From the NCBI GenBank assembly GCA_013265495.1, contig MU058059.1:2953502-3017501 (forward strand): 64,000 nucleotides of DNA. Direction: 5' to 3'. This DNA comes from Vicugna vicugna. Taxonomy: Eukaryota. The notes beneath the pieces were generated by a model. That model saw only the letters and a list, made by a program, of their open reading frames with translations, ran no database searches and was not told the DNA's origin. Below are positions 1 to 64,000 of the stretch, one piece after another. The stretch's first letter is position 1, and every line of letters begins with the position of its first letter. Both the position numbers and the translations under genes were made by a program.

Positions 1-317
1 GCAGGCGCATGTGTGCCCTCGGCCTTGGGGGACAGAAAGGGCTCTGTGCTGTGGCTCCAGCGTTTCCTAGCCTGCTGGCTGTTTCCCGCTCCCCGGTGCC
101 CTTCTCCAAGGTGGGTTTCATCAAACTCAGTCTGTCCAGGAACGGACTGGTCACCGTCGTCCCCACCTGCACCTGTGTTAATGGTGCCACCGTCCTTCTA
201 GACCCCCAGGCTCAGGCGATGGCAGGGACCCTTGCCGCTCTTGCCCTGCCCCTTAACTGCCTCCTGTCCACCTTCACTGTCTTAGAAATTGTCCTTCTCA
301 CCAGTATGTGCGGCGAC

Positions 318-568
318 ATGGATGAACCTCGAAAATGTACCAAGTGGAAGAAGCCGGGCGTTGTGTGAGTCCATTTATAGGAAATGTTCAGACAGGTCAG
401 TCCATAAACATAGGAAACGGATGAGCGGATTCCAGCGTGGGGAGGGGGGAGACTGCCTGCGGTCCCCTGCTGGGGGACGACGTTTGGAACTCCACGGAGG
501 TGGTGGTTGCGTGACGTGAATGTGCTCAGTGCCGCTGAATCACGCACCTGAAAATGGCTCATTTTAAC
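318..568 (+). mobile_element. Old L1 (L1M-type) 3' fragment
   Basis: atggatgaacctcgaaaat...ccatttataggaaatgttcagacagg...gtgaatgtgctcagtgccgctgaat resembles ancient L1 3' UTRs. Confidence 0.65.
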
Positions 569-1419
569 GTCCAATCACATATTTTACTGTCCTGTCCATC
601 CTTTCACCTGTCTCCTCTCAGATGAGCGTCTGAGGGCTGCTGCCGTCACCGCGTTAGGCGTGCACTGCTTCTAGCCGCTCCCTTTTCTGTTTTAGCTTCC
701 GAAGCTGAGTGTCCCTCTGCTGAAACGAACTGCCTCGCACTGTCGCGTGGCACCGTCCATCCCTGCGTCCCGGCTGGGCGCCCCCCGCCCCCGCGGCAGT
801 AAGCCCTCGGTGGGGTGCCGGGCAGTGGGAGGGATGAGACGAGAGTGTGCCCTCTGGTCCTCTTGGATGAACGGAGGTGTGTCGTGGAAACGTCACCTCC
901 TCCGGCAACAGCTGAGGGTTAGGGAGGGCTGGCAGGCTCCCCCCGGAGCCGTCCCTCCTGGGAGCCAGCTGGCCTGCTCCCGGGGCCTCCTCACGCCGTG
1001 TCTGTGCACCCAGACCCCCATTTAGCCCTTCACCTGGGCAAAGCTTAACATTTCTTTTTGCCCTTTTTTGGGAAGTACATTTCTAGTACTGTCCATGGTA
1101 GAATATCTCAAAAGGCTGGAAATGGTTAACTTGAGTTCAATTTCACCGTCTTAAAGATTGTCCAAGCGCTTTCCCTCAGGGGTATTTCATTCCACCAGAA
1201 AGTCTGCTCGACACAAAAATAACTAGCCAAGTTTGCTGGCACTCGCAAGGACGGACATGTCCTAGATCCCTCCGGGGAACCAGGGTGGGTGCACGGAGTC
1301 ACAGGGGGCCAGCTGGCTGTCAGCTGGCCCTCGTGGGACACCTTCCAGCACCATTCAGGATGCAATGCTGATTCTCTGGGTTTGGTTCTGACTTCTTTTG
1401 GGCCGAGCAAAGGGTCAGG

Positions 1420-2050
1420 TTTTGTAAATATTTCTTGAGTGCTTGAGAGGAATATACATGCTCCAATTTTGGAGTAAAGACTTTATATCCATTAGATTGA
1501 AGACTTTCAAGCTTGAACTATAACCCATAGCAGGAAGTAGGTTATATATCGTCACTCAATATACAAATGTGAAGGTTTCACAAAATAATTTTTATCTTTG
1601 CCATATCAGGAGCATTCTGATGTTTTCAACTCTATTCTGTTCTGGGTGTTTTGATGGTGGTTATAAGTTTGATGAGTGCATTAGTGGATTGCCACAATTT
1701 GGAAAAAAATATATTGGATCATTTGTTCATTGTGGTGTTCAAATTTTCTATATCCTTTATATTTTGCCTGCTAAATGTACCTAGTTAGGGTAAAGATACA
1801 TTAAAATCTCCCCATTATAATTTTGCATTTAAATTTTCTTCTTGTAATCTGTCAAACTTCATAGAGTTTGAATATGACTGCACAAAGATTTAGAACTATT
1901 TTTGTGGTGAATTGTTTCCTTTATCATTTGATAATGACCTCTTTGTCCTAATCTGGCTTTTTTGCTGTAGAGCCTACTTTGTCTGCTTTTATCATCTACA
2001 TCGAATTTCTCTTAGTGTTTACCTGAGACTGTCTTTTTTGTGATTCTGTT
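1420..2050 (-). mobile_element. Degraded ancient L1 fragment
   Basis: T-rich block with L1-like phrases such as ttaaaatctcccattataattttg and cctttatcatttgataatgacctctttgtcc. Confidence 0.5.
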
Positions 2051-3264
2051 TGTTTTTCTACGCAAACCTGCTTTCAACTGCTGGTCCTGATTTGGGGGTT
2101 GGGGGGGTGTTTAGCTGGAGAACAGGAAGGGGAGAGATCCGATGTCCTGCATGACAGCCCAGTGAGGGGCCCGCTGACTTAATAATGAGGTGGCAGGATG
2201 GGACGAGGGAGCAGGACGAATCGGGGGTGTCTGCTTAAGTCATTTTCCCAAATGCTGCAACACGAGAAGAGTCCAGGGTGGGGGTGTGTGTGCACGTGTG
2301 TGCATGTGGTGTCTGCACGGAGATTTGAAGGGAAACAGCCTCTGTGTCCTGCCCGCACCCCGAGGGCGGGGATGCGATTGGACTGGAGCCGCGTCAACCA
2401 AGGGGACAAAGACCAGGCCAGGAGATCAGCGTTCAGAGCCCGTGGGGTTGGCGGGGGTGCAGGTCGGGGCAGGGCAGCCACCGCAGGAAGACTTGGCAGG
2501 GTAGTTTGAACGCTTCTGCTCTAAATGGCTCGGTTTTGGTGTCTGGGAAGAAAGGGGGTGTGTGTTCAGTTAAACAACCGTAAGTAGTGCTAATGGTGGA
2601 TTCACTGTTGCTGGAAGGGACGCGTTCACTCTGGTCCCCGGCACCTGCCCCGGAGCCGTTCCTTGTCAAAATCAAGATGGAGTCACAGCAAGGTTTCCAC
2701 GAGGCTAGGAAAGGGGTGGTGGCCCCCCACCACGTGCCTCTGACCCAGCACCCCCCCCCCGTCCTCGGGACCTCAGCCCGAGCCCCGCCTCCTCCTCTGC
2801 TGCGGCCCCGGGAGGAGGCGGCCTCAGGCTGCCGGGTGGCACTGGAGGGGGCTCTGTGCAGACGCCTGTGGGGCCCCACCAGGGAGGACACTGGGAAACG
2901 ATGGGCTCCCCAGGAAGGGCATCTGCATCTTGCTTTGACCCACTGATGCTTCTCTATAAAACTTCTTCTCTTAGAAGCGTTTATTAAGCTGCGTCTTTCA
3001 TCTCTACTGAGAGAATTATAGGAAGGAGGGCAGAACTTCCCTTTGAAGAGGGTGGCCCAGCCCTCCCAGCCTGCCTCACCCTGTTCCCTTAGACGGCACC
3101 AAGATTCCCATCTCTGCCGACCGAGATGCTGCCTGCTTGTTAAGGTGCTCCCAGAAATGCCACCTCCTCCTCGAAGCCTTCCCAGCACCTGTTTCTGAAC
3201 TCTTTCATGGGGCACTGATAGATTCTCATGCAGTTGTGAGAAAGGTCCCGTGTGCCCTTCAGCC

Positions 3265-4600
3265 AGTTTCCCCAAGTTTACAAGGTAACATCGTATAAAA
3301 CCAGTGTGATCTCACAACTAGATCGCGCCGATTCAGCTGAGCTGCAGGTCGGTTTTGTCACGAGGGTCCCCGACGTGGACCTTTAATGGTCACGCCCACT
3401 CCCCCCCCCCGCACCCGCTGCTGTGGCCTCTGTTTCCATCATCTTGTCATTTCAAGAGTCTGACCTAAATGAAGGCACGCGGCGGGTATCAGTGGGGGGC
3501 TGGCTTTTTCCACTCGGCATCATTCCCTGGAGACACAGCCAAGTTGTGGTTTGTATCCACAGCCCGTCCCTTTTTGTTGCGGAGGAGAGGTGCACGGTGA
3601 GTGTGCACCGCGCGGAGCGAAACCAGCCCTGGCTGGAGGACGTCTGGGTCGTGTCCGGTTTGCGGCTACTAGGAATACGGCTGCTATGAACGTGTTCGTG
3701 CAGGCTTTTGTAGGAACGTGCGTCTTCGCTTCCCTAGGATAGATGCTCAGTTTCTGGGTCCTGTGGTAGGTGCATATTTAGTTTCTTAAAGAAAGTGCCA
3801 GACTGCTGTCCAGGCAGGCTCACGCTCACACCAGGCAGTACGGAGGCGCCAGGGCTGTGCGCCCTCATGGGTTTGCTGCTGTCGCAGTCTTTGGTTTTAG
3901 CCGTTCTGTCGGGTGGTGTTTCATTGTGGTTTAATGTGCGTTTCCCTGATGGGTATCTTTCCGTGCGGTGCTTGCCATCTGAGTGTCCTCTTTGGTCTCT
4001 TCGTGTCTTTTGCCCATTTCCTAATTAGGTTGCTTGCTTATGTTACTCGTACGTGTGTGTGTGCATGTGTGTGCGTGTGTGTGTGTGCGTGTGTGTGAGA
4101 GAGACTGTTGAGTTCTGAGAGTTACTTTCTAGACGCCCTTGGTTGGACATACAGTTTGCAAGTATATTCTCCCGTTCTGTAGTTCGTCTTTCATCTTTCA
4201 ACAGGATCTTTCGCTGGGCAAGTGTTTTTAATTTTGATGAAGTTCAATTTATAAATATTTCCTTTTATGGTGTCAGTTCTCAGAGCCCTTTGTGTAGCTC
4301 TAGATTCTGAATAGTTTCTGCTGTGCTTTTGGGGGAAGATTTTGTAGTTTTACATCTGACATCTCCGTCCATGGTGACCCTCGTGGGTTCACTTTTGTGT
4401 AAGGTGTGAGACGCGAGTCAGGGTTCACTTTCTTTGCCAGTGGATGCACCGTTGTTCCAGCGCCATCTCTTAAAAAGGCTGTTTTCCTCCGTTGAATTAC
4501 TTTTGTACCTTGGTCAGAAATCCGGTGGACACGTGTATGCAGGTCTGTGTGTGGGCTCTGTTCTAGTCCCTGAACACCTGCCCGCCCAGCATTGATCACT
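3265..4600 (-). mobile_element. Old L1 (L1MC/MD-like) 3' UTR plus ORF2 end, antisense to the gene
   Basis: ctgctatgaacgtgttcgtgcaggcttttgt, gtttcattgtggtttaatgtgcgtttccctgatg, ttttaattttgatgaagttcaattt; minus ORF 4300..4599 resembles decayed ORF2 (LTPYTKVN). Confidence 0.8.
4053..4104. repeat. Imperfect (GT)n(GA)n microsatellite
   Basis: gtgtgtgtgtgcatgtgtgtgcgtgtgt...gtgagagaga seen directly. Confidence 0.9.
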
Positions 4601-6369
4601 CAGCTGTGTGAATCTCACAGGTGCTTCCTTGGCGGGTGTCTGCTCCAGCCGTCAGTGTGCGAGTCTTGCCGGACCCCTCAGTGCATCTCAGAGCTCACGT
4701 CTCTGACGTACAGGATTTGTCCATGTATCAGCAGGTCCCAGCCAATGCCAGGCCGTCAGTAGACGTTTGTTGAATTAGTGAAGGTTTCATCATTTTTATT
4801 TTTCATTGACAAAGAGCCGTGGTATTGCCTTCAGGTCTCTTGATGAGGGATTTCTGGTTCTGTAAACGCTGACCTCAGGACAGTTCATGCAGACCATAAT
4901 TCTGCTGGAGGTCAAGTATTCTGACCGTGACCGTGGGCCACCAGACCAACCTGTCTGGTGAGTGATGAGGAGCACTGCTGCTGCTGGTCGCTTCCGGAAC
5001 TTTCACCCAGGCCCGGGGTCCCTTGCTGGGATTGTGCCACGCCTGGCTGTCCCTGTGGGCGGGCGGCCGGCCTCCTCTCTGCCTGTTTCTTACAGCCCTG
5101 TGGGCGCCCAGGTGGCCTTCCAGGCAGAGGGCGGCCCCTTCCGTGGCGCGTTAGAAGCAGCAGTGCTGTGTGAGCCGCCACTGACTTCAGGCCACATCCA
5201 CTCCCCCCAGAGATTTAAGTGCCAGCCCCTCCCCCTCTGCCCTCAGCACAGCCTTTCCCGGCACGTGGGAAACTTCACAAATTGTGCGGAGGGTGGCCCG
5301 TCGGCCTATCATCTGCAGTTTAATCCTTAGTATGGAGTTTGTGAATTTCAGTGAAAGGGTCACCATTCATGCTGCTTTTCTTAAGAAATAATTAAAATGT
5401 AGCCAGAGCGCATATGTCTGGATGGTTTAGACTCCACTAGACAGTTGACTGCATCCGTTTTGTGCTACGGGAACAAATAGCAAATGTTTCTGTTTTCAAA
5501 ATTTGCATTTGATGCCGGAGGGGGGGGGTCTGTCAGAGTCATATGCTGTGTGTGGTGTTACTGGGGTTGTATAGTTTGGGTAACTTTTATCCTCAAATGC
5601 AGAATCAAGAGCCAGAGAATTAGACGTGCCTGGAAGATGCTACCTGATGTTTTCTTGGTGTTTCTCTGACTCAAGTGAAAGGCATCCAACGCTGAGTGGT
5701 GTGATTATGAACTGATACACAGTTCTCATTTTTTCCCTTTAGTCGTCAGAAATTATTCAGCATTGAAAAGACGCCAAGTTATGTCTGTATAGTTCCGCAC
5801 CCGTGCAGATGTCTCACTGTTGAGCAGTTGCTTGCCGGCGTTTGAATTCTTGCTGTAAGGAGGAGGAAACTCAGGGAAAGGACAGGCCGACCTGAGCCTC
5901 CCAGGGCTCGCCCGCGGGTTGGGCAGCTCTGCTGCAGGACGGCTCGTGGGGGAAGCTGGGTTCTCACTTGCCCCCCAGCATCACGGATGCTCCTCTCCGC
6001 GGCCCGCGGCGGTTGGACTGGAGCAAAGGAATGTATGGGATGTGGGAGCGTGCATCGGGTGGTCGGCATTCAAGCGTGGACGCTGTTCGTCTCTGGATGC
6101 TGGTGGGAGCCGGTCACCCGGCCAAGCGGTGCTTGTGATCGAGCACGTGCCTTTGGGTGGCTTTGTCCCGAGTCGCTGGAGTGGCCCCTCATCCGTTGCT
6201 TCTCCTCACACGTGGTGTCTGGCTGGGTCCTGAGCGGGGCTGGGAGCTGGAGAGGGCTGTTTTGGGGGAACGAGTGGTGGGACGCTGGGGTGCCGGGCAC
6301 TCCCCCCCAGAACTGCTGGGCGCGTGGAGTGGGGCTGTGAAGAGGCTGGTGAATGTTTAGTCATCTGTG

Positions 6370-6565
6370 GGTTTTTTTTTGCATTTAAAACCAATTGTAT
6401 AGTTGGTTTACAATGTTGTGTTAGTTTCGAGTGTACAGCAGAGTGGTTTCTGTGTGTGTACATATGCTCTGTTTCAGATTCTCTTCCACTGTAGCTTATT
6501 ACGAGGTTCTGATGTTGTTCCCTGTGCTCTGCAGTGTGAACTTGTTTCATTTATGTATGTATCTT
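6370..6565 (-). mobile_element. L1 extreme 3' end fragment (artiodactyl type)
   Basis: Poly-T followed by tagttggtttacaatgttgtgttagtttcgagtgtacagc...gttccctgtgct; related to the L1 ends at 15368, 17372 and 36370. Confidence 0.75.
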
Positions 6566-6589
6566 TGCCGGGTGTGTCTGCTTGCTGAG

Positions 6590-6705
6590 GAGGGGGCCGT
6601 TAGGTTTCCCCACTGATCCTGGCTGGAGGAGGTGCCAGGGGTTGAACCCGGGACCTCGTGTGTGCTGTCCCTGCGCTCTGCCACCTGACCTATACCCTTC
6701 CCCCA
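6590..6705 (-). mobile_element. tRNA-derived SINE (camelid vic-1-like)
   Basis: ggggttgaacccgggacctcgtg...ctctgccacctgacctataccc is the reverse complement of a tRNA-like A/B-box head. Confidence 0.7.
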
Positions 6706-7039
6706 GCGTGAGCTTATTTTAAAGCACTTTAGTGACGGAGCGCTTTACCTGTTCCAGCTGGAGGGGGTTGTAGGCGCTTGTGGGGGGCCCGAGACGCTTT
6801 CCCTCCGGCCAGCTGTGTCCACGCGGGCTTGGCCGGGCTGCTCTCTTCCTCTTCAGCTTCGGGAGTTTCTTGTTTCCAGGGGTCCTCTCGTGGAGAGTTT
6901 TTGGTGTGGGTTTGGATTTACTGTTTAACAGGCTTGCTCACGGGGTTTCTAAGCGAGGAGCCCAGCTGCCGGATAAACCCTCTCGGAAACGGCCTGCGTT
7001 GGGGTTGCCTGAAGACTCCCTTTTGAACAGTCTGCTCAG

Positions 7040-7241
7040 AGCGGGTTTCTCAGCCCGGGCTCCATGGATGTTTGGGGCTGGACGGCTCTGCCATGGGGGT
7101 GTCCTGTGCACCTCGGGATGTGTGAGCATCTCTGGCTTCCCCCCACTGGATGCAAGTGACAACTCCCAATTTGTGACAGTGTCTCTAGGCAAAGCCAGGT
7201 GCCCTGGGCGGGGCAGGTTGCCCCCAGTGCAGCACCACTGG
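7040..7241. mobile_element. MER20-like hAT-Charlie DNA transposon relic
   Basis: gtttctcagcc...ggggtgtcctgtgcac...agcatctctggc...ccactggatgcaagtgac...ttgtgaca...gttgcccccagt...accactg follows MER20 order over ~200 bp. Confidence 0.75.
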
Positions 7242-7804
7242 CTTAGGGAGACAGCAGGTGCACAGCTGGCCAGGCGTGTCTGCCTCCCGTCCCCCAGGAG
7301 CCGCAGAGGAAGGGACGCTCCCTGGCTGACCCCGCGGGGAATGTGGTCCTGAGCGCGTGCACCTGGCCTTGACGGCGGAGTCACGTCTTTCCTGTTGAGG
7401 CAGGGTTTGTCGGGCACGATTGTGAGGGCACCTTCCGGGAGCTTCTCACCCCGTCTCACTCTGTCCAGGCTCACGTCCGACTCCTGTGCCACCCTAGCGA
7501 CATCTGGAGGTTGGCTAATTATTTGGTTTTCTCCAGGGCGGGCTGGCGACCGCGTGGCTAGAAGGCAGACACAGCATTTTGAGCACTGCTTTCAACCTCT
7601 TGCAAAATATCTTCAGAGACGTCCTTGGAAATGCCGGTGTAGACGTTTGGGTCTTTCTCTGCAGGAGGACTAGAGACCAGCAGCGCTCAGGGCAGGTGAT
7701 GACAAGGTGCGTCCTGTTTCCAGGCTTTCATTGGGAGGTGAAAGGGGTTGTATGAAAGTGTGCCAAGGACCCAGCCCTTGAGCCCCGAGACGCCCCCTCC
7801 TGGC

Positions 7805-7990
7805 TTTGCGTTAGAATCCCTGGAAAGGTTTTGGGACTCCTGGCGCCCAGGCCACACCCTGGCATCAGAGCCTTGTGGGGCGGGATCCAGGCATGGAGTT
7901 TTTTGCATTGTTTTGTTTCTCAGGCCTCTGTGTTTTGTAAAACTTCCCAGTGCTTTTAGATAAGGCGTGGTCAGGGCTGGGAGGTGACCA
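7805..7990. mobile_element. MER5A-like DNA transposon relic
   Basis: ttagaatccctggaaagg...ccaggccacaccc...atcagagcc...ggatccaggcat...cttcccagtgcttt. Confidence 0.5.
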
Positions 7991-8874
7991 GTGCATCTGG
8001 ACCACCTCCGTCATCGTGGCTAACGAGTTCCCGCCCAGGAGTGGGGCTGTGTTGGTTCGATTAATGAAGGGTAAGCTGGGCGTTTGCAGGACAGGTGTTC
8101 GGGGAAGATAAGGCCTTGGAGTGACCTCTTTCCATCAAAGCAGAGGCCCTGATGACTGAGCAGCAGTGTGTAATTGCCCCGGGGGGTGGTCAGCCCGTCT
8201 CGACCTGTGTATTTATGACCACAGCAGTCAGAGAGGGCGGTGACTCTGGCTTCCTGTCCATTAATTATAGTTTTCCTAAAACACATCAGAGGCCGGAGTC
8301 TAGCGTGCCCAGGACAGTGGCCTTCATGTGTCTCAGGTTCGTTGGAACCTGCCCCTTGTCAGATCCACCCACCCACCGCGCCCTGCCCCTTTAGTTTTCT
8401 TTCTTCTCTCTATCCTTTCCCTGTTTCGCACACCTATGTACACAGTGCACGCCTCCTGCTCTCACGGATGTGCTGTTTGTGTGTGGCTCTGGTACTCCAG
8501 GTGGCAGTGGGCAGGAACTCCCGTTAGAGGGCAGGGCGGCCTTGTGGTCACTCTCCAGGCCTCCTGCTGGCCTCCGGGCCTCTCATGGAGCCTCTGAAAG
8601 CATCCACTCCAGCAGCTGAGCGTGCTGTTGGTGAAAGGACGGAAGGGCGAAGGGTGGTTTGCTGGCCCAAGCGTCTTACTCTGGGGAATGGGCTTGGGGC
8701 AGTGGTGGGTGCCCGGCAGAGGTGGGAGGTAGAGCCCCCGAAACGGAGGAAGTGGGGGGCCCTCTCCCAGCCACGACTGAAGGCGTCCTGAGGACCAGGG
8801 ACGGTCCATCAGTGCTCTAGGAACCTCACCTTGTTTTCTCGTAAAAGCATCCCAGGGAGCCGGGCAGAGCAGCC

Positions 8875-8990
8875 CATGTATAGGGGAGGAAATCAAGTGC
8901 AGTGACGGCAGGTGACTTGCCCCAGGTCACACAGCTTGCACGCGGCAGACAGGACCGCACACCAGCGGGAAGCAGTGACTCTGAGGGACC
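8875..8990 (-). mobile_element. MIR SINE fragment
   Basis: gaggaaatcaag...ggtgacttgccccaggtcacacagct is the MIR core. Confidence 0.65.
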
Positions 8991-9373
8991 GAGCAAATAC
9001 TGACTTCTTCTAAAATCGAAATGCCTTTCCCTTAGAGAAGTGGGAGAAGTTTGGGGGTGTATGTGAAATGTAGACATGTGCCTCCTATATTACACGTGGA
9101 GGCTGTGCACCTGCAAAACGAAGAAACAAGGAGACAGCCTTGAGTCCTCGTCCTCCTCTTTAAATCCCACGTCCCGTAATCAGACTGGGTATGGCTGTTT
9201 CCACCGACAAACTTAACTTCCACTCACTGACCATCACAGATGAAGAGGTGCAACATTAAGAGAAAAAAAAATACAGGCTGCCCACGAAGGGATGGCATGC
9301 CCGCGCAGGGCGCGCTGCCGGGACTCCGAGGTGTTTAGATGGGAAAACGTGTGTTTGAAAATCAGTGAGATAA

Positions 9374-9520
9374 GCAGGAGGAGGGTGCAGCTCAGGGGCA
9401 GAGCGTGTGCTTAGCATGAGCGAGGTCCTAGGTTCCATCCCCAGTGCCTCCATTACAAACAATTAAACAAATAAACCTAATTACCACCCCCAAAAAGAAA
9501 CAAATTAAAAAATGAAATAA
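9374..9520 (+). mobile_element. tRNA-derived SINE (camelid vic-1-like), full length with A-rich tail
   Basis: gggtgcagctcaggggcagagcgtgtgcttagcatgagcgaggtcctaggttccatccccagtgcctcca, then aaataaacctaattacc and an A-rich tail; degenerate flanking repeats aaaatcagtgagata / aaaatcgatgaaaca. Confidence 0.85.
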
Positions 9521-11507
9521 AATCGATGAAACATGGCGTGTGCATATTTACAAGTTCCCTCGGACAAGGCCTGCTTAGTCCCCTGCGCAGGGGACTTCCC
9601 ACCTGAGTTAGGCACCCACGACGTGTGGCAGGACTTTAAAACCTTCCTAAGCCAGCGACGCCGCGTGAGGCCGAGGGAGGCTTTCTGGAGCCCCTTCTGG
9701 GGGTCCTCCTGTCACGCGTCCCTAGGGCACCGTGTGCAAGGGTAGTGAGTGTCTCTTCTCCGGGCTCGTCAAGTCCTGGGAAGCAGGACATTCACATACA
9801 GCTTCTTGGGCTGTTCTTTACTTTCATCTTAAAAATGCCAAACAAGTGAAAGGAAACTTCACTGAGTGGCCGACTTTCATTATACAGAGACTGGCTTATT
9901 CCTTTACTGGGCTCCACTTTGACGTTTAAGGAGAGCATTCAGACAGTGGGGGAGTTTGAAGCTGAGAGGGTCTTCAGGGTGAGTCTGGAGGAAGCAGCAG
10001 ACTTGCCCCTGGGGGAGCCGGCTTCTGGAGTGGACGCCGGCTGGTGCCCGGTGGTGCGAGGTGGACGTCCTGGCCGTGGTGGCCTCTGGGTGGGTGCTCT
10101 TGGGAGTCTCCCTAGAGGCCAGCTGACAGCAGGGGAAGGGAGCAGAAACCATTAGGTGTCAGGCAGGTGACTCCGTGAGGGCGGGCTCCTGGGGTATCTC
10201 CCTCAGTGCCTTCAGAGCTGAGAGGACCAGGGAGGGGGCTCAGACCTCGGTGATGCAGGCCCAGCACCGAGTACTGGAGTCAGCTCCACGGTGCCCGTAG
10301 GAGTGGAAGGTGGCCCTTGGCCACGTGCAGCCTGGGAACAGGGACCAGGCAGGGCTTCCTCACCACCTGCAGGACAGAAGCTGCCACTCAGGGCCACGGT
10401 GCATCCCACCCACAGGCCCATCCAACCAGTGGGCTGGCTTTCTTATAAGCTGCTTTGGGGGGTCATTTTGGCAAAATGAAGTGAATTTGGTTTCAGAAAA
10501 GTGTTTGCTGCTTTATTATTAGGTGCATAAAAATGCATGGCTGTCATAACTCGGTGGCTTCCTGCCATGTTAAGTGCATCCTTCGTCCCTGTTAATGCCT
10601 GTGCCTTCGTCCCGCCGTGTCTGGTGCTGCTCTCGGCATCACGTTGTACTCATGTTGCTCTGTTAGCTTTCTTTGAGGTATTTTTTGCTGGTGCAATTTT
10701 TCTTCGTTTTTGTTTTCAATGTTTCTGTGTCATGTTTTAAGGCTGAGTGTGAGAGAGAGAGTCCACATCTACCTTGATAAGTGAGTTTGTTCCGTCTAGA
10801 GTCACTGTGATTGCTCTCAGACTTGGATTTACTCTCCTGCCTGGTTTTACTTTCCCTGCTACCATGCTTTTTTCTCTTTCTTTTGTTTTAACCTTCCTGC
10901 CTTCCATCAAAAACACTGGGCTCATTTTTAATCTCTTCTGTGGGTTTGGTATTTATCTCTTTTCTTTCACGGATTGCCCGTGCAGGTTTTACCAGACCTA
11001 CTGAGAAGTGCACTTACCGTTCTCCTAGAGGAGACAGGCTCCTTCTGACGCCGCGACTTGCTGACAGTCCTGTGGTGTTGGAGCCCCACCCCCACCCCAC
11101 TGTAAGCTTCCATTTCATTTTCTTTTAATTGTAAGTACTTGCCCTGATTCTCCATTTAGGGCTACATTTACCCCTTACCTTTCCAGGTTCTGTTTTTCCT
11201 TCCTTGGGTGCGTTTCTGTTATTTCGGTAAGCCTAGGTAGGCGATAACCTCTACGCAGAGGCTTTCAGATAACTAAAAACTAACTTGCTCCCAAATGGGA
11301 AATTAATAGGGTAGAGAACTTTAGACCAGCAGATTTTTTCCTTAGCGCTTCTAAAGATTCAGTTCCGTTATTTTTCCCTGCCTGTCGGTCTTGTAGCAGC
11401 CGTCAGCCTAGTTGTCAGTTTTGGCTGGTCACCTGACCTTCCCTCTGGTTACTTTTAGGATTTTCTTGTTACCACTGCAGTTTCACTCTGATGTGTTTCA
11501 ATGTGTG

Positions 11508-11735
11508 CTTTTTTTTTTTTGTAACGTTTATTTCCGTTTTATTGAGATACAGGCGACACACAGCACTGTGTCGGCTGAAGGCGTGACATAATCAGTGAAT
11601 GATGTACGTACGTCAGATCATGATCACACGAAGGCTGGTAAACGTCCATCACCTCACACAGATACAAAGTTAAAGACATAGAAAAAAATGTTTTCCTTGT
11701 GATGAGAACTCAGGATTTACTGTCTTAACGAATTT
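11508..11735 (-). mobile_element. L1 3' end fragment
   Basis: Poly-T then ttttattgagata...aacgtccatcacctcaca...ttttccttgtgatgagaactc. Confidence 0.7.
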
Positions 11736-13184
11736 CATAGATAAGATTTTATTGATCTCCCTTGGGACTCGCAGCGCATTTCCTTCATTATGTTTCGGGT
11801 TACTTTGAACGCAGTGGCCTGGACCGTCGAGCTCGGGGATGTGTCCAGGTGTCTGGCAGGCGTCGCTGATGACGCAGAGACTGTTGGCGAAAGATCTGTC
11901 GGAGCCTCTAGAAGTTATGATCAGTGTCCATGAAATACAGGACCTCTGAGGCGGCCACCTCGTAAATCTTCCTGGAGGGTAATGGTCTGAAAGAATGAAC
12001 ATTTTCACTTACTCCGCCTTCAGCATTCTTAGAGAAACAGCGGTTTAGTCAGTCACTTCCTGGTGAACAGCATTTCCCTTCAAAAACAGTTTGCCTGGTC
12101 TCATTCCCACACGGGAGGACTTCCCTCTCTCGGTGGAGCCAGCAGGCACTGGCCGAAGGGCTTGGGGACCCACTTCCCGCGGCGCCCTGGGCCCTGCTGA
12201 GAGATGCTGTTGGCGTTAGCTGTCCGCTGCAGGGCAGTGTGGCCACGCTAGCTCAGTTCCATTCTAGACGAATGATGTCTTTGCAGTTAAGGGTGTTATA
12301 GGTGATTCTTGTCCCCACTTCACACAAAGTAGGAAATTCAAAGAAGGAGTGAGGAGGCGATTTGGGTCACATTATTCTTCATAAATGCTTAACCTGAGGC
12401 CTGTGGGTTCCCAGTGTGGTCTTTGTAGGGATGGCCTTTAACATTTTGTGACTGTTGGCCAAGAAATACACACAATTAGAAACTGCCTGGGGGAGACTGT
12501 GGGAGCCTGGCTGACCTCGCGTGATGGGCAGAGAATCCGAGAGCGAGGGGCTGGTGCCGCCTGCTTTCAGAGTGGGAGGCCGCGCCCTGCCCGCCGTCGG
12601 CACAGTCCCGCACACTGCTTTGAGGGTCGGGAGCAAGGGGTCCTCCTTGACCACCTCCCACCTCAGACGCTTCTGTAGTGGCCGCAGCCCGTCCGCGCCC
12701 CGGGCTCCGCAGAGCAAGAAGCCACAAAGGAAAACCTCAGCGCAGAGCCGCTGTTGGAGTTAGGGTCCGCGTAACCCCCGGGAGACGTGGCCCGAGCCCG
12801 GACCTGTTGTCTGGTGCTTGTCACACGCATCCCAAAAAGCATCCCCGAAAGGCGGGGGCTGAGGGGTGGGCAGGGGCTGCTCCCCCAGGAAGCAGGTCCT
12901 CTGGCAGGTTTGGGGCTGTGCCCAGACGGGGAGCAGCATTAACGCGGAGGTGCTGCTGGAAGCAGGAATATGCCTTCCCTTAGAAATCCATCTGCGCGTC
13001 TGCGTCATCTGTAAGAGATCCTGCACTCCCAGGATGTTTCCCCCTTGTTACTAAGGAGACGCTTTCCAGAGCCAACGCCAGCATCCGTCAGAGAGGTCGG
13101 AGTAACCCAAGACCGGCCAAGTTCGGGGCAACGTCAGCTTGGTGGAGCAGCAGCACCTGACGGCAGGCCTCTGGTCAGGGAGGT

Positions 13185-13430
13185 CAGCGTGCTGCAGGGG
13201 AACGTGGGGCGTGAGGAGGGCCGGGTCCCAGGGCTCGGCTGGGCCCTGGGACGTGCCCGCCAAGTGTGGGTCCTTGGCTTCGTGCAGGAAAGAATTCAGG
13301 AGTGAGCCACAGTCGAGTAAAGGTGGATTTATTCAGAGAGATGTGCACTCCAGAGGGCAGGCCGTCCCAGAAGGTCAGAGAAAGGCCACAAGGTGCGGGG
13401 TTGGGTGTTTAAAGTAAAAGCAGTTACACT
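13185..13430 (-). mobile_element. ERV1-type LTR fragment (MER41-like)
   Basis: gggtccttggcttcgtgcaggaaagaattcaggagtgagccacagtcgagtaaaggtggatttatt resembles an antisense ERV1 LTR R/U5 region, including the reverse-strand AATAAA. Confidence 0.5.
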
Positions 13431-13644
13431 CTCCACTGACAGAGACCCAGAGTCTGTGCCTTTGCGCCTGGTGATGCCAGCTGTTAGTGACATTTTTCTG
13501 TTTATCACAATTGAAACTACATTGCCTCCATAACTGAACACCAGTGGGGACTTTTGCATGAGTTGCTTTAACCCTTTGGGAAAGACTACTTCCGGGGGAG
13601 CCAGAGGAGGTGTGCTGGGCTAGCAGGTGTGCCCCTGTTCAGTT

Positions 13645-14950
13645 TATTTTCTTATTTTTATTTTTTTTAATTGTAAAATATACATAACAAAATTTTCCGT
13701 TTCAACCATTTTTTGGTGTACAGTTGAGTGGCATTAAGTTCATTCACATGGTGCTTACAGAGCATTTTTTCATCTTGCAAAACTGAAGCTCTGTGCCCAT
13801 TACCTGATACCTCCCTGACCCCCCCAGCCCCGGCGGCTGCCACTCTCCCTCCGTCTCCATGAACCTGACTACTCTGGCCCCTCACGTGAGTGCAGTCATG
13901 CAGTGCCTGTCCTTTCGCGACTGGCTTATGTCCTTAGCACAGTGTCCTCAGGGTTCGTGTGTGTTGTAGCGTGTGCTGGGATTTCCTTTCTTGAAGCAGA
14001 ATGATATTCCATTGAACAGTATGAATATTGCGTTTTGTTTCTCCATTTACCCAGCAGACACTTGGGCTGCTTTCACCCCTTGGCCGCTGTGAATAACGCT
14101 GCTGTGAGCGTGGGGTACAGATGCCTCTTCCAGTCCCACGTTCAGCTCTTTCGCGGCATGTGTCCAGACGCGGGACTACGGGGTCCCGTGGCGATTCTGT
14201 TTTAATGGTTTGAGGCACCTCCATTCTTCCGCACAACGGCTGCACTGTTTTACGTCCCATCAACAGGGTACGAGGAGTTCCAGTTTCTCCACATTCTCAC
14301 CAACACATCATTTTCCAGTCTTATCATGCATCCATTCTAACGGGTGTGAAAAAGCATCTCACGGTGGTTTGACCTGCGTCTCCCTGATGACGAGTGATGT
14401 GGAGCCTCTTTCCATGTGCCTGCTGGCTGTCTGTTTATCTTCTTTGGACAAACATGTATTTAAGTCCTTTGTGTATGTTCTGTTTTACTAAGTCACGCCA
14501 AATGGGTTATCAGAGTGGTTGTAGCAGCTTATACGTGACCAGCAAGTTATGTAAATTTCATTTGTTTCATATCTGTGCCAACTCTTATATGGTTAGACTT
14601 TTTGAAGTTTTGCCAGCCTGCCGACTGAAATGGTACAGCCTTAAAGTTTCAGTTTGCAAATGCAGCCAAGTGTCATCTTCTGTTTTGGGATGTATCTGTG
14701 GTTTTTGGCAGTATCTTCTGATGAACAGAAGTTTAAATTCTAATGTGCTTAAATTTATCAGTCTTTTTATGGTACGTGCCGCAAGGTCATGCAGGTACTT
14801 CCCTCTAATTCTGTACTTGCACGGTCAGGTTCTTGACCCCAGCGGGACTTACCTGTGCTGTAGGCTGTGGGCGGGGCTTTGTTCATTTCCCGATATGGAT
14901 GACTTGTTGAATCACTTCTTAGAGCAGCCCCTTGCACCTTGAGCAGAACG
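13645..14950 (-). mobile_element. L1MB-like element, 3' UTR plus ORF2 end
   Basis: ttttaattgtaaaatatacataacaaaatttt...gtgtacagttgagtggcattaag; acacttgggctgctttcacccc; ggttttgacctgcgtctccctgatgacgagtgatgtggagc. Confidence 0.85.
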
Positions 14951-15367
14951 TGTCCCCGAGTTACCAGGGAGCTTTTGCAAACTGCACACCCTCTTCCCCC
15001 TCTTCTGACGAGTGAATCCTGAATTGTGTGTGTGTGAAAAAAACACCCAGTGGACTCTTCCGTCTGCTCTCCCTGAGCACCGCTGCCTTGGAGGCAAGGG
15101 GACGTCTCACGTTTCCGGGATGCTGTAGTGCATCAGGGTCTCGTTCTGTTACTCAGAGGTTCCTTAGCTCTGTTCAGCGCTAACTGGCCGCCTTCTCAGG
15201 GTTGGACCTGGAACCTTGTCTTGTGTTACATGTCTGTGTTCTCAAGAGATGATGAGAATTGGTTGGCACGTTTGTGACAGGTAACGTGATGGTGGGGTCA
15301 AGGAAGCAGCGTGCTGTGTGTAAGGAAAGGGTGGTGCTGCCCGGTTTCCCACCTGTCAGCTGTTTGG

Positions 15368-15797
15368 TTTTTTTGTTTTTTTAATTGAAGTATGGTTGGT
15401 TTGCAGTGTCGTGTTCAGCATAGTGATTCAGTTATACATTTATATATTCCTGTTTATATTCTTTTTCATCATAGTTTATTACAAGATGTTGAATATAGTT
15501 CCCTGTGCTGTACAGTAGGACCTTGTAGTTTGTCTAATCTGTGTATAGTAGTTTGTGTCTGCAAATCCCAACTCCTGATTTGTGCCCCCCACCCCACCGC
15601 TGGTAACCATAAGTTTGTTTTCTATGTCTGTGAGTCCCCTTCCGTTTGGTAAATAAGTTCGTTTGCATTATTCTTTTAGATTCTACGCCTAAGCCATACC
15701 ATATGATACTTGTCTTTGAACTGACTTCACTTGGTATGATAATCTCCAGGTCCATCCCTGTTGCTGTAAATGGCATTATTTCACTCCTTTTTATGGC
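15368..15797 (-). mobile_element. 5'-truncated L1 3' end (camelid/artiodactyl family)
   Basis: ttaattgaagtatggttgg...tggtaaccataagtttgttttctatgtctgtgagt...tccaggtccatccctgttgctgtaaatggcattatt. Confidence 0.85.
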
Positions 15798-16344
15798 CCC
15801 TTCTCCGGGGCTGTCAGTCACCTACGAGGTTCCATCTTCGTGGAGCACTTTCTCGGGCACGAGGAAAGGTGAAGTGTCCTCTGGCAGTGCCCCAGCGTGC
15901 CCTGCCACCCTCGCCGTGTCCGGCTGCATCTTATGTTTAGTCCTGGCATGAATGGACGACCTTAGGAGACAGCTGGCGGCTTACCTGATCTGTTTGGCAG
16001 CAGTAAAAGATGGGGCTTTTGAGGAACCGGCAGTGTTTTTGGTTTCTGGGACTTTCTTCCCTGGGCAGTATCGCCAAGTTCCTAAAGGCATCACAGAGCA
16101 TTTGGGAAATCACAGCTGCTCTGTGGCACAGCCAGCTGTGTGGCCTTGGCAGTGATGGACTCGTGTCGGAGTGGGACCCCTGGAGTGAGAGGAGGGGGCA
16201 GGCTGCCTGCGCAGGGCCCCTGGCCACGCAGCGTGACCGCCGCCAGGGGCCCAGGGGGCATCTTGGCAAGTTGAGCCGGCCAGGGACGGCCCACCGGGAT
16301 CTCGTGTCAGGCGTTGTTCCAGAGGCAGCGGGGCCTCACAGGAG

Positions 16345-16480
16345 GGCTTTAAATGGGAAATGACACGAGGAGAGTTGCATCTTTGGAAGGCGATTGGCAG
16401 GAGAGTGAAGCCAGAAGAGGCGGGCCAGTTTGGAGGCTGTTGCAATAACCTAAGTGGGAAACAGCAGCCCGGCCCAAGGC
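16345..16480 (-). mobile_element. L2 fragment
   Basis: Purine-rich ggcttttaaatggga...ggccagtttggaggctgttgcaataacctaag, typical of antisense L2. Confidence 0.45.
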
Positions 16481-17371
16481 AGGTGCAGGCGGATGGGCCT
16501 AAGCTAGGGAAGGGCTATGCCACCTGTTAAAGCCCGTGAGAGCAGTGCCACCCGCTCATGGCGGCCCAGGCCTCAGTGCACTGCAGCCCGGGTCACTTCC
16601 TCACCCTGTATCTCGGCCAGGCTGCTTGATCACGAGACCTTCAGTGTCTGCAGCTGTAAAGCAGACATATCAGTGGCTACCTCCAGTTTGTTCCGATGTT
16701 TAAATGAGATAAAGCTTTGCTCTGAGAGGAGATACAGGCTAACAGAAAATTAGATTTTGAATTTGTGTCTTCGTCTGTAGGGACTATTAAAGTTGGTTGT
16801 CAGCTGGTTGGCCACACGTGACTGCCAAGGTCAGAGCAGCCTGGAGAGAGCCCAGACCCGGAGGCCGTCGTCCTCAGGGGCGGGGCTGCACCTGCTGCTC
16901 CCGCAGAGGCGGGGCGCCTGGTACCCAGCGCGGCCTGTGCTGTCGCCGGGCTGGTCGGCTGGGCTAGGAGGGAAGTGTCCACCTTCTCATCGGGGAGAGG
17001 GCAGAGAGGAACTGTAGAACGCTGCCAGCTCTTCCTTGGGGTTACAAAGCTGGGCCCCAAATGCACAAATCTAGAGGGACAGTCCTCCGTCAAAGGCTTG
17101 AGAACTACTTTTCCCAGCATGGGAGGAGTTATAGCAAGATTATTGACGTGTGTTTTGTTTTTTGCTTGAAAAACACTACTCAAATGGGATATTAAAATTT
17201 TTAAATATAGATTTTGTATTTCGGTATTTAATAGACACTCAATAAATATTAGTTGAAAAACATTTTTTTAAAAACCCATATGCTTCTTGCTACATTGTCT
17301 TAATACAGAAATTAAAGCTTGATCCAATTTTGTTCTTGTCTCCAGATTTTACTAATTATACTTGAAAAAAA

Positions 17372-18580
17372 TTTTTTTAAATTGAAGTACAATCAGTTAC
17401 AATGTATCAATTTCTGGTGTACAGCACAATGTCCCAGTCATGCATATACATACATATATTCATTTTCATATTCTTTTTCATTAAACGTTATTATAAGATA
17501 TTGAACATAGTTCCCTGTGCTACACAGAAGTAACTTTTTTCTAAATCTATTTTTATAGTGGCTAACATTTGCAAATCTCAAACTCCCAAATTTATCCCTT
17601 CCCACCCCCTTTCCCTGGTAACCATAAGATTACTGTGTCTGCAAGTCTGTTTCTGTTTTGTAGCTGAGTTCATAGTGTCCTTTTTTTCCCCCTTGTTTTA
17701 GATTCCACATATGAGTGATATATGGTATTTTTCTTTGTCTTTTTGACTTACTGCACTTAGAATGATGATCTCCAGGTCCATCCATGTTGGTGCAAATGGT
17801 ATTATTTTATTCTTTTTTGTGGCTGAGTCGTATTCCACTGCATAAATATACCACAGCTTCTTTATCCAGTCATCTCTCCATGGACATTTAAGTTGCTTCC
17901 ATGTCTTGGCTATTGTATATAGTGTGGTTATGAACATGGGGTGCATGTGTCTTTTTGAATTAGAGTTCCCTCCGGATATATACCCAGAAGTGGGATCGCT
18001 GGATCATATGGCAAGTCTATTTTTGGTCTTTTGAGGAATCTCCATATTGTTCTCCATAATGGCTGCACCAAACTGCGTTCCTGCCAGCGGTGTAGGAGGG
18101 CTCCCTTTTCTCCTCAGCCTCTCCTTTTGAGAGATGGCCATTCTGACTGGTGTGAGGTGATACCTCATAGTTTTGATTTACATTTCTCCAATAATTAGTG
18201 ATATTGAGCATTTTTTCATATGCCTATTGGATATTTGTATGTCTTCACTGGAGAATTGCTTATTTAGGTCTTCTGCCCATTTTTGGATTGGGTTGTTTGG
18301 TTTTTGTTATTAAGTTGTATGAGCTGTTTATATATTCTGGAAATTAAGCCTTTGTCAGTTGCATCATTTGCAAATATTTTCTCCCATTCTGTAGGCTGTC
18401 TTTTTGTTTTGCTTATGCTTATCCTTTGCTGTGCAGAAGCTTGTCAGTTTAGTTAGGTCCCATTTGTTTGTTCTTGCTTTTATTTCTACTGCTTGGGTAG
18501 ACTGCCCTAGGAGAACACTGCTGAGATTTATGTCAGAGAATGTTTTGTCTATGTTTTCTTCCAGGAGATTTATCGTGTCT
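17372..18580 (-). mobile_element. Young 5'-truncated L1 (~1.2 kb) with ORF2 C-terminal remnant
   Basis: Minus ORF 17698..17946 ([20 protein letters not shown]...WIKKLWYIY) and the INLLEENI...[15 protein letters not shown] segment are L1 ORF2. Confidence 0.93.
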
Positions 18581-19642
18581 TTTATTGATGTGCTTTTTGA
18601 ATGCACTGCAATCATAATCGGATTATCCACCCGACTTGAAGGAGCTCTTGGCTCACTCGAGTGCTTTTTCTTCGTTGCAGTGAAGTGACTTCCAGTGAAA
18701 CTGCGCTTCTTTCGGGGAGTCACAAGATGGGCACCCCGACTTTGCCGAGGTCGAGGCCCACAGAGCTGCCTTCTGCCTGTGTGTTGATAGACGGTCCAGC
18801 AGCAGGAGATCCCGGGGGCGAGGGCAGCCACTGTGGGCAGGGCTGTGCATCCCCACGCTCCCGCACCTCCGCCAGGGCCTCCCACTGGTTTCCGTGGCAA
18901 CGGGTGGATGGATGGGCAGTGCTCTGGGTAGCAGACCCAAGGCAGGACCAGCATGTGTGGGCACTACTGGGACAGCGTGCTTCTGTCCTCCACGTGCATG
19001 TCTCGCAGCACTGGAGTTCTGTGTGTCTGGATTCTAGTGAGGAGAGAGTATTTGTGCAGAAGAGGGATTTGTGAGGCTCAGGCTGCCACTGACTTGCTTT
19101 GACTTGAATGTTTATAAGGAATTTGGAACATGTTTGGACATAGCTTGTGTGTGTTCTGTCAAAAGAAGGCTCCAGAAGAATATTTCACCAGGCACTTGGC
19201 TCTCTTTTTTAAGTGCTGTATGCAGAGACATTAAGCACGTCTCTTTCAGTGACCACCCCGGAGTGTAACATGATATTTTATCTCTACTTCGTGGTTTGTT
19301 ACCACAGCATATGAGCTATGCTGTTACTACTGTTCTGGGTTGTGCTCAAAAGTTGGCCATCTCGGCCCTTCCAGAATTAGGTTGGTGTTGTTTTGCAACA
19401 AGATAATTTAAATTTTGTGCTGTAATTTCTCCCTGGAGTGCTATGTTGAACACCCATTTCCCCTCTGTCAGCACCGAAAACAAGTGTTTTTTGTTCTTGG
19501 GGGTTTTTGCTCCATGTCCTTTAATAGTCACTGAGACATGGGGCAGACTTCCTCGTTTCTGAATCCCTCAGGTCCAGTACCGGACCGGCAGGTGTTGGGG
19601 TGAGATACAGGGGAGGCACAGTGTGAGCCATGGCTTACTGAG

Positions 19643-19952
19643 AGGGGACATCACAGTAAAAAAAAAAAAAAATAGTCCTTTTTTTGGTTATCATGTTGAA
19701 AACAAGATTAAATTAGGAACATGTGGAGCTGGGGCAAATGGAGTCAATGATAGGTACTCTCTTTGGAAAACTGTTCCACTAACCTGGGCATAAGGTGTAG
19801 GGGACATCCAAGTAAAAAAAAAAAAATAGTCCTTTTTTTGGTTATCATGTTGAAAACAAGATTAAATTAGGAACATGTGGAGCTGGGGCAAATGGAGTCA
19901 ATGATAGGTACTCTCTTTGGAAAACTGTTCCACTAACCTGGGCATAAGGTGT
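19643..19952. repeat. Direct tandem duplication, two ~155-bp copies (19643-19798 and 19799-19952)
   Basis: Both copies read aggggacatc...gt(a)n tagtccttttttt...ggcataaggtgt; they differ only near the start (cacagt vs ccaagt) and in the A-run. Confidence 0.97.
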
Positions 19953-22900
19953 TGGAGACCTAGCTCAGGGTAGTGGGGCAGGAATAGAGGCGGAATGATA
20001 CAAACGGAAGTATCTCGAAGTGAGGTTTGCTGATGAGCTGGTAAGAGCAAAGTGACAGGAAGGAGAGAGGATGTGAGGACTCCAGCACTTCGAATCTGGG
20101 ACAGCTTGATGACAGGAATGGACAGGGCTCCTTTGGGGAGAAGAGGCTGAGGTCAGACTGGCCCTGTGGGATGAGGGAAAATAAACATCATCTTCTGTTT
20201 TACGTGAGAACGTCTGAATAGTGTTATTCTGAGGAGCAGGTGTAAATTTCACGACGCCATGTACGAATCATCTGCATAGTAGAAGGACTGAGTGGTAGTG
20301 TTGCAAGTTTAATTTTTTTTAATATTTAAGCTTCCACATCCTAGTTGCTGATAGAGTGCTGATACTTGATAACTTAAATAGAAAAAAAAACATTAAAAAA
20401 AATTCTATAGTTCTCTCTAGCAACTGTGACTTGTTTTGCCTGGTTTGCTTTGGAGGAAAGTCTCAGAAAAGCCTGGTCTGGCTCTTTATCTCAGAGAAGA
20501 CCACAGGGAAGAGTAGACTCAACAAAGAGTAAAAATATTTCCAGTCTTAGGTGCGCTGGAGTTTCTGTGCCAGACACAGGAGTACTTCTAAGGTTCTTGG
20601 GGTAACTGTTTAAAACTCTTACTGGCTACTTTCCCACTTTTTAAACCCAATAGAATGTTATTAAAAAATATTGTCGCAGGTGAGTTCTAGAAATGGTGAT
20701 GACTTATGTAGCCAAAATCACGTATCGTGGAGTGGCCTCTAGGCGCGCCAGGCATGGAGGGTGTTCCAGGAACGGCACAGCCCCTGCCCTCCAAGGGGGA
20801 CGTGATGGGGAGGCTCTGGGCTTCGCACAATGCACAGTAAACTGTAAGCGAGACGTAACCACCGGGGCGTGAGAAGCCTCAGATGACGGGGGGGCGGACA
20901 GGAAAACTCAGGCCCCGTTGCCATGCCTAACGTGGCCATTCTGACCTCCTTCTGCAGGAAGAGGGGGTGGAGCTGAGCCAAGGCAGAGGCAGGCTGCACT
21001 TGAACTTTTACTGCTGATTGCACGGAGCCACAGGAGCCCTCAGCGGGGGAGGGAGTAGCGGCAGCGGGGCCAGAGCCCTGGCCGGGCAGCGGGGTCGCCT
21101 GGCGGGGCGATGGGAGTCTACGCACAGGCTCAGAGCTGCACGTGGAGGAGCCTGGGTTGAGCAAGAGTTTCCGCAGACAGCTAAAATCACTTTTTTAAAG
21201 TAGCAAGTGCTTGAATTCTATTGTTGCCAGCCTGACGTTTGAATCTAGTTGTTTTCCTTCCGCTCAACTAAGGTCCACTGGAGATGCTCAGCCGTTACCT
21301 GAAATACAGATGTGGACAAGCCCAGGGCTTGACTTTCACCCTGTTCACAGGACAACAAGGACCCCTGCTGCTGTGGCAGGGACGCCAGGGTGGGCTCCAG
21401 GGCCAGAGGCGGAGGACTCTGTCACCCCGGGCGCCGCGGGCAGTGTCACAGTCAGCTCCCCTTGTCCCCAAGCCCAGGGAGCAGGACCCTGTGGGCCCAG
21501 ACGGAGGCCGTGCTGACAGTGGGCTGGTGTCACCGCGGGGGCACTGGGCCGGGGGACCCACCGTCTCATAGCACATGGGAAGCAGGCCCGTTCTTCATTG
21601 CAGAGCGAGGCATTGCCTCATCCCTCAAGGTTGCTCCCTGCAGACGCAGTCCTAAAAAGCGGTCGCAGGTTTAGGCTGGTCCGAGCTTTTCAGCCCTGGC
21701 GTACCCAGCCGGATGTGGAGGAAACATACCATATTTATAGGACAGAAACATATAAATGTCGTGGTATTATAGGTGAGAATATGAGAGGAGTTGACATTTG
21801 TGTCTGCTTAATAAAGGACCGTTTCACAGCATATCATTTAGTTATATCACAAATTTAAAATGAATATTAATTTTTATTTCAAACTATTTGAAAATCCTAT
21901 TGTTCTTCCCACAGACTGTGTGATAACTGCTTGAAAAATGTTCTCCTCCCCCTTTCTCACTCTTACTCTTATTTTTAAACAGCCGTCTATGAAATACCCG
22001 CTGTGCGCACAGCATCCTCCCAGGTGCGGTGGGCCATGTGGAGGAATCAGCGGACGCAGTCATAGCCTTGGTTGTGTAGTATGTTAGGACGCTGAGCCCG
22101 GCTTCCGTGAAACAACGCTGTTAAATCTGTCCAGTGCTTGATCACAAAGTGCCAGAGCCATTGGGGAAGAGTGAACCCAAATCGTTTTGTAAGACTTCTG
22201 TCCAGAGTGGGCACCTGTTTTTCACCTGACCTGTGTTCCGCAGCTGTGGCCTCCTGGTTCCTCGTCGCTATATTCCAGATGCACTCAGTTCTGCAGAACG
22301 TCCGCTGCCTGGCACCGCCGTCCCCCTGCCCCATTCTGTGCCTCGTGTCCTCTCCTGTTCTCCGTCTGTGTCTCTGATGCATGAAGCCTATGGTTATCAG
22401 TGGGAAAGGGGTTTAGTCCCTCGGGCTTCTTGGTGGGAAGACATTACTTGCGGGTGGGGCTCACACGCTGGAAAGTCTCCCCAAGGCTGCACTTTGGTCC
22501 TTTCCACGTGGCAGTGTCAACGACTCCCCTGGCTGTGAGCAGCTGGCTTGGCCAGGTCATGGTCACAGTTCTGGTAGGGATGGGGTGGCGCTGAAGTTGG
22601 AGTCACGGAAAGCGTCACGTTAGTCTCTGGGTAACCACGATGTTGACACGGCTGCGTGAGAGCACGTCTGAGTGGTGCCAGGTGGACCTGTGCCACGCCC
22701 CGCTCCTCACCGCCACGCTGGAGTTAGGCGGTCTGCCCATAGGAGGGCGTGGCCCAGGGGCTTGTCTGAGGTCACACAGCCCGTGACAGGACGAGGATGA
22801 GGACGAGGACTCAGGCCTTCTAATGCCAAGGTCCTAAGTGCTTTCTGGGGTTTTGGTGGTGGTTGTCACTTGTAAACCAGGATTTACTTGAGATGAAAGC

Positions 22901-24323
22901 TACCTTAAGAGCCGGGAAAACCCTGGTGTTTAGTCCGTGATCCTCTCCCCTCTCGAGCTCAAGTTCAGCACGTGGTGGGGGGACAAGAGTGGGGACTCTC
23001 CAGCCCCAACTCGCACAGCACACGCGGCCGTTGTTCCTGACGAGGGCGCGATGACCCCGCAAGGCTTCCTTTCCGCCAAGGACACTCCAAGGGCATCTCA
23101 CAGCCGCCTCCTCGCCTTCCTGGGGGCCAGCTCTGTGCCAGGAAGTCCTCCCGCAGCCAGTCTGCTTCTCAGGGTTCCAGGACATCTCTCCAGGGGCCCC
23201 AGCGTTGCCCGACCTATTTTGTGATGGGTCACGACTATTTTTAGTGTCCAAGTCCCCTCTGAAGGGCATGCCATCCCTTGTGGGAGAGAACACGGTCCGG
23301 GGGTCACAGGGAGCTGGGGGTGGAGCAGGCTTGAGTGGGGCTCACACAGCGCGTTCGAACCCGTCACACCAGGTCATCCTCGCCTGTGCTGCTGGGCTCA
23401 TATTCAGAGCTAGAGGTATTCAGAGCCCGGAGGGAGGGCCGTAGGCTCTGTCCTCGGAGCAGGGTCCCGAGCCCTCGTGCCCAGGTGCCGTGGTCACTCC
23501 CATGGGGCCCGGGCCGTCCCAGAGGGCGTGAGGCAGTCTGGTGACTCGGGCCCTGTCACGTTTCCACGCTAGCCCCGTGCGACACGGCGGCCTTCGCCCG
23601 CCGTGAGGAAGGATCCGCCCTAGCAAAGGCAGGAGGGTCAAGCTCTCACTTAGAGCTTCAGGATATTGAAGGCAAGAGGCAAATGTTTTGGAGAAAAGAT
23701 AAATTCAGACACTTTGCCAGGGAGGGAGAAAGAGAAGATGGCACGTGAAAGAGGAGAGGGTGTCTTCGTCTGGAATTCAGGGGTCGTCAGCTTGAAGCAC
23801 CTGGAACCCGCTCGCAAACCCCAGAGAGCTTAAGAAGATGCTCCGAAGCCCTGAAGGAGGCGCCGAGAAGGCCAAGTAGTGCTTCTGGGGGCCGGGTCTC
23901 CCCCGGGGCCCTTCCCCCGGGCAGTAGTTCGACTGTACCTGCTCGTGCTCACCCTGCCCCCGGCCCCTGACTGACGTGGCCAGCAGGTTGGCTTAAGCCG
24001 GGCAGCGAGGGGACAGTCCGGCCGAGAGCCCGCGGCAGAGAGCGGAGGCTGGTGACGGGGCCCGACCGGAGGACTGTTGGCCTGTATCCTGTGAATCCTG
24101 TTTACACAGGCGTCCAGGTGGAGTTTGAGTGTCGTCGCCATGGAGATGAGTCAGAAGTGTCGAGGAGGGTCTGGGGGTCACAGTGGCCCCATCACAAGAA
24201 GGGTTCCGGTTCCATATGCTGACCCACGTCCCAGTGCAAAAGCACATCTGTGCTGAGCACAAAGGTGTGTTATGGAGCTGCACGTAGAGAAAAGCAGAGA
24301 TGATTTGCATTTTTGGAAAGGTT

Positions 24324-25122
24324 TGTGAGGCTCTGATTCTGACACCAGTTCCGATCCCCGCCCCAGCATCACCAAGCAGTTAAGTCAGTTCTGTCCACCG
24401 GGAGGTGGCATCAGATCTCACAGCTTAAGGGCCCAGTCCTGTAAGACTCTCCCCCCGCCTCCATTTCAGACGCCAGTCACGAGTCCGGGTTGTCACCTGG
24501 CTTCGGATGGACCGGCTATAGGCAGAGGGTCCCACGGCCCCTCCTTTGGTTTGACTCATCTGTTAGAGCGGCTCATAGAGCTCAGAGGAACGCTGCTCTC
24601 AGTAGATCGCCAGCCTATCGTCAAAGCATGTAACTCAGGAGCAGCCCGTGGAAGATGAGCGCAGGGCCACGTACGGGGCAGGGAACCACGCTCTGTCCGA
24701 GCTCCACTCTGCCGGAATCTCCACGGGTTCAACCTGGAAGCTCTCTGAACCCCATCCTTTTGGGGCTTTGTGGAGGCTTCAGTACGGAGACATGATTGAT
24801 TAACACTGGTGGGTGATTCCGCCTCCAGCCTCTCTCCGCTTCCTGGAGATCTGGGAATCGGGACTGAAAGTTCCCACCCTCTAATCACGTGATTGGTTCC
24901 TACGGCAAGTGGCCCGCATCCTTAGGCGAGGTCCAGAAGTCACCTCGTTAACATCAACCCCAGTGTGGCCGACTATGAATCTGGGGTTTGTTATGAGTAT
25001 CAGGACGCCTGTACCACTCTCCTCACTTAGGGAATTCCCAGGGTTTTGAGAGTTTTGTGCCAGAAAGAGCAAATTCCAGTGAAGACTTTAATGTACTCCT
25101 TGTTACATATTACAGTATCACA
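24324..25122 (-). mobile_element. MER21-family solo LTR
   Basis: tctgacaccagtt...gagcggctcatagagctcagagg...ggaagctctctgaacccc...ctgaaagttcccaccctctaatcac...gggaattcccagggttttgagag...ending acagtatcaca (reverse complement of the TGTGATA start). Confidence 0.85.
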
Positions 25123-26108
25123 GTGGAAAATTCTAGTAAGGCGGTCTGATACAGTTTCACCGTTGTTTAAAAGCGATACGTTTGCACCGTGTTAGGCACT
25201 CTTGTCTTCCTTAATTGCTGACGGTATCATTGATAAAATCTGCATGTTCTTCTGCTATAGACGTTTTTCCTTTAACTGGTTTTACAGCTGTGGATTTGGC
25301 TTAAACAAGGTTTTGAAGACTGGTTTGTCAGCTTTTTATCCAAGCAAGATAAAAAGAAGTATTTTCGAAAAATGACTCATGAACTAGCTGGTGGCATCCT
25401 GTCGGCTCATCCTTCCCTCCCGAACTTCACCAGATGGCACCGAAAGATTTTCCTGGTCACGTGACTGCGGCACACTTCACGTTTCCTGGGTGGAGCTGAT
25501 TTCACGCGACCGTCTTTTATAGACCACGGAGGTGCCGTCCCCCGGGCTCTCCTTAGTCCTGAGGGTTTGGGGTCGAAGGCAGTGGAGGCCTTTTCTGGTT
25601 GGTCAGCCTCATCTGTGACGAGCCTGGTGCTCCTGCCTCAGGATACTAGTCAGGCTCCTGTGACCTGACAGATCTGTGCAAGTTTGGTCCTGCACGAGCT
25701 GCGATGGTGTGACTTTGTGCGGTTGAGGTTTCCTGACAACTGTGCGTGCTGCTTACGTCGTTAGGTCCCCGCACCTCCCAGGAGCTGCCCCTCAGGGGCT
25801 GTGAGTTCTCGTCTGCACACAAGGAGATGCTTGGACTCCCTTCCCTCTCGTCTTGACCCCCTTGTTTCCAGCTTCCGGTACTCCTTTCACTCTTCTTCCC
25901 GCACTTCCACGAGGAGCGCAGTGTGCATGTGGGCACGTACAAAGAGCACGCAGGGACTCCCGTGGCAGGTGCATCTGCTAAGTTTAAGACTTTTAATTCC
26001 CATGGGAAAAAAATCAAGTTTTCTCCCATTACTACCGTCTGGTAAATCTGAGGTATTCTTTTCTGCAAATGAATTATGCTCACTGAGAGGAAGCGTTTTG
26101 CTTCTTAG

Positions 26109-26123
26109 GAAGAGACCATGCAG
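26109..26123 (+). CDS. Candidate 15-nt microexon (EETMQ), or the 3' end of an alternative first exon
   Basis: ttttgcttcttag|GAAGAGACCATGCAG|gtaata; phase 0-0; TGC in the pyrimidine tract; TGCATG at 26221-26226. Confidence 0.4.
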
Positions 26124-26552
26124 GTAATAGTAATACTTGATTAAAATACAGTGACTTGGAACGTCAGCAGGGGAGAATCTACCTTTGGAAGTACAATAAA
26201 ATAAAAAAAAAATTTGTTAATGCATGCCATTTTTTTATTTAATAAAGAAAGAAAGGTCTTTGGAGAAAAAACTTGCTAAGGCTTTGGTCACAGTTTAAAA
26301 GCTGCCTTCAAAACATTTTTAAACTGAGTTCATCTGAATGTGTATTTCACAGATTAGAAACAGTGCTAGCTAATCTTAGCTTCTTGGCCATAAAAGGAGA
26401 GGAAGAATGTATAGCATTGTACACACGGAAAGTAAAACCAAGCCAAGGATCTTCCAGTGACACCCCAGTCATAAGCTGCAGCCGTCCACAGAGTTTTGCT
26501 TGGGGCCCTTTGTCATGGCTCTTAAAATAGACTATCTTGGATATAATCAGCA

Positions 26553-27045
26553 TTTTTTAATTGCGGTAAAATAAACCTAACTAAAATATACAACTTTAAT
26601 CCTTTTTAAGTGTACAGTTCAGTGGCATCAGATACAGTCGTAGTGTTGTGCAGCCAACACCACTATTTTCAGAACTTTTTCATCGTCAGAAACTTTGTAT
26701 CCATTGAACGGTAGCTGCTGCTGCCCCCCCCCGTGCCTCCCGCCCCCCCGTTCCTGGGATGGCGCTCCCACTTTCCGTCCTGAGTCGGCCTAATCCAGCT
26801 GAAAGCGGGCACTGCTTGCTCTTCTTCATCTGACGTATTTCACCTGGCATAGTTTTCTAGTGGGTGTTGTATGTGTGTCAGAATTTCCTTCCTTTTATGG
26901 CTCAACACTATTCCATTGTGTGTGTGTACAGATCACATGTGTATCCGTTTGTCTGCTGATGGACACTTGGCTTGTTTGCACCTTTTGGCTGTTGTGAATA
27001 ATGTCCCCACTGAACATGATGGTGCAAATGTGCATTTGAGCCTCT
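26553..27045 (-). mobile_element. L1MB-like 3' fragment
   Basis: ttttaagtgtacagttcagtggcat...gttgtgcagcca...gatggacacttggcttgtttgcaccttttggctgttgtgaataatg. Confidence 0.8.
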
Positions 27046-30000
27046 GATAACTCATGTTGTAGAAAGGTCGAGATTGTCGGGGAGAAGGTGAAAGGGCACT
27101 CGGATGAATGGCGTCCACGTGCTGTGCTGTGCAGTCGAGACTGGTCAGACCTGACCATGTGCCCGTGGACACCGCAAGCGCGGAACACGGTGTCCATCAC
27201 CAGAGGCGGCCACCTGCAGGTGTACAAGTGATGTGTAAGCCGGATGGAGGTGCCTTTGGGACTGTCCCCGATGCACACGTTATTCGATAGTTCAGCCAGT
27301 TGAGGACAGCAGCCTGGCGGGTGGTCATCACCCCCCAGAGCGTGGCCAGGACCATCGAGTCTTCCCATGGCTGCAGGAGAGGAGAGACACAGACACGCAA
27401 GAAGAAGTGCCCTGGACGGCACGTGACGACCGCGGGGGGAGGAGAGGGGCTGACGAAGACTTCGAGGCATCTCTTCCTGAGGCAGAACTGGCGAAGGGGC
27501 AGCTGGGAGCCCCCCCAGGGATGGAGACAGGGGCCGTAGCATCGATGCAGCTGCAACCAATGAGGGAGACGGTGTCAGCAGGTGGGGGGCAGAACAAGTG
27601 GGGACCCTCTCTGTGTGGGGAACAGACACCTGAGACAGGAGAGAGTCAGGAGATAAATGTGGGAAAACCGAAGCACAGGAGGGCGGGGCGGGGTGCAGCC
27701 CCTCGCCCGCATCCTGCCCTTCGTTGAGGCTGCGAGGCTGCGCGGGGCTGCCTCGGGTCTCCGTTTCTGCGCGCCCGCCGTCCTTTCTCCATCTCATTCA
27801 TCATTATTTTTAGTCACTAGAGCCCCGCATGCACCGTGCAGCCTGAAACACCCTGCTGACGGCACAGAAGACAGCTCCCCCCAGACTGTCAGTTCACAAT
27901 CAAGCCCGTTCAGAGCGTCCTAAATTATAAGAAGGCGTGCGCCATCTGCCCAGCGCCGAGGAGACCTTGTGATGAGACCTTGTGTCCGTGTTCAGTGTGT
28001 GGAAGGGAACGGGGACCCGGACCCGGGAAGGAAGGAGGAGGGCACCACGTCCGAGGACAGGACCGCGGAGCGCAAGGGGGTCTGTGGGGCTCGGGTGCCA
28101 GGCCGGTGGGGACCCACTTGTCGTGAAGGCCAGGAAAGTGCACGGTGAACGCCTCCAGTGTTTTTCCAGCCGGGCGTGGCTTTACATCCAGACGAGATTT
28201 GGCATTTGCACATCCTGCTGGCGCCGTGAGCAGAGAAGAGGGCTTCCCAGCATCCCAGCCTCACACCCTGGGGGTCCCTCCGTTCCCATCTCTTGAGAGA
28301 TTTTATCTCTCTCCTTTCTTATTTCCCTTTTCTCTGCTTCATGCTTCTACTTTCCCTTCGGCTCTCCCCCCACCGTATTATTCACTTTGTCTTAATGTCA
28401 CAATACTACGGCCAGAGATGCTATGTCTCTCCTTGGACAGTTGGGATCTGGTGGGTTCTAGTGGTGAGGACAGCACGCCTTGTCATCTTTTTTGCCCTAG
28501 AGGTTTGACTCATCCTGAACTTCGTGTGTGAAGCCATTTTTGCCACGGCTCTGGCCGTGCTTAACTGCCCTGTGGAAAATGTGACCTGTTTATCTCCCTG
28601 AGATGAGAGAAATAATGCCCACTTCGTGTGAGAGAGACTTCTTTTTTGTTAAGTTAAATTTTCTTGTGTGAATTATTATCAGAGGACAGGAAGACATTTT
28701 CAGGACAGAGTTTACGTGACCTGGGATATGAATTTAGAGATCTAAATGATCCAGGTTCCATCCCATATGCAGAGATCACATGGATGAAAATTTATATTCC
28801 AAACACATTTCCCATGCAGAGAGAGAAGGACGTTTCTGTGAATGTTCGTCTTCTCCTAGAGGGAGAGGAAAGCTGAAGTGATTATTAACACCTCTTACTC
28901 TCTACTTTGCAAAAGAGAGAGAGAAAGGATGATTAGCGTTGGAAAATGTTAACCAGGAAAAGAATCAAAATTGTTTAACAGCTGACGTTTGCTTTTGCTT
29001 TTTATGACAATCACTTTTTAAGAATATTGCTTCATTTAGTCCTTACGAGAACCCTTTATACAAATTAGATATGAATATTATCTGCACTTCTGAACAAGAA
29101 TGTTGAGGCACCACCAGGAACTCAAGGAACCGGTCCAAGGTCAAGGCTGTGGCCGGGTTTGAAGCTAGACGCCCGTGTCCTTGTTCATCTTTCTCTTTCA
29201 CACGTAGAGCTGATGGGTCATCACGTGTTTGCTGCAAAACTGAACAGCTCGTGGAGATGCTGGGCCAGTTTTGGAAGAAAGTGTGTTATATCACACAAGA
29301 AAATTTTTAAACTTGAATTCAAAGTCTCTCTAAAGCAAAACTTACAAAGCTTTTAAAAACCAGTTGAAATTCCATTCAACTCTGAAAGATCTCAGGTTCT
29401 GTGAGTCCAGGCGATGAGAAGAGTGGAAATCAAACGCCTAAAAGAAGAGTCGGAGCCCACGAGTGGAGTATGGATCGCGTATGACGCAAACTCGAGCGCT
29501 GGCCCGGACCTGGGGCTGTGTGCTGAGCCGGGAGGTCAGCAGCATCGGGGGGAGGAAAACAGCCCTCCTGCTGGCCTTGTCCCATTCGCAGACCATTTGC
29601 CACTTAAACCTCCAGAGGACTCCTGCTTTGAACACCAGTTAATTTTCCGAAGCCTCCCCTTTCCCACACTGTGCTTTATTGCAGCGGCCTGGAGCCGCAC
29701 CGCGTATCCCTGGGTGGGCCTGCAGGTGTCAGCGTGGGAGGCGGGGACGTGGTGGCGGGAGGCCCCTGGCTGCCGACATTTCCTTCTGGAAACCTGGGAA
29801 GGGGGTGGAGGCGTGAGGAGGAGGGAGACGTGGTGCAGCCACACAGGGACGTGTAAGGCACTGGGGACCCAAGGGGGAGAGATGACAGCTGAGCAGGTGG
29901 CAACGGTGGGGCAGAGGCCACTCGACCTTGTGCCGTGGGTGCCCTGGTCCTGCTTTTCAGAGGTGGCTGCGGGGGTCGAGCCGGGCTGTCCCCCCAGTTC

Positions 30001-32304
30001 CCTGGGTGCATCAGGCATCTTTTCAAGCCTCTGTGTTCCCCTGGTCCTGAGGGACCACGGGTCCTGTGTCCATCCTGGTGCGGTGCTGGGCCCCTGTGCG
30101 GGTCCTCCCCTGGGCCCGTGTCACTCCCCGACCCCTGCCTGTGCTGAGCGGGACTGCTCCCACTGAACTGAGCACCTAAAGGTCAGGAGGACCTGGCGCC
30201 TCTGCTCTGGTCCGTGGACAGGTGGTGGCACGGGGCAGGTGGGCAGGCCTGTCGGGTGACAGCCTGTCCCCGTGGGAACGGCCGTGAGACCGCCATCAGG
30301 GAGGAGCAGGACGGAGCTTCCAGGCGGACACCGCCCTTCGCTCCGTCAGCCCAGGCACCGTCGGAACCCAGCCCGGCGGCACAGGCGGGTCCACACGCAG
30401 CCGGGGGCGGGCAGCCCTCGGCGTAAACGCCGCGGGAGTCCCGGGAAAGCGCGCTCTCGCCCTCCACACGGAGACGAGGGCGCCTTAATTTTCACAGCTT
30501 ACACAGAAGCACGTGACGCCCTCCGGGTTTCCTCAGCCAGCATTTCAAGGGAGAAGCTGGTTGTAGATGTGGTGTCAGTGAGCAGCCGGCCGGCCGGCCG
30601 GGCCGCAGGGCTTGTGACAGCCGAGCAGGCCCCGCACACGAGGCCCACGGGGCGCTGAGCTGACGGGCCCCCGTCGCTCTCAGCTCAGCCCCGGCCCCAG
30701 GTCCTCAGCGATGCCCGGGCTGTGGGAGCTTCCGGTGGAGAGGAGCAGCTCCCACGGGGAGCGCGCCGCCGGGCCGTGGGAAAGCTCCCGGGGCTCTGGG
30801 CCCTGCTCACCGTCTGAGTCAGAGCCCGGGGCCTGGTGCATTGAGCAGGGACTTACGGACGATGGCGGCTCTAACCGTGGCCACCCTGCCGTAGCTGGCA
30901 AAGGGCTGCGTGCAGACACCTGGTCTGGGAGCCGATGTGTTTTGAAACACTGTCTGGGATGTTCTGTCCCGTAATCTGCTAGCAGACATATGTGCCATTT
31001 GGGGCATCCAGCTTAAGCCTATGTGTTTGTAAAAGAAGCTAGCACTCCAGAAAGCAGGACTGGCTCCCTTGCTTTTAATCACTGGAACCCGGGCCCTTCT
31101 CATCTTCCACAGAAGGCTGCTCCTAGCTGCAGCCCTGCCCGGGACCTTCCAGGGCCGGCCCTCCCTCTGCTGCTCCAGCCCGTCCCCAGCCCAGGGCCGG
31201 TATCTGCTCCCAGGGCGACACTCTCCTGGAGGCGGGGGGCTGGCAGCTCGTTCCACACCCAGCAGCTCCTGGGCCTCTGGGGTTTTTCTCAGGCTGCGGG
31301 AGCAGGCAGCGTCCTGCCCCTCTCTCTGCAGCTCAGTGCCTGGTCTGGCCTTGCTGAATCATCTGCAGCTCCCAGAAGGTGCTGGAGGCTAACAGGATAC
31401 AAAGAGAGCTTTTGCTCCACAAGAATCATGAAACCTGGGTGCAGGCACCCCCACCCTCCCCTGAAATCACTTAGAGACTGTGTCTTGGTGTCACAAGTGG
31501 GAATCCAAGTAGCCACGCCTAAAGATGAGAATTGCTGCAGATACACCCAAGGGACAGGAGGGGCTCTGTGCAGAGTGCTGGGCAGGGACGCCTGGAGATT
31601 GCGGAGCCTCTGGGTGGGAGCTGAGCGCTGCCTTGAGGTAACAGGGCCCCTGGGCAGACACCAGACGGCACGTCCACGTCCGCCTGGCTGGGGAGCCTCT
31701 CGGAGAGGAAGCTGTCAGCCTGGGAGGGTGATGAGAGTCTCAGAGCTGTCTGCTGTCCCTGAATGTGCATTAGGCCCTTCCCTGTCCTCTGTGCAGAGAC
31801 CATTTGATAATCCCCAGCAGCGCGGAGCTAATCCTGCCCGGGGGCTGCTGCTCAGCTTCCCCTCCTATCCACGCCTGTCTGGCTTCAGGGCCCTGGTCCC
31901 TCATGCCGTCCTCTGCAGTGTTCGGTGTAGCGAGGGTGTTTGCATCGTGGGTCAGTTCTGTTGTTTTTGAAATATGACATCTTTTCTAATTTGAAAAAAT
32001 AATATAGGTTGAGTCTTTCAGAGAAATGAAAAATATCTGTAAAGAAAAACATGGAGTCACTCAAAATTCTGCCCACTGGATAAGACCTATTAGCATTTTA
32101 GTGTATTTGCTTCCAAACATTTCAGAGACAAAAATATTTAATCTTGATGAGATTATATTACATTTATGTCTTTCATCCTGCATTTCAAAGACTGGCATTT
32201 TATGAAAAATTTCCCATGGCATTAAAAAGTTTTTAGTAACCATTCTAGGTGGTGATGCAATATTACATTAACTGTTTTCAATGAAATTAGAAACATGTGT
32301 ATAA

Positions 32305-32620
32305 TGTTTTTCTTCCAAACATTATGACAGTCTTCAAACATGCAGTAAAGCTTAAAGAATTTTCTAGTGAACTGGTGTAGTCACCACCTGCATCCTGTGT
32401 TAACATAGTTACTTTTCACACATCTCTTCATCCATCCATTCGTTAACCCATCATAATTTTTGATGCATCTGAAAATAAACTGTAGACACGAATTCACTTT
32501 TCTGTAAATACACATCGTCATCCAGGGCTTAATTTTTGCTGACACTTGGAGTTAATTTACAGATACTGAAACGCACAGATCTTGAGTTTACATTCCCTGA
32601 GTTTTGACAAATGTGTGCAT
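32305..32620 (-). mobile_element. Ancient L1 (L1MC/ME-like) 3' fragment
   Basis: tcttcaaacatgcagtaaag...tttttgatgcatctgaaaataaactgtagacac...gagttttgacaaatgtgt. Confidence 0.55.
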
Positions 32621-34069
32621 AAATTGCAACAGTGCAGCCTGTTACCAACACAGCACTCAAGTCACATTAGAAGGTCCAGAGGGTGTGAGGGCTTCATTAT
32701 GATGCAACAGTACTGTGAGTGAGCAGAACCCTTCCACACTTCCAAGGTCTGCGCTTCGGTTAGAGTACTAAGAATTTTCTCACCTGAAAAAAAATGAGTG
32801 ATGAACTCTTGCTGAAAATGGGGCAACGTTTTAATATATCTCTCATCTGTTTTTTTGTTTGTGTTCTTTTGTTTTTCAGAGTACTTCTAACTCTTCTGTA
32901 TTATTTGGTTAGACTAGGAAGCACTTTGCCTCTCTTGAGGGATGGGCAGGTATATTTCTTTCCAGCAGACCAGTGGGAGCCAGAAACAGATTCTTCCAGA
33001 CGCAGGTTTTCACTTCGGCTCAGCCAGGCAGGCAGCAGACATCTCTGTGGGCTTCCGCCCTTTGCAAAAGCCCAGGGACCTCGCTGGTCACTGGCTGAGT
33101 CAGAGAGACGTCTGAAGTGCGGGCGCTCGTCCTGCGTTTTGTGTGGTGCCTGGTGGCGTGGCCGGGCGCCTGTGCGCATCAGGAGGCGGGAGCTCTCGCC
33201 AGGGGGACAGACCCGTGGTTTGGGCACAGCCATCATTCTGCTGCTGCCGTGGCCGTGAGTCTCTGCTTCTTCCTGCGTACTGATGATTTCCATTTTCACT
33301 CTGTCATGTCTAGTTTACCTTGTGACATCTGGCTGAGACTCCTGTGTGGTGGCGTGTGTGCCGGCAGTTTTCCAGCTGCTGGGCTTCAAGGTGCGTCTCT
33401 AAGGCATAAGGCGGACCAGCCGCCCCACCGCTAAGGAGCTGGTGTCACCCACCCCAGGTCTGTGCGTGCGGCAACCTGTTGTTCTTGTCTGCACGTCTTT
33501 CCCAGGAGGAGGCGGCGTCTGACAGGCTGGGTGTGCTGGCGGCCCCCGCCTGTCCCAGGTGGGCCTCGTGGCCCGGACAGCACAGCCTGTGGCCTGGCTC
33601 CTGCCCCCCGGCCTCCCCCTCGCCCCTGGCCGCCAGGACCCCCACCTGCCCTGGCCTTTGTGACCGGACTTTCTTTCCGCCACAGCGTCTCCGTGTCACT
33701 TTCCTCCTCTTTTCCTCACTGACAGTGTGCAGTTTTGTCCCCTGATCGTAGTTTTCCGTCTTTTCCGAGTAAGGCCTTCTGCTGTCTGCAGCCGCACACC
33801 CTTTCAGAAACCATCAGAGCGCCAACAAGAAGTATGTCACTGCCATGAGGTACCTCGGAGCACAGCAGATTGCATCCGTTCCTGTAATAATTCTTCGTGC
33901 TCTTTTGCTAAAGAGAAAGAGACTTTTTGGATGGAAAAAGAAAAAACAAAAAACTCAGCAATTTGGAGCTCAGAAACCTCCAGAAAACAGAAAGCCAGCT
34001 GGAATTGGGAGGCTGGGCTGTGACTGGGAGGGAGGGCTTCGAGTCAGGGTCGGGTCAGGAGGGCGCCCC

Positions 34070-34200
34070 ATCTCCAAGTCTGGGGGACCCTGAAACAGTA
34101 CCTAACTTCCGACTGTGTTTCCTTGTCCGTTAACCAGTGGTAAGAATGTATCATACATATTATCTATCTCAGGGCTCCCATGAGAACTGAGCGAGATTGG
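34070..34200 (+). mobile_element. MIR fragment
   Basis: gggaccctgaaacagtacctaacttc...tgtgtttccttgtccgtta...ctatctcagggct...atgagaactgagcgagat. Confidence 0.45.
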
Positions 34201-36369
34201 CTACGTCAAGAATGTCTGGCATTGCGCTTGGCACGAGGAGGTATCCGACAAATGGCGGTTGTTAGTATCACCATCACCCTCCCAGACGGGCCAAGGAGAG
34301 AGGTTTCCTTCCCACTGTAGCCCCGGAGGGTTTTCCACCAAATCTGAGGGGGTTCACACGTGTTGGACCCGCAGCGTAGCTGGGGTGCAGCTGACTTCAG
34401 CAGAGCGGAGCACAGGAGAGGAAGGAGGGACCTCCCGGCCAGGACCTGCTGCTTCTGGCCGGAGGGGAGGCCAGCTAGTAATTTCTGTCCATCACATCTC
34501 ATGACACCTAACTGAGGACTGTCACACGGGTCAGAGAACCCTGATGAGAAGACCTGGGCACCTTCATTTTCTTAATCTGGTTGTATAGCTGTGTGCTGCA
34601 TATCAGCCCCCCAAATCCAAACAGCTTTCTAAATAATAAGACTAAGAATTCTGGAAACCGTCGTCTCCACCTCTGCCCTTTACCATTTGACTCGTTCACA
34701 GCATCCTCATTTCCCTCTGCCTCTGTTTATGACCAATCTAAATTTTAAGCGGCAAATCTGTCTCTGAAACGTTTTAGTAATCGAGAGCTCTTTAGTTCTT
34801 CTGAAATTGCTTGGGAGAAACTGGCTGCTAACTTAAAATAGGAAACATTAAGAACTGACATAAAAGTCTAAGTAATTGCCCAACTTCATATTTTATTTAA
34901 TCGTATTCAATACTCAGCAAATGCATCAGCCTTAGATGGATTCAATTTGGATTCAAACTCAGTTTTTTTCCCCCCCTTTTCAATAGGAATGTAGAGTTGA
35001 TTGGCTGGCAGTTGGCCAGCCTAAAACAGAAGAGGGGGCTGAGTCATGGGCGAGCCCCCGTCGTGGGCTCTGTTTGATAGTCTGTATTCACCCCTTTCCT
35101 TACTCTTTCTTGAAGGAGTCCACTGGTCGGAGTCACCCAGAGGAGGGAGGTGGCCATGTGCTCACACAGAACATCCTGTGCCCAGGGTCCCCGGCCAGGA
35201 CCCCCAGAGCACTTGGCACCGCCCTGGGTGAGACTCAGGGGGCGGGACTGCACCCCCGGCTGGAGCTGGGGACCTGCAGTGCCCGGGGGTACCTGGCTGG
35301 TTCCCCCACCCTCAGGGCACGTCCTGGTCTTTTTAACCTAACGTGTGTGCGTCAGTTACACCTCAGAACCAGACTGATGAGAACACCCTATGGAAAGGGA
35401 CCTGGAGGCCGGCGGGTAGCTTCTGGTGAAGCGCAGCCATAATCCTACACAGCAGGTCAGTGATGGCCTCTGTTCTCCGCCCTCCTTCAGGGACAGATCT
35501 TAATTTCCTGGGGGGGGGGGGTTCTTTTTAATTGCAAAGGAAATGATATTCACTGTAGATAATCTGGAGACTTTGAAAAGCCACAGAAGAGAAAGTTAGA
35601 ATCGCTCATCACTCAGTCACCTGAAGAAGAGCACTGTTAACATTTTGAGGTTTATAGATACCTGTCTAGGCTGCTCTTCTCACGCACACGTATAATACAA
35701 ATGTGTATTTACGATCTATCAGGTGGAAGTTGAAATAACAAGATACATGCTGTTTATAATCTGCTGTTCCTTTTTAACGTGTTTACTTCCTTAATCTCTA
35801 AGTGTCGTGGACACTTGCAAACCCTGGGTGTCATGCTTCTCTGGGTCTGTAAATCCTAAAGTGAAAAATAAGATCTTATTGTTTTAATTACTAGGCATTG
35901 TGTTTATTGGCCTTTTTTTTTTTTTTTACTAAGATGGCTTTCATGTTGCTTACAAAATATGATTCTTTGTCTTGTGTTCGAAAACTTTTTCCCCCATTGT
36001 GTCACGTTGTATAATACTGTAATGGTTTCTTTTGATATATAAAAGTTGAAAGTCTGACCAGTCCACTCTCTTCATCTTTTCCTTGGATGTTCCAACCTTT
36101 GTTTCTCGTGTTCATAAAGGCCACGCCCCAAGAACAAATGGAAATTCAGCTCTTTCCGTCTAGTTTTTTTTTGGTGATTTATTTCTACATCCAGATTTTT
36201 AATTCATCTGGAATTTTTTTAAGACATGGTCTGGATCTGTTTCCCTCCTGATCCACAGACGAGGCTGTGCTCCAGTATCTCACAATGGGCTGTGGGCGGA
36301 TGGGTCCTGTGGGCCAGAGTTGGCCGACCCCTGTTGTGAATGAATTTTTGAATCTTTTTTTCCTCTTGG

Positions 36370-36894
36370 GTTTCATTGAGTGATTGATCGCAGCATAGTC
36401 ACTTTACACTGTTGTGTCGGTTTCTGCTGTGCAGCACAGTGCTGCAGTCACACGTGAACATACATACATTCCTTTTCATATTCTTTTTTACCATAAGTTA
36501 CAAGATGTTGAATATAGTTCCCTGTGCTGTACAGTAGAAACTTATTCTTTATCTATTCTCTATGTATCAGTTTAGTATCTGCAAATCTCGAACTCCCAGT
36601 TTATCCCCTCTCATCCCCTCCCCCCTGGTAACCATAAGTTTGTTCTCCATGTCTGAAAGTCTGTTTCTGTTTTCAAATAAGTTTTTTTTTAGATTGCACA
36701 TATAAGTGATATCATATCTCTTTCTGACTTACTTCACATAGAATGACAATCTCCAGGTCCACCCATGTTGCTACAGTGGCATTATTTTGTTGTTTTTATG
36801 GCTGAGTAGTATTCCACTGTGTCAAGATAACACAGCTTCCTTTATCCAGTCATCTGTTGATGGACGTTCAGGTTGCTTCCACGTCTTGGCTATT
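36370..36894 (-). mobile_element. 5'-truncated L1 3' end (same family as 17372 and 59117)
   Basis: gatgttgaatatagttccctgtgctgtacag...ccctggtaaccataagtttg...tccagtcatctgttgatggac...cttggcta. Confidence 0.88.
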
Positions 36895-37468
36895 CATTGT
36901 TTCTTAATCCTGAAATTCATCCAGTAAATGGCACGGCCTGACCTTCTGACGCTGAGACACTGAAATGGAGGAACTGAGTCGATTATCATGACATCTGACG
37001 TGACGGAGGTGACTTGGAGAGCCTCCCTCCTAGCTGTTGTGTTGTGGGAGCTGCAGCAAAGGCATGAAGCAGAGAGGGCACTGCCCCCACAGAGGGAGCT
37101 CCGGGGACCCCCATCCCATTGCCTTCCGGCAAATCTGCAGAGGAGAGGGGGCACCATCGGGGGACCTCTTCCCAGCACAGGCTCGCTGGGTTCCAAAGGA
37201 TGCCAGCTGATCCTCGCCTTCCAGACTGCTTTCTCCCACCTCGTGTCGGGATCACACTCACCCTGCTGGGTTTCGGGCCTGTTACCTTCCTCTCGGATGC
37301 GTCTCGTTCTTCCTCCAGTCACTCTTTCTGTCTCCACCCTTGACTGGAGGTCCGGGGTCAGTTTCGGCTCCTTCTGTCCCAGACATCCCTCGGCCATTTT
37401 ATTTATACGTGTTTGCATTTCCGACCCCCTGCTGGCACATGTGCAAGACTGGAGGTGGGGGCCAGCCC

Positions 37469-37730
37469 GCTTTCAGGCTGCACCCCAGAGCTCTCTGACC
37501 ATCTCCTGAAAGTTTCTGTCCAGCAGTGGCGGAGCGGAGCGCCTCAGCAATGGCAGGACCTTGATACTGGCCTAGACCCCTCCTGGGAGTCTTGGAGTTT
37601 GAGAAAGTCTTTGGTTACGAGCTAAGATGGGGATCCTACCTCTGCCACCGTACCTGAGGCTGTGAGTCCTCCTCCTTTAGAAGACGTGGTTCCTGCCCCG
37701 GAACAGGCTGAGCCGGGTCCCCCCTGGCTC
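37469..37730 (+). repeat. Dispersed local duplicate of 39290-39506 carrying an insert homologous to 38989-39037
   Basis: Shared blocks tttcaggctgca...ctgaccatctcctgaaa, gaccttgata.tggcctagacccctcctgggag..ttggagtttgag, ggttacgagctaagatgggg and cctttagaagac. Confidence 0.93.
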
Positions 37731-37776
37731 TTGCACGGGACCCTCCTTAACCGAATGTCCCCTGGGTCTCTTTCAG

Positions 37777-37836
37777 AGCTCCCTGAAGAGAAGAGGCAGC
37801 CGGGAAACGTACAAAGAAAAGAAAGCCTTTGCCCAG
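37777..37836 (+). CDS. MTCL1: MTCL1 internal coding exon, 60 nt, phase 0-0 (SSLKRRGSRETYKEKKAFAQ)
   Basis: Acceptor ctctttcag| and donor CAG|gtaagc; 20 codons with no stop; resembles the recalled MTCL1 segment SSLKRRSTREMYKEKKTFNQ that precedes DDSADL; joins the next exon in frame. Confidence 0.9.
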
Positions 37837-39289
37837 GTAAGCAGCGGTTTCATCCTCGTGTTACAGCTCCGCCAGGGGCCATGGCCTCATTTCGAATTTT
37901 CTCAAAAAGCACTAGTGTCACCTCTAACGTAGTAAAGAAACCCGACCTGCCCCCCAAACTGGGCTCACTCAAAGCCTCCAGGGCTGAAAAGTGTCTCCCC
38001 AGGCCTGCAGCTCCGCCTTCCGCTGCTGGCGTCAGGCCGCTGGTGAGTCCTCCAGGCAAGAGCGCAGCGCACCCGGTGCAGCTCAGGGCTCTGCGGCGCC
38101 CACGGCTGGCGGCAGCCCCTCAGCCCTTCACCCAGAGAAGGAGTGCAACGGAACGGTGTAGCTGCCGTCTGCTCGGGTCTCCACAAAACGCTGTTTGGAG
38201 TGTTGGGTTTTTTCCCAAAAAAACGCACATGCTAAACAGAATCTCAGATTGTCCTCATAGACGGCGAGACGCCGTCTCTGGAAGGTGGTGACAGCGTCGT
38301 CCCGTCTGTGCGCGTGGCATGTGCTCTTCGGAACTCCCTGAGCTTTCTGGAACACTTGTTTTCCTGGCTTTTCTTTGTTTTCTTTTGTTCCTTCCTTTTT
38401 CTCTTTCTTTCTCTCTCCCCCCACCCTTCTTCCTTTTTTTAAATTGCTGCTAGTATTTGGTGTTGATAGAAGAAGGCGTTCTGGGGGTGTCAGCTCCTGG
38501 AGCTCCCAGAGCAAGCAGTCATCAGAGAGATGCAGTCAGTCCAGGAAACTGCACCCCCCCCCCGCCACGTGAATCCACACCCGATTCCCTCCAATTTCTC
38601 CATCCTCCAAAGCCCCCGGTCCCCAGAGTAGCCTTCAAGGAGGGAGGGCCAGGCTGCACGAGCCAGAGGAATGCCAGTGGTTAGCTGTTCTCTGCCATCC
38701 ACATCTCTGCTCCCCATGTCTCACTTTGGAATCCACTAGTGATGGGGACATTTAGGTCTCTCGTCCCTGCTGCTGGGTGCATCAGCCCTCCGGAGCTCCA
38801 AGTGTGTTTCAGCTTCCTGGCTCCTGAACAGGGAAGATCTTTTCTTTAGAAGGGTAATAATCTCTGCCCCGTCTCGGAGCGAGCAGCCTGTGGTGCACGC
38901 ACCGGGTGAACCAGGCTGAGGACCGCGGCTGGGACACCCGGGCTCGGGAAGGGGTTAAGTGCCCAGCCTGCGGTGCCGCTGAGCGCGGAGTTTCTGTCCA
39001 GCAGAGTGGCGGAGCGGAGCGCCCCGGGAACTGCAGGTCTGCAACCAAAAGTCAAAGGAAGCTGGCCCCCCGGCGCAAGGTAGGAACACGAGCCGTCGGC
39101 GCTCGGGTGCTGGCCAGATGGCAGACTTGCAAGCCAAAGAATATATACCTGCGGCGATATATTTCTGTTGCTTGGCAAGGCCTTTCCAGCTGGTGGTGGT
39201 GGCGGTGGCCCTGCGTGTGTCCCCACCTCGGTGCTGAGCTTGCCTTCTCTGCCTGCACCAGAAGGGTCATGGGGAAAGGTTCTGGATCT

Positions 39290-39506
39290 GCTTTCAGGCT
39301 GCATACCGGAGCTCCCTGACCATCTCCTGAAACCAGACCTTGATATTGGCCTAGACCCCTCCTGGGAGCCTTGGAGTTTGAGGAATTCTCCGGTTACGAG
39401 CTAAGATGGGGGTCCTGCCCCTGCTGCTTAGCCGAGGCTGTGATTCCCCATCCTTTAGAAGACATGGCTCCCGCCCCAGAACAGGCCGAGCCAGTTCCCC
39501 TGCCTC
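39290..39506 (+). repeat. Second copy of the local duplication (partner of 37469-37730)
   Basis: Aligns directly with 37469-37730 apart from the ~47-nt insert. Confidence 0.93.
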
Positions 39507-42500
39507 CCATTTCCCCTGTGTGCTGGCTCCAGCCGCCTCCACCGACCTACCGAGGGAGTCTGACCCCTTCGGTAGATCCGTACACCCCTTCGGCTCCAGA
39601 GAGTGCCTTTCTTTTGGAAACTGCGCTGGTCTCGGCGGCAGGCCTGGCCGTGCACGGGTGCCGAGTAGACATGACGCGTGCTCCAGCCGTGCGTTACAGT
39701 CCCTGGCGCGCGGGTGGTTTCTTTCTTTAAGGAGCAGGAAGACTGTTGGGACGTTTTCTCAGTCCTCAGGTCACCAATGAATCGGACACTTCCTACGGTT
39801 TATCACTGAGTCTTGCTTCTTTAACTGACCTGGGTTAAAGTTCAAGGAGACAGGAGGATGGTTCTGGTTTATAATCAGACTTGTGGGGAACTGAGGGTAG
39901 GGGGTGGATACAGTACAAGGTTTTCAGAAATCAAGGCAATCTGAGGGCTCTTTGGGATCTTCCACCTGGATAAAGGGTGCAGATGAGCAGTTACAACCCA
40001 GTGCAGAGCCCTTGGGGAAGGCCCGGGTTCCCTAATTTCTCCGCTCAGCTTTTGGGGGAGGGCCCTTAGGAAAGATGGCCTGCAGTTCCCTGGTCTGCGT
40101 TGGAGATGAAAGTCTCCGGGACCGGGCAGGTGACTCTGCTCCTCGGCCTCCTCCTTGCCGGGGCCTCGCCAGACGTCGTTTCCCATGGGAGTACAGTCAG
40201 GACGTTGGTCACAGCAGGGGATCCTGCCTGTCCCTGGGCCGTCCCAGGCTGGAGGGGGTTCCCTTGTGGCTGGTGACATTCTCTTCCACGGTGTCTGGCT
40301 GTCCTCAGGCACGAAGGTGTATTTCCCTGCCTCGTGGCAGAGACTGGGTCGTGCAGGTGATCTTGACTGCACACAGGACAAATGCTGGCTCTGCAGTTAA
40401 TGCGGGGGCTGGCGGTCTTCCTGTTTTAGGCTTGTCACGCCCCGTCTGACCCGTTTATGGAGCACTGACGGTCTGTCTGCACCGACGCATAGTCTAGCTC
40501 ACTCAAGCTCCAGCCCTGCACGTGAGCAGCAAAGCCCCCTCCGGGTATCTGGACACGCAGATTTTTTTTTTAAGTCTGCATTTATCAAAACCTGAAAAGG
40601 TGCTTTTAACTGTTCTGCTTTGGAGAGTTCTCAGCAGCTGGGCTGTTGAACATGCCAACTTCTGGTGGACAGGAGGATTCAGTATTTACTGAAGCGATGA
40701 ATGAATCAACAAATACGTATGCGTCTCCCTTAGTGTTAGGACTAGACAGTGTGTGCCTTTCACAGCCCACCTACTCTGTGGGCCCTTTAAATCTCTGTTG
40801 TTAACCCAGCAGCAGTGGTAACCCGTGCTGCTCAGCTGGGTGGGGCAGACACTCAACTTAATTTCCGGTTCATCACAGAAGCCCTTGTTAACGTCTGACT
40901 GATCCCAAACCAACGAACTCTTTAATGTGACAAGTTCTTGGAGCATAAAGACCATGCTTTCTTCCCAGGGACACTTATATATATTACTCTCCTGATGTGC
41001 GAAATGGGGGAAAAAAGCAGTTCCTGGCTCCTTTCCCCAGTGGTAACTGAGTTTCAGACAAAGCAGAAAGTGGAGCCTGACCGCGTACTAGCCCCTCTGC
41101 TGTGTGCGATTCCGCTGCACCTTCACGTCAACTTCGGCTGAGTGAAGGTCCTGCTTTGGACATAAGGAGACAGCTTTCCAGGGCCCAGTGCTCAGGCCCT
41201 GGTGCCACATGCGGAAAGGGCAGGACTGGTCAGTTCCCGCTCAGCGGGTGGCGGTGAGGGTGTGCCTCCCTCAGAGGACGCACAGGCAGCCCCAGGGCTG
41301 CTTCCACGCAGCACTGGCTCACAGCTGGCCTCAGATTTTTCCTTCAGTCTTCCTGGTCACCCTGCTTTTCTTTCCTTCCGTGGGTATGTGGTGTGGGCAG
41401 GGGGAGTCTAGGCAGGGTGGAAGGAGAAAAGTTGGGCACACCCAAGGAGGTCTTCCTATGTCTTTCTACCCATGGTGAGCATGCAGCACGGAACAGCCAA
41501 GAATGAGCTGTGTCTCGGAGGCTGAGAGCTGTGTCTCCCTGACAGACCACTTGCGCACAAGTGATGGTCTGTCTGGAAGGGTTCACCGTCCCGCAGAGGG
41601 CTGACTGGGTGCAGAGGCTGGTGTGCTGGCTCTCGCTCCCTTGGCCTGCTGGCATGTGGCCATCACCCAGCAGGGCGCTGGAGTTGCATGATGAGAGAAG
41701 CCTTCACCAAAGTCTTTGTCCCCGTGACAGACTTTTGAAACTTAATAGCCAATCAGCAGAAATCGGCTGTTGTCGCCAATGACTGAATGTGACTAGTAAA
41801 ATATGGTGCAAGCCTGAATCCAGAGCTCACGGAGCCCCAGGGCGCCACTGTCCAGTTGGTCCAGAAAGTGCCTTCTTGGCCTTTAGCCGAGCAGTGTGGG
41901 CTTCTAGTAGCAGAGAGCCCGCTCCAGTGACCCTCCAGGATCCACTGTGTCCCAGCGAGCCTCGGGTTTCTGAATTTAATTCCCGGCTGTTAGAGCAGCT
42001 AAAGGGAGTGGGACTGACTAGAGGCTCTGAAGTTGTGTTTGCATGGGGAGAAGGGTGTGAGTAGCCCAGGTCTCAGGTCTGCAGGAACCAGTTCACACTA
42101 ACCAGCCATCTGAGCTTGGGATGTACTCTGCATCTCGACTTCTAAAGCATCCTCGTGCCTGTCACCTCGTGATGTCCTCATGTCCCTGTGATAGGCTGGG
42201 GGAGGGGAGGCGGGGAGGAGTGCCAGATTGCCCTGTCTCCGGTTCTCAGCAAATCCGTGGAGAGCCGGATGGCCTGGCTTCCTCATGCTTCTCACACCTG
42301 TGGTGACGCCAGCCCCTCTGATGAGGGAGGTCTGTGCCATGGAGGTGAGTGACAACGGGTAGAAGTAGCCATGGAGGCCTGTCCCCCTGCCCCTGGCCTC
42401 ACGAGGGGTCCAGGGTCTCTCGCTGGTCAGGTCGGACCCGCAGAGTAAGGCGGGGGCGTGCGCATTGCTTATGGCACTGGGTTTCATTCCGTTCACTCGT

Positions 42501-42770
42501 CTGCACTCATCCTCTGTACGATGGTGTCATGTGCACGCTGTTCAGGCTCCTCGTTGCCTTTGTTTCTGCGGCAAAGCCCCTCACGTAGGCCCTTGTCCCC
42601 CGTGGAGGCCCCGGCTCTGTCGTGGCCCCTCTCCACATGCCTCAACACACTGATGGAGAGATTGGTGTTTTGTGTTTGTGTGTCGGGGGCGAGGTGCGAG
42701 GGAAGTCGTCAAAAACAGGAACATTTGGTATTTTCAAATAACCCTCCTCCTGGCTGTTCTCTCCTGGCAG

Positions 42771-44030
42771 GATGACAGTGCCGATCTGAAGTGCCAGCTT
42801 CAGTTTGCCAAAGAGGAGGGCTCCCTGATGCTCAGGAAGATGGCTAAGCTGGGGCGGGAGAAGGACGGGCTGGAGCAGGAGCTGCAGAGGTACAGGGCCC
42901 TCTACGGGGACGTGGACAGCCCCCTGCCCACCGGCGAGGCGGGCGGGCCGCCCAGCACCCGGGAGGCCGAGCTGAAGCTGCGGCTGAAGCTGGTGGAGGA
43001 GGAGGCCAACATCCTGGGCCGGAAGATCGTCGAGCTGGAGGTGGAGAACAGGGGCCTCAAGGCGGAGATGGAGGACCTGCGGGGCCAGCACGAGCGGGAG
43101 GCGGCCAGCCGGGACCCTGTCTCCAGCATCCCTACCTCACCCTTCGGCGACTCCCCGGAGTCCTCCGCGGAGCTGCGCCGGCACCTGCAGTTCGTGGAGG
43201 AGGAGGCGGAGCTGCTGCGGCGGTCCATCTCCGAGATCGAGGACCACAACCGGCAGCTGACCCACGAGCTGAGCAAGTTCAAGTTCGAGCCGCGGCCAGA
43301 GCCGGAGCCGGCGTGGCTGGCGGCGGGCACGGGCGGTGGGGCGCCCCTGCAGGACGAGCTCCAGGCGGCCCGGCTGCAGATCCGCGAGCTGAGCGGGAAG
43401 GTGCTGCGGCTGCAGCAGGAGAACCGGGTGCTGCTGTCCAACCCCCCGCGCGGCGACAGTGACGCCGACAGCGACGTGGGCCGGAAGGAGAGCGACGGGG
43501 AGGACGGCCGCCCGCCCCAGCCCAGGCGCGAGGGCCCCATCGGTGGCGAGAGCGACTCGGAGGAGACCTTTGAGAAGACGTCGGGCTTCGGCAGCGGAAA
43601 GCCATCGGAGGCCGGAGAGGGCCCGGCGGAGCTGCTCAGGGCCCGGGAGGACTCTGAGTGCCTGACGAGCATCAGGCACGAGGCCGAGCGGCTGGAGCGG
43701 ACCGTGGAGCGCATCATCACCGACACCGAGGACCTTGCCGCCGTCTTGCCCGGGGCTGGCGTCCAGGGGGACGGGGAGAGGGGAGAGGGTGCCCAGACGG
43801 AGCCCCAGCTGCTGGGGACCCTCAACACCAGGATGAAGGCTTTCAGGAAAGAGCTCCAGGCCTTCCTGGAGCAGGTGGACCGGCTCGGGGACGGCCTGAG
43901 GGAGCGTCTGGAGGGCCTGTCCCCGCTGCCCCACCTCACGGAGTCGTCCAGCTTCCTGTCCACTGTGACCTCCGTGTCCCGGGACTCCCCCGTCGGGAAC
44001 CTGGGGAAGGAGCTGGGCCCTGACCTGCAG
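42771..44030 (+). CDS. MTCL1: MTCL1 large coding exon, 1260 nt (420 aa), SOGA-family coiled-coil region ([16 protein letters not shown]...GKELGPDLQ)
   Basis: Acceptor ttctctcctggcag| and donor CAG|gtaagg; open frame within ORF 42672..44129; strong GC3 bias; SOGA-family motifs [56 protein letters not shown] and [13 protein letters not shown]; the [14 protein letters not shown] and [14 protein letters not shown] segments are MTCL1-like. Confidence 0.96.
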
Positions 44031-44129
44031 GTAAGGGGGCTCCCGGCTCTGCCTCCCTGCTCCCTCCTGCTCCTGCTGGCTGGCCTGGCCGCGCTCCAGC
44101 TCCTCCTGCTCACGGCTGCTTGGCTGTGA
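44031..44129 (+). CDS. MTCL1: Candidate alternative C-terminus of MTCL1 by read-through of the exon donor ([32 protein letters not shown])
   Basis: The frame stays open 32 codons past the donor to TGA; 14 Leu codons, all CTC/CTG; no transcript evidence available. Confidence 0.4.
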
Positions 44130-44839
44130 TTGCAAACCCGCGTCGTGCTAAAGCCTCCGGTGTCAACCAAATCCTTTCTCTTGGTTGGGTTTCTCCTTTC
44201 TCTTGGTTTTGTTTTATTTGTTGGTTTAGTCCTTTCGTTCCCTGGTTTCCTCTCCCTATTCCTCTTATTTTTAAACCGCACAGCTGCTCTTGGCTTAGAG
44301 GTCCTCCCTCTTGCCACGAGGCTGATCCTGCTGGAAACGCTAGGGATGGACACAGGCCTCCCTTTTTTTTGGCATCCCAAACAACCAGCCCTCCCGATGA
44401 AGAAGCAGAGAGGAGTTTAAAACAAAGTCCACGGGCACTTCGCAGTCGGGATGCGTAGCAGACTCCTCGGGAGCGCGGGCGTCCCCACCTGCGTTCACTG
44501 CCCCAGGGACAGTCCAGCCCCGAAGGCAGAGGGAGCCCACCCGCCCACCCCCTCTGCGAGACGGACAGACTCTGGGAGAGGGACAGCCTGGACAGGGAGG
44601 AGCACGGCCAGAGAAGGATGTGAAAGCACCCGGAGCCAAGGGCGGCGACAGCGCGGCCTCCCGGGACTGCTCTCCTGCGCGGCGCCCTGGACCATGGCCT
44701 GGCCGCCCGACCTCAGCGAGGCGGCAGGAGCCTTGTTCCCGTATCCTTCCCGGTGGCCTGCCTGCGGGCGAGTCTGCCTCCGTGTCCCCATCGCACGCGC
44801 CTCGTCAAGCCTTCTGCATTCTCTCCCTCTGCTTTCCAG

Positions 44840-44947
44840 GTCCTTCTGCCTGTCCTCACGCTCGCCCTCACTTCGGTTCTGTTTTCTCTCTCTGTCGCTG
44901 CTGTGTTTGCGTTGCTGTCTCTGGTCATGCTGCTCTCTGTCCCGTAG
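44840..44947 (+). CDS. MTCL1: Candidate alternative exon encoding a hydrophobic C-terminal tail (VLLPVLTLALTSVLFSLSVAAVFALLSLVMLLSVP*)
   Basis: Strong acceptor ttctctccctctgctttccag|; phase 0 matches the donor at 44030; no purine at codon position 2 in 35 codons. Confidence 0.5.
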   Translation, partial: VLLPVLTLALTSVLFSLSVAAVFALLSLVMLLSVP

Positions 44948-45067
44948 TTTCCCAGCCGTCTGCCTTCCCCACCCCTCCTCCACCCTCTTGGTCCTTTGTG
45001 TTTTGTTTAAAATTTTTCAAAAAACAAAAACAACAAAACCCACAAATCCCTCCCGTGCACCTAACAG

Positions 45068-45223
45068 TCCAAACTGAGAGATCAGATGGAGTGGCAGCTC
45101 GGGCAGGAGCGAGGGGAGGAGCGGGGGCCTCTGCCTCCGCGAGCCGCACGGGAGCTGCACCGCCGAGCCGATGGGGACGCCGGGAGCTGCCGGCCCGGAG
45201 CCCAGAGCTGCTTCAGCCTAGAG
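45068..45223 (+). CDS. MTCL1: MTCL1 coding exon, 156 nt ([12 protein letters not shown]...AQSCFSLE)
   Basis: Acceptor ctaacag| and donor GAG|gtcagc; 52 codons in phase 0; matches recalled MTCL1 SRLKEQLEWQLG...[13 protein letters not shown]...CFSLE. Confidence 0.9.
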
Positions 45224-46799
45224 GTCAGCAGTGGTGGTCCCCCCGCTGCCCCCTCCCGCCCCTCCTCTGCTGTGTGTCTGTGTGATGGTTCCCACCTGAG
45301 TCCCAGGCCCCTTGGGAACGCGGCAGGGGGAGTGTGGAAGCAGGGGGGTGTCACTGCATGCACCTGACCTGGGGGTTCCCCAAGGGGTGACGGCAGGGAA
45401 ACCGGCTGTCTGGGGCCTGCGGGCGCCTGGGGATGTAGCAAAGCATCTGAGACTGATTCGAGAGCACTCTGTGGCTCCTTGTCAAACAGTAAGGAAAGCG
45501 GAGCTGAAACCCAAGCTTGTCCTCCCGGTGTCTCATGGGCCCACCCGGCATTTTCCCTTGATCGTCTCCAGCCATTGGGCAGAATCAAGGATGCTCTCCT
45601 GACTTGGGGGTGCTTCTGTAGTCGCTGTTGCCATAGCAACTCTCGTCCACAAAGCTCCCAGCCCCCACAGATACTCTGTTGTGGTAAACAGTTTTCCCTC
45701 TCCGTGCAAGTAATTCCACCCAGGACAGGACAGGTGTCCCCGAGGAGTGAGGCCGATGACCGCAGGGTTAGAGCAGCATGTTCTGTGTTAGAGAAGCTCT
45801 GGATGAAGGCTCTTCATTCATCAGTCCCAGTGGGGATATCACTGGTCAGTTCTGAGGCATCATAGCGGTTCCTAGATGGCAGGGGAGATGGAGAGAGGGG
45901 GTTGTCACATCTGGAAGCAAATGGAAGTTCACTTGGCAAAGAGTCAGGCGTTTGATCAGGAGAAGTGCGTGGAGGGCCTGTCGGTTCAGCTTGCGGCTTG
46001 CGCCCCAGTGAGGCTGCTGCCGCGCAGTCAGAGGACTCGGGTATGGGTCTCTCCAGCTGGGGTCTCCTCCCTGGTCCTGTAGGGGCTGGGCGGGTGGTGA
46101 TGTGAAGACCACCCCCAGAAAGCGTAAATGAAAGCAAGGCAGTTCAGGAACATCCCAGGCGGCCCCTGTCCTCGCATCACCTGGGCAGAGGCCGGGCCTG
46201 CCCGAGGAGGTGGCGTCCAGGCCCAGAGGGAAGTGACTGGCCCACAGCCAGGCGTGACAAGGGACTTGGCCTGTGAAGGGCTGAGCTCCCAGGAAACAGG
46301 CAGAATCCTGGCGTGCTGGCTGCATGGAGCCACCATGGGTGGTCCCCAGGCAGAGGGACCTCCCGGTTAGAAGCACGGAGGGCCCAGTGTAAGCACTTGT
46401 GACTTTTTAAGAGGTGTCTTCTGGACACGTCCAGCGTGCTGGCTGCAGGGTGTCGTCTCCCCGGAACAGCAGCCGTGTGCCCAGCAGGGCGGCCCCACAC
46501 GTCGGGGCATCCCACTTCCCCATGGACTCAGCCATGTGCTCTGACTGCACTGGACTACAGGCAGCCCCGGCCAGCCCGTGTCTCACACAGGCCCCTCGTC
46601 TGTGAAGGCCACTTGCTTGGGCAGCTGCAGGCTCACAGTTAGGTGCATTTCCAGTGAACCGGGTGATCCATCTCCAGGATGGAAACCGGGATGGAAACTT
46701 CAGGGAAACATGTTTCCCAGCCTTTGGTTGCCACTGTACCCACTGCTCTTTCTAGTGGGGACGGCATGCCGCGCGCTGGAATCCACCCCGGCAGAGGCA

Positions 46800-46930
46800 C
46801 TGGTGTCCCAGGCTCCAGCCCAGCTCTGCCTATTTCTAGCTGTTTCTCATGTAAGTCTCTGGGCCTTTGTTTTCTCGTCTGTACAATGGGAGTAAAAATA
46901 CTGCCTGGTTGCCTCACGTGGGTAATAAGC
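46800..46930 (+). mobile_element. MIR fragment
   Basis: cccagctctgcctatttctagctgt...tctctgggcctttgttttctcgtctgtacaatgggagtaaaaatactgcct. Confidence 0.65.
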
Positions 46931-49900
46931 GGTTGATTTTTGGAGCCAATGAGCTGTTGACTGAAAAGCATGAGACTGTGTCATCGTGACGTCTGGGAAA
47001 GGGGGTGACATCCTGCTGCTGAAGGCTGCCAGGTGGGGGATGTCCCAGCTCCTGCAGTCTGTGTGGCTTCACAACTATAAACGCGCAGTGAAGATGAACA
47101 AGAGCCGGCCAGTCAGGGCACATCAAATGACAGCACACACAAGCCCCAGGCAGGCCAGTCTGGGTCCCATCCTGCTCGCAGAGGACTGGCACCAAACGCT
47201 ACGGCTGGTGGCTGGGCCCCGGGGCCAGTTCTCTCTGCCCGCTGTGGCCTTCTCTCACTTTCCCCTGGCTGCTCCCTGATCCTGTCCCGGGAACGCGGCT
47301 CGTGGCGAACAGGGCAGTCCACTTCCCTCTGACACCCCGCTGAAGAGAACGTGCCCCTCCCTGTGCCGCACCACCCAGTGTGTCCCACGTGACTGTGTCC
47401 GGGGGACTCTGCGGAGTGCCAGCACCTCTCCGCCACCCGAGGCCCCGCCGGCTCCCTGGGCAGGGGTGTGTTCTCGCTCACCCAGACTGGTGGGCTTTGC
47501 GTCAGAGGCCGGCAGGGCTTTGGAGAGAGGAAGATGCTTTGCTGAGTCCACGTGGTGGGAAAGCCAACCTTTGAACAAGGCGAGTGAGCGCAGCTGGTTG
47601 TGCCTGTGGTACCTTAGGGTCCCCGAACATGACTGCTTGGAAGGGATCTTCAGCGGAGCCCCCTCATTCTGTGAGAGAGAAGAGAGGGTGTGAACCAGTG
47701 TCAGCCAGCCCCCCGCGGGCCGTGCTGGGCCGGGGTCCTGAGCAGTCTCACAACCTGGTCAGGCCCCCCCCCCCAGTGGGGAGTGCTGCCCTCCCCTCCC
47801 TGGGGACGTGTTCAGACCCCACCACTGGGCGGCTCCCTGTCTGGCCGGCCGTCTTGCCATGGGGTGTTTATTCTCTTAAGCATCTATCTGTTTTCCTTTA
47901 GTTGTATACACTTTAATGAGGGAGTGAAGAGTCTCAAAGACAAAGGCAGGGTCCAGGACCATCACTTCCTGGAAGGGAAAACAGAATTAATCAGGGGTTG
48001 TTTGTTCTGACTTTTTCTATTCACCAAGGTATTTCACACAGGAGAGAAAACTCAGTTATGTACGCAAACACCTACTATACTGTTTGAAAGACAACACACA
48101 TTCACGGACCACTCTGGTGGCTCTGCAGTTTTCCCTCTTAGAGAAGCTGAGCGTGGGTCCCGTCGGGGCTGGGTCTCGAGGGAGCAGCTGTGTCCGTCCC
48201 TGGGGTGCATGTCACCCTGACACACAGTTCAGTCTGCTCTTTAAATACTACGCTGGGTTACAGGATGGTACAGCAGACAGTTCTAGGGAGCAGAACTCTA
48301 AACCTTTTAATGAAAACCTCCCCCAATTCAATGCCCACAAAGGCCATGGTGGAGCCAGTGCACAGGCCCCACCAGGCGGCAGGGCGTCTGGCCAGAGGGG
48401 CCGCTCCCACTGCGGGCTGAGGGCTCATGCCACGTGGCTATGGAGCACCATGCAGCCACAGCGTGCCACTTGCCGGGGGTGGGGCGGCAAACACAGAGGT
48501 CTTCATCTAGAAGGAGTGAGACTGAGGCCGGGCATCCTCCCAGCTGCTTTCTTCACTCCCTCTTCCGTTGTCCTGGAAATAACTGCCACTCGTCTGCACG
48601 AGCCAGCTATGCCTGCACACGTGTGAACGTCCTCCGGCTCCTGGCCCATAGGTCCCTGGGGCTGGTGGCAGACCACCAGGGTCAGCAGCTTGAAAGTGGC
48701 GGCAGCCTTCTGAGTTTCAGCTGTTAAGTTTGGGAAATTTCTCAACTCTAAGTTTCCAAGTTCCATTTGTGAAGTGCCTTCTATGTTTTTGCCTGATAGA
48801 TGTTCACGTTTGGGGGAAAAGAGGAAAGAAGTTAAATGCTTACTTGGGACGCACTGGGTGCTTTGGCCGGGTTTAGGTACTGCCAGCACCAGCAGCAGGC
48901 AGTAGTAACAAGGTGGAAAAGGAAAGCCCCTTCTTAGCCTGTCAGCAGATAACAGATCTGTGTGTGGGAGACCTGCCACGTGGAATGGCCACGACCAGGG
49001 AGCTCAGGTCAGAACCCACCAGCCCACTAATGCAGCCACAGAATCCACCACTCGGAGGAAAAGGACGCAGCTGGCCTCCAGAAGGACCAGTGTTCCTGTT
49101 GCTTATTTGCCTCCGCAGACGTCGGCAAGATTCCCACCGGATTCTTCCCTGACCGCTCCCTGGGGCTCCCGGCGAAGCTGCTGAGAGATTCCCATTTGTC
49201 AGGAGAGCAGTGTACGAATATGTGGTTTGGAATGTGTGGGCACTAAAAATAGTTCCGAATGAGGGGTAGCCAAGTACAGGCACCGGCTGGGTTTCAGACA
49301 CACCCGGAGCCAAGCCTGTGCCCGAGGATTGGGTTTCCGGGTCAGGAGTCCCCCGGGGCCCTTCTCCGAAGCTCCCCTCCCGCGCTCCCCCCCGCAGGCC
49401 GCTGTGCCGCCGCTGTGCCATGCCCGCCGCGGTGAAGCGGCCCGGGGCTTCCCGCCAAGTGTGCGCCGAGCACAGGTGTCGACCTGGTGAGCCGCTTCTG
49501 AAAGAGGCCGGAGCTCACCAGAACAGGAGGTCACGGTGATGGAGGCTGACGAGAGTCCTACTAAGCTGGGGTCTAGGAAGGGGGTACAGTGAAAAGCGTT
49601 GCCTTTTGGGGGTTCGGTTTGGCTTCGTGTGCTGAGGCCATGCCGGTCTCCTCTAAGTGTGGAGTAATTCATAGGCCACCTTCTCTGAAGATGTCCGGAA
49701 GTCAGCTGTGTGCGTTGGTGTGGGACAGCCTCGAGGGGGAAAGCCTGGGCCATGGGTGTCACAGCAGTGACACCGGGACGGTGGTCGTGATGTCAGCTGA
49801 AGACGCGTGAGCTGCCCTCGTAGAGGGGACTAAAGTGCGCACGTGTGACGTGCCGTCAGGCCCGTAGCTGAAGGGCAGAGGACGGTTTTAGAGCTAACCT

Positions 49901-51910
49901 CTGGGGACTTGGTGACGAAGGGACGTATTTCTGCCGCAGCCTGTTTGTATTTTGGTTTTTGGTGACACAAGAGTGGCGGCCTCCCGATGTGGTGCAGTTC
50001 GTTGTCCGTGGAAGTTTTACTGTCCTGTTAGCAAAAGTGGAGAAGAAAGTGCAACTTCTAATAGCTGAGGAAGGTCTAGAAGTTTCTGTCGTGGACCAGC
50101 CTCCACAGAAGACATGGGAGCTGCTGTAGGTAAAGGAGTTGCCTCGCAGGACTTCAGGGGTCCTTCTCTGTGACCTTTCAAAGGCGAGGTTCAAACGGGG
50201 ACACATCTGTAATCAAACGATGCTAAGGTACGAGGCTCATAGATCTGTTTAAAAATAGCTTATATAATTATGTATTAAGATTAAAAGCAAACTAGTTTAG
50301 CCTCACGGGTAGAAAAGTTCGGCTTTTCTCAACAGAGTAGCTTGATCAGGCTGCTGTTGTAACATCTAAGAGTAAGGAGCTTGGGGCCAGTACCAGACGT
50401 GTTAAAACACGGAGGATTCTCACATTCTAAATGCAGAGTAGGGTGGGAATCCCAGCTGAAGCTGGCAGTGGAGCAGCTGGGCGACCTGGAGGCGCTCGTG
50501 TGCTGAACAGCTTGAGGGGCGGAGGGCGCCCCCGGGGGGCAGGGACTGGGGACGTTTCCGGGAGGTTGCAGATGACAGACCCAAGAGGACCGCCCCCCGC
50601 CAGGGCTGGACCTCCAGCGGTGGATCCTCTAGCATCTGCGGGGCACCTGCCCCACACTGGGCACTGCACAGCATCGGACACTTGACCACACTCAGCCAGT
50701 GGCCTGAAGTAACGCACAAGTAAACTGCAAAGCCTGGATTTGCAGTAGCTGGGCGGCCCCCTTCCCCGCCCCATCCGTCTTGTCGTGTCTGCACAGGGGA
50801 CAGAAGCAGGGGTGGGACTCGGGGCTGCTAAGACGTGAAGCAAATCGCCACCGTCTGACTGTCTGACGTCCTTCCAGCCTGAAGTGCAGATGAGCTCTGG
50901 TGTCCTGACAGTGGCCGAGCCAGTGACCAAGCTGCCTCCGGGGCCTCCCAGGGCTGCCTGGCTTAGCCTGGCACTGGCCTTAGCACGTCGGTGGTGGTGG
51001 CTTCGACCTCAGGCAGTCCCATGGTTTGTGAGCACCAGTCTTGTTCTTTAGGGAAACCAAACCCAAGCCACCCACTGGTTTTGGCACGGGAGGGGTCCAG
51101 TCAGGAGAGGACAGCTGGTACCAGTAAGCCTGGTGTTCTTACTCTCTCTGCTCTGTGGAGCAGAAAACCCTCATCCCGCGTGCCACGTTAGCTACTAGAG
51201 ATTCTCCTCTGTGCCTTATCTGTAAGGTAGGGATGCGTTCACACCCTTCGCTTAGCCGTTATTGGCACATAATAGTTGTTTATTGCTTGGAACAGTGCCT
51301 GTACCCGTGTTGGGAAAAAACAGGAACTTGACAGTGATGGAAAACATTGTTCAAGCACCGCTTGTACTTCCCTGAGAGTCACCCATACCTGATAGGAAGG
51401 TGAGGTCTCAGGTGTGGACAGAGGTGATCAGCCTTCCTGCATGCAGCGGAGCACCTGCTGGTCCTCCTTCCGTTAGGGCGGTGGGGACCCAGGGCAGGAA
51501 GTCGAGGGGAAGGATTCCTGCTGACGCTGCTTTGGCAGGTGCAACGTGCCGTGTGTCCCAGCCTGGTGCAGAGGGCCAGCGGCGCCTGCATCTGAGTTGG
51601 CTGTGAGCCCTGCAGCCAAGAGACAGCTTCCTGCAGGAGTTCAGTAATGTCTAAAACCACCACGGCAGACTCCACAGGGAGAAGTGATTCTGACCCCTTG
51701 CCTTGAAACAGCAGGCACTTCTGAATCAGAAGACACCTGACATTTTATAAATAGAAGCCCCCTCAAGGAGTGGACCAAACGGGGGGCTTCTGAGTTTCGT
51801 GTCCCACGGGCAGGGTGGCGCGGGCTGGCTGGCGGTGTGCAGAGGCTGGCTTTGGTCCGGGTGGCGGGTCAGGACGGGGCCTGTCTCACCCTCGCGTCCC
51901 CTCCCTGCAG

Positions 51911-52126
51911 AGGGAGGAGGAGCACCTCTGTGCCTGGAGGTGGCGGGAGCTGGAGGTGCAGGACTCTCTGCAGGAGCGGAGCTGGAGCGACGAGGGCCAC
52001 CTGCTGCAGCAGGAGCTGCGGTCCTGGAGGCAGAACGTCTTCCTCTTCTACGTCAAACTCAGGTGGCTCCTGAAACGCTGGCGGCAGGGGAAGCAGCTGG
52101 AGGAGGAAGGAGAGGACTTCACCGAG
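51911..52126 (+). CDS. MTCL1: MTCL1 coding exon, 216 nt ([17 protein letters not shown]...EEEGEDFTE)
   Basis: Acceptor ctccctgcag| and donor GAG|gtacct; 72 codons; contains the recognisable [22 protein letters not shown] segment. Confidence 0.92.
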
Positions 52127-52439
52127 GTACCTTGTGCCAGAGGTCGTTTTATCTGGACCCCCAGACCGTGCTGCCCCCTCCCCCTGCACACAAAGTCGTG
52201 TTCATTTACTTCAGACGACCTGGTCACGGCCCACCAGGCAGGGCGATGCCGCGGGCTGTCCGGTGCTGCCCTCGGAGCTCATTTAGGAGCGGCTGGTCCG
52301 TGACCCCCTCCTGCAGCCGAGTTCTGCTGCCATCTCTTTTGTTGCTGACGGATAAACTTGTTACACTTGTCACCCTGAGGTCCTTAGCTGTCTCATTCCA
52401 CTTTGCTGGTTGTACTTTAATTTGTAATTTAAAAAAAAA

Positions 52440-52558
52440 AGTGGTTTGGGGGTAATTAGGTATTTATTTATTTTTAGAGAAGATACTGGGGATTGAACCC
52501 AGGACCTCGTGCCTGCTAATAAGAATGCGCCCTGCCTTGTGAGCTATACCCTACCCGC
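52440..52558 (-). mobile_element. tRNA-derived SINE (camelid vic-1-like)
   Basis: ggtaattaggtatttatt...actggggattgaacccaggacctcgtgcctgcta...gagctataccc. Confidence 0.85.
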
Positions 52559-52584
52559 CTTAAAATTTTCTTAAGTTTTCCAAT

Positions 52585-52735
52585 TTTTTTAAACTTTTGT
52601 TTTTTCCTATCTTTTTCAGGGGGAGATAATTAGGTTATTCATTTTTTTAATGGAGGCACTGGGGATTGAACCCAGGACCTCGCGCATGCTAGGCACGTGC
52701 TCCACCACTGAGCTATGCCGCCCGCCGCTCCCCCC
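52585..52735 (-). mobile_element. tRNA-derived SINE (camelid vic-1-like)
   Basis: T-rich tail, taattaggttattc...tggaggcactggggattgaacccaggacctcgcgcatgctaggcacgtgctccaccactgagctat. Confidence 0.88.
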
Positions 52736-53658
52736 ACCATTTTGCTGGTTTGTTAGGCGTAGTTCTAAATCGTTCTCTGTTCTTTCCATTTTAGTTTTTG
52801 TTCGTAATTGCTAGAGCCTGCTCTGCCAAGGCAGTCGTGTATAAGTGTGTCCTCTGAGCCCCGAGGGGCACTTTCTGGACTTTGAAGTTCGTATATACTC
52901 TTCTTCCTGTGCTGCAGTTTCCCAGACTTAGAACAGAAGCAGAGCTAAGCGATCTGCTTTCCGATGGGTTTGTATCAGGGCAGAGGGGCTTCCCGCCCGG
53001 CAGGCTCCTTGCTGGCCTCACGGGCTGTGAGTGCAGGACCGGGACCGCAGGTTTTCCGTGGACTCTGAACGTCCCCCCGCAGCTGCCTTGTCGGCTGCTG
53101 CAAGCGACTGTGACTGTGGGCTCCTCTTACGCCCGGAGACCTTTAGTCTGCTTCCCACTCTCATGAGCAGGGTATGGAATTCTGAGTCATCCCACGTTTG
53201 GGGAGATACAATGACTCTTTCCTCAGGGTGAAGAGAGTCCTCAGTCAACTCGACCCATTTCCAGATATCCATGACCTTTTAGAAAACCCCATCATTAAGT
53301 AAAACTAGAAATAGCTGTAAGGTTTCCTGTTGATCAGTACTTTGTAGTTCCTCCTCCTCTAATTTATAAAACCGTAACTCTGATTGGTAATTCATAGACA
53401 AGTAAAAATTGTCATTGTCCAAGTAAGATATAAATAGTAAAATTTCTAACCTTTTCTGATCAACTGGGTACGCACTCCATGTGATTTACATGAAGTGGCC
53501 AGGGAGGGGAGTGGCCAAAACAAACTGCTCAGGGCAAAGGGCTGAGAAGGGAAGACGTGACAGCCCAAATGGTGGGTACTTATTCTCAGACACTAGAATC
53601 AGGCTGCACAGCGAAAAGGCCTGGGTGGAGCCATGACCATCATCTCCTGCTGTTTCAG

Positions 53659-53856
53659 GGCGAATTTCCGGAGGCCTTCCCCAGACTTGGGGAGCTGGGA
53701 GTCCAGGGGGACCTACAGGCAGACGGGCCGGCCCGAGATGACAGGGGCCCAGGCTGTGGCTTTCTGCTGGGAGAGCGCCCTGCACACCCCCCTGTGCAGG
53801 CCGGGGACCACGGAGCATGGCTGCTGCCCACGGACGGGGGACAGCTCCACAGGCAG
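53659..53856 (+). CDS. MTCL1: MTCL1 coding exon, 198 nt (GEFPEAFPRLGELGVQG...GQLHRQ)
   Basis: Acceptor ctgctgtttcag| and donor CAG|gtgggt; 66 codons in phase 0; resembles recalled GEHPETLSRLGELGVQG...GQPHKQ. Confidence 0.88.
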
Positions 53857-56800
53857 GTGGGTGCCTAGCTCCCAGCCCCTCGTTTGACCCACTCCTCGGA
53901 CGGGGGCTGCCGTGAGTTCATGGGCTGGTGGTCTGGCGAGGAGAGCTCTGGTTCGTTTGGCTTACACGTAAATAAGGATGTGGTATGGTCACCTTGACTG
54001 TGTCCCCTCCAGGCCAGCACGTGTACCTCAGGAGGAGGGAAAAACAGGACTGGCTAGAGTGGTCTGTGCCTTGTAAAGGTTGACCTTCCTTCCAAGGAGG
54101 GGAGACCCCAAGTGTAGCGCTCTCACCTGGGCCAGAGAAAGCACTGAGGGCTTGTGTGTGGATGTTGGCTGCGGGGCATCTGCCGTGTCCCTGAACTGGC
54201 AACACAGCGCACGAGAAGGAGAGAGCAAGTGTTTTAATCCCCAAATACGTGTAATGTGTTTCTGGTTCTTTTTAAGCCACACGAAACAGTATCTCAAATG
54301 AAAAGTATCTGATGACACTGGAAAAAAGCTGAAGTGCGTGTGAAGAGGTGGGGTTTCAATGTGTAACCGTTAAGTGACTGCCAGCATTGCCAAGCGTAAG
54401 CCCTGTGGAGTAAACCAAGAGACAGCATTGATGGCACTCAGATTTTTTGCACTTTGTACAAAACTGCAGCTGTGGTGGGTCTGGAGTGTTAAGACCCTGC
54501 GAGGCTGAAGCTTTCTTGCTCCTGAGCTTCTAGGCCTGGTCCCTCCTGCCCCCGTGTTGTTGAGGGTCCTGCGGGCAGAGCCTGGCCCTGGGCTGAGGCG
54601 CGGGGTGGGGTGGACCCCGAAGCAGCTGCAGCCACTTGGCCACAAACATCTTGGGCCCTCCGTCTCCCCCCTGGACTCCACAGCTGCGGCCCCTCCCTCG
54701 GCCCCGAGCGTCCTGGGGGAGAAGGCTGTCAGAGGAACCTGGGCGCAGATCCAAATGAGGAAAGTGGGAGTGTCCGTGCAAAGTCCTGGGAGAAGCGTGT
54801 GTCTACCCCCTCCTTTCTCTCCACGTAAACTCAGATTCTCACAAAGAGATTTTTTCTACGCATACCCGTCTACCCTTCATTTTCCCCAAGTAAGACTCAA
54901 GAAAGAGGCTGTACTTTCAAAGGAACTTTTAATTACACATAATAGAAAGTTTGTCACTATGCCAATGTCCACAAGGAGATTTTAGCTCATAGGATGCCTT
55001 TCCAGCAAATACCTAGTTAGAAGTAAAATGCTACTTTGCAAAAAATCGACCAGTTTTATTATTTTCCAAAGAGGTATCATCAGTCCTACGATGTGTCTGT
55101 GATTAACTCAGTTTTCCTGGGTTGTCGCTCAGCCACAGACCTGCTGCCTCTGAGACCGTGTGTTGCGTGCTTCCCATGCCCGCATCCAAATGCCTTGGAA
55201 AGGGGAGTGAGGAAGTAACACATCTGGGTTCCCAGACAACAGTCATGGGAAATTGCACCCTTGGGGTGGGAAACAACGTGAACTCACTCAGCTGGAACCC
55301 CACATCCTGTGTGTTTGAATGTCATCTCTCTACTGCCGCCTCCTTCCATTGCTGCATTCTCAAGCCCTTCCCCTTGAAAGCAGAGACAGACCTGCGAGTT
55401 TCCACCTTGTCTGGTGCACGCAGAGGCAGGTGGATGGGCGGGCAGGGTCGAGTCCACACGGGCAGCATCCCGTCTGCTGTGCGTGAACCCGTCTGTCCAT
55501 GGTCGCTGGCCGAGGACAGAGATGAAGGAGCTGTACTGTAAATGACAGCTGGGTCCCCGGGAGTGGGGGCGCATGCTCCAGGAGGAGGATGCCTGCCCTG
55601 TAGCCACGTGGGCGCCAGCCAGGCCCCTGGGTGCAGGAGCGGAGCACGTGTCTCAGGGAGCTGCCCTGCAGAGCCGCACGCTTCTCAGAAACTCGGAGAA
55701 CCTCCCAGGTGATAAGCAGAGTGGGAAGCACGGCATGCCTTCTTTCCCAGGGATAAATCTGCAAGTAACAGAACTTCCGAGGCCTTGCTCTCTACTTTGT
55801 GTTGTGCTGAACCCTCTCCCAGTGGAGCACAGTGGATGGCAATATTTATCATGTCAAAAGAGGTAAGAGGGAAAAGAATGACATGTATTGAGTCAATCTT
55901 GGAAGTAGTTCATAAGAAACCATCAGGTTGGAAGATGTTTGTCTCTGCAAACGTTCCTAGTTGACTGATGGGGCAGCAGGGACCTGACTGACCCGGGAAC
56001 AGTGAGCCTTCAGTTTGCTGCCTTCTGGAAGAGCCCAGGCTGGTGACAAGCTCCAGGACGCCCGCCACCGCAGTGAGCCCCGGAGCCCAGCCCACCGCGG
56101 CTGTGTGAGCACTTTGCACTCATTCGCAACCCCTGAGGTCGGGCTCTTTCACGCGGGATGGCTAACGCGCCGCAAGTACACCCCACGTCCCCAAAAGCCA
56201 GTCCCCCCAGAACTGGATTGACTGATTAAGAGAGAAGTGACGTTTTCATTCAGGGATGTGACATAATACTCTATCAAAGCGTCCAAGTGTGAATATGGAG
56301 ACCCTAACCTGAAACTCAGAGTGAGGCCTGATGAAGTTTGATGTTCGTCTGTAAGTCTTCAGCTGCCCCCGTCACTGAGGAGTCTCACTCAACATCCAGC
56401 CATAAGGCCGAGTGACTGCCCCCGGCCCCTCCGTCCCTGAGCCAGGCCCCATGTGCAGTGTAGCATCAGAGCCAGCCTTCCCGGGGCCGGAGCGCCTCTG
56501 GCTCTTGGACGCCTGGGACGTGGATTCACCAAGAGCCCAGAAGCCCGCGTGCTGGCCGCCACCTCCTACTCGGCCCAGGACGCCGAAAGTTCTGGAAAGA
56601 GCACGTCTGAGTGTCAGAACCGTGACCTGCCCTGACTTAATTTTTCAAATAAGGAAGCTCTTCTCTGGAGCCGAGGTAGTTTTTACTTCCGCGTACGGAA
56701 CCACGGTTTACTCCTCAGACTCGGAAACCTTCCCGCGCGCCGGGGCGCCCCACAGCGTCAGAGGGAAGGAGCCAGGCCAGCGCTGAGGCCGAGGGGGCCC

Positions 56801-59116
56801 TGGCTTCTGCGCGGTTTTGTTTCAGTTTCTGTGAAAACAACACGTGCAGGAGGTGGAAAGTCACAGGTACTTCACGGTACCTGAGAAAGGACCCTGTCGG
56901 CCCCAGTCCCACCTCCTGGAGCGGACTGGCTGGCAGTTTGAGACACCCCTTTGAGAGTGCGGAAGGAGATCTGGATCGGCTGATAGGCTTGCTCAGGAGC
57001 CCACTGGCCCCCTGGTCTCTGCGACACCTTTGCCTGATGACTCGGGGTCTGTACCTTATTAAACATACAAACAGTAGGCCTTTCACACCCCCACGTGCAT
57101 TCCTGGGAGGCTCTCGGTGAAAATTAGGGTGACCCGCAGGCAGAGAGCCCATGTGGTCCGGGAGCCCTGGTGGCTTCTCAGCCCGCTAAGTCCTGTACAC
57201 AAGTGAGTCTGTCCCCTCTGTCAGCTTCTATCATAGGTTATATTTTCACAGCCAGCCTTCAGTGAGTCATTCTCTTTTATCTGTGCGGGGATGATGGCTT
57301 TAGAAAAGAATCTTAAAATTAATCTGAATGTAACCATGAAGGCAAGAATGATAAGTGGCTGATTTATTCAGATGTTGCTTGAAGTGCAGCTGTATCCGTT
57401 CTGGCTAATCTCAGTGAAGGACGCGTCCTGGGGCGCCTGCTGCTGGAGGAGTTACTTTTATTGAACCTGCATGAGGCCCCGTCTGTATATGTATCAAGAA
57501 GAACTCTGTACAGCTGTGTGTGTGGGGGTCGCGGGGGCAGCCACCAGAGCCTTCTGGGACTCTCTGCCTATGTTTATAGCCCAAGTGAGTAGGAGGTAGA
57601 GGCCACCACCTCTGCTTTGTGACTGGCTTTTTGTAGGTCAGTCCGAAGCAGGTCAGTACCTCTGTTCCAACTTTAGATTAAACTCATCTCCAAAGTTAAT
57701 GGCTCCAAGGCAAGCAAAGTAGGTGATGGTAATTTAGCCCTTTCACAGAATGATGGTGCACACGGCTTGGAACTCAAAGGCAAAAGTGATTTTGTAAAAT
57801 AGCTGGCATTGCATCACAAATGGGTGTGTTAATCTTTCTAAACTTCCTTTTCGCTTTCTCTTAATGTTTGTCTTGTACTTGGATGGTAGTCCTGTTGGAA
57901 GCCCAGCCTTGAGTTTAACGCTTTATAGCACCGCCAAGCTCCTGATGCCAATTCTGGTAATTTAAGCCTTACCCAAGAGACAGGAGTTTGGCAGGGCTGA
58001 AATGCCTTTAGAATGAGGAGAAGGAATTGGTGGAACCATTTTATCCTGATTGTTTGCAAGAAAACCAATCGACTGATTTAAAGAGATTGAAAAGTTGGTC
58101 TTTTTAAATTGAAAACTGACAACGCTTACCAGATATATAAGCTAAAAAGTTGCAGAGTCGGCCTCCTTCACGGAAGGTTCAGAAGGCTGTCTCCAAGAAG
58201 ACTTTCACCTGATGATCTCTAAATGGACCAGATATTCCATTTTGATTCCATTCTTGATTTGGGTCTTTTTTACTGGAAACAGCTCAGCGAGGGCCACCAC
58301 TGGAGATGTGGTGAGAGGAGTAACTTCTAGGCATTCTTTCAGCATGACTCATTATTTCCCTTAATGTGGGGGATGGAATTTGCATCACAAAGATTAGACA
58401 GAGAAGCCATCTTTAAAAAAAGAAAAAAAGCCTGAACAGGGTCTGATGCCAGATTCAAATATCCTGGCTCTGGCTGTCGGCCTGGGGTGGCGCAGACCCA
58501 GAGGGCAGTCAGGCTCCACGCTTCCTCGCGGCCGGGCCACAGCAGGTGCACAGTCGCTGAGCACCGGGGCTCCGCACGTGACACAGGCATGTGACAGCGC
58601 TCACTCAAGGCTGATGTGAGATGCGGCCCCTGCAGGTGAATGACTGTCGCAGCCCCAGCCCGTGGGGGACTGTTAGTGTTAGCTACCATTCCTGGGTGGG
58701 TCTGTATGTGTAGCAGCCATTTGGAAGGACCGTGCCCAACTGTGGCTCATTCTGGGTCTTCAGAAATGTGCCCTGGGACATCGGTTCTTGCTGTTGTCCA
58801 CTGGGAGCTAGGCCGGCTGCTTGCTGGCCACGTGCTCCTCCTGGTAAGGACGGTGACAGGGACCATAACATTCACCCCCTTAGCTCCTGCTCCCTTTGGC
58901 CACTTTCATCCCAAAGCAATTTTGAGCTCATTCCACGATAATTTCAACAGAATACTGGGATAAAGGACATTTGGTTGATTACTCTGACCCAAATGTGCAT
59001 GAAAACATTAAGGCTTAATTTTATTTAATCTGATATCTGCTAATGCCAAAATGTACTTCTTTCCAGAGGAACCAGATTTTCAATTTGCAAAAAGAGTGTC
59101 TGGTGAACCCTGTTTT

Positions 59117-60334
59117 TTTTTTTTTAATTTCTGGTGTACAGCAAAATGCTTCAGTCACACGTGGACATACAGATAGCTGTTTTCATATTCTTTTTCACTG
59201 TAAGTTACAAGATACTGAATAGTTCCCTGCACTATACAGTATAAACTTCTTGTTTATTCATTCTATATATATCAGTTAGTATCTTCAAATCTCTCACTCC
59301 CAATTTATCCCCTCCCACCCTGTTCCCCCACAGGTAACTGCAAGTTTGTTCTCTATATCTGAGTCTGTTTCTGTTTTGCAAATAAGTTTGTCTTTTTTTT
59401 TTTTAAAGATTCCATATGTAAGTGATATCATAAGGTATTTCTCTTTCTGGCTTACTTTACTTAGAATGACGATCTCCAGGTCCATTCATGTTGCTGCAGA
59501 TGGCATTGTTTTATTCTTTTTGATGGCTGAATAGTATTCCACTGTATATATGTACCACATCTTTTTTATTCAGTCATCTGTTGATGGACATTCAGATTGC
59601 TTCCATGTCTTGGCTATTGTAAATAGTGCTGCTATGAACATTGGGGTGCATGGATCTTTTTGAAGTAAGGTTCCCTCTGGATATATGCCCAGAGGTGGGA
59701 CTGCTGGATCATAGGATAGGTCTGTTTTTACTCTTTTGAGGAATCTCCATTCTGTTTTCCATAATGGCTGCACCAAACTACATTCCCACCAATAGTGTAG
59801 GAGGGCTCCCTTTCCTCCACAGCCTCTCCAGCATTTATTGTTTGTGGACTTCTTAACGATAGCCATTCTGGCTGGCGTTAGGTGATACCTCATAGTAGTT
59901 TTGATTTGCATTTCCCTGATAGTGATATTTTGCATTTTTCACATGCCTATTGGCCATTTGTATGTCTTCACTGGAGAATGGCTTGTTTAAGTCTTCTGCC
60001 TATTTTTGGATTGGGTTGTTTGTCTTTTTCTTAAGTGGTATGAGCTTTTATATATTCTGGAAATTAAGCCCTTGTCAGTCTCATCTTTTGCAAATATTCC
60101 TCCCATTCAATAGGTTGTCCTTTTATTTCGCTTATGGTTCAGTTGTTGTGCAAAAGCTGTTAAGCTTAATCAGGTCCCATCTGTTTATTTTTGCTTTTAT
60201 TTCTGTTGCCTGGGTAGACTGCCCTAGGAGAACGCTGCTGAGATTTATGTTAGTGTTTTGCCTACGTTTTCTTCTACGAGGTGTATAGTCTTTAAGCCAT
60301 TTTGAGTTTATTTTTGTGCCTAGTGTGAGGGAGT
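59117..60334 (-). mobile_element. Young 5'-truncated L1 (~1.2 kb) with an intact 13-bp target-site duplication
   Basis: Minus ORF 59570..59935 ([20 protein letters not shown]...CWRGCG...[18 protein letters not shown]) is the L1 ORF2 C-terminus; tgaaccctgtttt at 59104-59116 and 60335-60347. Confidence 0.95.
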
Positions 60335-62387
60335 TGAACCCTGTTTTCAAGGAGCACAAAATTATGGTCCTAATGTTGTCACAGCTGTTTGTTACACAAC
60401 TAAGGACTACACAGCTGACCGTGTATATGACTTGGGGTTCATAGGGAGGTACTGATGACATGAGAATTTATTATATGACTTGCTGCTTTTTCTGCAATGA
60501 AAATGAGATGACTGCTTCAAAGACTGGATCAAAATTATTACTATTATTTTATGCTTAAAATACTTCAACTTAAAAAAGTAGTGGCTTTTTTAAAAATTTA
60601 AAATCCAAAGATGAAAATACCAAATAAAGCTGCCATAAAGTACACATAATTTTTCAGCAGACAAATTCTATACTTAGGAATATGTACATCTGTGACAAAG
60701 TTGTTGAACCCCTCACTCACTTGCACTGACATCACCTTTGAGTACTTTCGCCGTGGTTTACAGAGACCTCTGCGTTTGTTACAGGTTCTCACGCTTTATG
60801 AGCATCTCTTTGAGAACAGGGGCAATTTATTTCTACTCAGATGGTTGGAAAGAATGTGTAGGATTTTTAGGTTTTCTATCTGCTGAGTTTTGCAAATACT
60901 AACTGAAATGCCTTTCATCTCAGAGCCAAGCACAAACTGGTGTTCAAGGTGAGAAAAGGAGCAAAAAATGCCAACAAGTAGGATTTTCCACTCAATCAAA
61001 AATCAACTGTATCTAATAGTATCTTCAGATAAATTATGGAGAAAACTTTGGCGTTTTCAGTGATAAATCTACTCATGTCAAGGAATTTCTTTTCTGTCAA
61101 CTTTATTTAAATCCAAACATATATCCAAAGTATCTTAAATTCTTTCCAAATGTGGTTAACTGTTTTTGTGTACGTATATGTGTTTTGTGTGCTCACAAAA
61201 TGGTTTTAGAAGCATGACTGGCTCTCGACCTGATGGAGGAGAGGAGGCTGATAGGCGTGCAGACCCCAGGTTGGGGGACCCCTCCTTCCTGCCCTGTACG
61301 GGAGGTTGAGCACATAGGGGGATTCTTCAGAGAGCAAGGGGCTCTGTCCTCCCATATTACAGACAACCTCCATCCAGCAGGCCTGATAGAGCTCTCATTC
61401 CTCCTGCCTCGTACATACACCAAACAGACTGCCCTGAGACCCGTCTCGGGGCTTGTGATAGGCTTTTGGGGTTTTCTGTCTAATGGGAAGTGATGGGCGC
61501 ATGCAGCTTTTAGTACCCAGGTACCATAATTGATGCAGTGTGTGTAATTCATCTTGACAGACCTTTCTGATGTAATGCCCGTGCAGAAGCGTACTAATAA
61601 GATAGCAGTGGTGGGTTTGAAATGTGCTTCCAAAGGACTGGACAGGTTTTCAAATACATAAAACCTTTTAGGTGTAGGCAGATTAGTAATAAAAACCCAT
61701 TCTTCATGAATGAGACCTGTCCGAAGGCTTCCCGTGAGCCAAGCACCGGGGATGTGAGGGTGGGCCGGGCTCTGTCTCCCCCTCATCCCCCAGCTTAGAG
61801 GGTGGGGCACAGGATAAGCATGTGGGTGCGGCGGCTATTCCTGTGACCCATGAAGCAGAAAAGAGAGGGGCCATGATTCGGTCTCGGGGGCCCATGGGGA
61901 AGCCTTCATGAACAGGTGAAGAACTTACCTTTGGCTGAGTTAAGAAACCTCACAAGCCAGCCCTGCCCATGACCATGCTGATGTATATGTGACCTCTTAG
62001 TAACCACGAGTCGGATGGGACCAGCTCTCTTGGTTCAACGGTGTACACAAGAGGGTATGTAACTCATCATATCTCTGCACTGCAGCCGAAGCTGGGACAT
62101 CTGAGGTCCTGCGGGGGCTCCTGACAGCCCCGACCCAGCTCCCGCTGGCCTCCTGCCCCACAGCTCCCCCAATGCTCCTGGGCCAGAGAGCACTTCTGTT
62201 CAGCCTCCTGATCCCCGAGCCCACGGCAGCCTCAGCCCCTGCGGAGGGGTCCCAGGCTCTCCCACTAACCGTGCAGATTCCCGCCCACCTGGGATACAGC
62301 CCAGCACCGGCCCCGCCTCGGTCACCGCGCTCCTGTCTCCTCCCTTACGCGTGACGGCAGGCCCACCGTGTCACCGTGTCCCCGCAG

Positions 62388-62555
62388 GTGGCGGAGAACC
62401 AGCAGCTGTTCTGCGCACTCAGGGCCCTGCTGGAGGACCTGCGCTCCGAGCTGCGGGAGGACGCGCGTGCCCGGTGGCGGCTGCAGCAACAGTATGCGCG
62501 CGACAAGGCGGCCTGGGACGTGGAGTGGGCGGCGCTCACCTGCCGCCTGGAGCAG
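62388..62555 (+). CDS. MTCL1: MTCL1 coding exon, 168 nt ([22 protein letters not shown]...LTCRLEQ)
   Basis: Acceptor gtccccgcag| and donor CAG|gtatga; 56 codons; contains the SOGA-family [16 protein letters not shown] motif. Confidence 0.93.
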
Positions 62556-62687
62556 GTATGACCCCCGGGGGACGAGGCGGGCAGAGTCCCGGATCACAGG
62601 GCCCCTAGCCGGGGACACCATCCCTGCCCAGGAGCGTTTCAGAAGCAGCATTTATCTTCCCATTCTGCCTTGAACAGAGCTGTCTAT

Positions 62688-63097
62688 TTTTATTGTTCAA
62701 TTTACTTAAACTAAAAACAGAAAGAGTTCACCCATTCCCAGTCCCCTTCTCCCCTGCAACCATCAATCTCTTCTGTGTATCTGTGAGCTTGGCTTCATCT
62801 ATGTGTTTATTTTTAGATTCCACATACACATGAGATCTTACAATATTTCTTGCTCTGACTTACTTCACTTAGCATAACGCCCTCAAGGTCTATCCATCCA
62901 TGTTGTAACAAATGGTGAAATTTCGTTCTCTTTCATGGCTGAGTAGTATTCCGTGGTGTATACACCACACTGTCCTTATCCGGCCATCCTACGATGAACA
63001 CTTGGGTTGCGTCTCTTCTTGACTACTGTAAACAATGCTGCAGTGAGCGTGGGGGTGGAGAGAAATACGTTTCCAAGGAAGTGTTTTCCTTTTCCTC
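62688..63097 (-). mobile_element. L1 (L1MA-like) 3' portion
   Basis: ttttagattccacatacacatgagatc...tctgacttacttcacttagcataacgccctcaaggtc...atggctgagtagtattcc. Confidence 0.85.
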
Positions 63098-63350
63098 AGA
63101 AAAGATGCTCTACATTATATTAATCATCAGGGAAATGCAAACCAAAACCACAGTGAGATGTCACCAGGCAGCTGCCGGAATGGCCCTTAGAAGCAAGACT
63201 GGAAATAGCAAAGTGTGGTGAGGACATGCGGCGAAGAGAGGAGGCTATCTCGGGCTCCCCTGAAGCACGGCCGTCAGACAGACAGGAGCACGGGAGGAGC
63301 AGGCTGTGGTTCAGCTGCCCTTTCCACTGGATATCCCCAAAGACTAGAAA
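63098..63350 (+). mobile_element. Sense-oriented L1 ORF2 fragment abutting the antisense L1
   Basis: aaaagatgctc...taatcatcagggaaatgcaaaccaaaaccacagtgagatgtcacc translates as IIREMQTKTTVRCH. Confidence 0.75.
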
Positions 63351-64000
63351 GAGCTTGTAGACCTCCCCACTGTGTCATGGAAATCTAATCAACGTCCTTA
63401 CTTACACCGTGGGAAACTGAGGCCCAGAGGAAGTAGTGGGCTCTGCTCTCTGAGCCTTTGGAGCGTGAGTGCAGCGGAGAGCGCGTCCCTGCCCCCACTG
63501 CCCTCGGCGCGACAGAGCAGAGCCTCACGGAGACTTCAGACCCTGGCTGCTTTCTCTCTGAAAATCTTTAAAAGCAGTGTCACTTCCTGCGTAGTGTCTG
63601 TTTGCCCAGATTGCTTCTGCTGGTTTCTTCCAGCCCCTTGATCGTGATGAGGGAGGAAAGGTCTGTGCATCTTTGATCATCTATTTTCTAGGCCCTTTTT
63701 TGAGGGAGACTGTAAAGTCATTAAAATTTCACGTGAATTGGCTCAGTCGGGAAAGAAAAAACTTGCCCAGAAAGGAGACATTTTCTAAATGGCCCTGATA
63801 CAAGATGAAAGGGCCTGTCGTGTCAAAGGAGGACAGCTCTCCCCTACCCGCAACCTCACGTGCATCGCCGTCTGGCCACAGGGGCAGTGCTGTCAGGACC
63901 ACGGCCCTGGGTGGAGCAGACGCACAGTGTCGCCTGCAGAAGCGGCAGCAGAGCCACAGCTAAACCAGAGCCCCGGGCCAGGCTGGTCAAACGATGTTAG

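What the first reader, a model, noticed from the sequence alone, without database searches (positions are those of the whole stretch)
44815..44947. Hidden in-frame exon encoding a pure hydrophobic C-terminal tail: candidate membrane-anchored, SOGA3/MTCL3-like MTCL1 isoform
Seen: a strong acceptor (ttctctccctctgctttccag, AG at 44838-39) lies 228 nt upstream of the canonical acceptor. Spliced to the phase-0 donor at 44030 it reads VLLPVLTLALTSVLFSLSVAAVFALLSLVMLLSVP-TAG, 35 residues with no charge. Of the 26 purines in these 35 codons, 14 are at position 1, 12 at position 3 and none at position 2. The naive chance is (2/3)^26, about 3e-5, ignoring post-hoc selection and dinucleotide bias, so this is more than a pyrimidine tract and the periodicity is in the frame the splice requires. 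Established: paralogue SOGA3/MTCL3 is a shorter SOGA protein annotated with a C-terminal transmembrane segment. From memory, and unverified, its tail contains a similar VLFSSLS...IF.L..L..L pattern. Inference: MTCL1 may keep an ancestral terminal exon that gives a tail-anchored coiled-coil protein lacking the C-terminal microtubule-binding region.
Basis: partly seen in the sequence, partly recalled or inferred. Interest (0 to 1): 0.8.

Follow-up and report, generated by a model that had tools for sequence, protein, structure and literature searches.

The report
Hidden membrane-tail exon in MTCL1
An intron of the camelid microtubule cross-linker gene MTCL1 holds an unannotated 35-codon exon that matches the membrane-anchor ending of its sister gene SOGA3/MTCL3, so MTCL1 may also make a membrane-anchored short form, though no RNA evidence could be obtained.

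Summary
AG lies at 44838-39. A phase-0 ORF at 44840-44947 gives 35 uncharged residues, with purines 14/0/12 by codon position.

It is more than chance:
- 4 of 200,000 dinucleotide shuffles lack purines at position 2.
- It is the only such run of 25 or more codons in six frames of the window.

The gene is camelid MTCL1. In the same genome the SOGA3/MTCL3 locus carries a 36-codon tail exon in the homologous intron, also phase 0. The two align end to end: score 44, reached by 1 of 20,000 shuffles, and rank 1 of 1,164 window segments. A local profile test is weaker, at 104 of 20,000 shuffles.

That tail is near-invariant from lamprey to mammals. In lamprey it alternates with a long C-terminus.

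Weaknesses:
- No orthologue DNA.
- No poly(A) signal nearby.
- Only 14 of 36 residues identical.
- No annotated protein carries the tail.

A second hydrophobic tail, made by donor read-through, is conserved across mammals.

Verdict: a real homologue of the SOGA3 tail exon; present use is unproven.

The parts
42771..44030 (+). Large coiled-coil exon of MTCL1 (420 codons, Pfam SOGA domain). It ends in phase 0 with ...GKELGPDLQ and is followed by donor GTAAGG at 44031.
   Evidence: ORF. (96-98% identity to camelid MTCL1 proteins). (PF11365 SOGA, 223 bits). Paralogous exons end the same way: SOGA1 ...KDLGSDFQ|gtaaga and SOGA3 ...PISVSQ|gtacag.
44031..44129 (+). Donor read-through [35 protein letters not shown] plus TGA. 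This is a second hydrophobic C-terminal tail, made if the intron is retained.
   Evidence: The same tail ends 11 of the 120 best MTCL1 database entries, all ORF-type calls from several mammals. 25 of its 32 positions are invariant in 8 aligned sequences. Two further representatives carry it. It has no likeness to the SOGA3 tail (10,579 of 20,000 shuffles score as well).
44816..44839 (+). Polypyrimidine tract and the AG (44838-39) of the hidden acceptor.
   Evidence: 18 of 20 pyrimidines at -23..-4, then cag|G. Of the six AGs in the intron that have 15 or more pyrimidines in the 20 bases upstream, this has the most.
44840..44947 (+). Hidden exon coding part: 35 uncharged codons plus TAG. It is homologous to the terminal tail exon of SOGA3/MTCL3.
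   Evidence: sequence. (periodicity). (Kyte-Doolittle 21-residue maximum 2.53). (alignment statistics). (single copy).
44948..45067 (+). Stretch between the hidden stop and the canonical acceptor (AG 45066-67). It includes the A-rich tract 45019-45046. It would be 3' UTR, or part of an exon extended upstream by 228 nt, if the hidden acceptor is used.
   Evidence: (period-9 A-rich array at 45019-45046). (no AATAAA or ATTAAA; no donor-like site scoring 6 or more of 9 apart from the acceptor itself).
45068..45223 (+). Canonical next exon (52 codons, [10 protein letters not shown]...SCFSLE, phase 0 on both sides). It is a cassette exon that some annotated MTCL1 isoforms skip.
   Evidence: some isoforms join ...GPDLQ directly to MEEEHL.... 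P0255 gives ...[15 protein letters not shown].

Best explanation
The 108 bases at 44840-47 are the MTCL1 counterpart of the terminal 'tail' exon of the paralogue SOGA3/MTCL3. That exon is old: it was already present before the vertebrate paralogues split.

Proposed mechanism. When the donor at 44031 is joined to the AG at 44838-39, rather than to the weaker AG at 45066-67, the reading frame continues for 35 uncharged residues and then stops. The product would keep the N-terminal part and the coiled coils of MTCL1. It would lose everything encoded downstream, which according to the literature includes the C-terminal microtubule-binding region. It would end in a hydrophobic segment able to sit in a membrane, either as a tail anchor or, given its 35-residue length with a conserved polar VLFS(S)LS centre, as a hairpin.

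Shown here: the sequence features, the codon periodicity, and the positional, phase, length and sequence homology to the SOGA3 tail exon.

Inferred: that selection has kept the exon coding until recently or still does, that it is spliced, and that the product is inserted into a membrane.

The fate of the mRNA is open. No standard poly(A) signal follows. The transcript may therefore run on through the cassette exon, in which case the stop would be premature and the message prone to nonsense-mediated decay.
For: 1. Codon-phase signal: 0 of 26 purines lie at position 2. This is matched by 4 of 200,000 dinucleotide shuffles, and the run is unique in six frames of the window.
2. Same gene architecture in the paralogue. 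In the same genome, contig C9280 holds the SOGA3/MTCL3 locus (89% identity to Latimeria 'MTCL family member 3'). Its homologous big exon also ends in CAG in phase 0. 1,406 nt downstream, compared with 809 nt here, comes cag|ATG... encoding a 36-residue tail plus stop.
3. End-to-end alignment of the two tails has one gap and 14 identities, including P4 and VLF-SLS. The score is 44 against a shuffle mean of 7.4, SD 7.9; 1 of 20,000 shuffles reaches it.
4. The hidden exon is the best of 1,164 pre-stop 35-mers in the window (next best 15). Reciprocally, the SOGA3 tail is the best of 142 in its own 10 kb (32 against 5).
5. None of the 1,163 other window segments reaches the hidden exon's 14.8 bits against a profile of six SOGA3 tails (best 9.6).
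6. The tail family is ancient and constrained. It is identical in a second animal (L011). It differs at 1-5 of 36 positions in teleost 'SOGA3-like' proteins and in lamprey. A distant SOGA-domain protein, P0422, ends in a gap-free alignable tail (0 of 20,000 shuffles).
7. Lamprey proteins P0311 (861 aa) and P0431 (1,526 aa) share their first 825 residues (two matching blocks separated by a 4-residue mismatch) and part exactly at the tail junction. So 'one gene, tail or long C-terminus' is an annotated arrangement.
8. Exons homologous to the MTCL1 C-terminal region lie 17-22 kb downstream of the SOGA3 tail exon. The tail exon therefore occupies the same place in both genes.
9. It is not a repeat.
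Against: - No RNA evidence.
- No orthologous MTCL1 intron from another species could be fetched. Conservation of the AG, the frame and the stop is untested.
- No protein in the 5.8-billion-sequence collection matched the tail at E<=10. That search covered 75-2000 aa, scored 228 candidates, and is weak evidence by the tool's own wording.
- 0 of the 120 best MTCL1 entries end in this tail, and so do 0 of 150 family representatives.
- There is no AATAAA or ATTAAA from 44031 to 50280. The SOGA3 tail exon has ATTAAA 180 nt after its stop.
- Identity to the SOGA3 tail is only 14 of 36, while SOGA3's own tail differs at just two positions between lamprey and camelid. Any constraint here must be looser.
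- With a local profile test, 104 of 20,000 shuffles score as well, and local pairwise alignment gives 81 of 20,000. The strong P value depends on end-anchored alignment.
- SOGA1/MTCL2 has no such exon in the corresponding intron, so loss does happen in this family.
Confidence: 0.55

Rival explanations
1. Silent relic or poison event. The stretch is truly descended from the ancestral tail exon, but MTCL1 no longer uses it to make protein. Either it is not spliced at all, or the upstream AG is used only as an alternative 3' splice site that extends the cassette exon by 228 nt. That would place a premature stop and send the mRNA to nonsense-mediated decay.
For: - No poly(A) signal follows the stop, and no usable donor lies between 44840 and 45067.
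- No annotated protein carries the tail.
- SOGA1 has lost its copy.
- The tail has drifted to 14 of 36 identity while SOGA3's stayed near-invariant.
- Another upstream acceptor in this same intron is annotated in human, and it gives a frame-shifted product (J3QL92). Noisy acceptor choice therefore exists here.
Against: A stretch free of selection should not keep 35 of 35 second codon positions as pyrimidines, with an intact AG, frame and stop. My own rough estimate uses a recalled mammalian neutral rate of about 2e-9 per site per year, with one third of changes being transversions. It gives a first disruptive change after some 40 million years. The relic would therefore have to be recent. A pure poison exon needs only a stop, not a hydrophobic reading frame.
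Confidence: 0.25
2. Splicing-regulatory tract. The CU- and YGCY-rich sequence upstream of the weak acceptor of an alternatively skipped exon is a binding platform for regulators such as PTBP or MBNL. The open hydrophobic frame is a by-product of composition.
For: - The next exon is a cassette with a weak acceptor (13 of 20 pyrimidines) and is skipped in annotated isoforms.
- The intron is pyrimidine-rich and throws up two other hydrophobic ORFs.
- That the tract is rich in UCUU, CUCUCU and YGCY-type words is my reading. That these words are the binding motifs of PTBP and MBNL is recalled knowledge, not tested here.
Against: Composition does not explain the phase locking (4 of 200,000 dinucleotide shuffles). 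It does not explain the exact bounding by the AG and the stop. It does not explain the order-specific, reciprocal-best likeness to the SOGA3 tail, which uses quite different, AT-rich codons. A regulatory role could coexist with coding.
Confidence: 0.1
3. The membrane-anchored short MTCL1, if there is one, is made by reading through the donor at 44031 (intron retention), giving VRGL...LLTAAWL. The hidden exon would then be secondary.
For: - The read-through tail is found in 11 of 11 ORF-type entries among the 120 best hits, from primates, ruminants, camelids and other mammals.
- 25 of its 32 positions are invariant in 8 sequences, there is an in-frame 2-residue indel, and the stop is conserved.
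- Its Kyte-Doolittle maximum is 2.34.
Against: - Those entries are ORFs called on genomic or unclassified contigs, plus one ab initio model. They are not transcripts.
- Non-mammalian read-throughs are not alike (P0292, P0316, P0297).
- There is no likeness to the SOGA3 tail and no poly(A) signal in the intron.
- So much invariance in a membrane helix could equally reflect an intronic splicing element.
- It does not exclude the hidden exon.
Confidence: 0.3

Closest known systems
Terminal tail exon of SOGA3/MTCL3. Here it is camelid contig C9280, exon start 26973895. The same tail is found in proteins named 'SOGA3-like' or 'microtubule cross-linking factor 3-like' in teleosts.
   Same: It lies in the intron after the homologous coiled-coil exon. 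It is phase 0 after a codon CAG and has a cag| acceptor with a strong pyrimidine tract. It is 35 against 36 codons, ends directly in a stop, and is almost wholly hydrophobic. P4 and the VLF-S-LS centre are shared.
   Different: SOGA3's tail is near-invariant from lamprey to mammals and has one lysine; MTCL1's shares only 14 of 36 residues and has no charge. SOGA3's exon is followed by poly(A) signals; MTCL1's is not. SOGA3's tail is the annotated C-terminus; MTCL1's is unannotated.
Lamprey SOGA-family gene with two annotated products: P0311/P0430 (861 aa, tail) and P0431 (LOC144726525, 1,526 aa).
   Same: One locus gives either the hydrophobic tail or a long C-terminal extension, branching exactly after the big exon's final Q. 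This is the arrangement proposed for MTCL1.
   Different: These are gene models from two annotation sources; I saw no transcript data. Its tail is of the conserved SOGA3 type.
Human MTCL1 short form J3QL92 (509 aa) and its primate counterparts.
   Same: They use an alternative acceptor inside the same intron, upstream of the canonical one, giving a truncated product.
   Different: That acceptor lies only 14 codons upstream. It shifts the frame of the cassette exon and gives a non-hydrophobic ending (...FAKHPP). It does not touch the hidden exon.
Genes that give an anchored or a soluble product by choice of last exon (cytochrome b5, syntaxins, Bcl-2 family). These examples are recalled, not checked here.
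   Same: A soluble or an anchored product arises from one gene through an alternative C-terminal exon.
   Different: Those hydrophobic segments are about 20 residues with flanking charges. Here there are 35 uncharged residues with no charged flank, which fits a hairpin as well as a single span.

Membership tests
SOGA3/MTCL3-type tail exon | Lies in the intron directly after the large SOGA-domain coiled-coil exon, on the same strand, upstream of the exons for the C-terminal region. | tested here: met
   The position is the same in the MTCL1 and SOGA3 loci. Exons homologous to the C-terminal region lie downstream in both.
SOGA3/MTCL3-type tail exon | Phase-0 junction: the upstream exon ends on a whole codon CAG, and the tail exon starts right after cag| with a pyrimidine tract. 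| tested here: met
   Pyrimidines in the 20 bases upstream: 18 here, 16 in SOGA3.
SOGA3/MTCL3-type tail exon | 35-36 hydrophobic codons running straight into a stop. | tested here: met
   35 codons plus TAG here; 36 codons plus TAA in SOGA3.
SOGA3/MTCL3-type tail exon | Order-specific sequence likeness to the tail consensus. | tested here: met
   Global alignment: 1 of 20,000 shuffles reach the score. Rank 1 of 1,164 window segments, and reciprocal best. The local tests are weaker: 81 of 20,000 and 104 of 20,000 against the profile.
SOGA3/MTCL3-type tail exon | Near-invariance of the tail sequence (lamprey against camelid SOGA3: 34 of 36). | tested here: not met
   The hidden exon shares only 14 of 36 residues with the camelid SOGA3 tail.
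SOGA3/MTCL3-type tail exon | Terminal exon with a poly(A) signal downstream. | tested here: not met
   no AATAAA or ATTAAA between 44031 and 50280. SOGA3 has ATTAAA 180 nt after its stop.
SOGA3/MTCL3-type tail exon | Spliced into mRNA (junction reads). | not testable with these tools
SOGA3/MTCL3-type tail exon | Kept in orthologues of the same gene. | not testable with these tools
   Scans of metagenome, prokaryote-genome and viral contigs gave no MTCL1 intron from another species.
Tail-anchored membrane protein | A hydrophobic segment at the extreme C-terminus and none elsewhere. | tested here: inconclusive
   The C-terminal segment is present (Kyte-Doolittle maximum 2.53). The rest of the protein, which lies partly outside the window, was not scanned. 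35 uncharged residues is long for one span.
Tail-anchored membrane protein | Post-translational insertion and membrane localisation. | not testable with these tools
   Needs experiment.
MTCL/SOGA protein family (the host gene) | Pfam SOGA domain and orthology to MTCL1. | tested here: met
   (PF11365, 223 bits against a cut-off of 31.1). (96-98% identity to camelid MTCL1).

The most novel reading that the evidence does not exclude
The SOGA/MTCL family began as membrane-anchored coiled-coil tethers. The hydrophobic tail exon predates the split of the vertebrate paralogues and is also found in a distant SOGA-domain protein.

On this reading MTCL1 is still a two-output gene. It would make the known soluble microtubule cross-linker. 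It would also make a so far unseen short form that is fixed in a membrane (Golgi or ER) by a 35-residue hairpin-like anchor built around the conserved VLFS(S)LS centre.

Mammals may have added a second anchor of their own by reading through the donor. If so, this one intron would encode two different membrane endings.
Probability: 0.3. Interest if true: 0.8.

Novelty: new member of a known kind. Interest (0 to 1): 0.6.

Why it matters
MTCL1 and MTCL2 are studied as cytosolic proteins that tie microtubules to the Golgi. The passages I saw of the MTCL2 preprint speak of a single paralogue, and the word 'transmembrane' does not occur in its text.

A membrane-inserted MTCL1 form would give a direct physical link between membrane and microtubule lattice. 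It would keep the N-terminal and coiled-coil parts and lack the C-terminal microtubule-binding region. It would also tie the uncharacterised SOGA3/MTCL3 tail to a function shared by the family.

The claim is cheap to test: one RT-PCR junction and one GFP-tail fusion. Even if the exon proves silent, it documents how one ancestral 'tail or long end' gene was resolved three ways. It was kept hidden in MTCL1, lost in SOGA1/MTCL2, and made the sole annotated end in SOGA3/MTCL3.

Tried and rejected
- **RNA evidence.** The look-up of sequencing runs listed RNA runs holding 0.36-0.37 of the sampled words of 43700-45250.
- **Database search with the tail.** A 42-residue reference was searched against proteins of 75-2000 aa. 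228 candidates were scored and none reached E<=10. The 35-residue reference was too short for the tool.
- **Orthologous MTCL1 introns.** The metagenome-contig scan gave one SOGA3-type locus (L011, useful) and three short fragments without the relevant region (L012-L014). The scans of prokaryote genome contigs and of viral contigs gave nothing.
- **Earlier notes of this scan.** There was nothing on this place, on look-alike stretches, or on MTCL1/SOGA3. The listed notes on other genes' hidden anchor exons did not bear on this case.
- **SOGA1/MTCL2.** The intron after its big exon, and 20 kb downstream, hold no tail-like ORF; the best score is 11.
- **Read-through tail as the SOGA3 homologue.** Rejected; it has no likeness to the SOGA3 tail.
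- **Triplet-repeat origin.** Rejected.
- **Transposon-derived exon.** Rejected; the region is single copy.
- **A search of the hidden exon against the own genome** failed on a parameter and was replaced by scripted scans.
- **Literature.** 'SOGA3' with 'tail-anchored' gave 0 papers. 'MTCL2' with 'SOGA3' gave 0. 'SOGA3' with 'transmembrane' gave 29 papers and 'MTCL1' with 'isoform' and 'transmembrane' gave 36; none had the topic in its title, and I saw the listings only.

Full report
**What is there.** The window is part of camelid MTCL1. The 210 residues encoded by 43401-44030 are 96-98% identical to MTCL1 of Camelus and Vicugna, and the exon 42771-44030 carries the Pfam SOGA domain. That exon ends on a whole codon...CTG CAG, at 44030, followed by GTAAGG. 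The canonical next exon is 45068-45223. It has 52 codons and is phase 0 at both ends. Several annotated isoforms skip it, joining ...GPDLQ directly to MEEEHL.... Its acceptor is weak, with 13 of 20 pyrimidines.

228 nt upstream of that acceptor sits a much better one, with 18 of 20 pyrimidines and cag|G, AG at 44838-39. Read in the phase that the donor dictates, it opens VLLPVLTLALTSVLFSLSVAAVFALLSLVMLLSVP and then TAG.

**Is it more than chance?** The 26 purines fall 14/0/12 over the codon positions. Only 4 of 200,000 dinucleotide-preserving shuffles of the 105 nt have none at position 2. In all six frames of the 64-kb window this is the only stop-free run of 25 or more codons with a pyrimidine at position 2, and it is bounded exactly by the acceptor's CAG and the TAG. 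No tandem repeat is detected in it, and the surrounding 368 nt are single copy in the genome.

A caution applies. The intron is pyrimidine-rich, and two other hydrophobic ORFs lie in it (44031-44129 and about 44160-44276). Hydrophobicity alone proves little.

**The paralogue test.** The own genome holds two paralogous loci.
- The one on contig C3841 is SOGA1/MTCL2, with 96% identity to SOGA1 proteins.
- The one on C9280 is SOGA3/MTCL3. Latimeria 'MTCL family member 3' maps to it at 89% identity.

The SOGA3 big exon also ends in phase 0 on CAG. 1,406 nt downstream, after ...ttcccag, comes [36 protein letters not shown] plus a stop.

Aligned end to end with the hidden exon, it needs one gap and shares 14 residues, including P4 and VLF-SLS. 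The score is 44 against a shuffle mean of 7.4, SD 7.9, and 1 of 20,000 composition-preserving shuffles reaches it. Less favourable tests must be told too. Local alignment gives 81 of 20,000, and a profile of six SOGA3 tails gives 14.8 bits, reached by 104 of 20,000 shuffles.

Against real sequence the result is clean.
- Of 1,164 pre-stop 35-mers in the window, the hidden exon is the best match to the SOGA3 tail, 44 against 15 for the next.
- None of the other 1,163 reaches its profile score; the best is 9.6.
- In the 10 kb after the SOGA3 exon, the SOGA3 tail is the best match to the hidden exon, 32 against 5.

The two exons use very different codons, one GC-rich and one AT-rich, so the likeness is at the protein level. 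The donor read-through tail shows no likeness to the SOGA3 tail. SOGA1 has no such exon in its corresponding intron.

**How old is the tail?** The SOGA3 tail is identical in a second animal's contig (L011). It differs at 1-5 of 36 positions in teleost proteins named 'SOGA3-like' or 'microtubule cross-linking factor 3-like', and in lamprey.

Lamprey proteins of 861 and 1,526 residues share their first 825 residues, in two matching blocks separated by a 4-residue mismatch. They diverge exactly where the tail begins. That is an annotated case of one gene ending either in the tail or in a long C-terminal region.

Exons homologous to the MTCL1 C-terminal region lie 17-22 kb downstream of the camelid SOGA3 tail exon. 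A distant SOGA-domain protein, P0422, ends in a tail that aligns without gaps to the SOGA3 tail (0 of 20,000 shuffles). The tail exon is therefore an ancestral part of the family's gene plan, and the hidden exon sits where that plan puts it.

**Inference on selection.** A sequence split from SOGA3's for as long as the paralogues have existed could not stay alignable, open and purely hydrophobic without selection for most of that time. Using a recalled neutral rate of about 2e-9 per site per year, I estimate that 35 second-position pyrimidines would take a first transversion in some 40 million years. Constraint was therefore lost recently, if at all. This is my estimate, not a computed test.

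**What speaks against a working isoform.**
- I could not see any RNA.
- No orthologous MTCL1 intron could be fetched.
- No database protein carries the tail. 0 of the 120 best MTCL1 entries end in it, and so do 0 of 150 family representatives.
- No AATAAA or ATTAAA follows until 50280, and no donor lies before 45068. The exon would act as a 228-nt upstream extension of the cassette exon, with a premature stop, unless an unusual 3' end is used. SOGA3's tail exon has ATTAAA 180 nt after its stop.
- The hidden tail keeps only 14 of 36 residues of a motif that SOGA3 holds nearly fixed.

**A second tail.** Reading through the donor gives [32 protein letters not shown] and then TGA (44031-44129). 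This ending closes 11 of the 120 best database entries. All 11 are ORFs called on contigs or ab initio models, from primates, ruminants, camelids and other mammals. 25 of its 32 positions are invariant among 8 sequences, with an in-frame 2-residue indel, and two more representatives carry it. Non-mammalian read-throughs differ. It is either a coding extension used by an intron-retaining isoform or a conserved intronic splicing element. I cannot tell which.

**What is known.** Human J3QL92 and its primate relatives use yet another acceptor in this intron and shift the frame of the cassette exon, so alternative acceptor use here is on record. In the passages I saw, the MTCL2 preprint describes MTCL1 and MTCL2 as cytosolic. 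It speaks of a single paralogue, and the word 'transmembrane' does not occur in its text. Searches for SOGA3 with 'tail-anchored', and for MTCL2 with SOGA3, found no paper.

**Verdict.** Homology of the hidden exon to the SOGA3/MTCL3 tail exon is well supported; I put it near 0.85. Whether camelid MTCL1 still makes a membrane-anchored short protein from it is open, at about even odds. The main alternatives are a recently silenced relic or NMD-coupled splice event (0.25) and a splicing-regulatory tract (0.1). The read-through tail is a possible second or alternative anchor (0.3; it does not exclude the hidden exon).

Noticed in passing
window 44031-44129 (+): Donor read-through ORF encoding a 32-residue hydrophobic tail (VRGL...LLTAAWL plus stop). 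It is conserved in ORF-type database entries from many mammals: 25 of 32 positions are invariant in 8 sequences. It is either a coding extension or a strongly conserved intronic element next to the donor.
   Followed up: partly
window 45068-45223 (+): The canonical next exon is a 52-codon cassette with a weak acceptor, and it is skipped in annotated isoforms of several species. Human J3QL92-type models use an acceptor 14 codons upstream and read this exon in another frame, ending ...FAKHPP.
   Followed up: partly
own genome, contig C9280: tail exon at 26973895; further exons at 26991020-26991241 and 26995590-26995679: Exons homologous to the C-terminal region of MTCL1 lie 17-22 kb downstream of the SOGA3/MTCL3 tail exon on the same strand. 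From memory, mammals annotate this part as a separate gene (KIAA0408). Latimeria's 'MTCL family member 3' model joins both parts.
   Followed up: partly
protein P0422 (unnamed Logan contig, 1,364 aa): A distant SOGA-domain protein (Pfam 63 bits) ends in a 36-residue hydrophobic tail that aligns without gaps to the SOGA3 tail. Its organism is unknown. It suggests that the tail is older than the vertebrate paralogues.
   Followed up: partly
own genome, contig C3841 (SOGA1/MTCL2), intron after ...KDLGSDFQ: No tail-like exon is present. The donor read-through there is short and not membrane-like (VRRLSHRPYYFFLFLFFFF). SOGA1 seems to have lost the tail.
   Followed up: yes
window 44160-44276 (+): A third hydrophobic ORF lies in the same intron (Kyte-Doolittle maximum 2.65), in the frame of the read-through but after its stop. 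No acceptor or homology was found, so it is probably a product of composition.
   Followed up: no
window 45019-45046 (+): An A-rich period-9 array (AAACAACAA, 3.1 copies) lies just upstream of the canonical acceptor. It is a likely site of oligo-dT mispriming in 3'-end data.
   Followed up: no
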